Positions 1-64,000 of a DNA stretch of 64,000 nt are shown here, in pieces. The position numbers and the translations under genes were made by a program. How positions within the stretch are numbered: position 1 is the first letter of the stretch; every line of letters starts with the position of its first letter. The notes under the pieces are model-generated. The model ran no database searches, was not told the DNA's origin, and saw only the letters and a list, made by a program, of their open reading frames with translations. This stretch comes from Gammaproteobacteria bacterium (lineage in GTDB: Bacteria > Pseudomonadota > Gammaproteobacteria > Natronospirales > JAIVGZ01), in the NCBI GenBank assembly GCA_040882865.1, contig JBBEAN010000015.1:40779-104778 (forward strand), in the 5' to 3' direction.

Positions 1-135
1 TCGGCCCAAATCCCAAGCGCCCCGGGCGTTCGTCTGCCGTGCTGCGGTTTTCGCCACGTCATGTGGGGATTGTTGCGTCGGCGCAACATTTTGGACGAAG
101 GTCGGTTTGCCCCTGATTTAATCGGGATTGGCGTG

Positions 136-164
136 TTGACACCGATACAACATCGCGTTCTAAT
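136..164 (+). promoter_or_regulatory. candidate sigma70-type promoter for the TonB-dependent receptor gene
   Basis: TTGACA (136-141), 17-nt spacer, TCTAAT (159-164). This would leave a ~140-nt leader before ATG 310. Confidence 0.4.
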
Positions 165-309
165 CGAGTCGGGTTGGCGACTGTTGTATGCCAAACACCA
201 CATGGCTGTGACGGTACACGGTGGCATGACAACCGTGAACGGTCGCGGTAACGGGTACCCGGCACAAGTTCGTAATAAGAGCCGGGCACAACTTCAGAGG
301 AGTTAGTAC

Positions 310-2994
310 ATGAAGACAGCAACTACGTTTGGAGCGAATGCGCTCCGGTGGTCGGTGTCGCTGGCGCTCGGCGTCGGCATGACATCCACCGCTGGTGTCG
401 CTTTCGCGCAAGACGCGGATGCAGACGACGAGGACCTCACGGGTCGCGTCGAAGTCACGGGTTCGCGCATCAAGCGTGCGGACATCGAGGGCGCGCTTCC
501 GGTCACGGTCATCGACCGTAACCAGATCGAGCTTTCCGGTGAGACGTCGGTCGCCGATCTGCTTCGCAACACCACCTTCAACAGCTTCGGTTCGTTCCGT
601 CCGGCATCGGGTAGTTCGGCGCAGAGCTGGGCAGGCTTGAGCCTGCGCGGTCTCGGCGAAGGCCGCACCCTGATCCTGATCGACGGCCGTCGTGCTCCGG
701 TTGCGCCGCAGATTGGTGGCGCACAGGACTTGAACACGATTCCGCTCGCAGCGGTTGAGCGTATCGAAATCCTGTCCGACGGCGCATCGGCCATTTACGG
801 CACGGACGCAATCGGCGGCGTGGTCAACATCATCACCCGGAAGGATTTCACCGGCGTGCAGATGACCTACGGCATGGGCAAGCCTGCTCAGGAAGGCGGC
901 GATACGGAAGAGGGTTCCATTCTCTTCGGCGCGTCGAGCGACCGTGGCAGCGTGATGGGCGGCGCTTCGTTCAACAAGCGCGACATCGTGTTCCAGCGGC
1001 ACCGTCCTTGGTCCACAGGTGGCGCGTCCGTGTACGGCAACAACCTGCTGTACTCGGGTGGTGGTGTGCGTGCGTTCGGTTACGTCGACGATCCCGTTCA
1101 CGGGTCAGCGTACCCGGGCGCGTGCGACATGCCGGGATACTCGCTGTCCGGCACGGGTGCCACGACTCGTTGCGTGTTCGACTTCACGTCGACCGCGGCG
1201 GACGAAGCGTCGATCAACAACTCAGCCGCGTTCATCCGCGGTAACTACCGGATCAACGACATCTGGTCGACCTACTTCGGCGCAGGCGTCACGCGCGTGA
1301 AGTCGTTCGGTCGGTATGCGCCGGTTCCGGACTTCGGGTTTATCCCGTCGGGTACGCCGAACCACCCGTACGATGGCGATCCCGCCGGTCCGTACTACGA
1401 TCCGACCCACCCGGCCTTCGGTGAAGACCTCTACGTCTACCACCGTTACGCCGCACTGGGTAACCGCGACGCGTTCATCGACTCCAACGTCTACGACGTG
1501 GGCTTCGGCTTCCAGGGCACCATCGGCATGTTCGACATCGATGTCGGCATGCGCCGGAACGAGTTCAAGTACATCGACCTCGGCCGGAACTACCTGGTCC
1601 GCGCGACCGCGCGGAACTTCATCGGGAGCGGCCAGTACGACCTGTCCGACCCGTTCGGCAACCCGCCCAGCATCCTGAATGCGATGAAGGCGACAATCAG
1701 CCGCGAGAGCCTCACCCGGCTCGAGGAGCTGTATGCGATCGCGAACACCGATCTGCCGTTCGAAATGTCGGGCGGCGTGGTTGGCTTGGCCTTCGGTGCG
1801 GAATACCGCGAAGAAGACTACAGCGACCAGTACGACTCGCTGTCGGAAGCCGGCCAGATCGGCGGCTCCGCGGGTAACTCCGCAGGCCTCGGCCGTGACG
1901 TCACCGCGATGTTCTTCGAGGTGCTGTTGCCGGTCATGCCGGACCTCGAGGTCTCGGTTGCCGGTCGTCACGACAAGTACAGTGACTACGGCAGCGACTT
2001 CTCGCCGAAAATTTCGGCGCGTTGGCAGCCGATGGACACCGTGACCCTGCGCGCTTCGTATGGCGAAGGTTTCGCGGCTCCGACGCTGGACTTGCTCAGC
2101 CTGTCGCCGTCGTCGTCCGCGGACTTCACCACGGACGAGGCGACTTGCGTAGCCTTGGGTCTGACCTTTGACGACGGCACTTGCTACAACGCCCAAGGGA
2201 ACGCCCAAAGCCCGCAGGTCACGATGTTCGTCATCGCGAACCCGAACCTCGGTTCGGAGCAGTCGAAGCAGTTCTCCCTCGGCGGCGCATGGGATGCCAA
2301 CGAGTGGCTGAATCTGTCCCTCGACTACTACAACATCAAGATCGACAATCGTATCTCGGGCATCACGCTGAATACGATCATCAACTGTCTCTCGGGTGCC
2401 GTGCCGTGTCCTCCGGGCGTTTCTGCCCTGCCGACCGCGCCGTTCGTCCCGGGTTTCACGGGTGACCCGGCGTTGGGTCTTGGTATCGCACGCGACCCCG
2501 CAACCGGCCGGATCATCGGCGGTCAGCGTGGCTTCGTGAACCGCGGTAACGTCGAGACGAGCGGTCTGGACCTGAATGTTCGTACCAACTTCGCCTTCGG
2601 CGCATTCGGTACCCTTCAGAACCAGCTGCAGATCGGCTACGTGCTGGACTACACGCAGGATGGCGGCACCGACTTCGTCGGTACGTCCGGCGTGCCGGAA
2701 ATGCGCGCGATGCTCGGCAACGCATGGAGCTATGGTGACTTCCAGGTCGTCTTTAACTCCAGCTACATTGCGAGCACCGACAACGCGGCCGGCAACGGCA
2801 CGACCAGCTCGTGGCTGACGCATGACCTCCAGGTGAACTACCACGCTCCGTGGAATGGTCGCCTGACGGTCGGCGTCGACAACCTCACGGACAAGGCTCC
2901 GCCGCTGGATGGCGCGCTTGCCCGCGGTTTCGACACGTCGCTGTACGATCCGTATGGCCGCGTGCCGTACATCCGCTACACCCAAACCTTCTAA
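310..2994 (+). CDS. TonB-dependent outer-membrane receptor
   Basis: 894-aa ORF with SD AGAGGAG upstream and a signal peptide ending AFAQ. Plug-domain motif TGSRIKRADIEGALPVTVIDRNQIELSG. C-terminal aromatic residue (..RYTQTF) typical of OM beta-barrels. Confidence 0.9.
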   Translation: MKTATTFGANALRWSVSLALGVGMTSTAGVAFAQDADADDEDLTGRVEVTGSRIKRADIEGALPVTVIDRNQIELSGETSVADLLRNTTFNSFGSFRPASGSSAQSWAGLSLRGLGEGRTLILIDGRRAPVAPQIGGAQDLNTIPLAAVERIEILSDGASAIYGTDAIGGVVNIITRKDFTGVQMTYGMGKPAQEGGDTEEGSILFGASSDRGSVMGGASFNKRDIVFQRHRPWSTGGASVYGNNLLYSGGGVRAFGYVDDPVHGSAYPGACDMPGYSLSGTGATTRCVFDFTSTAADEASINNSAAFIRGNYRINDIWSTYFGAGVTRVKSFGRYAPVPDFGFIPSGTPNHPYDGDPAGPYYDPTHPAFGEDLYVYHRYAALGNRDAFIDSNVYDVGFGFQGTIGMFDIDVGMRRNEFKYIDLGRNYLVRATARNFIGSGQYDLSDPFGNPPSILNAMKATISRESLTRLEELYAIANTDLPFEMSGGVVGLAFGAEYREEDYSDQYDSLSEAGQIGGSAGNSAGLGRDVTAMFFEVLLPVMPDLEVSVAGRHDKYSDYGSDFSPKISARWQPMDTVTLRASYGEGFAAPTLDLLSLSPSSSADFTTDEATCVALGLTFDDGTCYNAQGNAQSPQVTMFVIANPNLGSEQSKQFSLGGAWDANEWLNLSLDYYNIKIDNRISGITLNTIINCLSGAVPCPPGVSALPTAPFVPGFTGDPALGLGIARDPATGRIIGGQRGFVNRGNVETSGLDLNVRTNFAFGAFGTLQNQLQIGYVLDYTQDGGTDFVGTSGVPEMRAMLGNAWSYGDFQVVFNSSYIASTDNAAGNGTTSSWLTHDLQVNYHAPWNGRLTVGVDNLTDKAPPLDGALARGFDTSLYDPYGRVPYIRYTQTF

Positions 2995-3014
2995 GACTTC
3001 GGTCTTGTGGTTGG

Positions 3015-3043
3015 AAAGGGGCCCTTCGGGGCCCCTTTTTTTT
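3015..3043 (+). terminator. rho-independent terminator after the receptor gene
   Basis: GGGGCCC-TTCG-GGGCCCC stem-loop (3018-3035) followed by T8 (3036-3043). Confidence 0.85.
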
Positions 3044-3229
3044 GCGGCGCATCGCGACTGTCAATCCTCGAATCACCCCGCGGCCGCTACGGGCTGCGCA
3101 CCTCGAGCCGCTCGCTGTCTGTTCTTAAAATCCTCAGGTGGCCTCCGGGAACCCGACTCGCTTTCGAGGTGCGAGCCACGCTTCGCGGCTTCGCGGCATG
3201 CCCAGCACGCCGTCGCTTGGGTGCTACAG

Positions 3230-3256
3230 GTGGGAGCGGCGCTCCGCGCCGCGATT
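3230..3256 (+). repeat. REP-like palindromic element
   Basis: GTGGGAGCGGCGC-TCC-GCGCCGCGATT. Same family as the copies at 6564, 13204, 16789, 23123, 34877, 35100 and 52927. Confidence 0.7.
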
Positions 3257-3274
3257 GGTTGGTATCCTTCACGC

Positions 3275-4192
3275 ATGGGGGCATCCGAACGGCAGCAGGC
3301 GTGGACGCGGTACTGGCAGAGCGGCGCATTGCACTCATGTGCCGGTTCTTATGACGGGAACTACGGCGGCGCGATTGCGGCGTTCTGGCACGCGCGCTTC
3401 GCCGACGTGACGGCGTCGATGCGTGTGTTGGACCTGTGTACGGGCAACGGTCCGCTGCCCGCGTTGCTACTCGCTCGGTTCGACGGCCAACCGGCGCCGC
3501 GCATCGACGCGGTCGACTTCGCGGAGCCGCGGCCAGCCTGGGCGAACGCCGACCGCATCACTTTCCACGCGCGCACTTCGATCGAATCGCTGCCGTTCGA
3601 GGACGCGGCATTCGACCGCGTGTACAGCCAATTCGGGTTCGAGTACGCGGACACCACTCGCGCCCTCGCGGAAGCGCTGCGTGTGCTCTCTCCGAACGGT
3701 GAGCTCGCCTTGGTCTGCCACCACGCCGGGTCATGGCTCGCCGAGGTCGCGGCCGAAGAGGTCGCACATCTCGAGTGGCTCACGGCGAACGACGCGCCCG
3801 ACATAGCAGCCGCCGTCGCGCCTGCGGCGGCACGCGGCGGCATACCCGCCGCAATGGCGGACACCGCGTTCGATGCATTGATGCGCGCGCTCGCTGCGCG
3901 CGCTCGCGTAGCGAGACTGCCCGATGCCCTCCATGACGCGGGCAACGCGCTCGGCGGGCTGGTGGAACTCGCTGCGGCGCGCGGCGAATCCGCGGCCTGC
4001 GCGGCCGCCGAAAGCTGGCGCACGGCCATCAAGGATGCGCGCTTGCGCTCGTCGGAACTCGTGGAACACGCGCTGGATGCGGACGCGGTCAACGCGCTCG
4101 CCACCATGTTGCGTGGCGGCGGCCGCGGCTGTGAGGTCGGAGAACTGCGGGAGGGCGATTATCTGGTCGGCTGGACGGTCGTCAGCCGATGA
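3275..4192 (+). CDS. class I SAM-dependent methyltransferase
   Basis: The ORF 2909-4192 crosses the terminator and a REP, so the start was moved to ATG 3275 (MGASERQQAW..). SAM-binding motif VLDLCTGNG. No clear SD. Confidence 0.7.
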   Translation: MGASERQQAWTRYWQSGALHSCAGSYDGNYGGAIAAFWHARFADVTASMRVLDLCTGNGPLPALLLARFDGQPAPRIDAVDFAEPRPAWANADRITFHARTSIESLPFEDAAFDRVYSQFGFEYADTTRALAEALRVLSPNGELALVCHHAGSWLAEVAAEEVAHLEWLTANDAPDIAAAVAPAAARGGIPAAMADTAFDALMRALAARARVARLPDALHDAGNALGGLVELAAARGESAACAAAESWRTAIKDARLRSSELVEHALDADAVNALATMLRGGGRGCEVGELREGDYLVGWTVVSR

Positions 4193-4628
4193 TTTGGGTC
4201 TGCCAATGCTCGTCCTGCTCGGTCAGCGCGTAGAGCGCCTCAGCCTTTCGCGTGATCTCTGCGCTGGCCGCCGTGAACACCTTCGGATCGTCAGCGCTTC
4301 GGCCGACCGACTGCGATTCTGCGAGGCGCGCGGCCTGCAGCTGCCACTTCATCGCAAAATGCTTCGCCGCCTCACGCGCCGACGTCGCCTGCTTCAAAGC
4401 GAGGTGGTCGGTCGGGATGTCGCCGGAGATCACCCAGAACGCTTTCGCCGGGTTTGATTTCGACGTGACCGTACCGATGCAAAGCCGCCCCGGCAACGCC
4501 CAGGCAATCGCGACCTCGACCTTGCCGTCGATCAACGAGTGCTTGAACAAGTGGGTCGCGTGGCTGTTCAATTCCTTGCTCAGCCATGCCTCATACGCGG
4601 CTTGCGCCTGATTTTCGTTTTCGGTCAT
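4182..4628 (-). CDS. hypothetical protein, DUF4826-like (recalled from the WVISGDIPTD motif)
   Basis: Start set to ATG 4628 (MTENENQAQAAYEAW..), 18 nt downstream of the icmF stop. Converges on and overlaps the methyltransferase 3' end by 11 nt. Confidence 0.55.
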   Translation of the reverse strand: MTENENQAQAAYEAWLSKELNSHATHLFKHSLIDGKVEVAIAWALPGRLCIGTVTSKSNPAKAFWVISGDIPTDHLALKQATSAREAAKHFAMKWQLQAARLAESQSVGRSADDPKVFTAASAEITRKAEALYALTEQDEHWQTQIIG

Positions 4629-4645
4629 ATCGGTCCCTGGTTGAA

Positions 4646-7600
4646 TTACATGTTGCGGCGATAACGGCCACCGACCGCGTACAGCGCGTTCGATATCTGG
4701 CCGAGAGAACACACCTTCACGGTCTCAAGCAATTCCTCGAATACGTTGCCGCCGGTGCGGGCGACTTGCTGCAGCTTGGCGAGCGCTTTCGGCGCCTCGT
4801 CCGCATGACGCGCCTGGAATGCGCGGATGTTGTCGATCTGCTGGCGCTTCTCTTCCTCGGTCGAGCGGATCAGCTCGACGGCCCCTTCCCCGTCAGCCGT
4901 TTCGTCGGCGTCATGCGGCTGGAACGTGTTCACGCCGACGATCGGGAGACGGCCGTCGTGCTTCAGCGCTTCGTAATGCAGACTCTCTTCCTGGATCTTG
5001 CCGCGCTGGTACATCGTTTCCATCGCGCCGAGCACGCCGCCGCGCTCCGAGATTCGCTCGAATTCCTGGTACACGGCCTCCTCGACCAGGTCCGTGAGTT
5101 CTTCGATGATGAATGCGCCCTGCAATGGGTTTTCGTTCTTGTTCAGGCCGAGCTCGCGGTTGATGATCAGCTGGATTGCGAGCGCGCGCCGCACCGACTC
5201 CTCGGTCGGCGTCGTGATCGCTTCGTCGTACGCATTCGTATGAAGGCTGTTGCAGTTGTCATACAAGGCGTAAAGCGCCTGTAGCGTCGTGCGGATGTCG
5301 TTGAACTGGATTTCCTGCGCGTGTAGCGAACGGCCGGAGGTCTGGATGTGGTACTTCAGCATCTGACTACGCGGCCCCGCGCCGTAACGTTCGCGCATCG
5401 CGCGCGCCCAGATGCGGCGCGCGACCCGGCCGATCACCGCGTACTCGGGGTCCATGCCGTTCGAGAAGAAGAACGACAGATTCGGCGCGAAGCTGTCGAT
5501 GTCCATGCCGCGCGCGAGATAGTACTCGACGATGGTGAAGCCATTCGCGAGCGTGAACGCGAGTTGGCTGATCGGGTTAGCGCCCGCCTCGGCGATGTGA
5601 TACCCGGAAATCGAGACGCTGTAGAAATTCCGTACGCCGTTGCCGCTGAAGTACGACTGCACGTCGCCCATCATGCGCAGCGCGAAGTCCGTCGAGAAGA
5701 TGCACGTGTTCTGCGCTTGGTCCTCTTTCAGGATGTCGGCCTGTACCGTGCCGCGGACCTGCGACAATGCCTGCTTGCGCATTTCGGCATAGGTCGCTTC
5801 GTCGACGACCTTGTCGCCGGCCACGCCAAGCAGCCCGAGGCCGAATCCCTCGCTACCGCGCGGCAGCGAGCCGCTGTATTCGGGGAGGTCACCCGACGGG
5901 AACGCGGCGCCAGCCGTCTTCATGTGGCGCTCGACCTGCTGGTCGATCGCGGCGTTCATGAACATCGCGAGGATGATCGGCGCGGGCCCGTTGATCGTCA
6001 TCGACACGGATGTCGTCGGCGAGCACAGGTCAAAGCCCGAGTAGAGCTTCTTCATGTCGTCGACGGTCGCGATCGACACACCGGAATTACCGATGCGGCC
6101 GTAAATGTCGGGCCGCTCGTCGGGGTCTTCGCCGTACAGCGTCACGGAATCGAATGCGGTCGAAAGACGCGTCGCGGGTTGCCCCGCCGCGACATAATGG
6201 AAACGGCGGTTCGTGCGCTCCGGCGTGCCCTCGCCGGCGAACATGCGCGCCGGGTCCTCGGCGAGCCGGCGGTACGGGTACACGCCCGCTGTGTAGGGGT
6301 AATGGCCCGGCAAGTTTTCCTCGGCGAGGAAACGCAACAAGTCGCCCCAATCGCGCGATTTCGGCACCGCGATTTTTGGCACTTTCAGGTGCGACAGCGA
6401 TTCGGTGTAGTTCTCACCGGTGATCTCGCGGTCGCGCACCGTGTACGCGTAAGTCTCGGCGCGCACCGCATCGCGCAGCGCCGGCCATCCGCGCAACAGC
6501 TTTAGCCCCTCCGCCCCGATCGCCTCCAGCGCCTCGTTATAGGCTTCGTATAACCCGGGCGCCGTGGGAGCGACGCTCCGCGTCGCGATTTGCTGGGAAT
6601 CTGCAGCTTTCTCGAACGGAGCCGGCAACGCCTCATCCCGCAGCGCCTGCATCGCCACCCAGCACCCGTACGCCGTGCTCGCTGCCTCTGCCTGCGCATC
6701 GATTGCACGGTGCACGCCACGCCCCTGGTCCGCAATTTCCGCGAGGTAGCGCACGCGTTTCGGTGGAATCAGCGCCTCGCGGCCACTACCCTCGACCGGC
6801 AGGTCGAGGTCCGTGCGCCACGCGGCCGCATCGAGGCCGAGCTTCTCGACCATGCGTGCGACGAGCGCAGTGAACAAGCGGTTCACGCCGGGATCGTTGA
6901 ACTGGCTCGCGATGGTCGGATAGACCGGAATCTTGTCGTCCGGCACCTTGAACGCGACGCGATTGCGTTTCCACTGCTTTCGCACGTCGCGCAACGCATC
7001 CTCGGCGCCACGTTTCTCGAATTTGTTCAGCACCACGACCTCAGCGAAATCGAGCATGTCGATTTTCTCGAGCTGGCTCGCCGCGCCGTACTCGGACGTC
7101 ATCACGTAAATCGGGAAATCCACGAGGTCCACGACTTCAGAGTCGCTCTGGCCGATGCCCGCCGTCTCGACGATGATCAGCCCGAAGCCACACGACTTCA
7201 GGAACTGGATCGTGTCGGTCAGGATCGCGCTCGTCGCGGCGTGTGCGCGACGCGTCGCGATTGAGCGCATGAAAATGCGCTCATCCGCCAGCGTGTTCAT
7301 GCGAATCCGGTCACCGAGCAGCGCGCCACCGGTGCGACGGCGCGTCGGGTCGACTGCGAGCACCGCAATGTCGAGGTCCGGATACGCTTGACGGAATCGG
7401 TTCAACAACTCGTCGGTGAGGCTCGACTTGCCGGCGCCGCCGGTGCCGGTGATGCCGAGCACCGGCGGTGTGTTCTCGGTCTCGCGCCACGCGCGACGCA
7501 GCCCGTCGAGAACGCGGTTGCCCCCTTCCGTTTCGTCCTGCTCGAGCAGCGAGATGGTTCGGCCGAGCTGCTGGTGCGCTCCGGGCGCCGTGCGGCCGGG

Positions 7601-8074
7601 CTTGAAGGCGGGCCGCTGCCATGCGCGGATACGCGCATAAACATCGTCGATCATGCCGTCGAGGCCCATGCGCATGCCATCGCCCGGTGTATAGACTTTT
7701 TCGACGCCGTACGACTCGAGCTCCGTGATTTCGTGGGGCGCAATCGTGCCACCGCCGCCGACGACGATTCGGACATGTTCCGCCCCCGCGTCGCGCAGCA
7801 TGTCCACCATATACTTGAAGTACTCCATGTGACCGCCTTGATAAGAGCTCACGGCGATGCCGTCGGCGTCCTCTTGGAGTGCGGCGCGCACAATCTCCGC
7901 GACGGCGCGGTTGTGCCCGAGGTGGATGACCTCTGCGCCGTGAGCCTGCAGTAGCCGCCGGATGATGTTGATCGCGGCATCATGGCCATCGAACAGGGAC
8001 GCGGCCGTGATGAAGCGCAACGGGGGGGTTGCGCCCGTGGCGGCGTGCTCCAGGGGCTTGGCGGCGGTGCTCAT
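4646..8074 (-). CDS. icmF: fused isobutyryl-CoA mutase IcmF (B12-binding domain + MeaB-type G-protein + mutase domain)
   Basis: 1142 aa. N-terminal B12 domain ([16 protein letters not shown]). Central P-loop [14 protein letters not shown]-terminal methylmalonyl-CoA-mutase-like catalytic domain. Confidence 0.9.
6564..6590 (+). repeat. REP-like element embedded in the icmF coding region (antisense to the gene)
   Basis: GTGGGAGCGACGC-TCC-GCGTCGCGATT. Encodes ..[11 protein letters not shown].. in the linker between the G-protein and mutase domains. Confidence 0.65.
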
Positions 8075-8080
8075 TCGCGG

Positions 8081-8104
8081 ATTATAACGAACCTAGTTTA
8101 TAAT
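8081..8104. promoter_or_regulatory. divergent icmF / ldh control region with back-to-back -10 boxes forming an inverted repeat
   Basis: ATTATAAC (8081-8088) and GTTTATAAT (8096-8104) are near-perfect inverted repeats. On the minus strand TATAAT lies 6 nt before the icmF ATG. On the plus strand TATAAT (8099-8104) precedes a 56-nt ldh leader with SD AGGAGG. Confidence 0.45.
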
Positions 8105-8160
8105 CTGGCGGCTCCACGCCCGCATCTGGGCCAATCACCCCGAAACCAGGAGGACCCTCG

Positions 8161-9258
8161 ATGGAACTGTTCGCCACTGTGGAAACGATGGGCCACGAGC
8201 AAGTCGTTTTCTTCCACAGCCCCGACAACGGGCTCAAGGCGATCGTCGCCATCCACGATACGACCCTCGGTCCCGCCCTCGGCGGCCTCCGCATGTGGCC
8301 CTACGCGAGCGAGGGCGAGGCGTTGATGGACGTCCTCAGACTGTCGCGCGGCATGACCTACAAGGCCGCGGTCTCCGGCTTGAACCTCGGTGGCGGCAAG
8401 GCCGTACTGATTGGCGACCCAGGCAGCAAGAACGAGGCGATGTTCCGCGCGCTCGGCCGCTTCATCGATTCGCTCGGCGGCCGCTACATCACCGCCGAGG
8501 ACGTGAACACCAGTGTCCAGGACATGGACCACATCTTCCAGGAGACCGACCACGTCGTCGGCGTCCACCCGGTGCACGGCGGCTCAGGCGACCCGTCTCC
8601 GTTCACTGCATACGGTACGGTCCGCGGCATCCAGGCATCGCTGAACCGCAAGTACGGCCATAGCGACCTCGCAAAGGCGAGCTACGCAGTCCAGGGTGTC
8701 GGCCACGTCGGCATTCATGTCGTGAAGGCGTTGTGCGAGTCGGGCGCGAAAGTGTTCGTCACCGACATGAACAAGGACAAGGTCCAGGAGTGCGTCGAGG
8801 TCGGCGCCGAAGCCGTCGGGCTCGATGACATCTATGACGTCGACGCGAAGGTGTTTGTGCCGTGCGCGCTCGGCGCCGTGGTCAACGAGGAGACGATCCC
8901 ACGATTCAAGTTCGAGATCATCGCGGGGGCCGCGAACAACCAGCTCGCGAACGATGAGTGCGGTGACGAACTCGACAAACGCGGCATCGTCTACGCGCCC
9001 GACTACGCAATCAATGCGGGCGGCCTGATGAACGTGGCGATCGAGCTGCAGGGCTATGATCGTGAACGCGCGATGCGCATGGTCTCGACGATCTACAACA
9101 ACATCGAGAACATTTTCCGCTTCGCGGAACGGGATGGCATCCCGAGCTACCGCGCGGCCGACCGCGTCGCCGAGGAGCGCATCGCCGCGCTAGGGAAGGT
9201 CAAGATGCCACACGTCCGGCAATTGACCAACCGACTCGCCGGCCGCACACGCAAGTAG
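8161..9258 (+). CDS. ldh: leucine dehydrogenase (Glu/Leu/Phe/Val dehydrogenase family)
   Basis: 365 aa with SD AGGAGG. Motif [28 protein letters not shown]. Confidence 0.85.
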
Positions 9259-9268
9259 TGCGGGGCCT

Positions 9269-10426
9269 GTGATGGCATTCGACGTCAGCCTCGGAGAAGA
9301 CCTCGACCTGTTGCGCGATACCGTACGGCGCTTCGCCGAGGCCGAAATTGCTCCGCGTGCCGCCGAAATCGACGCGACCAACGAAGCCCCGTACGACCTG
9401 TGGCCAAAGCTCGGTGAGCTCGGCCTGCTGGGCCTGACCGTTTCCGAGGAATTCGGTGGTTCGGGTATGAGCTATCTCGCGCACCTCGTGGCAATGGAGG
9501 AAATCTCGCGCGCTTCCGCGTCCGTGGGTCTCTCGTACGGCGCGCATTCGAACCTGTGCGTGAACAATATTTACCTGAATGGCAGCGACGAGCAACGTCG
9601 TCGCTACCTGCCAAAACTCTGCAGCGGAGAATGGGTCGGTGCACTCGCAATGTCCGAGCCCGGCGCGGGTTCCGACGTGGTCGGCTCGATGAGCTGTACC
9701 GCCAAAGCGGACGGCGACGATTGGGTCGCGAACGGCAACAAAATGTGGATCACGAACGGCCCGCGCGCCGACGTCGTGGTCACCTACATGCGGACCGCAC
9801 CGAAATCGCAGGGCTCGCGCACAATCACCGCATTCATCGTCGAGAAAGGGCTCGCCGGCTACTCGACCGCGCAAAAGCTCGACAAGCTCGGCATGCGCGG
9901 CTCCGACACCTGCGAGCTTGTGTTCGAGGATTGCCGGATTCCCCGCGCAAACGTGCTCGGGGATATCAACGAGGGCGTACTGGTCCTGATGAAGGGCCTC
10001 GATACCGAGCGGCTCGTGCTCTCGGGCGGCCCACTCGGCATCATGCAGGCCGGGCTCGACGCCGTGTTGCCGTATGTGCGCGAGCGTGAGCAGTTCGACC
10101 GCCCCATCGGCAGCTTCGGCATCATCCAGGCGAAAGTCGCGGACATGTTCACGATGCTGCAATCGGCGCGCGCATACAGCTACCGCGTCGCGCAGCAGTT
10201 CGACGACGGCCGCAAGACGCGCATGGATGCGGCAGCCTGCCTGCTGTATGCGTCTGAGTGCGCGGTGAAAGTCTCTCTCGAGGCCATCCAATGCCTCGGG
10301 GGCAACGGCTATATCAACGAGTATCCGGTGGGCCGCCTGCTGCGAGACGCGAAACTGTACGACATCGGCGCCGGTACGAACGAGATCCGGCGCATGCTGA
10401 TAGGGAGAGAATTGATCAATGGTTGA
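9269..10426 (+). CDS. liuA: isovaleryl-CoA dehydrogenase
   Basis: 385 aa acyl-CoA dehydrogenase with IVD-like sequence ([11 protein letters not shown].., [14 protein letters not shown]). Start is GTG 9269 or ATG 9272. Confidence 0.9.
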
Positions 10427-11591
10427 CCCCGTCGTCATCGTCGCCGCACGCCGCACCCCGATCGGCTCGTTCCAGGGCGCGCTCGCGGCGCTGTCCGCGC
10501 CGGAGCTCGGCGCAGCGACCATTCGCGCCGCGCTTGCCGACAGTGGGCTCCCCGCGGATGCGGTTTCGGAAGTCATCATGGGCTGCGTATTGCCGGCTGG
10601 CCTCGGCCAGGCGCCCGCGCGCCAAGCCGCGCTTGGCGCCGGGCTACCGGTCGGTGTCGGCTGTACCACCGTCAACAAAGTGTGTGGCTCCGGCATGAAG
10701 GCCGCGATGTTCGCGCATGACCTCCTCATCGCCGGGAGCGCGGAAGTCGTCATCGCCGGCGGCATGGAGTCGATGACCAACGCACCGTTCCTCGTACCGC
10801 GCGGCCTGCGGATGGGCCATGCCGAATTGCTCGACCACATGTTCTTCGACGGGCTGCAGAACCCGTACGACAAGCAGATGATGGGGATGTTCGGAGACCA
10901 GTGTGCGGACAAATACGGCTTTACCCGCGAAAAGCAGGATGCGTTCGCGATCGAGTCGGTGAAGCGTGCGAACCGAGCACTTGCCGAAGGCGACTTCGTC
11001 GACGAAATCGCTCCGGTCATGGTGAAGACGCGCAAGGGTGACGTCGAGGTCGCGACCGACGAGGAGCCGCCGCGTTGCAACATCGAGAAGATTCCAACGC
11101 TCAAAGCGGCATTCCGGCGTGACGGCGGCACAGTGACCGCGGCGAGTTCATCGTCGATTTCCGACGGGGCTGCCGCGCTCGTGATGATGCGCGAGAGCAC
11201 CGCCAAGGCGCGCGGCCTGGTCGTGCTCGCACACGTCGTCGGCCATGCGGGCCACGCGCACGAGCCGGGCTGGTTCACCACGGCTCCGGTGAAGGCCATC
11301 TCTTCGCTGCACGAGAAGCTCGGCTGGAGCGCCGACACCGTCGACCTGTACGAAATCAACGAGGCGTTCGCCGTCGTCACGATGGCGGCGATGCACGAGC
11401 TTGGCCTTGACCATGCGAAGGTGAACGTCAACGGCGGCGCATGCGCGCTCGGCCATCCGATCGGCGCGTCCGGCGCGCGACTCATGGTCACGCTGTTGCA
11501 TGCGCTGAAGCGCCGCGGCTTGAAACGCGGCATCGCTTCGCTCTGTCTCGGCGGCGGCGAGGCGACCGCCATTGGACTCGAGATCGCGTAA
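10419..11591 (+). CDS. acetyl-CoA C-acetyltransferase (thiolase II)
   Basis: 390 aa. Active-site Cys region [12 protein letters not shown]-terminal [17 protein letters not shown]. Overlaps liuA by 8 nt. Confidence 0.9.
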
Positions 11592-11606
11592 GCGCCGGAG
11601 CCGCCG

Positions 11607-13187
11607 ATGCCAGTGATCCGTTCTGCAATCGACACCGGCTCGCCCGAATTCGCCGCGAATGCGGCGCACCTGCGCGGCCTCGTCGCGGACCTGAAAGAAC
11701 AACTCCGCGTCACCGCCCTCGGCGGTAGCGAACGCGCACGCCAGAAGCACCTCGACCGCGGCAAACTCCTGCCGCGAGAGCGCGTGACCGCCCTGCTCGA
11801 CCCGGGAAGCCCGTTTCTCGAAATCGCCCCGCTCGCGGCGCACGGCCTGTATGGCGGTAACGCACCGGCTGCGGGGCTCGTGACCGGCATCGGACTGGTG
11901 CACGGCCGCGAAGTCATGGTCGTCGCGAACGACGCCACCGTGAAAGGCGGCACGTACTATCCGCTGACCGTGAAGAAACACCTGCGCGCCCAGGAAATTG
12001 CGCTCGAAAACGCGCTACCGTGCGTGTACCTCGTCGACTCCGGCGGCGCATTCCTGCCGCTGCAGGATGAGGTGTTCCCCGACCGAGACCACTTCGGTCG
12101 CATTTTCTACAACCAAGCCCAACTCTCGGCCGCGGGCATCCCGCAGGTCGCCGTCGTGCTCGGCTCGTGCACCGCGGGCGGCGCATACGTCCCCGCGATG
12201 TGCGACGAAGCGATCATTGTCCGGAATCAGGGCACGATTTTCCTCGGTGGGCCGCCACTGGTCAAAGCGGCGACCGGTGAAGTCGTCGATGCCGAAACGC
12301 TCGGCGGCGGCGATGTGCATAGCCGCACCTCCGGCGTCACCGACCACCTCGCCGACGACGACGCGCACGCGCTTTCAATCGCGCGCGACATCGTGCTGCA
12401 CCTTAATCGCCCCGCCGCCATGTCGCTCGCGACGCGGCCCGCAACCGAACCGCTGTATCCGGCCGAGGACCTGTACGGCATCGTGCCCCAGGACACGCGC
12501 TACCCCTACGAAGTGCGTGAGGTCATCGCGCGCCTCGTCGACGGCTCCGAATTCCACGAGTTCAAGTCGCTGTATGGCAAGACGCTCGTCACCGGCTTCG
12601 CACACCTGCACGGCTACCCTGTCGGCATCATCGCGAACAACGGCATCCTGTTTTCGGAATCCGCCCAGAAAGGCGCGCATTTCATCGAACTGTGCTGCCA
12701 GCGCGGCATCCCGCTCGTGTTCCTGCAGAACATCACCGGCTTCATGGTCGGCAGCAAATACGAGCACGGCGGGATTGCGAAGGATGGCGCGAAGATGGTC
12801 AACGCGGTCGCGACGGCGCAGGTACCGAAGTTCACCGTGATCGTCGGCGGCTCGTTCGGCGCGGGCAACTACGCGATGTGCGGCCGCGCATACGGCGGCC
12901 GCATGCTCTGGACCTGGCCGAATGCGCGCATCTCGGTGATGGGCGGCGAGCAAGCGGCCTCGGTGCTCGCGTCCGTGCGGCGCAGCGACGACGATGAGGA
13001 ATCGTTCAAGGCGAAAATCCGCGAGCAGTACGAAACCCAGGGCCATCCGTACTATGCGAGCGCGCGCCTCTGGGATGACGGGGTGATCGACCCTGCGGAC
13101 ACGCGTCGCGTGCTCGGCATGGCGATTGCCACGGCGACCAACCGCCCGTGGCAAAAAGGGATGCACCACGGTGTTTTTCGGTTCTAA
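11607..13187 (+). CDS. liuB: methylcrotonyl-CoA carboxylase, carboxyltransferase (beta) subunit
   Basis: 526 aa carboxyltransferase domain protein, sitting between ivd and the biotin carboxylase subunit. Confidence 0.9.
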
Positions 13188-13203
13188 CATCATGAAAGAA
13201 CCG

Positions 13204-13232
13204 GTTGGAGCGACGCTCTCGGCGTCGCGATT
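13204..13232 (+). repeat. REP-like element (variant stem)
   Basis: GTTGGAGCGACGC-TCTCG-GCGTCGCGATT in the liuB-liuC spacer. The stem and loop are identical to the copy at 52927-52955. Confidence 0.65.
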
Positions 13233-13235
13233 ATC

Positions 13236-14015
13236 ATGAACGGCGTCAACCTTTCAACGAGCACCGGCGTCTCGACGATCACGCTCGACCGGCCGGACGT
13301 CCACAATGCGTTCGACGACACGTTGATTGCAGAACTCACCGACGTATTGCGGCGCATCGACGCCGACGATGCGACGCGTGTCGTCGTGCTCACCGGCGCT
13401 GGCAAGTCGTTCTCGAGCGGTGCGGATCTCGGTTGGATGCAGCGCATGGCCGGGTACGACGCGGGCGCGAATCGCGCCGATGCGCTGAAGCTCGCCGAAT
13501 TGATGCGTACCCTCGATACGCTGTCGAAGCCCACAATCGCGCGCGTGAACGGAGCGGCGTTCGGTGGCGCTGTCGGCTTGGTTGCGTGCTGCGACATCGC
13601 CGTTTCGCTCGACCTCGCAAAGTATTCGCTGTCTGAAGTACGTCTCGGGCTTGTCCCCGCCGTCATTGCACCGTACGTCGTTCGGGCGATCGGTGCGCGC
13701 GAGGCGCGCCGCTGGTTCCTGACCGCAGACGCGTTCGATGCCGCGACTGCGCAGCGTATCGGCCTTGTCCATGAAGTCGTGACTGTTGCCGGTCTCGACC
13801 ACACGGTGTCACGCCAGGTCGAGTTGTTGCTTCGCGGCGGCCCGACGGCGCTCGCATCGGCAAAACGGCTCGTCGCGCGGCTGTCGCCCACCGTTGATGA
13901 AGCCCTGATGGTTGAGACGGCCGAATTGATCGCGGCACTTCGCGTCTCGCCCGAGGGACAGGAAGGCCTGACCGCGTTCCTGGAAAAACGCAGCGTGCAC
14001 TGGATCGATGTTTAG
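13236..14015 (+). CDS. liuC: enoyl-CoA hydratase family, probable methylglutaconyl-CoA hydratase
   Basis: 259 aa crotonase fold (VVLTGAGKSFSSGADL). The call rests mainly on its position in the liu-type cluster. Confidence 0.8.
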   Translation: MNGVNLSTSTGVSTITLDRPDVHNAFDDTLIAELTDVLRRIDADDATRVVVLTGAGKSFSSGADLGWMQRMAGYDAGANRADALKLAELMRTLDTLSKPTIARVNGAAFGGAVGLVACCDIAVSLDLAKYSLSEVRLGLVPAVIAPYVVRAIGAREARRWFLTADAFDAATAQRIGLVHEVVTVAGLDHTVSRQVELLLRGGPTALASAKRLVARLSPTVDEALMVETAELIAALRVSPEGQEGLTAFLEKRSVHWIDV

Positions 14016-15876
14016 CAAGGTATTAATCGCCAACCGCGGCGAAATCGCCTGCCGGGTGATTGCGACCTGCCGGCGCCTCGGGATTCCGACGGCCGCGGTC
14101 TATTCAAACCCCGACCGCAGCGCCCGCCACCGTCATGCGGCTGACGAAGCGGTGGCGCTCGGGGGCGCACTCGCCGCGGAGTCATACCTCGACGCGGACA
14201 AAATCATCGCGGCCGCGCGCGCGACCGGTGCCGACGCGATCCATCCCGGCTATGGGTTCCTGTCAGAAAATGCCGCGTTCGCGCGACGCTGCGAAGCGGA
14301 GGACATCGCGTTCATCGGGCCATCCGCGGACACGATCGACGCGATGGGGTCAAAGATTGAATCGAAGCGGGTGATGGAAAAAGCTGGGGTGCCTTGCGTG
14401 CCGGGCTACCACGGCGCGTCGCAGGACGATACGGCGCTCGCGGACGAGGCACAGCGGGTGGGCTTCCCGCTGCTGATCAAGGCCAGCGCGGGGGGGGGCG
14501 GTCGCGGCATGCGCATCGTGCGCGACGCCTCGGGCTTCGACGACGCGCTCGCGGGCGCGCGCCGTGAGGCGCTCGCCGCGTTCGACGACGACGCCGTGCT
14601 GCTGGAGCGCTTCATCGAACGTCCCAGGCATATCGAATTCCAAGTGTTCGGCGACGCTCACGGCAATGTCGTGCATCTGTTCGAACGCGAATGCTCTCTA
14701 CAACGCCGTTATCAAAAAATCGTCGAGGAGTCGCCATCGCCGTTTCTCGACGACGCGCTCCGCACGCGCATGGGCGACGCCGCGGTCGCCGCAGCGCGCG
14801 CCGTGGGCTACCGGAATGCGGGTACCGTTGAGTTCATCGTGTCGCCGAACGGCGAGTTTTTCTTCATGGAAATGAACACGCGGCTGCAAGTCGAACACCC
14901 GGTCACCGAACTGGTCACGGGCCTCGACCTCGTCGAGTGGCAGCTGCGCGTCGCCGCAGGCGAGCGGCTGCCTCGAGCGCAGGGCGATCTCGCTCAGTGC
15001 GGGCACGCCATTGAGGTCCGCATCTACGCCGAGAACACCGAGCGGGATTTCATCCCGACGACCGGCCGTATCACCCGGGTCGTGTTCCCTGTGGACGAGA
15101 ATGTGCGCATCGATACCGGCGTCGCCTCCGGCGACGAGATCAGCGCGTATTACGACCCGATGATTGCGAAGCTGTGCGTGAGCGCGCCGAACCGGAAGAA
15201 GGCCGTGCAGCGGCTGCGCGAGGCGCTCGATGCGACCGCAGTGTTCGGGCTGGTGACCAATCTGCCGCTGCTGCGCGCCATCGTGCGCGAGCCCGCGTTC
15301 TCCGACGGTGCCGTCGACACGGGTTGGGTCGAGCGGGAAATGGACGCGCTACGCGTCGGCGAGCCACCGACGGCCGTGCTCGCGGCAGCGGCCACCGCGA
15401 TCGATACCGGCTGGCGTCGAAATGCGATGACCGCGCGACCCACCGATCCAGGGTCCCCGTGGCTCGCAACCCAACCCGTCGAACTGGCATTCAGCCCGCG
15501 CGGGCAGGCGGAACCGGTGTGGCGGACCCGACCGTCGTCCGTCGATGCCGAGGTGCTGACGCACGGCCGCGAGGTGCAGGTCGCGCAGGGCGGCGGCTGC
15601 TGGGAACTCGAGTATCGCCCGCCGTTCGCGCCACGCGTGCAGGTCGGCGACGACGAGGCGCATCCGGGCGCACCGATGCCCGGACGCGTCGTCTCGGTGC
15701 AGTGTGAGCCGGGTCAGCGGGTGTCCCCCGGCCAGGTCCTGTTGGTCCTGGAAGCGATGAAGATGGAATACACCTTGCAGGCGCGCACACACGGCGTTGT
15801 CGCACACATCCATTACAAGGTCGGCGACATGGTGGATGCCGAGGTGCCGCTCGTGGACATCACACCCGATGAATGA
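14008..15876 (+). CDS. liuD: methylcrotonyl-CoA carboxylase, biotin carboxylase/BCCP (alpha) subunit
   Basis: 622 aa. ATP-grasp domain (KASAGGGGRGMRIV) and C-terminal biotinyl motif EAMKMEY. Confidence 0.9.
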   Translation: MFSKVLIANRGEIACRVIATCRRLGIPTAAVYSNPDRSARHRHAADEAVALGGALAAESYLDADKIIAAARATGADAIHPGYGFLSENAAFARRCEAEDIAFIGPSADTIDAMGSKIESKRVMEKAGVPCVPGYHGASQDDTALADEAQRVGFPLLIKASAGGGGRGMRIVRDASGFDDALAGARREALAAFDDDAVLLERFIERPRHIEFQVFGDAHGNVVHLFERECSLQRRYQKIVEESPSPFLDDALRTRMGDAAVAAARAVGYRNAGTVEFIVSPNGEFFFMEMNTRLQVEHPVTELVTGLDLVEWQLRVAAGERLPRAQGDLAQCGHAIEVRIYAENTERDFIPTTGRITRVVFPVDENVRIDTGVASGDEISAYYDPMIAKLCVSAPNRKKAVQRLREALDATAVFGLVTNLPLLRAIVREPAFSDGAVDTGWVEREMDALRVGEPPTAVLAAAATAIDTGWRRNAMTARPTDPGSPWLATQPVELAFSPRGQAEPVWRTRPSSVDAEVLTHGREVQVAQGGGCWELEYRPPFAPRVQVGDDEAHPGAPMPGRVVSVQCEPGQRVSPGQVLLVLEAMKMEYTLQARTHGVVAHIHYKVGDMVDAEVPLVDITPDE

Positions 15877-16792
15877 AGAATACTTCCGCATCGTCGAGGT
15901 CGGCGTTCGCGACGGCCTGCAAAACGAGTCGCAGGTCATCCCGACCGCGACGAAGCTCGATCTGATTGCACGGCTCGGCGCGAGCGGCCTGAAGACCATC
16001 GAGGCGACGAGCTTCGTCAGCGCGAAGTGGGTCCCACAACTCGCCGACGCGGACGAGCTGTACCGCGCGCTCGAGCGCCTTCCCGACGTGCGGTACCCGG
16101 TACTCGTGCCGAATGAGAAGGGCATGCAACGCGCCCTCGCCGCGGGCGTCCAGGAAATCGCGGTATTCACGGCTGCGTCGGAGTCATTCAACCAGAAGAA
16201 CATCAACTGCTCGATCGCAGAATCGCTCGCCCGCTTCGAACCGGTGATGGCGCTCGCGCGGCAACATAAAGTGGCGGTGCGTGGTTACGTATCGTGCGTG
16301 TTGGGCTGCCCGTATGAGGGCGAGGTCGCAGTCGACGAGGTCGCGCGCGTTGCGCGTGCGCTGCACGACATGGGCTGTTACGAGGTCTCGCTCGGCGACA
16401 CCATTGGTGTCGGCACCCCGCTGAAGGCGCGGCGCATGGTTGAGCGCGTCGCGGAGGACGTCCCCGTGGACAGGCTCGCCGCGCATTTCCACGATACGTA
16501 CGGCCAGGCGCTCGCGAATCTCAGCGCGTGCATCGAGGTCGGGGTGCGTACCGCCGACGCGTCGGTCGCGGGCCTCGGCGGATGTCCCTATGCGCAGGGC
16601 GCGAGCGGCAATGTCGCGACCGAGGACGTCGCGTACCTGTTACAGGGCTTGGGTTTCGAGACAGGCATCGACCTCGTCGCGCTCGTGGAAGCCGGCCGTT
16701 TCATCACGGGGGTGCTCGGCCGTGAGCCTGCGAGCAAGCTCGGCAAGCTCTCGGCAGAATCCATCCGCCGCTGGACGGCGCACAAGTTGTAG
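15869..16792 (+). CDS. liuE: hydroxymethylglutaryl-CoA lyase
   Basis: Start moved to ATG 15869 (MNEEYFRIVEVGVRDGLQNE), overlapping the liuD stop by 8 nt. The stop codon TAG lies inside the REP head. Confidence 0.9.
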   Translation: MNEEYFRIVEVGVRDGLQNESQVIPTATKLDLIARLGASGLKTIEATSFVSAKWVPQLADADELYRALERLPDVRYPVLVPNEKGMQRALAAGVQEIAVFTAASESFNQKNINCSIAESLARFEPVMALARQHKVAVRGYVSCVLGCPYEGEVAVDEVARVARALHDMGCYEVSLGDTIGVGTPLKARRMVERVAEDVPVDRLAAHFHDTYGQALANLSACIEVGVRTADASVAGLGGCPYAQGASGNVATEDVAYLLQGLGFETGIDLVALVEAGRFITGVLGREPASKLGKLSAESIRRWTAHKL

Positions 16793-16815
16793 GAGCGGCG
16801 CCTTTGCGCCGCGAA
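16789..16815 (+). repeat. REP-like element
   Basis: GTAGGAGCGGCGC-CTTT-GCGCCGCGAA. Its GTAG head contains the liuE stop codon. Confidence 0.7.
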
Positions 16816-16834
16816 ATAGAGATGAGGAAATGCG

Positions 16835-17605
16835 ATGAAGTTCGATAACTCAGTCAAAGCCATCATTTCCGGCGGCGTCTCCGGCCTCGGCCTCGCCGTC
16901 GCGGAACGCGTCGTTGCCGCCGGCGGTCATGCTGCCCTGCTTGATGTGAACGCCGACGCGGGCGCTGCGGCCACCGAGAAACTCGGGAAACGCACGCTGT
17001 TCGTACGCACCGACGTGTCGGTTGAATCGCAGGTCAACGACGCAGTTGCGCAGGCCGTCGACGCGTTCGGTGGCGTGAACCTCGCGGTGAATTGTGCCGG
17101 CGTGCTCGGGGCCGGCCGCGTCCTCGGAAAGCAGGGACCGATGCCGACCGACAACTTTGCAAAAGTCATTCACATCAACCTCATTGGCACGTTCAACCTG
17201 TCGAAGGCCGCTGCGCAGGCGATGGAGGCGAACTCGCCGGACGAGGATGGCCAGCGGGGGCTGATCATCAACACCGCGTCGGTTGCCGCCTTCGAGGGGC
17301 AGATTGGGCAGGCCGCGTATTCGGCGTCGAAAGGCGGCGTGGTCGGTATGACGCTGCCGATGGCGCGCGAGTTCGCGCGCATCGGCGTACGCGTCGTCAC
17401 GATCGCGCCCGGCATTTTCTGGACGCCGATGATGGAGGGCATGCCGCCCGATGTGCAGGCCTCGCTCGGCAAGCAGGTGCCGTTCCCGTCGCGCCTGGGG
17501 CGTCCCGACGAATACGCGACACTCGTCGTGTCGGTTTGGGAGAACAGCATGATCAACGGCACGACCATCCGCCTCGATGGCGCGATTCGTATGCAACCGA
17601 AGTAA
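16835..17605 (+). CDS. short-chain dehydrogenase, 3-hydroxyacyl-CoA dehydrogenase type-2-like
   Basis: 256 aa with SD GAGG. NAD motif SGGVSGLG and catalytic YSASK. Confidence 0.8.
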   Translation: MKFDNSVKAIISGGVSGLGLAVAERVVAAGGHAALLDVNADAGAAATEKLGKRTLFVRTDVSVESQVNDAVAQAVDAFGGVNLAVNCAGVLGAGRVLGKQGPMPTDNFAKVIHINLIGTFNLSKAAAQAMEANSPDEDGQRGLIINTASVAAFEGQIGQAAYSASKGGVVGMTLPMAREFARIGVRVVTIAPGIFWTPMMEGMPPDVQASLGKQVPFPSRLGRPDEYATLVVSVWENSMINGTTIRLDGAIRMQPK

Positions 17606-17609
17606 CCGA

Positions 17610-19208
17610 ATGGATACCGCGCGCGAGGTGATGGAATACGACGTCGTCGTCGTCGGCGCGGGACCCGCGGGCCTCGGGTGTGCGATCCGGCTGAAGCAAC
17701 AGCGGCCTGAACTCACGGTCTGCGTGCTCGAGAAAGGCGCAGAAGTCGGCGCGCACATCCTGTCCGGTTGCGTGATGGAGCCAGCGGCGCTCGATGCGCT
17801 GCTGCCCGCGTGGCGGGAATCACCACCGTCCGTGTGCGTTCCGGTCACCGCCGATGAGTTCTCGCTGCTGACTTCGACACGCCGCATCCGATTCCCGACG
17901 CCGCCGCAACAACGCAACCACGGCAATTTCATCGTCTCGCTCGGTGGCCTATGCCGCTGGCTCGCGACCCAGGCAGAAGCGCTCGGCGTCGAGGTTTTCC
18001 CGGGATTCGCCGCCGCGACGCCGCTGATTGAAGCGGGTCGCGTGCGCGGTGTGCGCGTCGGCGACATGGGTCGCGAGCGTGATGGCTCACCTGGGCCCAA
18101 CTACGCGCCAGGCGTCGACATCTTTGCGGGCGTCACTGTCGTCGCCGAAGGCTGCCGCGGTTCGCTCGCCAAGTCGTTGATCGCCGAGTTTGACCTCGGT
18201 GCCAACAGCCAGCCACAGACCTACGGCCTCGGTTTCAAGGAGCTCTGGCAACTGCCGCCGGGGCGCACCCAGCCTGGCCTCGTGCAACACACGATCGGCT
18301 GGCCGCTCGACAACGCGACCTATGGTGGCTCATTCGTGTACCACCTCGACGACGACCGCGTGTACGTCGGCTTCGTGGTCGGTCTCGACTACACGCATCC
18401 GGACTTCAAGCCGTTCGATGCGTTCCAGACGTTCAAGCACCACCCGTCGGTGCATTCACTGCTCGATGGCGGCGAAATCCTGTCGGCCGGCGCGCGCAGT
18501 CTGATTGAAGGTGGTATCCAATCGCTGCCGCAGTTGGACATGCCCGGCGCGATGCTGGTCGGCGACGCCGCTGGCACGCTGAACGTGCCGAAAATCAAGG
18601 GCGTGCACATGGCCATTCGCACCGGCATGCTCGCGGCGGAACACTATGCCGATGCGGAACGCGCAGAGGGCTTCGACGCGGCATGGCGCGCGTCGGCTTC
18701 CGCGCGCGAGCTGCACCGCGTACGTAACATCCGCCCCGGGTTCCGGTGGGGACTTTGGACAGGGCTCGCGAACGCGGCGCTCGAGACAATCACTTTCGGC
18801 AAACTGCCGTGGACGCTCGCAAATCACGACGACTGGACAGTGACGCAGATGCAGGATCGCGTCGACGCGCTCCCGGACAGTGGCGCTGTTCGCGACCTGC
18901 CGCCGCGCGACCGGCTCGCATCGGTGTTCTTCGCGGCGACCGCGCACGACGAGAACCAACCGGTGCACCTGAAAGTCGCGGACACGAACATCTGCGTCGA
19001 CCGCTGCACGGTCGAGTACGGGAACCCCTGCACGCGGTTCTGTCCCGCTGGGGTGTACGAGATGGTCGACGAAGGCGATGGGCGACGTCTGCAGATCAAT
19101 GCAGCGAACTGTGTGCACTGCAAGGCGTGCGACATCAAGGACCCGTACGCAATCATCACCTGGACGACGCCCGAGGGCGGCTCGGGGCCGAACTACCAGA
19201 ATCTCTGA
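17610..19208 (+). CDS. electron-transfer flavoprotein:ubiquinone oxidoreductase (ETF-QO)
   Basis: FAD motif DVVVVGAGPAGL. C-terminal 4Fe-4S cysteines (CTRFCPAGVY..CVHCKACDIKDP). Start set to ATG 17610. Confidence 0.9.
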   Translation: MDTAREVMEYDVVVVGAGPAGLGCAIRLKQQRPELTVCVLEKGAEVGAHILSGCVMEPAALDALLPAWRESPPSVCVPVTADEFSLLTSTRRIRFPTPPQQRNHGNFIVSLGGLCRWLATQAEALGVEVFPGFAAATPLIEAGRVRGVRVGDMGRERDGSPGPNYAPGVDIFAGVTVVAEGCRGSLAKSLIAEFDLGANSQPQTYGLGFKELWQLPPGRTQPGLVQHTIGWPLDNATYGGSFVYHLDDDRVYVGFVVGLDYTHPDFKPFDAFQTFKHHPSVHSLLDGGEILSAGARSLIEGGIQSLPQLDMPGAMLVGDAAGTLNVPKIKGVHMAIRTGMLAAEHYADAERAEGFDAAWRASASARELHRVRNIRPGFRWGLWTGLANAALETITFGKLPWTLANHDDWTVTQMQDRVDALPDSGAVRDLPPRDRLASVFFAATAHDENQPVHLKVADTNICVDRCTVEYGNPCTRFCPAGVYEMVDEGDGRRLQINAANCVHCKACDIKDPYAIITWTTPEGGSGPNYQNL

Positions 19209-19362
19209 CGGGGCTCTCGGCGCGGCGACGAATTGCCACGGCGCCGGGTACGGCTCGCTCAGCTCGTGAGAAGTCACAAACCGACTTCTATCTCGCTTCG
19301 CGAGGTACCCGTCGCCGAGCTTACGTCGGTGGCCCGACCAATCAGGGGTCACCGACCGAGGT

Positions 19363-19371
19363 TGATATAAT
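19363..19371 (+). promoter_or_regulatory. extended -10 promoter element immediately upstream of etfB
   Basis: TGATATAAT, with TATAAT at 19366-19371. Only 6 nt (GACCGC) separate it from ATG 19378, and there is no SD. Confidence 0.4.
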
Positions 19372-19377
19372 GACCGC

Positions 19378-20124
19378 ATGAAAATCTTGGTAACCATCAA
19401 GCGCGTGGTCGATTTCAACGTCCGCGTCCAGTTAAAACGTGACCAATCCGGCGTCGTCACCGACGGCGTGAAGATGGGCATCAATCCGTTCGACGAGATT
19501 GCGCTCGAAGAGGCGCTCCGCATCCGCGAGCGCGGCGAGGCCGAAGAGGTCGTCGTCGTGTCGCTGGGCGGCGCCGAGGTCCAGCAGCAGCTCCGCACGG
19601 CGCTCGCGATGGGTGCCGACCGCGCGATTCTGGTTGAAACCGCAGATGCGCTGCAGCCGCTCGAGGTCGCACACGCACTGAAAGTGCTCGTCGCACGCGA
19701 GGACCCCGGCCTCGTGCTGATGGGCAAGCAGGCCATCGATGACGACGCCGCGCAAGCTGGCCCGATGCTCGCCGCGTTGCTCGATTGGCCGCAAGCGACA
19801 TTCGCATCCAAGCTCGACCTCACCGGCGATACCGCAACCGTCGTGCGCGAAGTCGATGGCGGTCTCGAGACGCTTGAAGTCGACCTGCCCGCCGTCGTCA
19901 CGAGCGATTTGCGCCTGAACCAACCGCGCTTCGTGAAGATGCCTGACATCATGAAAGCGCGCAGCAAGCCGCTCGAAACCATCCCGTATGCGGACCTAGG
20001 GGTCGTCGCGCAATCGCGCCTCGAAACCGTCACGCATGAGTCACCGCCGAAGCGCAGCGGGGGTCGACGCGTCGCCGATGTCGCGGAGCTCGTCGGCGAG
20101 CTCCGCAAACGGGGTGCGCTATGA
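19378..20124 (+). CDS. etfB: electron transfer flavoprotein beta subunit
   Basis: 248 aa starting MKILVTIKRVVDFNVRV.., typical EtfB. Confidence 0.9.
   Translation: MKILVTIKRVVDFNVRVQLKRDQSGVVTDGVKMGINPFDEIALEEALRIRERGEAEEVVVVSLGGAEVQQQLRTALAMGADRAILVETADALQPLEVAHALKVLVAREDPGLVLMGKQAIDDDAAQAGPMLAALLDWPQATFASKLDLTGDTATVVREVDGGLETLEVDLPAVVTSDLRLNQPRFVKMPDIMKARSKPLETIPYADLGVVAQSRLETVTHESPPKRSGGRRVADVAELVGELRKRGAL
20083..20106 (+). other. perfect 10-bp stem-loop inside the etfB 3' end, 15 nt before the etfA start
   Basis: GCGGAGCTCG-TCGG-CGAGCTCCGC. Confidence 0.6.
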
Positions 20125-21062
20125 GCCGCACGCTGATTGTTGCCGAGCACGACAAGGGCGCCCTGAACGTGTCGACCGCGCGCGCCGTCGCCTGCGCGAC
20201 CGCGCTCGGCTTCGACATCGATATCGTCGTGTTCAGCGACGATGGCGCGGCCGTCGCGAAAGCTGCCGCGGCACTCGTCGGCGTCACGCGGGTGCTCAAC
20301 GCGGACGCGCCACACAATGCACACGCGCCTGCGGCGGTCCTCGCGCCACAGATCGTCGCGCTCGCGAAGGACTACAGCCATGTCCTCGCACCGGCGACGA
20401 CGTTCGGGCGCGACCTCATGCCGCGCGTAGCCGCGCTGCTCGGTGCGCCGCAGGTCACCGATGTGATGGAAGTCGTGGATGCGCGCACGTTCAAGCGGCC
20501 GGTGTATGCGGGCAATGTGATCGCGACCGTGCGAGCACCCGATGGCTGTCCCGTCGTCGCGACCGTGCGCGGCGCTTCGTGGCCCGCGGTCGATGAAGGT
20601 GGCGGCGCGCCGGTGGAGGCAATCACGGTCGACGCCGATGTACCCACGCATACGCGCTTCCAGGGCCTCAAAGGCGCCGGCGACGACAAGGTGGACTTGC
20701 AGTCGGCGGCGCGCGTCGTCGCGGGCGGTCGTGGCGTCGGCAGCAAGGAAAACTTCGAGCTCATCGCGAAATTCGCGGAGCGCATCGGCGCGGCCGTCGG
20801 CGCGTCGCGCGCGGCGGTCGACGCCGGGTTCGTGCCGAACGACTGCCAAGTCGGGCAAACCGGAAAAATCATCGCGCCTGAGCTTTACATCGCGGTCGGT
20901 ATCAGCGGCGCCATCCAGCATCTGACCGGCATCAAGGACGCGCGGACGATCGTCGCAATCAACAAGGACCCGGACGCGCCGATTTTTGAGGTGGCGGACC
21001 TGGGACTCGTCGGGGACCTCTTCAAGATACTGCCGGAGCTCGAGCAGGCGCTGGATGGCTGA
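20121..21062 (+). CDS. etfA: electron transfer flavoprotein alpha subunit
   Basis: 313 aa. FAD-binding C-terminal motif ([17 protein letters not shown]). ATGA overlap with etfB. Confidence 0.9.
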
Positions 21063-23004
21063 CGCCGCCTGGCAACCACCTCAGACGCGTGCCGCTGCAT
21101 CCAACATGCAGCGGTTTTTAGAACACGTGCGCGATGAGTACGCGCCGGAAGTCGCGAACTACGCCGGTCTTTGGCGCTGGTCCACCGCCAATCCAGAACG
21201 CTTCTGGCCGGCGGTGTGGGCGCACTGCGGCGTCGTCGCGTCGACGACATGGTCGCGCGTGCTCGACAAGCCGGAGGCGATGCCCGGGGCGCGCTGGTTT
21301 CCCGGCGCGAGGCTGAATTTCGCCGAGAATCTCCTGCGTTACCGCGATGACCGCTCCGCGCTCATCTTCGTCGGCGAGAACGGTGAGCGACGTGAACTCA
21401 CCTACGCGCAACTTTACCGCGAGGTCGCGCGCGTTGCCGCAGGACTGCGCGGCGCCGGCGTGGTTGCGGGCGACCGCGTCGCAGGCTTTCTCCCGAACCG
21501 CCCCGAAACAGTGATCGCGATGCTCGCGACCACCAGCATCGGCGCGATCTGGTCGTCGTGCTCCCCTGACTTCGGCGCGAACGGCGTGCTGGACCGCTTC
21601 GGACAGATCGAGCCACGCGTACTGTTCACCACGGATGGTTATTTCTACAACGGCAAGAAAATCGATTCGTTGCCACGAATCTCGGAAGTGGTGGCTGAAC
21701 TTCCATCCGTGCGTCGCGTCGTCGTGGTCCCGTACGCCGACCCCCAACCGGACACCACCGCCATCCGGGACTCGGTCGCCTGGGCGGGGTTCGGCGACAC
21801 ATCGGTCGAACTCGTGTTCGAGCAGCTGCCTTTCGACCACCCTGTTTATGTCATGTACTCATCCGGTACGACCGGCGCGCCGAAGTGCATCGTCCACGGC
21901 GCGGGTGGCACGCTGTTGCAACACTTGAAAGAACTCGCCCTGCATACGGACCTGAAGCGAAACGACCGAATCTTTTACTTCACGACCTGCGGCTGGATGA
22001 TGTGGAACTGGCTTGTGAGCAGCCTCGCGGTCGGCGCGACGGTGGTTTTGTACGACGGCTCGCCGATGTTCCCCGATGCCGACGCGATGTGGCGCCTGCT
22101 CGCCGACGAACGCGTGAGCGTGTTTGGAACGAGCGCCAAGTATCTCGCCGCCGTCGACAAGGCCGGCGTGCGCCCTGGTGCGGACCACGACCTCGCGGCG
22201 CTTCGAACCATTCTATCGACGGGTTCGCCGCTCGCGCCGGAGAGTTATGATTGGGTCTATCGCGAAGTGAAGGCCGACCTGCTGCTTGCGTCCATTTCCG
22301 GCGGCACTGACATCATCTCGTGTTTTGCGCTCGGCAACCCCCTGCTCCCTGTCTATCGCGGCGAACTCCAGTGCCGTGGGCTCGGCATGGCAGTCGCGGT
22401 GTTCGACGACGCCGGCCGACCGGTCGTCGGCACGAAAGGCGAGCTGGTGTGCACGCAGCCGTTTCCGTCGATGCCGGTCGGCTTTTGGAACGACCCCGAC
22501 GGGCGCAAGTACCACGCCGCGTACTTCGACCGCTTCCCGGGCGTCTGGTGCCACGGCGACTACGCCGAACTCACCGAGCACGGCGGGGTCGTCATCCACG
22601 GTCGCTCCGACGCCGTGCTGAATCCGGGTGGTGTGCGCATCGGCACCGCCGAAATCTACCGCCAGGTCGAGAAGCTACCGGAAATCCTCGAGTCGCTTGC
22701 GGTCGGGCAACGCTGGGGCGACGACGTGCGCGTGGTGCTGTTCGTGCGCCTGCGGGATGGCGTGGCGCTTGATGACGCGCTGCGGCAGCGCGTGCGGGAC
22801 GTGATTCGCAAGAACACGACGCCCCGGCACGTGCCGGCGAAAATCGTCGCGGTCCCGGACATTCCTCGCACCATCAGTGGCAAGATCGTCGAGCTCGCGG
22901 TGCGTAATGCGATCCACGGCGAACCGGTCCAGAACACCGACGCGCTGGCGAATCCGCAGGCGCTCACCCACTTCCGCGATTTGCCCGAGCTCCACACCGA
23001 TTGA
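21055..23004 (+). CDS. aacS: acetoacetyl-CoA synthetase (acetoacetate-CoA ligase)
   Basis: Start moved to ATG 21055 ([10 protein letters not shown]..), overlapping the etfA stop. AMP-binding motif [11 protein letters not shown]-terminal ..FWPAVW.. is typical of AACS. Confidence 0.85.
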
Positions 23005-24089
23005 GCGTCATCGATGCCTACCGCGCAGCGCTCGCGGACGGCACACACGAAGCGGACCCCTCGCAGGCCGATGCCGCGCAGGCGCTCGCAGATCTTGAGG
23101 CGCGATTGCTCAAGGACCGAGTGTGGGAGCGGCGCCTTCGCGCCGCGATTGGCCTCGGACGCCATCAAAGCCCGGTCGAAGGCCTTTATCTTTGGGGCGG
23201 CGTCGGCCGAGGCAAGACCTGGCTCATGGATTTGTTTTTTACGAACCTGCCGATCGCCGACAAGCGGCGCGTCCATTTCCATCGCTTCCTGCGGGAAATC
23301 CATCGCGCCTTGAGACGCCTCGGCGAGCGCCGTGACCCACTCCAGCGGATCGCCGCGGACATCGCAGCCGATACGCGCGTTCTTTGCTTCGATGAATTGT
23401 TCGTCTCGGACATCGGCGACGCGATGATTCTCGGCACGCTGTTCGAGGCGCTGTTCGAGCGCGGAGTCACGGTGGTCGCGACATCGAACTTGCCGCCATC
23501 AGAGCTCTACCGCGACGGGTTGCAGCGCGCACGGTTCCTGCCCGCTATCGCCGCAATCGAGCGCCACATGCGCGTGTTCGAGTTGACGGCCGGCACGGAT
23601 TTCAGGTTGCGCGCGCTCAGCCAGGCCGCGCTGTACCGGCATCCGGCCGGTGAGACCGCTGACGCCAGCTTGGCGGAGGACTTTCGCCGCGTCGCGGGCA
23701 CCCATGGCGAAGCGGACTGCTCGCTTGACGTCGAAGGCCGGACCCTCCCGACGCGCCGCTGCGCGGACGGCGTCGTCTGGTTCACCTTCGACGCGCTGTG
23801 CAGCGGCCCGAGGGGGCCGTCGGACTACATCGAGATTGCCCACGATTTCCATACCGTGCTCGTGTCCGGCGTGCCGAGGATGGACGAGACGATGGAAAAC
23901 GAGGCGCGACGCTTCGTCACCCTGGTGGACGAGTTCTACGACCGGCGCGTCAAGCTCATTTTGAGTGCGACCGTGCCGCTGCTTGAGCTGTATGGCGGGG
24001 ACCGGCTACGCTTCGAGTTTCAGCGGACCACGAGCCGCCTGCAAGAAATGCAGACACACGACTACCTTGGGGAGCCGCATCTTGGCTAG
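23001..24089 (+). CDS. zapE: AFG1/ZapE-family ATPase
   Basis: TTG start overlapping the aacS stop. Walker A GLYLWGGVGRGKTWLMD and Walker B VLCFDELFVSD. C-terminal ..RLQEMQTHDYL. Confidence 0.85.
   Translation: MSVIDAYRAALADGTHEADPSQADAAQALADLEARLLKDRVWERRLRAAIGLGRHQSPVEGLYLWGGVGRGKTWLMDLFFTNLPIADKRRVHFHRFLREIHRALRRLGERRDPLQRIAADIAADTRVLCFDELFVSDIGDAMILGTLFEALFERGVTVVATSNLPPSELYRDGLQRARFLPAIAAIERHMRVFELTAGTDFRLRALSQAALYRHPAGETADASLAEDFRRVAGTHGEADCSLDVEGRTLPTRRCADGVVWFTFDALCSGPRGPSDYIEIAHDFHTVLVSGVPRMDETMENEARRFVTLVDEFYDRRVKLILSATVPLLELYGGDRLRFEFQRTTSRLQEMQTHDYLGEPHLG
23123..23150 (+). repeat. REP-like element embedded in frame in zapE (sense strand)
   Basis: GTGGGAGCGGCGC-CTTC-GCGCCGCGATT. 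Encodes ..WERRLRAAIG.. in the variable linker just before the Walker A motif. Confidence 0.65.
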
Positions 24090-24111
24090 GCCGACGCAAA
24101 CCATCCAGGCG

Positions 24112-24738
24112 ATGTTCGCGACACCGTTCGTGCAGGTGCAGATGCCCGACGCCGCGCCGCTGCTCGCGGAGCTGCGCGCGCTGTTCCTCGCGCGCGAGAC
24201 CGACGAGTACCGCTACCCGCTCGAGCGCGCGACGCAACGCGGCGTGTATGAAAGCCGTTTTGACTTGTTCAAATGGGACGACGCGCCGGTGAAGAAGATG
24301 GTCGCGTTCTGTCATGGCACCCTGTCGAGCGTCGTGATGCGAATCAACCAATATACGGAAGCCGAGATGGACAAACTCGACTTCCATTACGAAGCTTGGT
24401 TCCACGTGACACGGACCGGCGGCTTCCAGGGTCTTCACATCCATCCAAACGCATCGTGGTCAGGGATAATCTGCGTTGACCCGGGCGATTCACCGGAAGA
24501 CGCCGATTACAGCGGCGTGGTTCGATACCACGATCCGCGACTTCACATCACCATGCATGAAGACGCCGGCAACCGGCAGCTGGTGCCGCCGTTCACGACC
24601 GGCGGCTATGACGTCCGGCATGCGCCCGGTCAATTGATCGTCATGCCCTCCTACCTGCACCACGAGATCTTTCCGTATATGGGCAAGCGTCCGCGTATCG
24701 TCGTCGCATTCAACTGCGCCATCACGCGCAAGCCCTGA
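24112..24738 (+). CDS. putative 2OG-Fe(II) oxygenase family protein (TIGR02466/PF13759-like, recalled)
   Basis: Start moved to ATG 24112 (MFATPFVQVQ..). Motifs HIHPNASWSG and PSYLHHEIFP. Confidence 0.6.
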   Translation: MFATPFVQVQMPDAAPLLAELRALFLARETDEYRYPLERATQRGVYESRFDLFKWDDAPVKKMVAFCHGTLSSVVMRINQYTEAEMDKLDFHYEAWFHVTRTGGFQGLHIHPNASWSGIICVDPGDSPEDADYSGVVRYHDPRLHITMHEDAGNRQLVPPFTTGGYDVRHAPGQLIVMPSYLHHEIFPYMGKRPRIVVAFNCAITRKP

Positions 24739-24740
24739 GC

Positions 24741-26003
24741 TCATTGGACGCCGCGTAACCGGGTCGCGTGCGCGACGCGCTGGACCGCGACGATGAAGGC
24801 GGCCTCCCGCAGGCTGCATCCGTGCGTCAGGGATGCTTCGTGGACCACGCTGAATGCCTTGCGCATCAAGCCATCGAGTCGGCGCCGAGTCTCGTCAAGC
24901 CCCCAGTGCATGTACTGCATGTTCTGCACCCATTCGTAATACGAGCAGGCGACGCCACCCGCGTTAGCGAGAATATCGGGCACAACGAGTACGCCGCGGT
25001 CACACAGAATGCGATCGCCGCCCGGCGTCGTCGGCATGTTCGCCCCCTCGACGACGAGCCCAGCACGGACCGCATCCGCATTGTCCGCCGTGATGACCTC
25101 GCCGATCGCTGCAGGAATGAGGACGTCGCAATCGAGTGCGAGCAGCTCGGCGTTGGTGATGATGGAAAGCTCGCCATCGCGGCGCGAAGCGCCGCTCCCA
25201 CGACCATAGTCAGACAGAGTGCCACCTTCCGCGACGTGCAGGCGCAATGCCGTCACGTCGATACCGTCGCCCCGCAACACCCCGCCGTAGGCATCGGACA
25301 CCGCGATGACCCGTGCGCCCGCATCGTGCATGAACTGCGCGGCGTGCGTGCCGACGTTACCGAATCCCTGAACCGCGACGGTCGCACCGCGAATCGGCTT
25401 ATCTTGGAGTTTGAGCGCTTCCTCGGCGGTGACCCAGCAACCCCGGCCGGTGGCTTCGTTGCGCCCCGGTGCGCCGAACAGCTCGACCGGTTTGCCGGTC
25501 ACCACGCCCGGGCTGAACTTATGGAATTTTTCGTACTCGCTCATGATCCACGCCATTTCGCGCGGACCCGTGTTCATGTCGGGCGCCGGGATGTCGCTTG
25601 TCGGCCCGATGATTTGGTGGATGGACTGCACATACTTGCGCGTGATGCGCTCGAGCTCGCCGTCGCTGTATTGCGTCGGGTCGATGCGTATACCCCCCTT
25701 CGCGCCGCCGAATGGCACGTCGACGACGGCGGTCTTCCAGGTCATCAGCGACGCGAGCGCCAGCGCATGGTCTGCGTCCAGGTCGGGATGGAAACGCAGG
25801 CCACCCTTGTAGGGTCCTCGCATGTTGTTGTGCTGGACCCTGAATCCGCTGAACGTGACCGCTTCGCCGGAGTCGCACTCGATTTGTATCGAAACCTGGA
25901 CCTCGCGCTGCGGCGCGAGCAGGATCTCACGCATGTTGGACGGGACCTCGAGGGTCGTCATCGCGCGATTCAGGAACTCGTTCGTTGCGCCGATGGCCGT
26001 CAT
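24741..26003 (-). CDS. gdhA: glutamate dehydrogenase (Glu/Leu/Phe/Val dehydrogenase family, ~420 aa type)
   Basis: Motif PYKGGLRFHP..VPFGGAKGGI. ATGA overlap with nudC. Confidence 0.85.
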   Translation of the reverse strand: MTAIGATNEFLNRAMTTLEVPSNMREILLAPQREVQVSIQIECDSGEAVTFSGFRVQHNNMRGPYKGGLRFHPDLDADHALALASLMTWKTAVVDVPFGGAKGGIRIDPTQYSDGELERITRKYVQSIHQIIGPTSDIPAPDMNTGPREMAWIMSEYEKFHKFSPGVVTGKPVELFGAPGRNEATGRGCWVTAEEALKLQDKPIRGATVAVQGFGNVGTHAAQFMHDAGARVIAVSDAYGGVLRGDGIDVTALRLHVAEGGTLSDYGRGSGASRRDGELSIITNAELLALDCDVLIPAAIGEVITADNADAVRAGLVVEGANMPTTPGGDRILCDRGVLVVPDILANAGGVACSYYEWVQNMQYMHWGLDETRRRLDGLMRKAFSVVHEASLTHGCSLREAAFIVAVQRVAHATRLRGVQ

Positions 26004-26827
26004 GACGCTTGCCTCCGCACCGCGAAGAACGTGTCGATCAGCCGCCGAGCGATGCTGAGGTTGGACGGGATACGCGCAGGCAGCGCGTCAGACGTGAACC
26101 AGCCCGCGTCGAGAATCTCGACGCCGTCGGGTGAAAGGTCCCCGGACTTCCACGCCGCCGTGAACCCGACCATCAGCGAATGCGGGAACGGCCAGGGTTG
26201 GTTGCCGAAATAGCGGATATCTGACACTTCGATTCCAACCTCCTCGTGCACCTCTCGGGCAACGCATTCTTCGAGCGTCTCGCCGGGCTCGACGAATCCT
26301 GCGAGTACGCTGTACATGTTCTCGGTGTGATGGGCCGCGTGAGCGAGCAGGCACGCGTCCCCCTTGTGTACGAGCATGATGACCGCGGGCGATACACGTG
26401 GGAACGCGGCATACCCGCAAGCGCCGCACGCGCGCGACCAGTTGTCCGGGTGGCGCGCAGTTCGATCGCCGCAGCGGCCGCAGAATTGATGACTACGATC
26501 CCACTCCGCATACTGGAGCGCCCGTCCCGCGACCATCAGTGCATCGTCATCGAGCTCGCCCAACACACCGCGCAAGCCCGCCATCTCCCAACCGTCCGAG
26601 AGCGTGCCCTCGACGGGCTGCGCGAGGACGAAGCAGCCTGCACGCCCATGGTGACCGAAGCAGAACGGATCGTTCGGTGCGATTCCGAGCATGGGGAGGT
26701 CCGCGAAGCGCGGCAAGGTCGCTCGACCGCCGTGGCGCCGAACCAGCAGCTTGCCCTCGCTGCACACGAAACACAGCGCGCCCGCGTCCGTCAGGGGCTC
26801 CCCGTGTATACAGGCCTGGAACGTCAC
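26000..26827 (-). CDS. nudC: NADH pyrophosphatase (Nudix, NudC type)
   Basis: Zinc ribbon CGRCGDRT..CGACG. Nudix box GFVEPGETLEECVAREVHEEVG. GTG start in a GTGA overlap with fadE. Confidence 0.8.
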   Translation of the reverse strand: MTFQACIHGEPLTDAGALCFVCSEGKLLVRRHGGRATLPRFADLPMLGIAPNDPFCFGHHGRAGCFVLAQPVEGTLSDGWEMAGLRGVLGELDDDALMVAGRALQYAEWDRSHQFCGRCGDRTARHPDNWSRACGACGYAAFPRVSPAVIMLVHKGDACLLAHAAHHTENMYSVLAGFVEPGETLEECVAREVHEEVGIEVSDIRYFGNQPWPFPHSLMVGFTAAWKSGDLSPDGVEILDAGWFTSDALPARIPSNLSIARRLIDTFFAVRRQAS

Positions 26828-29232
26828 AACGACTCGAAATCGTCGACCGCGAGCGCCTCACGCCGCGCCAAGTCGGCATCCTGCAGACGCGCCGCGTCAT
26901 CTGCTGTAATCGCGCCCGCCGTGACCGCGGATTCGACCTGTTCCGCGAGCGTACGGCCCGATGCGACCTTCATTTTTACCGCGTCCGCAAGTGTGCGACG
27001 CGCGGCCTCTGTCTGACACAACTGGTTCAACGCATCTTCGAGGCGGCCGAGATGCTCGCGCGTCGAGCGCGGCAGATACAAGCCCGCCGTAAGGCGGTCG
27101 CGCGTCGACGACGGCGCGAGCAGGATACGCGCGATTTCGTGGTCGAGCCCATCCGACGGCCTGCGAAAATCGAGGCCCCATGGGAACACGAACCAGCGCA
27201 ACACCGCTGCGAGCCATGGCGGCTCCATGTTGTCGAACAATTCGGTGAACGCGCGCTCGGCGCGGTGCAGCGCGTCTTCGCACGCCCAAGCCACGAGCGG
27301 CAGGTCACCGGCCGGCGCACCGCTCGCGTCGAAATGCTTCAGCGCCGCGGACGCGATGTAGAGCTGGCTCACGATGTCAGCCATGCGCGCCGACAACCGC
27401 TCACGCCGCTTCAGCTCGCCTCGCAGTGTCAGCAGCAACAAATCCGCGGTCACCGAGAATGCCGCGCTGAGACGCGTCAACTGCCGGTAGTAGCGTGCGA
27501 CGGGGCCCGCACGCGGCGCGCGCGCGAGCGCGCCACCGGTCAAGCCGAGTAATACGGTGCGTACCCCGTTGCTCATGGACAACCCAATGTGGGAGGTAAC
27601 GGCGCGGTCGAACGTTGCGGCGCCCCGCCCTCGATCCGTGTCGTTCGCCGCGTTCAGTTCCGCGAGCAGATAGGGATGGCAGCGAATCGCGCCCTGGCCG
27701 AACGTCATCATGCTGCGTGTGAGGATGTTCGCGCCCTCAACAGTCACCGCAACCGGTGGAAACTGGTGCAGCAGCCCTACGACGTTGCGCGGGCCGAGGC
27801 ACACACCGGCGCCGCCGTGCACATCGAGTGCGTCGGCGATGACCTGACGCGCACGCTCGGTCATGTTGTACTTCATGATTGCGGAAATTACCGGCGGCTT
27901 CTTGCCATCGTCGAGCGCCGCGAGCGTCACGCGCCGCGCGGCATCCATCGCGTAGGTATTGCCCGCTATGCGTGCGAGCGCCTCTTGCACGCCCTCAAAG
28001 TAGCCGATCGGCGTCCTGAACTGGCTGCGGATGCGAGCGTACGCGCCGGTCGCGCGCGCGGAAACCTTCGCGGCCGCCGTCGACAACGCGGGCAGCGAAA
28101 TCGATCGTCCATCGGTCAGGCACTCGATCAACATCCGCCAGCCCTGCCCCGCATACTCCACTCCACCAATGAGTGCGTCGAGTGGCACGAACACGTCGTG
28201 TCCGCGCACGGGGCCGTTCATGAACGACATGTGCATCGGATTGTGGCGACGACCGGTCTCGACGCCCGGCGTGGAGACGGGAACGAGCGCCAGCGTGATG
28301 CCGAGTTCGCTTCGCCCTGTATCCAGGAGACCGTCGGGGTCAATCAGCTTGAAAGCGAGACCGAGCACGGTCGCGACCGGGCCGAGCGTGATGTAGCGCT
28401 TGTCGAAGTCCAGCCGGACACCGAGCACGCCGTCTCGCTCACAGACGATGCCGGTGTCGGGAATCGCCCCGGCATCGGACCCCGCCTCGGGCCCGGTCAG
28501 CGCGAAGCACGGAATCTCGTCACCGGCCGCGAGCCGCGGCAGCCAGTATCGCTTTTGCTCGTCGGTGCCGTATTTGAGCAACAACTTGCCGGGCCCGACG
28601 GAGTTCGGAATCATGACCGTCAGCGCACCGCTGATGCTGCGCGTCGCGAGTTTCATGATCACCGACGCATGGCCGGTCTGCGAGAACCCCTTGCCGCCGT
28701 ACTCCGGCGGAATCACCATGCCGAAGAAGCCCTGCTCTTTCACGAACGACCACGCCTGCGGCGGGATGTCGTGCCGGACGTGGTTGTCGCGCCAGTCATC
28801 GAGCATCGCGCAGAGCTGCTCGGTCGGGCCTTCGAGGAACGCGCGTTCGGCTTCGCTAAGGGCGCGCGTCGGTGAATCGAGCAGCGTCCGCCACTGCGGA
28901 TTGCCGCTGAAAAGCTCCGCGTCCCACCACGTTGAGCCGGCCTCCAAGGCCTCGCGCTCGGTGCGCGAGAGGTCTGGCATCGACGCGCGGTAAAACGCGT
29001 ATAGGCGATCGGAGAACAGTCGGCGACGTAGCGTGGGAGCCCAGACGACGACGAGCGGAGCCGCGAAGGCGAACCAAACAAACGCCTTGATCCACCCGGC
29101 GGCGGGCGAGAGTTCCGAATAGACAAGCAGCACCGCGAGCAGTACGCCGGTCCACGCTGCCCGCGATGCGTGTACGTACGCGAGCGCCAGCAGCGCGAAC
29201 ACAAATACCAGCCACCACAGCAGCGCGATCAC
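26824..29232 (-). CDS. fadE: large membrane-anchored acyl-CoA dehydrogenase (FadE type)
   Basis: Start set to GTG 29232 (VIALLWWLVFVFALL.., hydrophobic N-terminus as in FadE), which forms a GTGA overlap with the maiA stop. The longer ORF to 29409 has an Arg-rich, non-protein-like extension. Confidence 0.85.
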   Translation of the reverse strand: MIALLWWLVFVFALLALAYVHASRAAWTGVLLAVLLVYSELSPAAGWIKAFVWFAFAAPLVVVWAPTLRRRLFSDRLYAFYRASMPDLSRTEREALEAGSTWWDAELFSGNPQWRTLLDSPTRALSEAERAFLEGPTEQLCAMLDDWRDNHVRHDIPPQAWSFVKEQGFFGMVIPPEYGGKGFSQTGHASVIMKLATRSISGALTVMIPNSVGPGKLLLKYGTDEQKRYWLPRLAAGDEIPCFALTGPEAGSDAGAIPDTGIVCERDGVLGVRLDFDKRYITLGPVATVLGLAFKLIDPDGLLDTGRSELGITLALVPVSTPGVETGRRHNPMHMSFMNGPVRGHDVFVPLDALIGGVEYAGQGWRMLIECLTDGRSISLPALSTAAAKVSARATGAYARIRSQFRTPIGYFEGVQEALARIAGNTYAMDAARRVTLAALDDGKKPPVISAIMKYNMTERARQVIADALDVHGGAGVCLGPRNVVGLLHQFPPVAVTVEGANILTRSMMTFGQGAIRCHPYLLAELNAANDTDRGRGAATFDRAVTSHIGLSMSNGVRTVLLGLTGGALARAPRAGPVARYYRQLTRLSAAFSVTADLLLLTLRGELKRRERLSARMADIVSQLYIASAALKHFDASGAPAGDLPLVAWACEDALHRAERAFTELFDNMEPPWLAAVLRWFVFPWGLDFRRPSDGLDHEIARILLAPSSTRDRLTAGLYLPRSTREHLGRLEDALNQLCQTEAARRTLADAVKMKVASGRTLAEQVESAVTAGAITADDAARLQDADLARREALAVDDFESL

Positions 29233-29879
29233 TCCGCGTCCGCCTGACGCTCGGGCGCCGCGTCCTGAAACGCCGAAAGCCCCGCGCAATGCGCGTCGAT
29301 GCGCACGAGCGTCGGGTATGCGTCCAAGTCGACAGCGAAGCGGCGTGCGTTGTACATCTGGGGCACGAGGCACAGATCCGCGAGCGTCGGCCGCTCGCCG
29401 TGACAGCACACGCCGGTCCGAGGGTCGCTGGCGAGCATCGCCTCAAGCGCCGCGAAGCCTGCGTGCATCCAGTGGTGCATCCACTCCCGCTTCACGGCAT
29501 CGTCCGCGCCGAAGCACGACGCGAGATATTGCTGCACGCGCAGGTTGTTCAAGGGGTGAATGTCACAGGCGATGATTTGCGCGAGCGCGCGCACCCGCGC
29601 GCGTCCCGCCGGTGAGCGCGGCAGCAGCGGCGGCTCCGGGTGCGTTTCGTCGAGGTACTCGATGATCGCGAGCGATTGCGCGATGGCCTCGTCGCCATCA
29701 GTGAGCAGTGGTACGAGGCCCTGCGGGTTCAATCGCCGGTACTGCTCGGCGTGTTGCTCGCCGCCGTCGCGTAACAGGTGGACCGGGACCGCCTCGTACG
29801 GCAGCGCCTTCAGCGCGAGTGCGATGCGCACGCGCCAGGCTGCCGTGCTACGGAAATACGTATGGAGCGCGATGCTCAT
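29229..29879 (-). CDS. maiA: maleylacetoacetate isomerase (GST zeta)
   Basis: 216 aa. YFRSTAAWRVRIAL..NPQGLVPLL. Confidence 0.85.
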   Translation of the reverse strand: MSIALHTYFRSTAAWRVRIALALKALPYEAVPVHLLRDGGEQHAEQYRRLNPQGLVPLLTDGDEAIAQSLAIIEYLDETHPEPPLLPRSPAGRARVRALAQIIACDIHPLNNLRVQQYLASCFGADDAVKREWMHHWMHAGFAALEAMLASDPRTGVCCHGERPTLADLCLVPQMYNARRFAVDLDAYPTLVRIDAHCAGLSAFQDAAPERQADAE

Positions 29880-30865
29880 TCCGGCTGGTACCGACGAACC
29901 TCCTGGTCGATCGCGCCGAAGATCGTTGCACCTTCATCATCGAACATCTCGATGCGCACGCGGTCGCCGAATTTCATGAACGGGGTCGTTGCCTCGCCGT
30001 CGCGGATGATCTCTAGCACACGCTTCTCGGCGAGGCACGACGCGCCGCGCGCTTCGTCCTGGTTCGCGATCGTGCCGGAGCCGACAATGGTGCCCGCAGC
30101 CAAGAATCGCGTCCTCGCCGCATGGGCGACGAGTTCGCCGAAGTCGAACTGCATGTCCTCGCCGCACTCGGGCTCGCCGAACAATTCATCGTTCAGGTGC
30201 GTGATGAGCGGTCGGTGAAGCTTGCCGTCGCGCCACGCGTCGCCGAGCTCATCCGGCGTCACCGCGACCGGCGAGAACGCGCTCGCCGGCTTGCTCTGCA
30301 GGAAGCCGAAGCCCTTCGCGAGCTCTGCGGGGATCAAATTTCGCAGCGAAACGTCATTCACGAGCATCACGAGTCGGATGTGGCCGAGCGCCGCATCCGG
30401 CGCCACAGCCATCGGTACGTCGTCGGTGACGATGGTGACTTCCGCTTCGAAGTCGATGCCATAAGCCTCATCGGCGGCCAGCACAGCGTCCCGTGGACCG
30501 ATGAACGTGTCGGAGCAGCCCTGATACATCAGCGGGTCGTGCTGGAAACTCGGCGGCATCTCGGCGCCACGCGCACGACGCACGCGCTCTACGTGCGGCA
30601 GGTAAGCCGAACCGTCGACCCATTGGTACGCGCGCGGCAGCGGCGCTGCGAGGTCAGCCTGGTCGAGTGCGAAGGCCCCGGCAGCCTTGCCGTCATTCAA
30701 TCGGTTGTAGATTTCCGCGAGGCGGGGGGACAACGACTCCCAGTTGTCGAGTACGACCTGCAGCGTCGGGGCGACGGTCGCCGCTACGACCGCGTGCGAC
30801 AGATCGCGCGACACCACAACCAAGGTGCCATCGCGGCCGCCCGCTTTCAGGGTTCCTAACTTCAT
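29876..30865 (-). CDS. fumarylacetoacetate hydrolase family protein (short bacterial type)
   Basis: Start moved to ATG 30865 (MKLGTLKAGGRDGTLVVV..), an ATGA overlap with the hmgA stop. Sits between hmgA and maiA. Confidence 0.8.
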   Translation of the reverse strand: MKLGTLKAGGRDGTLVVVSRDLSHAVVAATVAPTLQVVLDNWESLSPRLAEIYNRLNDGKAAGAFALDQADLAAPLPRAYQWVDGSAYLPHVERVRRARGAEMPPSFQHDPLMYQGCSDTFIGPRDAVLAADEAYGIDFEAEVTIVTDDVPMAVAPDAALGHIRLVMLVNDVSLRNLIPAELAKGFGFLQSKPASAFSPVAVTPDELGDAWRDGKLHRPLITHLNDELFGEPECGEDMQFDFGELVAHAARTRFLAAGTIVGSGTIANQDEARGASCLAEKRVLEIIRDGEATTPFMKFGDRVRIEMFDDEGATIFGAIDQEVRRYQPE

Positions 30866-31992
30866 TTGGACTTCGGCTTCCAGCTGTCGACGTAGCCGGT
30901 CCACTCGACGGACTCTGCGTCCGTGTGAACCTCGAGCGCATCGCGCGAGTCGACCATCACGGCGACCTCGTTCGTCCCTTCGCTTTTCTGCTCGAGCATG
31001 TTCTTCAATGCGCCGGGGTGCGGCCCGTGCGTGAACCCGCACGGATGCATCGTGATCATGCCCGGGTGGATGTTGTCGCGCGAAAAGAATTCGCCACGGT
31101 GGTAAAAAATCACTTCATCGTAGTCATCGTTGTTGTGGAAGAACGGGATCTTGATCGCGTCGGGGTCGGTCTCGAACGGACGGGGCACGAACGTGCAGAC
31201 CACGAAGCGGTTCGCGACGAAGGTCGTATGTGCGGACGGCGGAAGATGGTAGCGGTGGCTCATCAGCGGGCGGATGTCCCGCCAGTTGATGCGGACCGGC
31301 ACCAGGTCACCCTTCCAGCCGATTGCATCGAGCGGGTTGTACGGGAACGTGATCGTGGTCAGCGCATCGCGTCGCTTCACGACGACTTTCCACTCCTGCT
31401 CGCCTTGCTGCGCCCGGAACGCGTCGTCGAGGGCCGGTGTGTCGAGCATGGCCTCGTCAAAAATCGCGTGCGGACCTACCAAGCCCTTGTCCGGGAGCAT
31501 GTAGCTCGAGTTCGTCGCTTCCAGCAGCAGCAGGGACATCGGTGACGTTGCATCGATGCGCCACATCGTGCCGCGCGGTAACACCACATAATCACCGTCG
31601 CGCAACGTGAGGTGCCCGTAATCGCAAAAGAGCTCGCCGGCGCCGCCGTGCACGAACAGCAGCTCGTCGCCGTCGCTGTTGCGCACCAGATGGTCCATCG
31701 CGCCGGGCAGGTTCCACGTGCGGAACTTGAGGTGGGCGTTCCGCAGCAATGTCTTCGCCTGCCACGGCGACGGGCCATGGTCGGTGAACTTCGTGGTGTC
31801 GAACGCACGCGGCCTCAGCGGCCCCTCGAAGTCGGTCCAGCCGGTCGGCGGACGCTGGTGATACATGTGCGTCGCCGGGCCGAAGAAGCCCTCCTTGCCT
31901 AGCTCGCGTTCAAACGTGCCGTCGGGCAGTTTCGCGTGCGCTTGCCGCGATGAGTCGCCCTCGACCTTCGGAAAGCCGATCCAGCGTTTCAA
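30862..31992 (-). CDS. hmgA: homogentisate 1,2-dioxygenase (short form)
   Basis: 376 aa with a TTG start in a TTGA overlap with the hppD stop. Cupin-type sequence, located between hppD and the FAH-family gene. Confidence 0.75.
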   Translation of the reverse strand: MKRWIGFPKVEGDSSRQAHAKLPDGTFERELGKEGFFGPATHMYHQRPPTGWTDFEGPLRPRAFDTTKFTDHGPSPWQAKTLLRNAHLKFRTWNLPGAMDHLVRNSDGDELLFVHGGAGELFCDYGHLTLRDGDYVVLPRGTMWRIDATSPMSLLLLEATNSSYMLPDKGLVGPHAIFDEAMLDTPALDDAFRAQQGEQEWKVVVKRRDALTTITFPYNPLDAIGWKGDLVPVRINWRDIRPLMSHRYHLPPSAHTTFVANRFVVCTFVPRPFETDPDAIKIPFFHNNDDYDEVIFYHRGEFFSRDNIHPGMITMHPCGFTHGPHPGALKNMLEQKSEGTNEVAVMVDSRDALEVHTDAESVEWTGYVDSWKPKSK

Positions 31993-33047
31993 AGGACGCC
32001 GCGCTCCATCTGATCCCGCTCGATTGCCTCGAACAGCGCCGTGAAGTTGCCCTCACCGAAGCCCTCGTTGCCCTTGCGCTGGATGATTTCGAAGAACAGC
32101 GGACCAATGACGGTCTTCGTGAAGATCTGCAGTAGCAGCTGTTTCTTCGTCTCCGCATCCGCGTCGATGAGCAGCTTGTTCTTCTGCATGCGCTTCAAGT
32201 CTTCGCCATGGTCCGGCACGCGCTCCTCGACCATCTCGTAATACGCATCCGGCGTATCGAGGAACGGTACGTCGCTCTTGCGTAAGGCTTCAACGGTCTC
32301 GTAGATATTGTCCGTGAACAGCGCGATGTGCTGGATGCCCTCGCCCTTGTACTCATTCAGATATTCAACGATTTGTGATTTTTCGTCGCCGGACTCGTTC
32401 AGCGGGATGCGGACCTTGCCGTCCGGGCTCGTCATCGCCTTCGATACGAGGCCGGTTTTCGATCCTTTGATATCGAAATAACGGATTTCTCGGAAGTTGA
32501 ACAGGCGCTCGTAGTAATCGGACCACTGCTTCATGTTGCCGAAGTAGACGTTGTGGGTCAGGTGGTCGATGAAAGTGAGACCGGCGCCTTTTGGACGCTG
32601 GTCGACACCTGGAATCGGTTCGAACTCGGCGTCGTACGCCGAACCCTTATCCCCGTAGCGGTCCACGAGGTACAGCGCAGCGCCGCCGATGCCGTCGATT
32701 GCGGGCACGGAGAGCGCAAGCGTCTCGGGCTTGTGCTCGACCGGCTTCGCGCCGAGCGACAATGCGCGCTCATAGGCTTTCGCGGCGTCCTGCACCCGGA
32801 TCGCGAAACCCGGTGCGCCGGGTCCGTGCTGCGCGGAGAAGTCGGACGCGAAGCTGTCCGGTTCCTCGTTCACGAGGAAGTTGCAATCGTTCTGCCGGTA
32901 CAACGTCACTTTTTTCGACTTGTGGCGCGCCACTGCGGAAAAGCCCAAGCGCTTCATCAGTGCGTGGAGTTCGGTGGCGTCAGGGGCCGAATATTCGACG
33001 AACTCAAAGCCGTCTATACCCATCGGGTTCGTGGTCGTATCGGTCAT
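31989..33047 (-). CDS. hppD: 4-hydroxyphenylpyruvate dioxygenase
   Basis: Start ATG 33047 (MTDTTTNPMGIDGFEFVEY..), 11 nt after SD GGAGG. C-terminal ..FGEGNFTALFEAIERDQ.. Confidence 0.9.
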   Translation of the reverse strand: MTDTTTNPMGIDGFEFVEYSAPDATELHALMKRLGFSAVARHKSKKVTLYRQNDCNFLVNEEPDSFASDFSAQHGPGAPGFAIRVQDAAKAYERALSLGAKPVEHKPETLALSVPAIDGIGGAALYLVDRYGDKGSAYDAEFEPIPGVDQRPKGAGLTFIDHLTHNVYFGNMKQWSDYYERLFNFREIRYFDIKGSKTGLVSKAMTSPDGKVRIPLNESGDEKSQIVEYLNEYKGEGIQHIALFTDNIYETVEALRKSDVPFLDTPDAYYEMVEERVPDHGEDLKRMQKNKLLIDADAETKKQLLLQIFTKTVIGPLFFEIIQRKGNEGFGEGNFTALFEAIERDQMERGVL

Positions 33048-33127
33048 GGTGCGCATTCCTCCAACGAAACAATCATTATAGCAATGCAGGGCTTGCCTCC
33101 GGAAACCGTTTCCGTTCAAATACTTCG

Positions 33128-34879
33128 ATGAACGCACTCACACGCATTGCCATCCCGTCCGTCCTCGTTCTCGTCGTCGCTGCCTGCAGCGCGGAACGCG
33201 AGCCCGTCGCCGTGAAAACGGACCCAAACGCGGAATTCGCTGCCTACGCGGTCGAACTCGTCGACCGGTTTTTGGACCGCAGCCCCGAGTGGTCGATCTA
33301 CGCCGGGCGCTATGACAACGCCGACCGCGTCACGGTGCCGGATGAGGCACGCCGCGCGGACGACCTCGCGTTCGTCAATGCCGAGCTCGCTGCGCTGGAC
33401 CGGTTCGACCCCGACGCACTGGATGCTTCCAACCGCACCGATTACGCGCTGATTCGCAACCAGCTCGAGAGCGCGCGCTGGTATCAACTGGAGTTCAAGG
33501 GCGGCGAATGGATGCCGTCCAACTACAACGTCGCGGGCCCAATCGCCCTTCTCCTGAACACGGAGTACGCGCCGCTCGAAGAACGGCTCCGCGCGGTACT
33601 GTCGCGGCTCGAGTACGTACCCGCGTACTACGAGGCGGCGCGAGAGAACGTGAAGAATCCGACCGCCGAACACACTGAGCTCGCGATGGTGCAGAGCCGC
33701 GGCGCACTGTCCGTTTTCGGCGATGCCCTCATCGATCGCGTGAACGGTTCGGCGCTCACCAATGATGAAAAGGCGCTGTTCACCGAACGTGTCGCGGCAG
33801 CGCGCGCCGCCATCGGCGGCTGGATTGCGTGGCTTGGAGAACTCGACGGCGAGCGGCCGTTCCGCATTGGCGAGGCACTTTACGAGCAGAAATTCACGTA
33901 TGACATTCAGTCTGGGTACACCGCACGCGAGCTCTACGAGCGGGCGCTCGCGGAGAAGGAAAAGCTGCATACGACCATGGACGGGATTACGGTCGAACTA
34001 TGGCCCGAGTACTTCCCGAATACCGAGATGCCCGATGACCGGCTCGAGCGCATCGGGCTGATGATCGACCACCTCGCGGCGCGGCATGTGTCGCGCGACG
34101 AGTTCTTCGGCGAGATCCAGCGCCAGATTCCGCTACTCGCGGCATTCGTCGAAGAGCACGACCTCCTCGATCAGGACCCGTCAAAGCCGCTGATTGTGCG
34201 CGAGACACCCGCATACATGCGGGGTAGCGGCGCGGGCGCGTCGGTCAGCGCACCCGGGCCGTTCAACCCCGGCGCCGACACGTTCTACAACGTCACGCTG
34301 CTCGACCGCTTCACCGACGAGCAGGCGGAGAGCTACCTGCGCGAGTACAACCACTGGATCCTGCAAATTCTCAATATCCACGAAGGGATTCCCGGCCACT
34401 ACACGCAACTCGTGCACGCGAACAAATCACCGAGCATCGTGAAGGCGATGTTCGGTAACGGCGCGATGGTGGAGGGCTGGGCGGTGTACGCCGAGCGCAT
34501 GATGCTGGAGAACGGCTACGCGGCGGACGAGCAGCCCGAGATGTGGCTGATGTACGGTAAGTGGAACTTGCGCGTCGTGTGTAACACCATTCTCGACTAC
34601 GCCGTGCACACGCAGGGCATGACCGAGGACGAAGCGCTGGATCTTTTGATGCGCGAGGCGTTCCAGGAGCGTACCGAGGCGACCGAAAAGTGGCGCCGCG
34701 TGAAACTGTCACAGGTTCAGCTGACCAGTTATTTCGCGGGCTACGCGGAGATCTACGATTTCCGCGAAGCGCGGAAGGCGGAGCTCGGCGACGAATTCGA
34801 CCTGAAGGCGTTCCACAACGAATTCCTGAGCTACGGCCGCGCGCCGGTGCGCGTAATCCGGGACCTCATGACCGACTAG
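33128..34879 (+). CDS. DUF885-family lipoprotein (putative metallopeptidase-like)
   Basis: Start moved to ATG 33128. Lipobox LVVAAC. HEGIPGHY motif. The stop TAG lies in the head of a REP-like copy. Confidence 0.7.
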   Translation: MNALTRIAIPSVLVLVVAACSAEREPVAVKTDPNAEFAAYAVELVDRFLDRSPEWSIYAGRYDNADRVTVPDEARRADDLAFVNAELAALDRFDPDALDASNRTDYALIRNQLESARWYQLEFKGGEWMPSNYNVAGPIALLLNTEYAPLEERLRAVLSRLEYVPAYYEAARENVKNPTAEHTELAMVQSRGALSVFGDALIDRVNGSALTNDEKALFTERVAAARAAIGGWIAWLGELDGERPFRIGEALYEQKFTYDIQSGYTARELYERALAEKEKLHTTMDGITVELWPEYFPNTEMPDDRLERIGLMIDHLAARHVSRDEFFGEIQRQIPLLAAFVEEHDLLDQDPSKPLIVRETPAYMRGSGAGASVSAPGPFNPGADTFYNVTLLDRFTDEQAESYLREYNHWILQILNIHEGIPGHYTQLVHANKSPSIVKAMFGNGAMVEGWAVYAERMMLENGYAADEQPEMWLMYGKWNLRVVCNTILDYAVHTQGMTEDEALDLLMREAFQERTEATEKWRRVKLSQVQLTSYFAGYAEIYDFREARKAELGDEFDLKAFHNEFLSYGRAPVRVIRDLMTD

Positions 34880-34900
34880 CGGCGCTCTTGGCGCCGCGAT
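34877..34900 (+). repeat. REP-like element (head-truncated)
   Basis: TAG-CGGCGC-TCTTG-GCGCCGCGAT. Its TAG is the DUF885 stop codon. Confidence 0.55.
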
Positions 34901-35099
34901 GCCGTCGGTGGCGGCCTGCTGCGACGTCCGGACCGAACGCGCCGCTGCCGCTTCCCTCGACTGCGCGGCTGATTGAATGTCGCCAAAGTCGACCGCTTCA
35001 CCGCGACTACTTTGTGCGGCGCCTTCGACCTCGCGGCTTACCCAGTCCCGTCTCGGTCGCTCCCGGCGCGTTGTCCGTCCGCTCCGCTGGCCGATCACT

Positions 35100-35127
35100 G
35101 TAGGAGCGGCGCCTTTGCGCCGCGATT
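35100..35127 (+). repeat. REP-like element
   Basis: GTAGGAGCGGCGC-CTTT-GCGCCGCGATT. Its 3' ATT overlaps the kynA stop codon on the opposite strand. Confidence 0.7.
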
Positions 35128-35962
35128 AAAGCTCGGTGCGGACCTGGATGAGTTCGGGGAAGAATGCGATGTCCAGCGCCTTTTTCAGGAAGCCGACGCC
35201 CGACGAGCCGCCGGTTCCTGGCTTGAAGCCGATGATGCGTTCGACCGCTTTCATATGCCGGAACCGCCACAGCTGGAAAAACTCTTCGACGTCGACGAGC
35301 TTCTCGGCCATCTCATACGCGGCCCAGTATTCCTCGCGGTTCGTGTAGACCGTCCTCATCACCGCAACGACGCCCGGCGAGGATTCATACGCTTGCGTCC
35401 AATCGCGCTCGACGCGGTCGGAGGGCACGGGTAGCCCCTGCCGGTGCAGATAGCGCAGGAACTCGTCGTACAGACTGGGCTGTTTCAGCAAGCGTTGTAA
35501 CTCTTGGTAGCTGTCGGGCTCGTGGGTGAACATCTCGGCGAGACGCGTGTGCTTGTTGCCAAGAATGAACTCGAGCGCGCGATACTGGTAGGACTGGAAT
35601 CCTGACGCGGCCTGCAGTACGCCGCGGAACTCCAGGTACTCGCTCGGCGTCAGCGTCTCAAGCACTGCCCACTGGTTGAACAGTTGCTGCTGAATCTGCT
35701 TGACCCGAGCGAGAATCTTGAAGGTCGGCTCGAGCTCATCCCGCTGCACCAGCCGGATGGCCGCACGCAGTTCGTGCAGCAGCAACTTGATCCACAGTTC
35801 GGAGGTCTGGTGCTGAATGATGAACAGCATCTCGTCGTGGTGCGGCGGGTCGCTGAGCGGGTGCTGCGCGGTCAGCACTTGCTCGAGGCTGAGATAGCCG
35901 CCATAGGTCATCGTCCCGGCCAGGTCCAGCGGGATGCCCTTCTCGAGTTCGCGCTCGCTCAT
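35126..35962 (-). CDS. kynA: tryptophan 2,3-dioxygenase
   Basis: Start moved to ATG 35962 ([24 protein letters not shown]..) with [26 protein letters not shown] motif. Confidence 0.9.
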
Positions 35963-35982
35963 CGCCTCTCCAATCGTCGGTT

Positions 35983-35991
35983 TTGCTAGAA
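35983..35991 (+). promoter_or_regulatory. extended -10 element for the E1/E2 dehydrogenase operon
   Basis: TGCTAGAAT (TAGAAT at 35986-35991). SD GGAG at 36021 and TTG start at 36033 lie downstream. Confidence 0.35.
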
Positions 35992-36032
35992 TGTGCGGCC
36001 CGTGCGTGATTCTACCTGACGGAGTTTGCTCC

Positions 36033-37109
36033 TTGACCATATCAGCGAAGTTCGAGATCGAGTACCTGCAATACCTTGATCCCGATGGAAAAGCGGCGTC
36101 AAAGCTGCCGAAATTTGCCGGTGACCGCGAGACGATGCTCTCGATGTACCGGCTGATGTCGACCGTGAGGGTCTTCGACAAGAAGGCCATCGCGCTGCAA
36201 CGCACCGGCCAGCTCGGTACCTATGCGTCGTGCCTCGGCCACGAGGCGGCCCACGTCGCGATCGGCGCCGCGATGAAACCCGAGGATGCGTTCTTCCCGA
36301 TGTACCGCGAGTACGGCGCGCAATTCGCGCGCGGCGTGAAGATGGAAGAAGTTCTGTTGTTCTGGGGCGGCGACGAGCGCGGCAACAATTTCTCAGGGCC
36401 GAAGCATGACTTCCCGTGGTGCGTACCGATCGCGACTCAGTTTCACCACGCGGCCGGTGCGGCGATGGCGTTCAAGTACCGCAACGAGAAGCGCGTCGCC
36501 GTGTCGGTCATCGGCGATGGCGGCACCTCGCAGGGCGACTTCTACGAGTCATTGAACGCCGCGGGCGCTTGGAACCTGCCTGTCGTCTTCGTCGTCGCGA
36601 ACAATCGATGGGCGATCTCCGTGCCGCTCGAGCTCCAGACCTCATGCGAGACGCTCGCGCAGAAAGCGATTTCGGGCGGCTTCCAGGGCCTGCAGGTCGA
36701 CGGCAACGACATCATCGCGATGCGCGATGCGATGGACACCGCGCTCGCGAAGGCCCGCAAAGGCGGTGGCCCGACGCTCATTGAGGCGATGACCTACCGC
36801 CTGTCAGACCACACGACCGCCGACGACGCACGCCGCTACCGGAAAGAGGAAGAAGTGCGCGAAGCCGAGCTCAAAGAGCCTTTGATTCGTATCCGCAAAT
36901 GGTTGATGGACAAGAAGTGGTGGTCGCAGAAGGACGAAGACGCCTTGCTCGAGGAAGCGGCCGCGCAGGTCGACGAGGCCGTGAAGGTCTACCTCGCGAG
37001 CGGTAAGCCACCGGTCGAATCGATGTTCGACCACCTGTTCGAGAACATGCCGGAATCACTCGCCGAACAGCGTGAGATCGCCATCGCGGAGGCCAAGCAC
37101 CATGGCTAA
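36033..37109 (+). CDS. bkdA1: 2-oxoacid dehydrogenase E1 alpha subunit (branched-chain type inferred from context)
   Basis: TPP motif [15 protein letters not shown]. Start uncertain: TTG 36033 is preferred because SD GGAG lies 8 nt upstream, and ATG 35991 is the alternative. Confidence 0.8.
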
Positions 37110-38079
37110 CGTGACCCTCATCGACGCTCTGAACATGGCGATGGCGTGGGAGATGGCGCACGACGACAGCGTCGTCGTGCTCGGCGAGGACGTCGGTATC
37201 AACGGCGGCGTGTTCCGCGCGACAGCTGGCTTGCAGGAACGCTTCGGCAAGGAGCGCGTGCTCGACACGCCCCTCGCCGAAGCGCTGATCGCGGGCGTGT
37301 CGATCGGCATGGCGGCCCAGGGCCTGAAGCCCATCGCTGAAATCCAGTTCTCGGGATTCATCTACCCGACCGTCGACCAGATGATCAACCACGCGGGCCG
37401 GCTGCGCAGCCGCACGCGCGGCCGTATCCATGTGCCGATGGTGCTCCGCGCACCATCGGGTGGCGGCATTCACGCGCCTGAGCACCATTCGGAGTCCAAC
37501 GAGGCGTTCTTCGCGCACATGCCGGGCATCCGTTGCGTGATTCCGTCGTCGCCGGCGCGCGCCTACGGCCTGCTGCTCGCCTCGATCCGCGACCCGGACC
37601 CCGTGGTTTTCCTCGAGCCGACGCGCATGTACCGCATGAACAAGCAAAGCGTCGAGGACAATGGCGAGGCGCTGCCGCTCGACACCTGCTTCATCTTGAA
37701 AGAAGGTACGGACGTCACGCTCGTCAGCTGGGGCGCGATGATTTTCGAAACGCTGCAGGCGGCAAAGAAGCTCGAGGAAGACGGCATCAGCTGCGAGGTG
37801 ATCGACCTCGCGACCATCAGCCCGATCGACGCAGAGACCATCCTCGAGTCGGTCGAAAAGACGGGCCGGCTCGTGATTATCCATGAGGCACCGCTGAGTT
37901 GCGGTGTCGGCGCCGAGGTCGCGGCCATTGTCGCGGACAAGGGCCTGTTCTATCTGCACGCGCCGATCCAGCGCGTGACCGGTTACGATGCGATCATGCC
38001 GCTGTTCAAGCTCGAGCATGATTACATGCCGAGCGTGAACCGCATCGTCGGCGCCATCCGCAAGACGCTGGAGGATTGA
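37102..38079 (+). CDS. bkdA2: 2-oxoacid dehydrogenase E1 beta subunit
   Basis: Start ATG 37102 ([14 protein letters not shown]..), overlapping the E1 alpha stop. Transketolase-like pyrimidine-binding and C-terminal domains. Confidence 0.85.
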   Translation: MANVTLIDALNMAMAWEMAHDDSVVVLGEDVGINGGVFRATAGLQERFGKERVLDTPLAEALIAGVSIGMAAQGLKPIAEIQFSGFIYPTVDQMINHAGRLRSRTRGRIHVPMVLRAPSGGGIHAPEHHSESNEAFFAHMPGIRCVIPSSPARAYGLLLASIRDPDPVVFLEPTRMYRMNKQSVEDNGEALPLDTCFILKEGTDVTLVSWGAMIFETLQAAKKLEEDGISCEVIDLATISPIDAETILESVEKTGRLVIIHEAPLSCGVGAEVAAIVADKGLFYLHAPIQRVTGYDAIMPLFKLEHDYMPSVNRIVGAIRKTLED

Positions 38080-38083
38080 CCGC

Positions 38084-39331
38084 ATGAAGACCTTCAAACT
38101 GCCCGACCTTGGCGAGGGCCTGCCCGAAGCGGAAATCGTCTCTTGGCACGTCAAGGAAGGTGATGCCGTAAAGGTCGATCAGCCACTCGTGTCTGTCGAG
38201 ACCGCAAAAGCGGTCGTCGACGTGCCGTCGCCGTACACCGGCAAGATTGCGAAACTGCATGGCGCCGAGGGCGACGTGATTCCGACGCATGCACCGCTGG
38301 TCGATTTCGACATTGACGGTGACGCGCCCGAAGCCGACTCCACGCTCGCCGACACGCAGGACCCCGAAACCGCGCCGACCGAGCCCGTGAAGGAAGACAG
38401 CGGGACGGTGGTCGGCAACATGCCGACCTCCGATGACATGCTCGAGGAAACGGCCATTATCGGGCGCCGCCGCAAGGACAAGGCGCCGGTGAAGGCGGCG
38501 CCGTCCGCGCGCGCGCTCGCGAAGGAGCTCGGTGTGGACATCGCGCGGTGCGCGCCTAGCGGCCGCAGCGGCGTGGTCACCGCGAAAGATGTCCGCGCGG
38601 CGGCTGACGCGCCGCAGCGGCCCGAAGGACGCACGCCTTCGACACCCGCCGGGCCCGCTTGGACCGCGCCCGCGCGCCGCACCGACGTCGCGTACGGTAC
38701 GCCCGAGAAATTGCGGGGCCCGCGTCGTGCGATGCATCAGAGCATGAGCGCTTCGCGCGATGCGGTCATGCCGTGCACGCTGTTTGACGACGCGGACATC
38801 CATGCATGGATGCCGGGCCAGGACATCACTGCGCGCGTCATCCGCGCGATTGTCGCGGGCTGCCGTGCCGAGCCGGGCCTGAACGCGTGGTTCGACGGCG
38901 ACGCGCAGACCCGTACGCTCCACGAGCACGTCGACCTCGCGATGGCTGTGGATACCCCCGATGGCCTGATCGTGCCGGTCCTGCGCGGCGTGGACGCGCT
39001 CGACGCGGCCGGCCTGCGCGGTGCCATCAATGACGTCAAGGTCTCGACCCGGGATCGCACCGTGACCCCGGCCCAGATGAAGGACCCCACCATCACCTTG
39101 TCCAATTTCGGGATGATGGCCGGCCGGTATGCGACGCCCGTCGTGGTGCCGCCGCAGGTCGCGATTGTGGGCACCGGCGGCATCCGCCATGACGTCGTGC
39201 CGGTCCTCGGCGGCATCGAAACGCACAAGCGCATCCCGCTGTCTCTGACCTTCGACCACCGGTGCATCACCGGGGGCGAAGCATGTCGCTTCCTGGCGGC
39301 CATGATTGCCGATTTACAGCGGCCTTTTTAA
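38084..39331 (+). CDS. bkdB: dihydrolipoamide acyltransferase E2 component
   Basis: Lipoyl domain (VSVETAKAVVDVPSP), E3-binding segment (PSARALAKELGVDI) and catalytic DHR motif (LTFDHRCITGG). Confidence 0.85.
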   Translation: MKTFKLPDLGEGLPEAEIVSWHVKEGDAVKVDQPLVSVETAKAVVDVPSPYTGKIAKLHGAEGDVIPTHAPLVDFDIDGDAPEADSTLADTQDPETAPTEPVKEDSGTVVGNMPTSDDMLEETAIIGRRRKDKAPVKAAPSARALAKELGVDIARCAPSGRSGVVTAKDVRAAADAPQRPEGRTPSTPAGPAWTAPARRTDVAYGTPEKLRGPRRAMHQSMSASRDAVMPCTLFDDADIHAWMPGQDITARVIRAIVAGCRAEPGLNAWFDGDAQTRTLHEHVDLAMAVDTPDGLIVPVLRGVDALDAAGLRGAINDVKVSTRDRTVTPAQMKDPTITLSNFGMMAGRYATPVVVPPQVAIVGTGGIRHDVVPVLGGIETHKRIPLSLTFDHRCITGGEACRFLAAMIADLQRPF

Positions 39332-39346
39332 ATAAAAATAACGGGG

Positions 39347-39352
39347 TAGAAT
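39347..39352 (+). promoter_or_regulatory. -10-like box just upstream of gdhB
   Basis: TAGAAT preceded by an A/T-rich block (TTTTTAAATAAAAATAA). 8 nt (ACGCGGCC) before ATG 39361, no SD. Confidence 0.3.
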
Positions 39353-39360
39353 ACGCGGCC

Positions 39361-42300
39361 ATGCCCGCGAAATCGCACGATCCGAAAGCCGCCTTGCTGG
39401 GCGAGGTGGTCGCCCTGCTGGATTCGTCATTGCCCGCCGATGAACGGTCGATGTGCGAGGATTTCATTCGCAAGTACTACCGTGCCGTCGCCCACGATGA
39501 CCTCGTGGAGCGCGGTGCGCAGGAACTGTTCCACTCTGCAATCAGCCACTGGTCGTTTGCGATTAAACGGAAACGCAAAACGCCGAACGTCCGGGTATTC
39601 AATCCGGACCTGAAACGCGATGGCTGGGAGTCGACCCACACCATCGTGGAACTCGTCAACGACGACATGCCGTTCCTCGTCGATTCCATCGGCATGGTGA
39701 TGAACCGTCACGGGCTGATGGTGCACCTGACCATTCACCCGATTTTTTACGTCGCGCGCGACAAGACCGGCAAATTCACCGGTGTCTTCAACGCCAGTGA
39801 ACCGGACGATGGCACCGTCGCCGAGTCGTTCATGCACATTGAAATTGACCGGCAGACCGAAGCGGAGGCGCTCGACGCGCTCGAGCAGGACATCCGCAAG
39901 ACGCTCGCGGACGTGCGTGCGTCCGTCGAGGACTGGAGGGCGATGCGTGCGCGCTGCCATCAAGTTCTCGAAGCGCTGGACACGGATCCACCGCCGCTGA
40001 AGGCTCAGGAAATCGAAGTCGGCAAACGCTTCCTCGAGTGGCTCGAGAACGACCACTTCACGTTCCTCGGCGTACGAGATTACGATCTCATCACCGACAA
40101 CGATGAATACATCCTGAAGGTTGTCCCCGGTACCGGGCTCGGCATCCTCCGCAGCACCGAGAACCCGGGGCAGCCCAGCTTCAACGTCCTGCCAAAAGAA
40201 ATCCGTGCGCGTGCCCGCGCGCTGGAATTACTGATCATCACGAAGGCGAACTCGGTCGCGACCGTGCACCGCCCCGGCTACCTCGATTACATCGGCGTCA
40301 AGCGATTCGACAAGGACGGCAAGGTCTGCGGCGAGACGCGGTTCCTTGGTCTTTTCACTTCGAGCGCGTACAACAAGAGCCCTCGCGACATTCCCCTGCT
40401 GAAGCAAAAGGTCCAGCAGGTGATGGAGCGCGCTGGCATGCCGGCGGCGAGCCATTCCGGCAAGGCGCTGATGAACATCCTCGAGACCTTCCCGCGCGAT
40501 GAGTTGTTCCAGGCCTCGGTCAACGAGCTGTACGACATCGCGATTGGCATCCTCCAGCTGCAGGAGCGCCAGCGCACGCGCCTATTCATGCGTCGCGACG
40601 CGTTCGGCCGATTCTGGTCGTGCCTGGTGTTCGTCCCACGCGACCGCTACAACACCCAGATTCGCGAACGCATCCAAGCGGTGCTGATGGATGCGCTGAA
40701 AGGCGAGTCGATCGAATCCCAGCCGCGCCTGTCCGAGTCCGCGCTCGCGCGGCTCCACGCCGTCGTCCACACGAAGCCGGGTCGCCCCGCGAAGTTCGAC
40801 CACCGCGAAATCGAGGACCAACTCGTCATCGCCGTGCGTTCGTGGCACGACGAATTGCGCGATGCGCTCATCGAGAAATTCGGCGAGGAGCACGGGCTGC
40901 ACCTCTTCCGCGAGTACGGCGAATTCTTCCCGCCCGCGTACATCGATGACGTGACGCCGAAGGCTGCTGCGTTCGATGTCGAGCGCCTCGACCGGCTTAA
41001 GGCGGACCTTGAACTTCCGCAGTCGTTATACAAACCGCAGAAGAGCCCGGAGGGTATGCTTCGCTTCAAGATATTCCGCAACGAGTCGCCTATTCCGTTG
41101 TCGGACGCACTGCCGATGCTCGAGCACATGGGGCTGCGCGTCATCAGTGAGCGCCCGTACGAAGTCGACCTCCCCGATCGCACGCTGTGGATCCAGGACT
41201 TCGACATGGGTTACAGCGGTAACCGGCCGCTCGAGGAAATCCGCGACATCTTCCAGGAGGCGTTCTACCGTATCTGGCGCGGTGACGCGGAAAATGACAG
41301 CTTCAATCGGCTCGTTCTCGCCGCGAAACTTTCCTGGCGTCAGACCACGCTGCTGCGTGCGTACTGCAAATACCTGCTGCAGACCGGCTTGCCGTTCTCT
41401 CAGCAATACATGGAGCAGACGCTGTCCGCGAACGCCGGCATCGCTGCGATGCTCGTGGACTTGTTCGAGGCGCGTTTCGACCCGTCGAACCGTGCCGAAG
41501 CGGACAAGCGCGCATCTCGCTGCATCCGCGACATCGAAGGGGCGCTCGAGTCGGTCGTGAGCCTCGATGAGGATCGCATCCTGCGCGGATTCTACGGTGT
41601 CGTCATGGCGACGCTGCGGACGAATTTCTACCAAAAAGGCGCGGACAGCGGCCCGAAGCCCTACGTGTCGTTCAAATTCGACCCGTCGCGCATCCCGGAG
41701 CTGCCACTACCCCGGCCGATGTTCGAGATTTGGGTGTACTCGCCGCGCGTCGAGGGGGTGCACCTGCGCGGGGGCAAGGTCGCACGCGGTGGGCTGCGGT
41801 GGTCAGATCGGCGTGAGGATTTCCGGACGGAAGTGCTCGGCCTGATGAAGGCGCAGACGGTCAAGAACACCTTGATCGTCCCCGTCGGCGCCAAGGGTGG
41901 CTTTGTTATGAAGCGGCCGCCGCAGACCGACAGCCGCGAGGCCGTGATGGAGGAAGTCATCGCGTGCTACAGCACGTTCATCCGGGGCATGCTCGACATC
42001 ACCGACAACCTCATCGACGATAAGGTCGTGCCACCTACGGACGTGCTGCGTCATGACGAGGATGACCCGTACCTCGTCGTCGCCGCCGACAAGGGGACCG
42101 CGACGTTCTCGGACATCGCGAATGCGATTTCGACCGAATATGCCTTCTGGCTCGGCGATGCGTTCGCATCCGGTGGCTCGAACGGCTACGACCACAAGAA
42201 AATGGGCATCACGGCGAAAGGCGCATGGGAGTCCGTGAAGCGCCATTTCCGCGAAGTCGGAATCGATACCCAGACCACCGATTTCACGGTAGTCGGCATC

Positions 42301-44181
42301 GGCGACATGTCGGGCGACGTGTTCGGCAACGGCATGTTGCTGTCCCGGCACATCCGTTTGAAAGCGGCATTCGACCACCGACACATCTTCTTGGACCCGA
42401 ACCCCGACGCAGCAACGAGCTTCGAGGAGCGCGCACGCCTGTTCGCGTTGCCTCGTTCCAGCTGGGCCGACTACGACGTCTCGCTGTTGTCAAAGGGCGG
42501 TATGGTCGTTGCGCGCAGCGCAAAATCCATCCGCGTGTCCGACGAGGTCGCGGCTTGGCTGTCGCTGAACGTCGGCTCGTTGATCACGCCGCAGGAACTG
42601 ATTCGGAACTTATTGAAGGCGCCGGCCGATTTGCTATGGAATGGCGGTATCGGCACGTACGTGAAGTCGTCCGACGAGTCGAACGCCGACGTCGGCGACC
42701 GGGCGAACGACGCAATCCGCGTCAACGGCGAGGACTTGCGCGCGCGCGTCGTCGGCGAAGGCGGCAACCTCGGCTGCACGCAACGGGGCCGCGTCGAGTA
42801 CGCGCTGAACGGCGGCCGCATCAACACTGACTTCATCGACAACTCAGCTGGCGTCGACTGCTCTGACCATGAAGTCAATATCAAGATCCTGTTCAACGCG
42901 ATTGCGCGCGACAAGCGACTGAGCACGACACGTCGGAACAAAATGCTCGCGGCAATGACCGACGAGGTCGGCGACCTCGTGCTGCGGGACAACTACATGC
43001 AGACGCAGGCAATCACCATCGTCGAAGAGCACGCACCGAACCGGATTGAGGAGCATGCGTACCTGATCCGTCAACTCGAGCGGAGTGGTCGCCTGAACCG
43101 CGCGTTGGAATTCCTGCCGACGGACGACGACATTGCGCAACGGCGCGCGGCTGGCCGTGGCCTGACGCGCCCCGAAATCTCGATTCTGCTTGCGTACGCG
43201 AAAATCACGATTTACGAGGCACTACTCGGTTCCGACGTGCCGGAAGACCCATACCTCAGCGGCGAGCTCGAAGGCTACTTTCCAGAACGCCTGCGAAAAG
43301 GCTACCGCGAGCAGATGCTCGGACATCGCCTGCGTCGCGAAATCATCGCGACCCACATCACGAACAGCATGGTCAATCGGATGGGTCCGACGTTCGCGCA
43401 CCGCATCCAGGAAGAGAGCGGCACCGACGCGTCGTCGGTCGCGCGTGCGTACAGCATCGCCCGGGAGGTCTACGGCGTTCGCTCTTTGTGGAAGGCGGTC
43501 GAGGCGCTCGACAACCAGGTGCCGTCGACGGTCCAGACCGCAGCCATCAGCCAGACGCAGCGCCTCATCAAGCACGGTACGCATTGGCTGCTCGAGCGCC
43601 GCGGCAGCCTCGACATCGCGCGCGCCGTGAAGCGATTCAAACCCGGCATCGCAGAACTCATCGACGCACTGCCCGGCATCCTCGCCGAGTCGGATGCGAC
43701 CCTTTACGACGAGCGTTGCGAGCAGTACATGGGATTCGGCATCCCGCGCGCGACCGCGCGCCACATCGCAGCCTTGCGCGTGCTGTATCCCGCGCTCGAT
43801 CTCGTCGAAGTCGCCGCGACCGCGAAAATTTCGGTCGTCGACGTCGCGCGGGTGTACTTCATGCTCGGCGCAGAACTCGGCCTGGAGTGGGTGCGCGACC
43901 AGATTGAATTGCTGACCGTCAGTGGCCATTGGCACGCGATAGCGCGCGGCACGTTGCGCGACGACCTGTACGCGCAACAGCGCACGCTGACGGCGCAAAT
44001 ACTCGCCGGCGACCGCAAGCTCGATGCCACAGGACGCCTGGAGTTGTGGCTTGAGGAGAACGCATCGGCCGTGCAGCACCTCGAGCGGCTGATCTCAGAC
44101 ATGCGCACGGCGGGCCATCACGATTTCGCGACGCTGTCGGTCGCGCTCGGTGAGTTGCGCCGCCTCGCCCAGGGCACTTAA
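39361..44181 (+). CDS. gdhB: large NAD-specific glutamate dehydrogenase (~180 kDa class)
   Basis: Start moved to ATG 39361, giving 1606 aa. Sequence resembles the large bacterial NAD-GDH family (..GGLRWSDRREDFRTEVLGLMKAQTVKN..). Confidence 0.9.
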   Translation: MPAKSHDPKAALLGEVVALLDSSLPADERSMCEDFIRKYYRAVAHDDLVERGAQELFHSAISHWSFAIKRKRKTPNVRVFNPDLKRDGWESTHTIVELVNDDMPFLVDSIGMVMNRHGLMVHLTIHPIFYVARDKTGKFTGVFNASEPDDGTVAESFMHIEIDRQTEAEALDALEQDIRKTLADVRASVEDWRAMRARCHQVLEALDTDPPPLKAQEIEVGKRFLEWLENDHFTFLGVRDYDLITDNDEYILKVVPGTGLGILRSTENPGQPSFNVLPKEIRARARALELLIITKANSVATVHRPGYLDYIGVKRFDKDGKVCGETRFLGLFTSSAYNKSPRDIPLLKQKVQQVMERAGMPAASHSGKALMNILETFPRDELFQASVNELYDIAIGILQLQERQRTRLFMRRDAFGRFWSCLVFVPRDRYNTQIRERIQAVLMDALKGESIESQPRLSESALARLHAVVHTKPGRPAKFDHREIEDQLVIAVRSWHDELRDALIEKFGEEHGLHLFREYGEFFPPAYIDDVTPKAAAFDVERLDRLKADLELPQSLYKPQKSPEGMLRFKIFRNESPIPLSDALPMLEHMGLRVISERPYEVDLPDRTLWIQDFDMGYSGNRPLEEIRDIFQEAFYRIWRGDAENDSFNRLVLAAKLSWRQTTLLRAYCKYLLQTGLPFSQQYMEQTLSANAGIAAMLVDLFEARFDPSNRAEADKRASRCIRDIEGALESVVSLDEDRILRGFYGVVMATLRTNFYQKGADSGPKPYVSFKFDPSRIPELPLPRPMFEIWVYSPRVEGVHLRGGKVARGGLRWSDRREDFRTEVLGLMKAQTVKNTLIVPVGAKGGFVMKRPPQTDSREAVMEEVIACYSTFIRGMLDITDNLIDDKVVPPTDVLRHDEDDPYLVVAADKGTATFSDIANAISTEYAFWLGDAFASGGSNGYDHKKMGITAKGAWESVKRHFREVGIDTQTTDFTVVGIGDMSGDVFGNGMLLSRHIRLKAAFDHRHIFLDPNPDAATSFEERARLFALPRSSWADYDVSLLSKGGMVVARSAKSIRVSDEVAAWLSLNVGSLITPQELIRNLLKAPADLLWNGGIGTYVKSSDESNADVGDRANDAIRVNGEDLRARVVGEGGNLGCTQRGRVEYALNGGRINTDFIDNSAGVDCSDHEVNIKILFNAIARDKRLSTTRRNKMLAAMTDEVGDLVLRDNYMQTQAITIVEEHAPNRIEEHAYLIRQLERSGRLNRALEFLPTDDDIAQRRAAGRGLTRPEISILLAYAKITIYEALLGSDVPEDPYLSGELEGYFPERLRKGYREQMLGHRLRREIIATHITNSMVNRMGPTFAHRIQEESGTDASSVARAYSIAREVYGVRSLWKAVEALDNQVPSTVQTAAISQTQRLIKHGTHWLLERRGSLDIARAVKRFKPGIAELIDALPGILAESDATLYDERCEQYMGFGIPRATARHIAALRVLYPALDLVEVAATAKISVVDVARVYFMLGAELGLEWVRDQIELLTVSGHWHAIARGTLRDDLYAQQRTLTAQILAGDRKLDATGRLELWLEENASAVQHLERLISDMRTAGHHDFATLSVALGELRRLAQGT

Positions 44182-44211
44182 GCCGCTACGCGTTTATCCC
44201 CGCAGACTCCC

Positions 44212-44254
44212 TTGCGCTCCCGGAGTGAAGAACTCCCGACCGCCTGGTTCGTAG
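44212..44254. repeat. degenerate copy of the tRNA-Arg 3' half (outermost att remnant)
   Basis: TTGCGCTCCCGGAGTGAA-GAACTCCCGACCGCCTGGTTCGTAG versus tRNA TGGCGCGCCCGGAGAGATTCGAACTCCCGACCGCCTGGTTCGTAG. The last 25 nt are identical and the T-loop part is corrupted. Confidence 0.7.
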
Positions 44255-44433
44255 GCAGAGAGATTGTAACTAACTGTTTTTACTAGCCACGTTCGTGGGG
44301 CGCCCATTGCAAATCCCCGCAACGAACCGCAACCGACTGCAACGCATCCCCGCAAAATCCCCACAGCGTGGTTGGTACCGGCGCTGAACGTGCCGCTCTA
44401 GGTACCCCAACAATGCAGAGCGACAACGGATTG

Positions 44434-44832
44434 TTAGGCGTCAGGCGCCGACGCATCGGAACGCTCTACCCGCCACGGCGGGTTAAGGCGATTCTCCCCC
44501 GCAAAGTACAGCTTAATTTTGTTCCCTGAAGGGTCATGCAGTACCGCCTCGCGCCAGAGATATCGCATGTCGGTCGGCGGCTGGTCGAAGACGAACCCGC
44601 GCCCAACCAGTTCCGCGACCCTCATATCAAGGTCGTCGAGCTCGAAGTAGATAACGCTATTGTTGGACCCGGCGTCGTCTCGAAGCGCCAGCGAAAACGT
44701 TGCGTCTCCGTCCGGGCAGGAGAACCGAGCGTAGTGCGGAGTGTCGACAATCTGGACAAAACCGAGTTTTCGGTAGAAAGCCGAAGCGTCCTCCATGTCT
44801 GTCACTGGAAGAGTTACTTGGTTCAGCCTCAT
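44434..44832 (-). CDS. VOC/glyoxalase-family protein
   Basis: 132 aa starting MRLNQVTLPVTDMEDASAFYRKLGF.. ATGA overlap with the upstream small ORF. Confidence 0.75.
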   Translation of the reverse strand: MRLNQVTLPVTDMEDASAFYRKLGFVQIVDTPHYARFSCPDGDATFSLALRDDAGSNNSVIYFELDDLDMRVAELVGRGFVFDQPPTDMRYLWREAVLHDPSGNKIKLYFAGENRLNPPWRVERSDASAPDA

Positions 44833-45032
44833 TGTGCGTCTTCTTGACGTGTACGGCGGCTGATGATTAAAGCGAGCACCGTAAGAATGATGGCGAGGCC
44901 AAACCCAACCACGCCCAAGTTGATGTCGAAAATAGTAGCCGGATTAAAGACATGAGTGGCATTGATCTCTAATGCAGGAACCGCAAAGGCGTAGAACACG
45001 ATTCCGACAGTAACCAGAATTCTTGAGAGCAC
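44829..45032 (-). CDS. small two-TM membrane protein, unknown function
   Basis: Start moved to GTG 45032, 6 nt after SD AAGGAG. 67 aa with two hydrophobic spans. Clearly AT-richer than its neighbours. Confidence 0.5.
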   Translation of the reverse strand: MLSRILVTVGIVFYAFAVPALEINATHVFNPATIFDINLGVVGFGLAIILTVLALIISRRTRQEDAQ

Positions 45033-45060
45033 AATTTTCTCCTTCTTTAGTGCGCGCAAT

Positions 45061-45375
45061 CTACTGTTCCTCGAGTGCCCAACCGACGCCGAGTAGTGAC
45101 ACGACGAACAGCATCATGCAGACAATGGCAGACGCAGTTCCAAACCCTCCCACAAGCCACTCGCGTGCGAATTGCGCCAGCAGCGGCGAAGGCAGCAACG
45201 CCAACCAGCCCAGTATTCCGCCGGCCAAGGCCGCGACCGGCAACAGCCCAAATCGGTGCCGCCGACGTATGGGAAGCGTTCGCATCACCCGCTCTGTAAA
45301 GCCGTTGTCGTTCACCGCGCCGGCGAAGGCGCGGCGCAGCAAATCGTCGAGGTCTTGTTCGGAAATTTCGTTCAT
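45061..45375 (-). CDS. putative membrane anti-sigma-like protein
   Basis: 104 aa. Charged N-terminus then two or three TM spans. ATGA overlap with the ECF sigma gene. The call is by position only. Confidence 0.45.
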   Translation of the reverse strand: MNEISEQDLDDLLRRAFAGAVNDNGFTERVMRTLPIRRRHRFGLLPVAALAGGILGWLALLPSPLLAQFAREWLVGGFGTASAIVCMMLFVVSLLGVGWALEEQ

Positions 45376-45965
45376 TTAAATTGCTCCGTTGACTTCGAGG
45401 TCGGACTGGGCGCCCAGTCTTGCAGTAATTCCCGCAGCTTTGCCTTGCCTCGTGCGACATGGGTTTTCACGCTACCCAGCGGCATGTCCAACACCAGTGC
45501 GGCCTCCTCGTGGCTGAGCCCGAGCTGCACGCAGCACAGCACCGCAGCCTGCTGGTTGAAGGATAGACGGCGCAGGGCGGCATCAATGTCGAGGCCGAGC
45601 TCATGGGTCGGTGTCACGACGCCGGGCGCGTCGCCGAGGTGCTCGGTAAGTTCCCGCTCCTGCCGCCTACGATGGCCTTGGCTGCGCCAGTATTGCTGGA
45701 AGCAAGAGTAGGCGATGCGGTAAAGCCAAGTGCTGAAACGCGATTCGCCGCGGAACTGTGCCAGCTTGCGCCAGGCCAAGACGAAGGTTTCCTGTGCGAG
45801 GTCGTCGGCCAGTGCCGGGTCGTCGCCAAGGAGGCGACGCAACTGGGCACGGACCAATCCCTGGTGCCGGCGCACCAGGATTTCGAAGACGCGGGCGTCG
45901 TCGTTCTGAACGGCCCGTTCGACCAGAGCCGCATCGATGCGCGCCTGCGCATCGAGATCACCCAT
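45372..45965 (-). CDS. ECF-type RNA polymerase sigma factor
   Basis: Start moved to ATG 45965. Region 2 (DLAQETFVLAWRKLAQFRGESRFSTWLYRIA) and region 4 HTH (GLSHEEAALVLDMPLGSVKTHVARG). Confidence 0.85.
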   Translation of the reverse strand: MGDLDAQARIDAALVERAVQNDDARVFEILVRRHQGLVRAQLRRLLGDDPALADDLAQETFVLAWRKLAQFRGESRFSTWLYRIAYSCFQQYWRSQGHRRRQERELTEHLGDAPGVVTPTHELGLDIDAALRRLSFNQQAAVLCCVQLGLSHEEAALVLDMPLGSVKTHVARGKAKLRELLQDWAPSPTSKSTEQFK

Positions 45966-46335
45966 GCATGACGCCGCGACGGGCAAGAAACCAATTGCCG
46001 AGGTAACCAAGGCCGAGCGCAATCGGCAGGATGCCGAGGCCCCAAAGCTCTGCGAGGCGGTGCCCGGCATGGTAGTCGAGAGGCAGCGACACCAGTGTTG
46101 CACTTAGGCCGATGCCGCCCGCGAGGAGCACCAGGGCGCGGCGGCGGTCGCACTGCTGTGGCGTCACCTCGCCCGGTATCGTCGTCGGCAGCGCACTGCC
46201 GGACTCGGCGATTTTCAGCAGGAACTTGTAGCGCATATCGGCGCGGGTGCGTCGATAGCGCAACACCAAGGCAATAATTACTATCGGCGGCATGAGTACC
46301 AGCGCGGGAATGACAACCATCGGAAGAATGTCCAT
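45958..46335 (-). CDS. membrane protein, DUF6249-like (recalled)
   Basis: 125 aa with SD GAGGAG. TM - amphipathic KIAESGSALP segment - TM-rich C-terminus. Overlaps the sigma gene start by 8 nt. Confidence 0.5.
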   Translation of the reverse strand: MDILPMVVIPALVLMPPIVIIALVLRYRRTRADMRYKFLLKIAESGSALPTTIPGEVTPQQCDRRRALVLLAGGIGLSATLVSLPLDYHAGHRLAELWGLGILPIALGLGYLGNWFLARRGVMHG

Positions 46336-46364
46336 GTACTCTCCTCAAAATTGATTGGGGCAAT

Positions 46365-47825
46365 TCAGCGGTTATCGGCAAATGACGCCGGCACCTGTGC
46401 GTGCAACCATTCACGAATCGCGGTCGCGGCACGATCTTGATTGGCCAATACGATGATGACCAGGCCGTCGTCAGGATAGTAGAGAAACTCGGCCGAGATG
46501 CCAGGCGCACCACCGTTATGTCCTATCCAGCGTCTTCCAGACGTATTGCCAACGCTGAACAGATAGCCGTAGCCAATCGGGCCTGGCTGGATGTGGGCCT
46601 CCCAAAGGACGTCGAGTTGTGCACGCGTCAGCAGACGCTCATTCATCAGGGCACGTGAGAAAGCGTGCAAGTCGCGGGCCGAGGCGTAACCGCCGCCGGC
46701 GGCTGAACCGCGCACGCTGAGGTCCTGGCGATTGTCACGCCAACCCTCATCCGTCATGACGTAACCGGCGGCAAACCCTGCGTCCAGGTTGTCACGCCGA
46801 TAGTGATCAGCGTTCCTCATACCGGCCGGCTGGTAAATGTGCTCGCGAACGTACTCGTAATAGTCGCTGCCACTGAGCGCCTCGATGATCAGGCCGAGAA
46901 TCACCGGGCCACCATTGCTGTACTCGATGCCTTGGCCTGGCTCGAACAATAGCGGCTGGTCAATGAAGGTGTCCAAGAACGCCTGTTGACTGTCAAGCTC
47001 ATCCTTACGAGCGTCATGGGCCTCGTTCCAGTAGGAGCCAACGCCGGAGGTGTGCGTTAGCAACTGATGGATTGTCACACGGTCTCGAATCGTCTTGTTC
47101 GGAAAGTCCGGCAGGTGCCGCCCGACGGTGTCGTGCCAATCCAGCTTTCCGGCCGCCTGCAGTTGAGCAATCGCAATAGCGGTGAACATCTTGTTGATCG
47201 AGCCTAAGTTGATTGGGGTGTCCAATGTGTTGGCGCGACCGGATCCGAGATCAGCCATCCCAAAAGCGTTGGCATAAACCAGATCATCACCGTGTGCCAC
47301 CAGCACTGCTCCGGAGAACCGGCCAGCCTCGAACTCCGCATCCAGGCGAGCGCCGATCACAGCCGGAAGCTGCTCCGGGTCGACCGCAACGACCTCCGGG
47401 GGCAACGGTCGGACAGCGAAACGTTCGATCTGCCTCGGATTAGTTTCGGTTAGTGTCAGCTTTAACGACAGGCGCCGGCCGTCGGCCATGGTGTATTGCA
47501 ATTCGCCTCCCATTCCGTCCTCACCGCCGAGCACCTTTGGCGCCGGCAGAGACGAGACTTCCGGCCCCAAGACCTCGGCGAGCATCGCGAAGGTCTCTAA
47601 GAGTTCCTCATCACCATTGCGCTCGCGCAATTCCTGACTGAAGTGAGTCTCCAGCAACGGCTCCCGATCATCCACCTTAGCGGCGACCGTCTGCCAGAAT
47701 TGCGACGCCTGCTCTTCGAGTTCCGCCTGGGGCACTAAGGCCGTAGCGGCGAATGCGGCGAAGCCGATTGCCACTGCCCAGGCGAGGGCGACCCACCTAA
47801 CTCCAATTCCCTTGTATTCGACCAT
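46365..47825 (-). CDS. serine hydrolase of the beta-lactamase/PBP (class C-like) family with an N-terminal extra domain
   Basis: SxxK (SINK), YxN (YSN) and HNGG motifs. N-terminal TM or signal segment. Start ATG 47825 is preferred because of SD GGAG spacing. ATG 47831 is the alternative. Confidence 0.8.
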   Translation of the reverse strand: MVEYKGIGVRWVALAWAVAIGFAAFAATALVPQAELEEQASQFWQTVAAKVDDREPLLETHFSQELRERNGDEELLETFAMLAEVLGPEVSSLPAPKVLGGEDGMGGELQYTMADGRRLSLKLTLTETNPRQIERFAVRPLPPEVVAVDPEQLPAVIGARLDAEFEAGRFSGAVLVAHGDDLVYANAFGMADLGSGRANTLDTPINLGSINKMFTAIAIAQLQAAGKLDWHDTVGRHLPDFPNKTIRDRVTIHQLLTHTSGVGSYWNEAHDARKDELDSQQAFLDTFIDQPLLFEPGQGIEYSNGGPVILGLIIEALSGSDYYEYVREHIYQPAGMRNADHYRRDNLDAGFAAGYVMTDEGWRDNRQDLSVRGSAAGGGYASARDLHAFSRALMNERLLTRAQLDVLWEAHIQPGPIGYGYLFSVGNTSGRRWIGHNGGAPGISAEFLYYPDDGLVIIVLANQDRAATAIREWLHAQVPASFADNR

Positions 47826-47964
47826 TGCCATCTCCAAGTTCACCCCGCTGAATTGCGGCGCTTCTAAACCTTGGATGCTGACCAACGATGATTTGGATTC
47901 AACCGACGTGGTGGATTTCGCGGTCGAGAGATCTAACTCGGTTCCTGAGTGCCAAAATCGACTG

Positions 47965-48686
47965 TCACGTAGGTTCCACCCTTAGCACTACACTGCCTAC
48001 CTTCCGACCTGAGTCAACGCGTCGGTGCGCGGGGACGACATCCGTAAACGGAAGGCGACAATCGATTACCGCCTTCAAATCTCCCGCCGCCGCTCTCGCC
48101 GCCAAATCGCGCAAACAGCGGTAACGACAGCGCCCGCGTGGCTCGCGATTTGTACCATCGCATTCCCCACAGCGCCAGACGCGCCATTAATCAAGACGGA
48201 CTCACCTGCACGAAGTTTCGCCTTCCGCAGAAAATGCAGCGCGGTGGTGCCCCCGAAAGGGAGAGCTGCGGCCTCATCAAATGTTAAGTTCGTTGGAATC
48301 AATGCGACGGCGGAATCTTGGTTGACGCACACGAACTCGACATGCGCGCCCATCTTGCCGCCGGATATTCCGAATACGCGGTCGCCGACCACGAAACCGT
48401 CAACCATAGGCCCTATCGCATCCACGACACCTGCGAACTCGGTACCCAGTACGGTGTTTCTCGGTCGACGGATTCCAAACGCACAGCGCACTATCCAAGT
48501 GAAGCCGAACGGCACTCGCATAGCACGCAATCGCGAGTCGGCGGCGGAAATCGTGGTTGCATACACCTGAACCCGGACTTCGTTATCTTTTGGGTTTGGT
48601 CGCTCGACCTCCTCGATCCGGACAACTTCCGGTGGTCCATACCGGTGGTGGGTGGCCGCCTTCATCATCAAACCTTCTTTCAACAC
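47965..48686 (-). pseudogene. zinc-type (MDR) NAD(P)-dependent oxidoreductase with an internal deletion and frameshift
   Basis: N-terminal ~190 aa are intact (..GASGAVGNAMVQIASHAGAVVTAVC), then nonsense and a stop at 48075. The family's C-terminus LKAVIDCRLPFTDVVPAHRRVDSGRKVGSVVLRVEPT is readable in another frame at 48078-47965. About 100 codons are missing. Confidence 0.7.
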
Positions 48687-48897
48687 TCAGAGGATTTCGA
48701 AGCATACGCGTGTTTCCGACGGACCATATACAGATGATTTCGACGCACCTTCTGATCAACGCGAAGCTCAGCCGTGCTCGCGATATTCATGCTCGGCGAA
48801 GCGCAAATGGCTTGAAGTTTTTGTGGGGATCCCCGCAGCAATCCACACTCGCGATGTGGGGAGCTGCGGAGCGAACTAGGTAACTTATTGATGTAAT

Positions 48898-48916
48898 TGG
48901 CGCGCCCGGAGAGATT
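48898..48916. repeat. 19-nt copy of the tRNA-Arg 3' end (T-loop to CCA)
   Basis: TGGCGCGCCCGGAGAGATT, identical to 49077-49095 and 50283-50301. Confidence 0.8.
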
Positions 48917-48994
48917 ACTCGGCCGCTACGCGGCCTCGCCCTTCGGGCCGCCGCGCTTCGCGCGGCGTTGTCTCGCCGGCTACGCCGGCTCGGC
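48917..48994. mobile_element. hairpin-rich miniature insertion in the T-loop position of a tRNA-Arg fragment
   Basis: ACTCGGCCGCTACGCGGCCTCGCCCTTCGGGCC... with three GC hairpins. tRNA sequence resumes as TCGAACT at 48995-49001. Homologous to 51243-51306. Confidence 0.5.
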
Positions 48995-49013
48995 TCGAAC
49001 TGAGGAGCACGAA

Positions 49014-49454
49014 TCAAACCCTAGGACACACCGTGCAAACGAAAAAGGGCCCCGTTGGGACCCTATTCCGTTTGCTTGGCGCGCCCGGAGAGATTCGAAC
49101 TCCCGACCGCCTGGTTCGTAGGCAGAGAGTGAGATCGTAACTAACTGTTTTTAAAAGCCACGTTCGTGGGGCGCCCATTGCAAATCCCCGCAACGGACTG
49201 CAACAGGCTGCAACGCATCCCCACAAATCCCCCACATCGAAAGTGGTACTGATTACGGGGGGAAGGTCAACGTTAGGATCGTGGAACTCGGTCCGTTCGA
49301 AACGTTCGGGCTTAGTCGGAAGCTGTCGCGAGCGCCACTCGATGGTTGGAGACTCTACAAGTTCGGAAGCGGTGGCGGGAAGTGGCGTCCCAACGGCACT
49401 TCCCGGAAGTATGGATGAGAAAATCAATAATGATAAAAGCCAAGCGCGATTCAT
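49014..49454 (-). CDS. hypothetical small secreted protein; 3' end unreliable
   Basis: ATG 49454 is 7 nt after SD GGAGGG. Signal peptide MNRAWLLSLLIFSSILPGSAVG. After ~69 codons the frame runs through the island arm and the att repeat, so the native C-terminus is probably lost. Confidence 0.35.
   Translation of the reverse strand: MNRAWLLSLLIFSSILPGSAVGTPLPATASELVESPTIEWRSRQLPTKPERFERTEFHDPNVDLPPVISTTFDVGDLWGCVAACCSPLRGFAMGAPRTWLLKTVSYDLTLCLRTRRSGVRISPGAPSKRNRVPTGPFFVCTVCPRV
49042..49063 (-). terminator. rho-independent terminator downstream of the displaced tRNA-Arg 3' half
   Basis: On the minus strand GGGTCCC-AAC-GGGGCCC followed by TTTTT, 14 nt after the CCA end of the 49077-49121 copy. 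Confidence 0.6.
49077..49121. repeat. 45-nt copy of the tRNA-Arg 3' half (anticodon loop to CCA), att site between islets
   Basis: Identical to 50283-50327. Identity ends inside the anticodon loop. Confidence 0.85.
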
Positions 49455-49829
49455 GCGAATCCCTCCATGGTGGGTGGTACTCCGTACGAGCGACCGTATT
49501 TATCCTGTGGCTCCTTAGGGGAAACCATTACCCCACCTGCTGTCAAGGGGAATCGGTCCCAAAGTTTGTCCGTCAACGCACACTACGATCTCTCAACGCG
49601 TCAAAATTTCTCCTTGGAAGACGCGATAGTCGAAAACTCAGCTCTGAAGAATCTGCTCTCTAAAAAATGTAACGCCCGCGGTTGCCGGCAAACGTCGGAA
49701 AATGTGGTTCTATCGCGTTTGACCCAACTCGCTACCTCAACGGTGAGCGTGCAATATGCGCCGCCAATGACTTCATCGCTGGCGCGCGTGAAACGTACGT
49801 CGTGAAAAAGTAGCAGCGTTGCGGGCTGA

Positions 49830-50108
49830 TTAGGCGGCGCGACGAACTTTGAGATCGACGCGAAGCCCGGCCCTACTTGCGATATTCACGAGCGCGTCGA
49901 TACTGAATTTTTCAATTCGACCTCGAAGTAAATCGTTCAACCTAGGCTGAGTAATTCCAAGCGCCTCGGCTTTCGCTTCCTGTGTACCTTTGTTGCGTTC
50001 GACGCTCTTCTGCAATGCAATCATGAGCTCTGCCCGCGCCCGCATATTCGCTGCGTCTTCTTGGGTGTTTTCCAACGCATCCCAGACACTTTTGTGCTTC
50101 CTACCCAT
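49830..50108 (-). CDS. XRE-family HTH protein, HigA/HTH_37-like antitoxin without partner
   Basis: 92 aa: ..SVWDALENTQEDAANMRARAELMIAL..AEALGITQPRLNDLLRGRIEKFSIDALVNIASRAGLRV.. SD GAGG. Confidence 0.75.
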   Translation of the reverse strand: MGRKHKSVWDALENTQEDAANMRARAELMIALQKSVERNKGTQEAKAEALGITQPRLNDLLRGRIEKFSIDALVNIASRAGLRVDLKVRRAA

Positions 50109-50150
50109 ATCGCCTCGTTACCTCAAACATCGAATTCTTGGACGGGACTG

Positions 50151-50170
50151 ATTATATCCAATATGATATA
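50151..50170 (-). promoter_or_regulatory. promoter/operator of the XRE gene
   Basis: Inverted repeat TATATC-CAATAT-GATATA (50153-50170), overlapping a minus-strand TATAAT (50151-50156), ~45 nt upstream of the start codon. Confidence 0.45.
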
Positions 50171-50282
50171 GACGATGCGCGGCCGAGCGCAGATGGCTTG
50201 AAGTTTTTGTGGGGATCCCCGCAGAATCCCCACAGTGTGACGTGGGGACTTGCGGGTGAATTCACGTAACAACTTGATTTAA

Positions 50283-50359
50283 TGGCGCGCCCGGAGAGAT
50301 TCGAACTCCCGACCGCCTGGTTCGTAGCCAGGTACTCTATCCAACTGAGCTACGGGCGC
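50283..50359 (-). tRNA. tRNA-Arg (anticodon ACG)
   Basis: Minus strand GCGCCCGTAGCTCAGTTGGATAGAGTACCTGGCTACGAACCAGGCGGTCGGGAGTTCGAATCTCTCCGGGCGCGCCA. Cloverleaf is readable by eye and CCA is encoded. Confidence 0.95.
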
Positions 50360-50373
50360 ATTGCGAGGGGCGG

Positions 50374-50403
50374 ATTATCGTCAATGCCGGTACGCTGGGT
50401 CAA
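50374..50403 (-). promoter_or_regulatory. candidate tRNA-Arg promoter
   Basis: Minus strand TTGACC (50403-50398), 18-nt spacer, GATAAT (50379-50374), GC-rich discriminator, 14 nt before the tRNA 5' end. Confidence 0.5.
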
Positions 50404-50425
50404 GGAAGCGGGTAATCTATTCGAC

Positions 50426-51190
50426 ATGACCAGACCGATATTGCTCGTTATTTTCGCCGCCTTCGTTGTGGCCTGTGCAACCTCACCGACCGGGCGCAGC
50501 CAGCTGATGCTGGTTTCGGGGTCACAAATGGCGGAAATGGGCGCCGCGGCCTTCGCGCAGATAAAGGAGCAGCAACCGATTTCCCGCGATGCACGCGCCC
50601 GCGCTTACGTCCATTGCGTCACGAACGCGCTCACGGCGGCGATTGCGTCGGAACAGCGGTGGGAAGTCGAGCTGTTCGAGGATGAGTCCGCGAACGCCTT
50701 CGCCCTACCGGGAGGCCACATCGGTGTCCACACTGGCCTGCTCGCCGTCGCGAAGACCGACAGTCAGCTCGCTGCGGTAATCGGTCACGAAATCGCCCAC
50801 GTCGTCGCGCAGCACTCCGCCGCCCAGGTTTCGAACCAGATGGCGACGCAGCTCGGTGTGCAGGCGCTTGCCGGTGCGTCGGGCATGAGCCCGGAGCTCA
50901 TCGGGATGGGTGCAAACCTGTTGCTGGTGATGCCCTACGGTCGCCGCGATGAGTCGGAAGCGGACAGGCTCGGGCTGACTTACATGGCCGAAGCAGGGTT
51001 CGATCCGCGCGATGCTGTCGCGTTGTGGCACAACATGAGCGCACAGGGCGGTTCGCGAAGCGCCGAATTCCTGTCGACGCATCCGTCACCGGAATCACGG
51101 ATCACGGAATTGGAGGCGCGGATGCCGACGGTGTTGCCGCTGTACGAATCGGCGCGCTCGCAGGGGCGGCGGCCAAGCTGCAGCCGGTAA
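50426..51190 (+). CDS. M48-family zinc metallopeptidase lipoprotein
   Basis: Start moved to ATG 50426, because the longer ORF runs antisense through the tRNA. Lipobox FVVAC. HEIAH zinc motif and downstream ESEAD. Confidence 0.85.
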   Translation: MTRPILLVIFAAFVVACATSPTGRSQLMLVSGSQMAEMGAAAFAQIKEQQPISRDARARAYVHCVTNALTAAIASEQRWEVELFEDESANAFALPGGHIGVHTGLLAVAKTDSQLAAVIGHEIAHVVAQHSAAQVSNQMATQLGVQALAGASGMSPELIGMGANLLLVMPYGRRDESEADRLGLTYMAEAGFDPRDAVALWHNMSAQGGSRSAEFLSTHPSPESRITELEARMPTVLPLYESARSQGRRPSCSR

Positions 51191-51193
51191 CCT

Positions 51194-51242
51194 TTCGAAT
51201 CCGGATAGCACTGCGTTCTGAATTGGCGGAGAGGGAGGGATT
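51194..51242. repeat. 49-bp direct repeat, distal copy (30 nt tRNA-Ser downstream flank + last 19 nt of tRNA-Ser)
   Basis: TTCGAATCCGGATAGCACTGCGTTCTGAATTGGCGGAGAGGGAGGGATT, identical to 51334-51382. Confidence 0.85.
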
Positions 51243-51306
51243 ACTCGCCGCCTTCGGCGGCTCGCCCTACGGGCCAGCTTCGCTGTTCACCGGGCTCCGC
51301 CCGGTG
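51243..51306. mobile_element. hairpin-rich miniature insertion in the T-loop position of a tRNA-Ser fragment
   Basis: ACTCGCCGCCTTCGGCGGCTCGCCCTACGGGCC...CGGGCTCCGCCCGGTG. tRNA sequence resumes as TCGAACCC at 51307-51314. Confidence 0.5.
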
Positions 51307-51363
51307 TCGAACCCGCATCTTTTATATCGAGGGTTCGAATCCGGATAGCACTGCGTTCTGAAT

Positions 51364-51455
51364 TGGCGGAGAGGGAGGGATTCGAACCCTCGATAGGGGA
51401 TAAACCCTATACTCCCTTAGCAGGGGAGCGCCTTCGACCACTCGGCCACCTCTCC
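51364..51455 (-). tRNA. tRNA-Ser (anticodon GCU), long variable arm
   Basis: Minus strand GGAGAGGTGGCCGAGTGGTCGAAGGCGCTCCCCTGCTAAGGGAGTATAGGGTTTATCCCCTATCGAGGGTTCGAATCCCTCCCTCTCCGCCA. Confidence 0.95.
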
Positions 51456-51465
51456 AAAGGCGGGC

Positions 51466-51471
51466 ATTATA
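51466..51471 (-). promoter_or_regulatory. -10-like box for tRNA-Ser just downstream of the csrA stop codon
   Basis: Minus strand TATAAT followed by a GC-rich discriminator (GCCCGCC), 10 nt before the tRNA 5' end. No convincing -35. Confidence 0.3.
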
Positions 51472-51473
51472 GC

Positions 51474-51662
51474 CTAGCCCGTCTCGCCTGCGCCTTCCTG
51501 CTCGCGCTTGATTCGCTCGTAAATTTCCTCGCGATGAACCGCGACTTCCTTTGGCGCGTTGACGCCGATGCGGACCTGGTTACCCTTGACGCCGAGCACC
51601 GTGACCGTCACTTCGTCGCCGACCATTACCGTCTCCCCGACTCGCCTTGTCAAAATCAGCAT
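51474..51662 (-). CDS. csrA: carbon storage regulator CsrA/RsmA
   Basis: Start moved to ATG 51662 ([48 protein letters not shown]), SD AAGGAGAAGG. Confidence 0.95.
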
Positions 51663-51705
51663 TGTCCTTCTCCTTGCGCTCAATCACTGTAATTTCTTCT
51701 TATTG

Positions 51706-52923
51706 TTATTGTTTTGCGAGACCGAAGGCCTCGTGCAACGCTCGAACGCCGAGTTCGAGATACTTCTCGTCGACGGCGACGGAAATCTTGATCTCCGACG
51801 TCGAGACGAGGTTGACGTTGATGCCCTCGCGCGCCAACACCCCGAACATCCGGCTCGCGATGCCCGCGTGCGACCTCATCCCGACGCCGACCAGCGAGAT
51901 TTTCGCAATCCGTTCGCTTCCAACCACTCTCTGCCCACCGATGCCGGCCAGATTGCGCTCCAGTATCGCACGAGCGGGCTGAAAGTCCGTACGATGAACC
52001 GTAAAGGTCAGGTCCGTCAAACCCTCGCGGGGTACATTCTGGACAATCATGTCGACTTCGATGTTCGCATCCGAGATTGGACCCAGAATGAGGTAAGCCG
52101 CGCCGGGCGCGTCCGTGACGCCCACCACCGTGAGCATGGCCTCGTCCCGGTGGTGTGCGATTCCCGCAATTTTCGCCGATTCCAGCATCTGGTCCTCGCC
52201 CGTAATCAAGGTGCCGGGGCCTTCGACGAAGCTCGACAGGACCCGGATCGGTACATCGTACTTGCTCGCGAACTCCACGGAGCGGATTTGAAGGACTTTC
52301 GAGCCGAGGCTCGCAAGCTCCAGCATTTCCTCGTAGGTCAGCGTATCCAGTCGTCGCGCGTCAGGCACGATGCGTGGGTCCGCAGTATAGACCCCGTCGA
52401 CGTCTGTATAGATTTGACACTCGGCCGCACCGAGCGCACTGGCAAGCGCGACAGCGGTGGTGTCCGACCCACCGCGACCGAGCGTGGTCACGCTTGCGTC
52501 GTCCGCGATGCCCTGGAAACCGGTCACAACCGGCACCCCCCCATCGGCGAGTTCCGCGCGCAGCGCGTCAACGCCAACCTCGCGAATGCGTGCTTTCTGG
52601 TACTTGTCGTCGGTTCGCAGTGGCAGTTGCGATGCGTTCAGCGAGCGCGCGCGGCAGCCGCGTTTGGCGAGCGCAATCGCGAGCAAGGCGGCGCTGACTT
52701 GTTCGCCGGTCGCGGCGGCAGCCGCGCGTTCGCGCGGCGCCGCGTCCGGGTCGACCGCGTGTGCGAGTGCCAGCAGTCGATCCGTCTCCCCCGCCATCGC
52801 GGAAACGACCGCGACGATGTCGTCGCCGGCGGAACGCGCTCGGACAATGCGGTCCGCGACCTCGCCGATGCGGGCAACGTCCGCGACGGAGGTGCCGCCG
52901 AATTTTTGGACAAGAAGGGTCAA
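51706..52923 (-). CDS. lysC: aspartate kinase
   Basis: (M)TLLVQKFGGTSV.., two C-terminal ACT domains. TTG start with no SD, 4 nt from a REP copy. Confidence 0.9.
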   Translation of the reverse strand: MTLLVQKFGGTSVADVARIGEVADRIVRARSAGDDIVAVVSAMAGETDRLLALAHAVDPDAAPRERAAAAATGEQVSAALLAIALAKRGCRARSLNASQLPLRTDDKYQKARIREVGVDALRAELADGGVPVVTGFQGIADDASVTTLGRGGSDTTAVALASALGAAECQIYTDVDGVYTADPRIVPDARRLDTLTYEEMLELASLGSKVLQIRSVEFASKYDVPIRVLSSFVEGPGTLITGEDQMLESAKIAGIAHHRDEAMLTVVGVTDAPGAAYLILGPISDANIEVDMIVQNVPREGLTDLTFTVHRTDFQPARAILERNLAGIGGQRVVGSERIAKISLVGVGMRSHAGIASRMFGVLAREGINVNLVSTSEIKISVAVDEKYLELGVRALHEAFGLAKQ

Positions 52924-52926
52924 AAG

Positions 52927-52955
52927 AATCGCGACGCCGAGAGCGTCGCTCCCAC
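52927..52955 (-). repeat. REP-like element (variant stem)
   Basis: Minus strand GTGGGAGCGACGC-TCTCG-GCGTCGCGATT, followed by TCTTTT. It could double as the alaS terminator. Confidence 0.65.
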
Positions 52956-52978
52956 GCGCAAAGGCGCCGCTCCAACAG
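52956..52978 (-). repeat. truncated REP-like element abutting the previous copy
   Basis: Minus strand CTGTTGGAGCGGCGC-CTTT-GCGC. The 3' stem half is replaced by the next REP head. Confidence 0.5.
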
Positions 52979-52984
52979 TGGTAT

Positions 52985-55606
52985 TCATAGCGACTTGGAA
53001 ACCCACGCGGCGACGGAGGCGAGCGCAGCGTCGAGCTTGTCGGGATTGCTGCCGCCTGCCTGCGCGAAATCCGCGCGGCCGCCGCCCTTGCCGCCGACTT
53101 GCTCGGCGACGTGGCGCACGAGGTTGCCGGCTGACACGCGGCCCGTCCGGTCCGGGGTGACCCCGGCCGCGAGTGCGACTTTTCCGTCGTTCACCGAACC
53201 GAGCACGACCACCGCCGACTTCAGCTTGTCCTTGAGCCGGTCGACCGAGTCGCGCAGGGCTTTCGCGTCGAGACCATCGACGCGTGCTGCGAGCACCTGC
53301 GTATCGCCGACCGTGACGGCCTGCGACGCAAGGTCCGCGCCCTGCCCTGACGCGAGCCGCGCCCGGAGCTGGTCGAGTTCACGCTCGAGGCGTCGGCTGC
53401 GTTCCAGCGCCTGCGTGACACGGTCCTCGATGCCGTCGCGGCCGGTTTTCAGCAACGCGCCGACACGGCCGAGCAACGCTTCCTGCTGCGCAATCCAATC
53501 GAGCGCCCCGGCGCCCGTGACGGCTTCAATCCGTCGCACGCCCGAAGAAATACCGGTCTCGCCCGTAATCTTGAACACGCCGATGTCACCGGTGCGGCGC
53601 ACATGCGTGCCACCGCAGAGTTCGGTCGAGAAGTCGCCGAACTTGAGCACGCGCACGCGCTCGCCGTATTTCTCGCCGAACAGCGCAATCGCGCCGGCCT
53701 CCATTGCCTCGTCCATGTTCATCTCGCGCACGTCGGCATCGGCGTTGCGGCGGATTTCCGTGTTCACGAGCCGCTCGACCGCCATGAGTTCGTCGGTGGT
53801 CATCGGTTGCGGGTGCGAGAAATCGAAGCGCAGGCGATCGGGTGCGACGAGCGAGCCCCTCTGCTGCACGTGCGTGCCGAGCACCTCCCGAAGTGCCGCG
53901 TGCAACAGGTGGGTCGCGGAATGGTTGAGTCGGATTGCGTGGCGACGCTCGGCATCGATGCGGGCCGCTACGGCCTTACCAACCGAAAGCGTTCCGCGCG
54001 TGACGCGGCCGAGATGGAGGTGCGCGTGCTGGCTATGCTTGCGCGTGTCTTCGACTTCAAACTCGCCGTCGGTATTGCCGAGCGCGCCGGTATCCCCGAC
54101 TTGACCGCCGGATTCGGCATAGAACGGCGACCGATCGAGCGCGACCATGCCCTGCTCGCCCTCAGACAGCGTATCGACGCGCTCGCTGTCGCGGAACAGC
54201 GCGACGATGCGCGCGTCGCCCTCGTGGTGTTCGTAGCCGGTGAAGTCCGTCGGGTCATCGAGTTCGATCCGCGAATAATCCCCAGCGAACTGGCTCGCGG
54301 CGCGGCCGCGCTCCCGTTGCGCGTCCATCGCACGCTCGAAGCCCGCCTCGTCGAGTGTGAGACCGCGTTCGCGCGCGATGTCCGCGGTCAGGTCGACCGG
54401 AAAGCCGTAAGTGTCGTAAAGCTTGAAGACCGTTTCACCGGGGATCTCAGCGCGCTCCATGCCGTCGATGACGCCATCCAGGATGGTCATACCCTGACTG
54501 AGGGTTTCGGCGAATCGCTGCTCCTCGGCGAGCAATGCCTCCTCAACACGTGTGCGCGATGCCTGCAGCTCCGGATAGGCGTCGCCCATCAGCGCGTCGA
54601 GCGCGCCGACCAGCGTATGGAAGAAGGGCTTGCCTTGGCCGAGCTTGTGCCCATGACGCACTGCGCGCCGGATGATGCGGCGCAGAACGTAGCCGCGCCC
54701 TTCGTTCGACGGCAGTACGCCGTCGACGACGAGAAAGCTGCACGCGCGGATGTGATCGGCGATGACGCGCAGCGACGGCGAGTCCCGATCGGTCGTACCG
54801 ACGGCCGTCTGCGCCGCCTCGACCAACGCCTTCAAGACGTCGGTATCGTAATTCGAGTGCACGCGCTGCATGACGGCAGCGAGGCGTTCGAGGCCCATAC
54901 CGGTGTCGACGGATGGTTTCGGAAGTGGATGCATCGTGCCGTCGCCGTCGCGCTCGAATTGCATGAATACGAGGTTCCAGATTTCGACGTAGCGGTCGCC
55001 GTCGGCCTCTGCCGAACCCGGCGGGCCGCCGGCGACGTCGGCGCCATGGTCGTAGAAAATCTCGGTGCACGGACCGCACGGGCCGGTCTCGCCCATTTGC
55101 CAGAAGTTGTCCGACCCGCCGTCGGGGTTGTCGCCGATGCGGATGCAACGCTCGCGCGGCACACCGATCTCGTCCGTCCAGATTGTGTACGCCTCATCGT
55201 CGGTCTCATACACCGTGATCCACAGGCGTTCGGGGTCGAGCCCAAGCTCATCGGTGAGGAACGCCCACGCGTAGCGGATTGCGTCCTGCTTGAAGTAATC
55301 GCCGAAGCTGAAGTTACCCAGCATCTCGAAGAACGTATGGTGGCGCGCGGTGTATCCGACGTTATCGAGGTCGTTGTGTTTACCGCCCGCGCGTACGCAA
55401 CGTTGCGCGCTCGCAGCGCGCGGCGCCGGTGGCTGCTCGCGGCCAACGAACATGTCCTTGAACTGCACCATGCCGGCGTTCGTGAACAACAGCGTTGCGT
55501 CATTTGCAGGAACGAGCGGGCTCGATGCGACGACGCGGTGGCCGCGGTCACGGAAGAACTCGAGGAAACGGCGGCGGAGCGCCGCGCTGCTGTGTTGGTT
55601 GCTCAT
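52985..55606 (-). CDS. alaS: alanine--tRNA ligase
   Basis: Start moved to ATG 55606 ([23 protein letters not shown]..), 873 aa. ATGA overlap with the recX stop. Confidence 0.95.
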
Positions 55607-56007
55607 TCTTCGCCGTCCAGTGCGGCCTTGATCTGGTCCCGCGTGAATCCCCGCTGCTCCAGGAAGCGTGCCTGCGCGGCGCGCACCCCCCAATCCGCGG
55701 GCCGTTCGTCGCCGAAACGCCGGCGTCGCTGCTCGCGCGCGAGCTCGAACCAGTCGGCCGCGTCGGCGAGTACGTCCCCTGCGTCGTCGATGCCGCGCCG
55801 CCGCAACTCAACGCCGATTTTCACCGGCCCGTGGCCTCGCGCAATCCGCGAGCGGACGAACGCCTCTGTGAATCGGTGGTCGTCCTGCAGGCCCGCTTCG
55901 GCAAGCGCGCGGACCACGCTGCGCACCGCCGATTCATCGTACCCGCGGCGAACGAGCTTGTCCGTGAGTTCGGCGGACGCGTATTCGCGCCGCGCGAGAT
56001 AGCGCAT
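55603..56007 (-). CDS. recX: recombination regulator RecX
   Basis: ..[19 protein letters not shown].. repeats typical of RecX. Start uncertain: ATG 56007 gives 134 aa. No ATG/GTG/TTG lies between it and the recA stop, only a CTG. Confidence 0.75.
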
Positions 56008-56050
56008 CGCGACGAGCTCGATGCGCGCCGGATCGGCGCGCTCGTCGAGC

Positions 56051-57085
56051 TCAGGCTTCAGCCGCCTCGGCCTCGGGTTCCGCTGCCTCGCGTTTCGGGG
56101 GCAGCAATTGCGCGCGGACCTTCGCTTCGATGTCCGCTGCCATTTCAGGGTTATCCACGAGGAACTGGCGCGCATTGTCCTTCCCCTGACCGATGCGGTC
56201 GCCGTTGTAGCTGTACCAGGCGCCGGACTTCTCGACCAGGTCGAGCTTCACGCCGAGATCGAGGATTTCGCTCTGACGCGAGATGCCAGAGCCGTAGCGG
56301 ATTTCGAACTCGGCCTGCTTGAACGGCGGCGCCATTTTGTTCTTGACGACTTTTACGCGGGTCTCGTTGCCGATGACCTCGTCGCCGACCTTAATCGAGC
56401 CGATGCGACGGATATCGAGGCGCACCGACGCGTAGAATTTCAGCGCGTTGCCACCGGTCGTCGTTTCGGGGCTACCGAACATCACGCCGATCTTCATGCG
56501 GATCTGGTTGATGAAAATGACCATCGTGTTCGAGCGCTTGATGTTCGCGGTGAGTTTGCGCAGCGCCTGCGACATGAGCCGCGCTTGGAGGCCCATGTGG
56601 CTGTCGCCCATCTCGCCTTCGATCTCGGCTTTCGGGGTCAGCGCCGCGACCGAGTCGACCACGACCACGTCGACCGCGCCCGAGCGCACCAGCATGTCCG
56701 TGATTTCCAGCGCCTGTTCACCGGTGTCCGGCTGTGACACGAGCAGGTCATCGACGTTCACGCCGAGCTTCTGGGCATAGCCGGGGTCCAACGCGTGCTC
56801 GGCATCCACGAAGGCGCAGGTGCCGCCCATGCGCTGGGCCTCGGCAACCACTTGCAGCGTGAGGGTGGTCTTGCCCGAGGACTCCGGGCCATAGATCTCG
56901 ACGACGCGGCCGCGCGGGAGGCCCCCGATGCCGAGCGCGATATCGAGCGCGAGCGAGCCGGTCGAAATCACCTCGACATCGCGGACGACCCCGCCGTCGC
57001 CCATGCGCATCACCGAACCCTTGCCGAACTGCTTCTCGATTTGGGTCAACGCGGCGCCCAGCGCCTTGCGTTTGTTGTCGTCCAT
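56051..57085 (-). CDS. recA: recombinase RecA
   Basis: Start moved to ATG 57085 ([30 protein letters not shown]). Walker [10 protein letters not shown]. Confidence 0.95.
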
Positions 57086-57121
57086 AGTCTTGCTCCTGCC
57101 CCGCACGCGAATGAACTGTGA

Positions 57122-57352
57122 TTATCGCACGGACGCGGGGGCGGTCCTAGCGACGACCGAGTACCGGACCCCGGCATCGGTCCCATCCGAACGGCGGAGC
57201 GCAATGTCGTCGACACGCCATTCAAGCGGCGGCCCTTGCCACGTCAGCGTGGGTGCGCGCGCGTCGAACCCAGTTCGAATGAAAACGGTTTGACTGGTCA
57301 GCGCGTCACGCAGCTCGGCGGGCGGCCAGAGCGCGACGAAGCACCGAATCAC
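57122..57352 (-). pseudogene. ThpR/LigT (2H phosphoesterase)-like remnant ORF, 76 codons
   Basis: GTG 57352 forms a GTGA overlap with the cinA/pncC stop. The N-terminus [18 protein letters not shown] resembles the ThpR start and the C-terminus W-VDDIALRRS....G..Y resembles the ThpR end. The central ~100 aa with both HxT/S motifs is absent. Confidence 0.35.
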
Positions 57353-57828
57353 ACCCGGGCCAACCCCTCGAGCGCCGCGGCGACGGTGCGGCGACGCACC
57401 TGCTCGCGCGCGCCGCCGAATTGGAACCGCTCGGCCACAAGCACATCGCCGTGCGCCCACGCAACCCACACGAGGCCGACTGGCTTGTCGTCGGTACCCC
57501 CCGTCGGGCCGGCGATGCCGGAGACCGCGCACGCGTAGGCGACGCCCGCGAGCCGCTGCGCGCCGCGGGCCATTTCGCGCACAACGGGCTCGCTGACGGC
57601 GCCGTTTTCGCGCAGCGTAAGGGGGTCGACGCCCAGCATCGCCTGCTTGGCGTCGTTGCTGTAGCTGACCCACCCGCCCGCGAACCACGCCGCGCTGCCG
57701 GCCACATCGGTACAGGCTTTCGCGATCCAACCGCCGGTACACGATTCTGCGAGCGCCAGTTGCGCGCCCTCGTGCTGCAGGCGCTCGCCAACGGCCATCG
57801 CGAGGTCTTTCAATTGCTCGTCGTTCAT
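57349..57828 (-). CDS. pncC: CinA C-terminal domain protein / nicotinamide-nucleotide amidohydrolase PncC
   Basis: Start moved to ATG 57828 ([43 protein letters not shown]..). Confidence 0.85.
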
Positions 57829-57849
57829 CGATGTTCTAGTGTACCGCCC

Positions 57850-60237
57850 GTGTTGACCGATCACACCCCGATGATGCGCCAGTACCTGGCGATCAAACGC
57901 GACCATCCCGACCTCTTGGTCTTCTACCGGATGGGCGACTTCTATGAATTGTTCTACGACGATGCGCGCAAGGCAGCGGCGTTGCTCGACATCACGCTGA
58001 CGACGCGCGGACAGTCCGCGGGCGCGCCCATACCGATGGCCGGTGTCCCCCATCACTCGGCCGAGGGTTATCTCGCGCGGCTCGTGCGCGCCGGCGAATC
58101 GGTTGCGGTCTGCGAGCAAGTCGGCGACCCGGCCACGAGCAAGGGCCCTGTCGAGCGCCGCGTGACGCGCATCGTGACGCCGGGCACCCTGACCGACGAC
58201 GCGTTGCTCGACGCGCGGCGCGACACCCTGCTCGCCGCGGTCAGCCGCGCGCCGACCGGCTGGGGTCTCGCTTGGCTCGATCTCGCGGGCGGACGGTTTT
58301 GCGCGCTCGAATGCGACGATGCCGACGCATTGGCCGCGGAACTGGACCGGCTGGCGCCGGCCGAACTGCTCGCCGGGGAAGATCTCGTGCTCCCGGCGGC
58401 AATCGACCGGCTACGCGGGCTGCGCCGGCGTCCGCCATGGCACTTCGACGCCGTGAGCGCGACGCGCGCGCTGACGGCGCAATTCGGCACGCGCACGCTC
58501 GACGGGTTCGGGCTCGGCGGACTGCCCGCGGCGACCGCGGCCGCCGGCTGCCTGCTTCAATATGTGAAGGACACCCAGCGCACTGCATTGCCGCATTTGA
58601 CCGCGCTGTCGGTCGAGCAGCGCTCGGACACCCTGTTGCTCGACCCGGTCACGCGCCGCAACCTCGAAATCGATGCCTCCCTCTCGGGTCACCCCGAGTG
58701 GACGCTGTGTGGCGTGCTCGACCAGTGTGCGACGGCCATGGGTAGTCGATTGCTGCGCCGATGGCTGGGCCGGCCGCTACGCGACCGCGGCGTCCTCAAC
58801 GCGCGCCTTGACGCAGTCGGAAGGATCGCTGAACGCGTCGCGTATCCCCCGTTGCATGAACGTCTTTCCGGCATCGGCGACGCCGAGCGGATTCTCGCGC
58901 GCGTTGCACTCGGCTCGGCGCGGCCGCGTGATCTTGCCGCATTACGGGAAGTCCTCGGTCGGTTGCCCGCGTTGCAGGCCGCGCTTTCCGGACTCGATAC
59001 CCCGTTACTCAAAGCGCTCGCACAGGAGACTGGCGAGCACCCTGAGACCCATGCGCTGCTCGAGCGTGCAATCGCGGAGACGCCGGCCCCGCAACTCCGT
59101 GATGGCGACGTCATCGCGCGGGGTTTCGATACGGAGCTCGACGACCTTCGGGAAATCGCCACGCACGGCGACCGATTCCTCGACGAGCTCGAACAACGTG
59201 AGCGCGATCGCACCGGCATCGCCACGCTGAAGCTCGGTTACAACCGCGTCCACGGCTATTACATTGAAGTGGGCCGCAGCCACGCTGACCGTGTACCCGC
59301 CGATTACCAGCGCCGCCAAACCTTGAAGTCGGCAGAGCGCTATGTGACGCCGGAGTTGAAGTCGCACGAAGAGCGGGTGCTCGGTGCGCGCGACCGCGCC
59401 GCGGCGCGCGAGAAAGACCTCTACCACGCGCTGGTCGCAGAATTGCAAACGGTGTTGCCGAAGTTGCAGGCAACCGCAACCGCGCTTGCAACGCTCGATG
59501 TGCTGGTCACTCTCGCTGAGCGCGCGGTCACGCTGAACTATCGGCGCCCTGAACTTGTGCAGGAAGCGCGCATCACGATCACTGACGGCCGTCATCCGGT
59601 CGTCGAGCGCGTACTCCAAGAGCCGTTCGTGGCCAACGGACTTGTGCTCGACGACAAGCGTCGGATGCTGGTGATCACGGGGCCGAACATGGGTGGGAAG
59701 TCGACGTACATGCGTCAGACAGCGTTGATCGTGGTGCTCGCACACATCGGCAGCTTCGTACCGGCCGCTGCGGCGTGCATCGGCCCGATTGACCGCGTAT
59801 TCACGCGCATCGGTGCGGGCGACGATCTCGCCGGCGGCCGCTCTACGTTCATGGTGGAGATGACCGAGACCGCGAACATCCTGCACAACGCGAGCTCGGA
59901 GAGCCTGGTGTTGATGGACGAAGTCGGACGCGGCACCTCAACCTACGACGGGCTATCGCTTGCGTGGGCCTGCGCGGGTTTCCTCGCGCGCGAGGTTCGC
60001 GCATTCACGCTTTTCGCAACCCATTATTTTGAGCTCACCGAGCTTGCGGACACGCACGGCACCTGCGCAAACGTTCATCTGGACGCGGTCGAACACGGGG
60101 ATTCGTTGGTATTCCTGCACGCGGTGCAGGATGGACCGGCAAACAAGAGCTTCGGGCTGCAGGTCGCACGCCTGGCCGGACTGCCGCGGTCGGTGGTCGA
60201 CGAAGCTGCCGCCTACCTCGCGGTCAAAACGAAATGA
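57850..60237 (+). CDS. mutS: DNA mismatch repair protein MutS (lacks the usual C-terminal ~50-aa domain)
   Basis: GTG 57850 (alternatives TTG 57853, ATG 57871). ..[35 protein letters not shown]. Walker [10 protein letters not shown]. Ends ..[14 protein letters not shown]. Confidence 0.9.
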
Positions 60238-60748
60238 AGACCCCGACGCCCACGAAGGTCGGTCGATCGGTCGCGCGGTTCGCGCCCGCTTCAAAGCCCC
60301 ATGTGTCACTGGTCGGGCGCCAGCGCGCGCCCGCGCCCGCGATCGTGATGCGGCGCGATTCGGTCAACGGAAGATTGATGTTTGCGGTCCTGACGTCGAT
60401 GTCCATGACGTCGAAGCGACCGAACACTTCAAACGGGCCGAACGCCTGTTGGTTGAACGCGACCGAATACCCACGCGTCGCATAATCCGCCCAGAACGGC
60501 GAGGACACGACCGCTCTCGGCAAGGTCTGCGCGTCGTGCCATGACATCCGCACGTCAAGCGTCGGGCCGAACGCCCAGGTACCGGAGACTTCGAAGCCGT
60601 GTCGATCATCACGCGCGCCAGCGAACTGGTCCTCGGGGAATTCGACACGAGCGGGCTCGATCGACAGTTGCAGGTCGGCTGCGTGCGCCGTCGGCGCAAT
60701 GACCGCAGCGAGCAAGAGTCGCGTCAGTAGTGTGTTGATCCGTGTCAT
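60224..60748 (-). CDS. small outer-membrane beta-barrel protein, unknown function
   Basis: SD AGGAGG. Signal peptide ..APTAHA. Alternating beta-strand pattern and terminal ..GVFISF. Overlaps the mutS 3' end by 14 nt (convergent). Confidence 0.6.
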
Positions 60749-60799
60749 TGGTCTCGCCCCTCCTGGGCTTCCCCGAACGGGGATTCTACGCTTACGCAG

Positions 60800-61897
60800 T
60801 CAGCCGGGCAAAGCCATCATTCGCTCCAATGCCACCCTGGCCTGCGCCGCCTCGGGTTCCGGCACCCGGATCCGGTTGACGATACGCCCATCAACCATGT
60901 TCTCCAGTGTCCACAGCAGGTGCTGGGGGTCAATCCGGTACATCGTGGAGCACATACACACAATCGGCGACATGAAATGTACGGCAACACCCTTAGGCTT
61001 CAACTCATGGTGCATCCGGTTGACGAGATTCAACTCGGTCCCGACCAGCCAGCGTGAGCCCGAAGGCGATGCGCTGACCGTCTTCAGGATGAATTCCGTA
61101 GAGCCCACGAAGTCCGATTTCGCGCAGACTTCGTATGAACATTCAGGGTGACTTATGACGCGAGATTCAGGGTATTTCTCGCGGAACCGGTCGATGTCGG
61201 CCGCCTGGAACATCTGGTGGACCGAGCAGAAGCCATTCCAAAGCAAGACCTTCGCCGCGCGCACTTGTTCCGGGGTCAGGCCGCCCAACGGCTTCGTGAA
61301 ATCCCAGACCACCATCTCGTCGAGGCCGATGCCCATGCGCGCAGCCGTGTTCCGCCCAAGATGCTGGTCGGGAAAGAACAGGATTTTCTCGCGCCGCTCG
61401 AACGCCCAGCGCAATACCGCGGGCGCATTCGTGGACGTACAGACCAGCCCATCGTGGCGGCCGCAAAACGCCTTCAAGTTCGCGGCGGAGTTGATGTAGG
61501 TGACCGGTGTGATCGAAGTGTCCGGGTCCAGCACACTGCCGAGCTCCTGCCACGCGCGCTCGACCGCGGCAAGGTCGGCCATGTCGGCCATCGAGCAACC
61601 CGCGGCCATGTCCGGCAGAACCACGACCTGACCGGACCGCGACATGATGTCGGCGACCTCGGCCATGAAATGCACACCGCAGAACACGATGTGCTCGGCG
61701 TCGGTGTCGCGCGCGAGGTGCGCGAGCCGCAGCGAGTCGCCGGTCAGATCAGCGTGTCGGTACACTTCTTCGCGCTGGTAGTGGTGCCCGAGAATCACCG
61801 CGCGACCCGCGAGCCGCGCCTTCGCTTCGACGATGCGCGTGTGGCAGTCACCGTCCGCCAGCCCCGCGTACCCGTCGATGTCGAGCAGCGCGGCCAT
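60800..61897 (-). CDS. nadA: quinolinate synthase
   Basis: 365 aa. ..VILGHHYQREEV..FCGVHFMAEVADI..CSMADMA.. with conserved cysteines for the 4Fe-4S cluster. The start shares 1 nt with the aspS stop (TGATG). Confidence 0.85.
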   Translation of the reverse strand: MAALLDIDGYAGLADGDCHTRIVEAKARLAGRAVILGHHYQREEVYRHADLTGDSLRLAHLARDTDAEHIVFCGVHFMAEVADIMSRSGQVVVLPDMAAGCSMADMADLAAVERAWQELGSVLDPDTSITPVTYINSAANLKAFCGRHDGLVCTSTNAPAVLRWAFERREKILFFPDQHLGRNTAARMGIGLDEMVVWDFTKPLGGLTPEQVRAAKVLLWNGFCSVHQMFQAADIDRFREKYPESRVISHPECSYEVCAKSDFVGSTEFILKTVSASPSGSRWLVGTELNLVNRMHHELKPKGVAVHFMSPIVCMCSTMYRIDPQHLLWTLENMVDGRIVNRIRVPEPEAAQARVALERMMALPG

Positions 61898-63648
61898 CAG
61901 CCTTTCTTCAGCGTGATCCGAAGTTCGCGCAACTGGGCGTCGGACACCAATCCCGGTGCGTCGGTGAGGGGGTCATGCGCGGTCTGCGTCTTCGGGAATG
62001 CCATCACGTCGCGAATCGACGTCGCGCCCGCCATCAGCATCACGAGGCGGTCGAGGCCAAATGCGATACCGCCGTGCGGCGGCGCGCCGTACTTCAGCGC
62101 GTCGAGCAGGAAGCCGAATTTCTCGCGCGCCTCGTCGTCGGCGATGCCGAGCAGACGGAACACTTCGCTCTGCATGTCGCTCCGGTGGATACGCACCGAG
62201 CCACCGCCGATTTCCGTCCCGTTCAACACCATGTCATACGCACGCGACACGGCGGTCCGTGGATTCGCGCGTAACTCATCGACGTCGTCAACGCGCGGCG
62301 CAGTGAATGGATGATGCAATGCAAGCCAGCGCTTCGATTCCATGTCGTATTCGAACATCGGGAAGTCAACGACCCACAGTGGCTGCCAACCCGGCGCGAC
62401 GAGGCCGAGGTCGTGGGCGATTTTCACGCGCAATGCGCCGAGCGCGTCGTTTACGACACGCGCATCGTCGGCGCCGAAGAAAATGATATCCCCGGCGAGC
62501 GCGCCCGTTCGCTCGACGATGGTCTTCACCACCGCCTCCGGCAGGAACTTGAGAATCGGCGCGGACGGCCCGTCATCGGTCATCTTGATGTACGCGAGGC
62601 CTTTTGCGCCGTAACGGCCCACAAACGCGGTGTATGCGTCGATGTCCTTACGCGACAGCGCGGCGCCGCCCGGCACGCGCAATGCTGCCACGCGGCCGTC
62701 GGGGTTCGCGGCGGGTCCGGAGAAAACCTTGAACTCAACACCCTCGACGGCGTCATCGACACCCACGAGCTCAAGCGCGATGCGCAGGTCCGGCTTGTCA
62801 GACCCGTAGCGCGCCATCGCGTCGGCATACGGGAGGCGCGGGAACGGCTTCGGCAATTCGACGCCGAGCGTCTCCGAGAACAGCGCGCGGATCATACCCT
62901 CCATCGAGCGCATGATCGCTTCCTCGTCGAGGAACGAAGTTTCGATGTCGAGCTGCGTAAATTCCGGCTGGCGGTCCGCGCGCAAATCTTCGTCGCGGAA
63001 GCAGCGCACGATCTGGTAGTACCGGTCGAGCCCGGACATCATCAACAGCTGCTTGAAGAGTTGGGGCGACTGCGGCAGCGCGAAGAACCGGCCTGGGTGC
63101 GTGCGGCTCGGTACGAGATAGTCGCGCGCACCTTCCGGCGTCGCGCGGGTCAGCATCGGCGTCTCCACGTCCACGAAACCCTCATCATCGAGGTAACGAC
63201 GTAGCGCGCGCGTGACCGCGTGACGCAGGCGTAAGCGCTGCTGCATCAAGGGCCGACGCAAGTCGATATAGCGATATCGCAGCCGGATCTCTTCGCCGAT
63301 ATCCTCGTCGTCCAGTTGGAACGGCGGCGTTTCGGCGCGGTTGAGTATCTCCAGCTCGCTCACGAGCACCTCGACCTCGCCGGTCTGCATGTTCGCGTTG
63401 ACCGTGCCCTCCGGGCGACGGCGGACCAGACCGCGCGCGCTGACGACATATTCACTGCGCAGGCGCTCGGCAACGGCGAAGACGTCGGCAGCATCCGGAT
63501 CGAACACGAGCTGCACGACGCCCTCGCGGTCACGCAAGTCAACGAAGATGACGCCGCCGTGGTCGCGCCGACGCTGTACCCAGCCCGAGAGCGTGATTTC
63601 TTGGTCTAGATGTTCTGCGGTGACCAGTCCGCAATAATGAGTCCGCAT
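61897..63648 (-). CDS. aspS: aspartate--tRNA ligase
   Basis: [43 protein letters not shown].. An alternative ATG lies 4 codons upstream at 63660. Confidence 0.95.
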
Positions 63649-63661
63649 AAGGCGCGCCATG

Positions 63662-63934
63662 TTACGGCTTTGCCGGTGTCGAGTCGACGGGCTTCGTGTC
63701 GGATTTCTCTACCGGTTTCGCGTCGCTGCCCTCGGCGAGGTGGCGCTTGTTGTCCGACTTGAAGTCGGTTTCATACCAGCCACCGCCCTTGAGACGGAAC
63801 GCCGGCGCCGACATCAGTCGCTGCAGCGCTGCGGCCCCGCACGCCGGACACTCGACGAGCGGCTCATCGCTGAACTTCTGAAGCGCCTCGAGGCGGTGCT
63901 TGCAGGCGGTGCATTGGTACTCGTAAAAGGGCAT
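63662..63934 (-). CDS. FmdB-family zinc-ribbon protein
   Basis: [33 protein letters not shown].. CxxC...CxxC. Confidence 0.8.
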
Positions 63935-64000
63935 CGGCGAATTATACCGCGTCTACCCCGGGGATAACGCGACCTGCCTGAGTCCAGCGGCCTCATCCAG

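What the first reader, a model, noticed from the sequence alone, without database searches (positions are those of the whole stretch)
48898..49001. Hairpin-rich ~78-nt insertion splits the T-loop (GATT^CGAA) of a tRNA-Arg 3' fragment; a homologous insertion sits at the same T-loop position next to tRNA-Ser
Seen in the sequence: 48898-48916 (TGGCGCGCCCGGAGAGATT) equals the last 19 nt of tRNA-Arg, and the tRNA sequence resumes as TCGAACT at 48995-49001. The intervening sequence is ACTCGGCCGCTACGCGGCCTCGCCCTTCGGGCCGCCGCGCTTCGCGCGGCGTTGTCTCGCCGGCTACGCCGGCTCGGC. It contains three GC hairpins: GGCCGC-TAC-GCGGCC, GCCGCGC-TTC-GCGCGGC and GCCGGC-TAC-GCCGGC.

At 51243-51306 a shorter relative interrupts a tRNA-Ser 3' fragment at exactly the same point (GGGATT^...^TCGAACCC). 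That sequence is ACTCGCCGCCTTCGGCGGCTCGCCCTACGGGCCAGCTTCGCTGTTCACCGGGCTCCGCCCGGTG. Both inserts begin ACTCG(G)CCGC..GCGG(C)CTCGCCCTWCGGGCC and both end with a hairpin a few nt from the junction. Neither has a target duplication beyond one ambiguous T. Both functional tRNAs are untouched; only duplicated dead fragments are hit.

Inference: precise, duplication-free insertion 3' of a fixed short motif, with subterminal hairpins, is the known behaviour of HUH/Y1 single-strand transposons (IS200/IS605 and their miniature PATE/REP-like derivatives). A miniature element that recognises the universally conserved T-loop sequence is not something I can place in a described family. The alternative is that these are arm remnants of a T-loop-targeting integrase element.
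Basis: partly seen in the sequence, partly recalled or inferred. Interest (0 to 1): 0.75.

Follow-up and report, generated by a model that had tools for sequence, protein, structure and literature searches.

The report
tRNA-linked repeats (RtT) behind two tRNAs
The two "insertions in a tRNA T-loop" are members of the tRNA-linked repeat (RtT) class, known behind E. coli tRNA and rRNA genes since 1978 and still without an established function or origin, so this is a known kind of feature in a new organism.

Summary
A 19-nt copy of the tRNA-Arg 3' end is followed by a 78-nt hairpin-rich core and then TCGAACT. A homologous 64-nt core sits at the same T-loop position in a copy of the tRNA-Ser 3' end.

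It does belong to a described class: the tRNA-linked repeats (TLRs), Rfam RtT RF00391, first seen as the 178-bp repeats behind E. coli tyrT. The Arg unit aligns to the full RtT model at 41.9 bits (gathering score 45; E 1e-4 over the window). The Ser unit is weaker (22 bits), but it shares the conserved core and has compensatory stem changes. E. coli tyrT, proK and rrnB units carry the same core.

About 30 copies lie beside tRNAs of a dozen or more kinds, and most others are not near any tRNA.

Flanks favour TT^C with no target duplication, and the stems are almost purely Watson-Crick. However, no transposase or integrase lies in the window, and copy number in E. coli changes by unequal crossing-over.

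Verdict: new members of a known kind; modest interest.

The parts
48898..48916 (-). Copy of the last 19 nt of tRNA-Arg(acg). It forms the 3' end of the Arg-linked TLR unit.
   Evidence: Identical to 50283-50301. Aligned to the 3' end of the RtT model.
48917..48994 (-). TLR core E1. On the tRNA-sense strand it has four hairpins with GTA/GAA triloops and the conserved GGCCCGAAGGGCGAG...CGAGT.
   Evidence: It shares this core with the E. coli tyrT repeat.
48995..49039 (-). 5' part of the Arg-linked unit: the T-loop half TTCGA plus a pseudo-acceptor strand. GGUGUGUCC pairs with GGGCGCGCC, including three G-U pairs.
   Evidence: RtT model positions 1-50. Outer stem in the minimum-free-energy fold, -76.1 kcal/mol, z -2.7.
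49046..49064 (-). Terminator-like hairpin with a T run, lying between the old tRNA-Arg 3' end and the TLR.
   Evidence: The same order (gene, terminator, TLR) is seen at E. coli proK and rrnB.
49077..49125 (-). Displaced 49-nt 3' fragment of tRNA-Arg, the direct repeat of an integrated island remnant.
   Evidence: 98% identical to 50283-50331 (family D3).
49126..50282 (.). Remnant of an island integrated into tRNA-Arg. It carries an HTH_37 gene at 49830-50108(-) and now separates the tRNA from its TLR.
50283..50359 (-). Intact tRNA-Arg(acg). A promoter-like site lies at 50403-50374.
51194..51242 (-). Distal copy of 30 nt of spacer plus the last 19 nt of tRNA-Ser. This is the end of the 1.35-unit array.
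   Evidence: 100% identical to 51334-51382 (family D2).
51243..51306 (-). TLR core E2. Its four hairpins have loops GGA, GAA, GTA and GAA on the tRNA-sense strand.
51307..51342 (-). T-loop half (TCGAACCC), a loop, and an inverted copy of the tRNA-Ser T-arm (51325-51342).
   Evidence: pair I1 (18 nt, 100% complementary)..
51343..51363 (-). Rest of the 30-nt spacer that follows the tRNA-Ser 3' end. The other 9 nt of that spacer, 51334-51342, are counted in the preceding part.
51364..51455 (-). Intact tRNA-Ser(gct), downstream of csrA.

Best explanation
Both features are tRNA-linked repeats (TLRs, Rfam RtT).

Anatomy. Each unit lies downstream of its tRNA gene on the same strand. Read in the tRNA sense, the Ser unit, like most other T-loop-linked units fetched here, contains:
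1. a spacer;
2. a stretch that is an inverted copy of the tRNA's own T-arm and acceptor 3' strand;
3. a copy of the T-stem 5' strand plus TTCGA;
4. a 64-78-nt core of perfectly paired GC hairpins;
5. a copy of the last 19 nt of the tRNA.
The Arg unit has all of these except a recognisable inverted T-arm copy; in its place a pseudo-acceptor strand pairs with the end copy.

Shown here:
- The units are homologous to the E. coli tyrT, proK and rrnB repeats.
- They have the defining 19-nt end copy.
- The cores have strictly conserved hairpins with compensatory changes.
- Arrays of such units gain and lose copies by recombination between their direct repeats.

Inferred:
- The unit is transcribed by read-through from the tRNA promoter.
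- It folds so that the 19-nt end copy pairs with the inverted copy into an acceptor/T-stem-like helix.
- It is trimmed like a tRNA into a small stable RNA.
- The core first reached a spare copy of the tRNA 3' region by a precise, duplication-free event at TT^C. The enzyme is unknown.
- At tRNA-Arg, a later island integration pushed the old 3' fragment and its TLR 1.2 kb away from the gene.

The cellular function is not established for any TLR. In most relatives two core loops carry GGA, the CsrA-binding motif. The window's copies have kept only one (Ser unit) or none (Arg unit).
For: Match to the Rfam RtT model:
- The Arg unit matches at 48898-49039(-) with 41.9 bits over model positions 1-130. 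E is 2.8e-7 locally and 9.9e-5 over the whole window against 4227 families.
- The Ser unit scores 22 bits, E 0.024.

Same architecture in E. coli:
- The K-12 tyrV 178-bp x3.1 repeat has the same layout and core...GGTTCGA CTCGAGCG...GACCCGAAGGGCGAAGCGCGCAGCGCTGAGT AATCCTTCCCCCACCACCA.

Relatives that pass the curated RtT threshold:
- tRNA-Pro in Enterobacter, 95.9 bits.
- tRNA-Gln in a gammaproteobacterial MAG, 55.3 bits.
- tRNA-Arg(ccg) in an Ectothiorhodospiraceae MAG, 54.8 bits.

Literature and annotation:
- RefSeq annotates 'RtT sRNA' beside tRNA-Pro in E. coli.
- PMC8144298 defines TLRs by 18-19 bp identical to the 3' end of the upstream tRNA or rRNA. It counts 22 at ten K-12 loci and states that no function is known.
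- The rrnB T1-T2 TLR carries the same core.

Position and structure:
- In 22 units next to an intact tRNA, the core always lies 60-138 nt downstream on the same strand.
- In 127 distinct copies, about 2000 stem pairs are Watson-Crick and about 70 are not.
- Fold energies are -76.1 kcal/mol (z -2.7) for the Arg unit and -57.3 (z -2.0) for the Ser unit.

Copy-number change:
- 2635 of 5426 complete E. coli genomes carry a full unit at proK. The others carry a truncated unit, as expected from deletion between direct repeats.
Against: - Both window units score below Rfam's gathering score of 45.
- In the Arg unit the outer stem is not the one the RtT model expects; cmscan flags non-canonical pairs.
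- No expression data exist for this organism.
- The Arg unit is now cut off from the tRNA promoter by an island remnant and lies behind a terminator-like hairpin, so it may be silent.
- The stems show no excess of G-U pairs on the tRNA-sense strand: 17 positions would be G-U there against 12 on the other strand. This is unusual for a selected RNA structure and fits DNA-level hairpins at least as well.
Confidence: 0.8

Rival explanations
1. The cores are miniature non-autonomous single-strand (HUH/Y1, IS200/IS605- or REP/RAYT-like) transposons. They insert without duplication 3' of a short motif exposed in hairpin loops such as the T-loop. It concerns how the core arrived and is compatible with the units being TLRs.
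For: - Boundaries are precise: 5'-ACTCG...GT-3' restores ATT^CGAA exactly.
- Flanks are conserved in 55 parsed copies: T at -2 in 87%, T or G at -1, C at +1 in 76%.
- The same TT^C junction is seen at four kinds of site: the T-loop; the anticodon loop of tRNA-Ser(UGA) copies in Lysobacterales (TTTT^CAAG); the E. coli 5S-linked unit (GCAGTT^CCCTAC); and intergenic sites.
- Hairpins lie 2-4 nt from both ends.
- Stems are almost purely Watson-Crick with no G-U bias, while the loops are strand-asymmetric.
- Most copies are not near tRNAs.
- At the orthologous tRNA-Ser site a relative (L174, lysC 81% identical) carries a different core type whose first 29 nt are identical to the window's Arg core.
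Against: - No Y1, RAYT or other transposase was found among 40 window ORFs scanned against Pfam, nor among the Pfam assignments of eight called genes around the locus.
- No autonomous element with these ends was found in 120 loci.
- The right flank (+1 C) is also conserved, which is not typical of IS200/IS605.
- No empty/filled pair was obtained for a non-tRNA copy.
- In Thiohalobacterales the core spreads only as a passenger inside an IS5-like MITE with its own terminal repeats and 4-bp duplications.
- The one copy-number polymorphism examined, at E. coli proK, is explained by homologous recombination.
- Simple insertion does not explain the inverted T-arm copy.
Confidence: 0.2
2. The inserts are arm remnants (attL/attR scars) of an island moved by a tyrosine integrase that crosses over in the T-loop.
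For: - The tRNA-Arg locus really does carry integrase-type scars: a 49-nt direct repeat (49077-49125 / 50283-50331) and two related arms (48789-48897 versus 50175-50283, 73% identical).
- The T-loop and the anticodon loop are classic crossover sublocations for such integrases (my own knowledge of Williams 2002, not checked here).
Against: - The same core occurs in E. coli tyrT, proK and rrnB arrays with no island.
- It also occurs in about 100 places with no tRNA.
- Units are 130-180 nt with both junctions present.
- No integrase lies in the window.
- The island arms here lie outside the unit, not inside it.
Confidence: 0.04
3. RNA-mediated origin. A core RNA was joined to a tRNA (or 5S rRNA) cut in an exposed loop. 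The chimera was then reverse-transcribed and recombined back next to the gene. The 18-19-nt end copy would correspond to a 3' tRNA fragment cut in the T-loop.
For: - The hallmark length of 18-19 nt from the mature 3' end holds for tRNAs and 5S rRNA alike.
- The junctions lie in the two nuclease-accessible tRNA loops.
- Loop sequences are constrained on the RNA-sense strand: GGA in 75-77% of the first and third hairpins.
Against: - No reverse transcriptase lies in the window.
- No poly-A or other retro-insertion marks are present.
- Spacers and terminators are duplicated along with the unit.
- Many copies are unrelated to any stable-RNA gene.
- This is pure inference.
Confidence: 0.06

Closest known systems
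tRNA-linked repeats (TLRs) of E. coli, also called RtT RNA (Rfam RF00391): the 178-bp repeats of the tyrT/tyrV operon. Sources: Egan & Landy 1978, Rudd 1999 and Bosl & Kersten 1991, all as cited in PMC8144298.
   Same: - A copy of the last 18-19 nt of the upstream tRNA at the 3' end of the unit.
- Position downstream of the tRNA and co-oriented with it.
- The conserved core ...GGCCCGAAGGGCGAG-hairpin-CGAGT AATCC....
- T-loop halves on both sides of the core.
- An inverted copy of the T-arm upstream of the core at the Ser unit; the Arg unit has a pseudo-acceptor strand there instead.
- Fractional tandem arrays.
   Different: - The host is an uncultured gammaproteobacterium, 64% G+C, whose closest lysC relative in the species-representative genome collection (L173, an uncultured gammaproteobacterial MAG) is 94% identical.
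- The tRNAs are Arg(acg) and Ser(gct).
- Scores are below Rfam's threshold.
- The second and third hairpins are unrelated in sequence to the enterobacterial ones.
- The Arg unit has been separated from its tRNA by an island remnant.
rrA/rrB/rrF: the TLRs between terminators T1 and T2 of E. coli rrnA, rrnB and rrnD (PMC8144298).
   Same: - The same core: GAAC-hairpin-GGCCCGGAGGGTGGC-hairpin.
- Placement behind a first terminator, as in the window's Arg unit.
- The end copy of the stable RNA.
   Different: - These are linked to 5S rRNA, not a tRNA.
- They carry GGA loops and bind Hfq and CsrA in vitro. The window's Arg core has no GGA loop and the Ser core has one.
IS200/IS605-derived miniature elements (PATEs) and REP/RAYT repeats.
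   Same: - Small and hairpin-rich.
- No target duplication.
- Conserved short motif on the left flank.
- Strand-asymmetric.
- Dispersed in many genomes.
   Different: - No associated Y1 gene was found.
- There is no GTAG-type REP head and no REPIN doublets.
- The right flank is also conserved.
- There is an extra tRNA-derived scaffold.
Direct repeats of tRNA 3' ends left by integrase-borne genomic islands.
   Same: A duplicated tRNA 3' segment starting in a loop. A true example, 49 nt long, lies 80 nt away in the same locus.
   Different: The TLR units are 130-180 nt, carry no cargo and no integrase, and recur at rRNA operons.

Membership tests
tRNA-linked repeats (TLR) / RtT | [quoted passage not shown] | tested here: met
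   19/19 for tRNA-Arg (48898-48916 = 50283-50301) and 19/19 for tRNA-Ser (51224-51242 = 51364-51382). Definition taken from PMC8144298.
tRNA-linked repeats (TLR) / RtT | Lies in the same operon, downstream of and co-oriented with that gene. | tested here: met
   The Ser unit starts right after the tRNA. The Arg unit follows the displaced original 3' fragment and a terminator-like hairpin, and a 1.16-kb island remnant now intervenes. The strand and order were tested here; co-transcription is inferred.
tRNA-linked repeats (TLR) / RtT | Sequence and structure match to the Rfam RF00391 model at or above the gathering score (45 bits). | tested here: inconclusive
   Arg unit: 41.9 bits, full-length, E 9.9e-5 window-wide. 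Ser unit: 22 bits, E 0.024 to 0.4. Intermediate relatives at tRNA-Arg(ccg), tRNA-Gln and tRNA-Pro pass with 55-96 bits. This is a curated operating threshold, not the class definition.
tRNA-linked repeats (TLR) / RtT | Shares the conserved core with the E. coli tyrT repeat. | tested here: met
   ACTC-hairpin-(C/T)TCGCCCTTCGGG-hairpin-...-TCGAAC is present in both.
tRNA-linked repeats (TLR) / RtT | Transcribed and processed into a small RNA. | not testable with these tools
   No expression data are available for this MAG.
IS200/IS605 miniature elements / REP-RAYT | A Y1 (HUH) transposase or RAYT gene in the genome that matches the element's ends. | tested here: not met
   None was found among 40 window ORFs scanned against Pfam, nor among the Pfam assignments of eight called genes around the locus. 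The rest of the genome could not be searched.
IS200/IS605 miniature elements / REP-RAYT | Insertion 3' of a fixed tetra- or pentanucleotide, with no target duplication. | tested here: inconclusive
   There is no duplication. The left flank is TT or TTG in most copies, but the 4-mers vary (GATT 18, TTTT 16, TTTG 12...), and +1 C is conserved as well.
IS200/IS605 miniature elements / REP-RAYT | Subterminal hairpins at both ends. | tested here: met
   The first hairpin starts 4 nt from the left end. The last hairpin ends 2-4 nt from the right end.
IS200/IS605 miniature elements / REP-RAYT | Empty and filled sites differing only by the element. | tested here: not met
   The only polymorphism found (E. 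coli proK) is a whole repeat unit lost or gained between direct repeats. Flanks beyond TCGAAC are not the tRNA body.
Integrase att-site scars | A direct repeat of the tRNA 3' part flanking an island that carries, or once carried, an integrase. | tested here: not met
   This holds for the separate 49-nt repeat at 49077-49125, but not for the cores. They have no cargo and no integrase, and the same core occurs at rRNA operons.

The most novel reading that the evidence does not exclude
The TLR core is, or once was, a mobile miniature element. It would insert precisely at TT^C in exposed loops of stable-RNA genes and at other sites across Gammaproteobacteria, moved in trans by an enzyme not yet identified. 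It would also have been kept because its two GGA-loop hairpins make it a ready-made CsrA/RsmA-binding module. That reading would explain at once the origin, and a function, of a repeat class that has been unexplained since 1978.
Probability: 0.2. Interest if true: 0.7.

Novelty: new member of a known kind. Interest (0 to 1): 0.3.

Why it matters
For this window, the finding turns an apparent oddity into an annotation: two TLR/RtT units, one of them stranded by an island.

More broadly, TLRs are among the oldest unexplained repeats in bacterial genomes, and the open literature gives them no function.

The comparison made here shows three things:
- The same core is spread far beyond Enterobacterales and beyond tRNA operons.
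- It always meets its flanks at TT^C.
- Its loops are under strand-specific constraint, with GGA in two of the hairpins.

These points make both the origin question (a mobile element?) and the function question (CsrA/RsmA binding?) directly testable.

Tried and rejected
1. Empty-site test with sister strains failed. The M48 protein is found only in the source assembly GCA_040903365.1. Its nearest homologues in the species-representative genome collection are no more than 58% identical and are not syntenic.
2. lysC synteny gave 80 relatives. Most have tRNA-Ser and tRNA-Arg without any core, but none is close enough for a base-by-base empty site. The closest informative one (L174) has a TLR at tRNA-Ser with a different core.
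3. A covariance model of my own was not built. MAFFT could not align the variable second and third hairpins. Hairpins were scored by script instead.
4. G-U strand-asymmetry test: no signal (17 versus 12).
5. Test of "the core always sits in the loop of an outer hairpin": only weak enrichment. Flank stems of 6 bp or more occur in 9% of copies against 2.4% in shuffled pairings.
6. Search for an autonomous element with these ends: L097 looked promising but is only a decayed copy. The Thiohalobacterales repeat is an IS5-like MITE that carries the core as a passenger.
7. Non-tRNA copies hit no Rfam family at gathering thresholds.
8. The 1991 RtT paper could not be retrieved. The 1978 and 1999 papers were not looked for. 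All three are cited through PMC8144298.
9. A restriction-site-like origin (TT^CGAA) was considered and dropped, because the left junction lacks the CG that ligation would leave.

Full report
**1. The observation**

ARAGORN finds two tRNA genes in the window: tRNA-Arg(acg) at 50283-50359(-) and tRNA-Ser(gct) at 51364-51455(-).

- 48898-48916 repeats the last 19 nt of tRNA-Arg. A 78-nt GC-rich insert follows (48917-48994), then TCGAACT (48995-49001).
- 51224-51242 repeats the last 19 nt of tRNA-Ser. A 64-nt insert follows (51243-51306), then TCGAACCC.

The two inserts align over 55 nt at 75% identity, and their first hairpin is kept by compensatory changes. The shared 15-mer CTCGCCCTWCGGGCC occurs only at these two places in the window.

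Two details were missed.
- The tRNA-Ser duplication is 49 nt long and perfect (51194-51242 = 51334-51382). The locus therefore reads as 1.35 copies of a 140-nt tandem unit.
- The sequence after TCGAAC is not the tRNA body. At the Ser unit it is an 18-nt perfect inverted copy of the tRNA's own T-arm (51325-51342, pair I1).

**2. What it is**

A scan against Rfam placed the Arg-linked feature in RtT RNA (RF00391).
- The match runs over 48898-49039(-), 41.9 bits, and covers the whole 130-position model. E is 2.8e-7 locally and 9.9e-5 for the whole window against all 4227 families.
- The Ser-linked feature matches the same model weakly (22 bits).

RtT is the RNA of the 178-bp repeats behind the E. 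coli tyrT/tyrV genes. I fetched that locus. It has the same anatomy and the same core: 19 nt of tRNA-Tyr 3' end, then ACTCAGCGCTGCGCGCT-TCGCCCTTCGGGTC-hairpin-...-CTCGAG, then TCGAACC.

The literature gives the class its name: tRNA-linked repeats (TLRs). According to PMC8144298:
- there are 22 TLRs at ten loci in E. coli K-12;
- all end with 18-19 bp identical to the 3' end of the upstream tRNA or rRNA;
- the function claimed for RtT in 1991 was later retracted, and the class has "no known function";
- the three 5S-linked members bind Hfq and CsrA in vitro.

The rrnB T1-T2 spacer indeed carries the same core.

**3. How wide the family is**

I scanned one genome per species for ACTCG-N11-15-CTCGCCCTWCGGGCC. 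They are mostly Gammaproteobacteria: Rhodanobacteraceae/Lysobacterales, Enterobacterales, Rheinheimera, Ectothiorhodospiraceae and others.

About 30 copies lie within 400 nt of a tRNA gene. The tRNAs are of many kinds: Arg ccg/acg/tct, Pro, Tyr, Gln, Ser gga/tga/gct, Glu, Gly, Lys, Phe, Leu. Of these 30, 24 are co-oriented with the tRNA.

Units at tRNA-Pro (Enterobacter), tRNA-Gln and tRNA-Arg(ccg) pass Rfam's curated threshold. RefSeq annotates "RtT sRNA" beside tRNA-Pro in E. coli. The window's units are therefore divergent but ordinary members of the class.

The remaining copies, roughly 100, are not near tRNAs and match no Rfam family.

**4. Anatomy of a unit**

In 22 units next to an intact tRNA, the core lies 60-138 nt downstream on the same strand.

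Read in the tRNA sense, most T-loop-linked units fetched here, including the window's Ser unit, run as follows:
1. a spacer, often with a terminator;
2. an inverted copy of the local tRNA's T-arm and acceptor 3' strand;
3. a loop;
4. the T-stem 5' strand plus TTCGA;
5. the core;
6. the 19-nt end copy.

The inverted copy matches the local tRNA better than any other tRNA in 8 of the 22 units. Examples are 22 nt with one mismatch in L247 and 18/18 at the window's Ser unit.

The window's Arg unit has no recognisable inverted T-arm copy. It folds (-76.1 kcal/mol, z -2.7) with a 9-bp acceptor-like outer stem that includes three G-U pairs and closes four hairpins.

**5. The core**

In 127 distinct copies, the three variable hairpins hold about 2000 Watson-Crick pairs and about 70 others, and the stem sequences are highly diverse. 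The hairpins themselves are therefore conserved.

Neither strand shows an excess of G-U (17 against 12).

The loops, however, are strongly strand-specific. On the tRNA-sense strand they are GNA or GNRA-like. GGA is present in the first hairpin in 49 of 65 parsed copies and in the third in 50 of 65, but in the second in only 4 of 65. GGA in hairpin loops is the CsrA-binding motif, which fits the published binding by the 5S-linked TLRs. The window's Arg core has no GGA loop and its Ser core has one.

**6. Junctions**

Taking the intact tRNA as the empty site, the core is 5'-ACTCG...GT-3', inserted at ATT^CGAA with no duplication (the Arg core ends ...GCT).

The same TT^C junction appears in three other settings:
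- in copies of tRNA-Ser(UGA) in Lysobacterales, where the core sits in the anticodon loop (TTTT^CAAG) and tandem units carry the tRNA's 5' half;
- at the E. coli 5S-linked unit (GCAGTT^CCCTAC);
- in intergenic copies, where T is at -2 in 87% and C at +1 in 76% of 55 parsed copies.

At the orthologous tRNA-Ser site, a relative (L174, lysC 81% identical) has a TLR with a different core. Its first 29 nt are identical to the window's Arg core. Cores are therefore exchanged or replaced between sites.

**7. What speaks against a simple HUH element**

- No integrase, transposase, Y1 or RAYT gene was found among 40 window ORFs scanned against Pfam, nor among the precomputed Pfam assignments of eight called genes around the locus. 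The region is housekeeping: mutS, recA, alaS, lysC, csrA, tRNA-Ser, an M48 peptidase and tRNA-Arg.
- Copy-number change, where it can be seen, is homologous. 2635 of 5426 complete E. coli genomes carry a full unit at proK. The others carry a truncated unit that is exactly what deletion between the direct repeats would leave.
- In a Thiohalobacterales MAG the core multiplies only as a passenger inside a roughly 215-bp IS5-like MITE, which has its own terminal inverted repeats and 4-bp duplications.
- Insertion alone does not explain the inverted T-arm copy.

**8. The Arg locus history (inferred)**

The likely order of events is as follows.
- The original arrangement was tRNA-Arg, then a terminator-like hairpin (49064-49046), then the TLR.
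- An island then integrated into the tRNA and regenerated its 3' part. This displaced the old 49-nt fragment (49077-49125), together with the TLR, by 1.2 kb.
- A second, related island arm (48789-48897, 73% identical to 50175-50283) abuts the TLR's 19-nt end copy. That copy may therefore have served as a secondary attachment site.

**9. Verdict**

The thing is a known kind (TLR/RtT) in a new host and at tRNAs Arg(acg) and Ser(gct). The proposed HUH mechanism is neither shown nor excluded. Interest is modest for the window itself. The family-wide regularities noted here (TT^C junctions, GGA loops, wide dispersal) are worth a dedicated study.

Noticed in passing
window 48741-50331: Scars of integrase-type islands at tRNA-Arg. 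There is a 49-nt direct repeat (49077-49125 / 50283-50331) around a 1.16-kb remnant with an HTH_37 (XRE-like) gene at 49830-50108(-). A second related arm (48789-48897, 73% identical to 50175-50283), plus a fragment of the HTH gene's 3' end (48741-48789, 80% to 49840-49888), abuts the TLR's 19-nt pseudo 3' end. That end copy may have acted as a secondary attachment site.
   Followed up: partly
L010, L025, L064, L085, L086 (Lysobacterales/Rhodanobacter), e.g. L064:3160-3600: The same core sits in the anticodon loop of tRNA-Ser(UGA) copies (tRNA sense CTTGA|core|AAACTGCC). In some of them (e.g. L064) it forms tandem units upstream of the working tRNA, each unit carrying the tRNA's complete 5' half. 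This is a mirror-image arrangement to the T-loop-linked units.
   Followed up: partly
L030, L031, L035, L037, L063, L065, L070, L083, L117 (Thiohalobacterales MAG JBGSOE): A MITE of about 215 bp with terminal inverted repeats GGAACCTCTGATTAATT and 4-bp duplications (TTAA/CTAG, IS5-like) carries the TLR core internally. It is present in at least 10 copies. Near-identical elements occur in a second gammaproteobacterial MAG, and more diverged ones in a Desulfobacterales MAG.
   Followed up: partly
family-wide; window 51243-51306: On the tRNA-sense strand, the loops of the first and third core hairpins contain GGA in 75-77% of parsed copies, and both do in 71%. This is the architecture of CsrA/RsmA binding sites. 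The window's Ser-linked unit lies about 300 nt from csrA, but that gene order is conserved in relatives that lack any TLR.
   Followed up: partly
E. coli proK locus (L171, L172): There is a presence/absence polymorphism of a full RtT unit behind tRNA-Pro: 2635 of 5426 complete E. coli genomes have it. The short allele keeps the spacer, the inverted T-arm copy and the first 5 nt of the core.
   Followed up: yes
L253:200-325 (E. coli rrnB T1-T2): The spacer between the rrnB T1 and T2 terminators contains a TLR with this same core, joined to a copy of the 5S rRNA 3' end. From my own memory, not checked here, this is the stretch carried as a terminator cassette in many cloning vectors.
   Followed up: partly
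window 50426-51190: An M48 peptidase gene lies between tRNA-Ser and tRNA-Arg. In most of the 80 relatives with the lysC-csrA-tRNA-Ser-tRNA-Arg order, the two tRNAs are only 30-300 nt apart, so the gene looks like an insertion shared with L174.
   Followed up: no
window 47940-48686: A zinc-type alcohol dehydrogenase gene appears to be split. One call of 202 aa carries ADH_N, and a separate 37-aa call shows a weak ADH_zinc_N_2 match. It lies next to the island arm remnant and is probably a pseudogene.
   Followed up: no
window 51367-51420(+): An Rfam hit to 'Plastid-psbl-rps4 3'UTR' (45 bits, below its threshold of 68) is only the antisense strand of the tRNA-Ser T-arm and variable arm. It is an artefact.
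   Followed up: yes
L066:4727-4801: Xanthomonas sRNA sX9 (RF02228, 48 bits, above threshold) lies immediately after a TLR-like unit behind tRNA-Glu in a Rudaea MAG. Whether sX9 is itself TLR-related is unknown.
   Followed up: no
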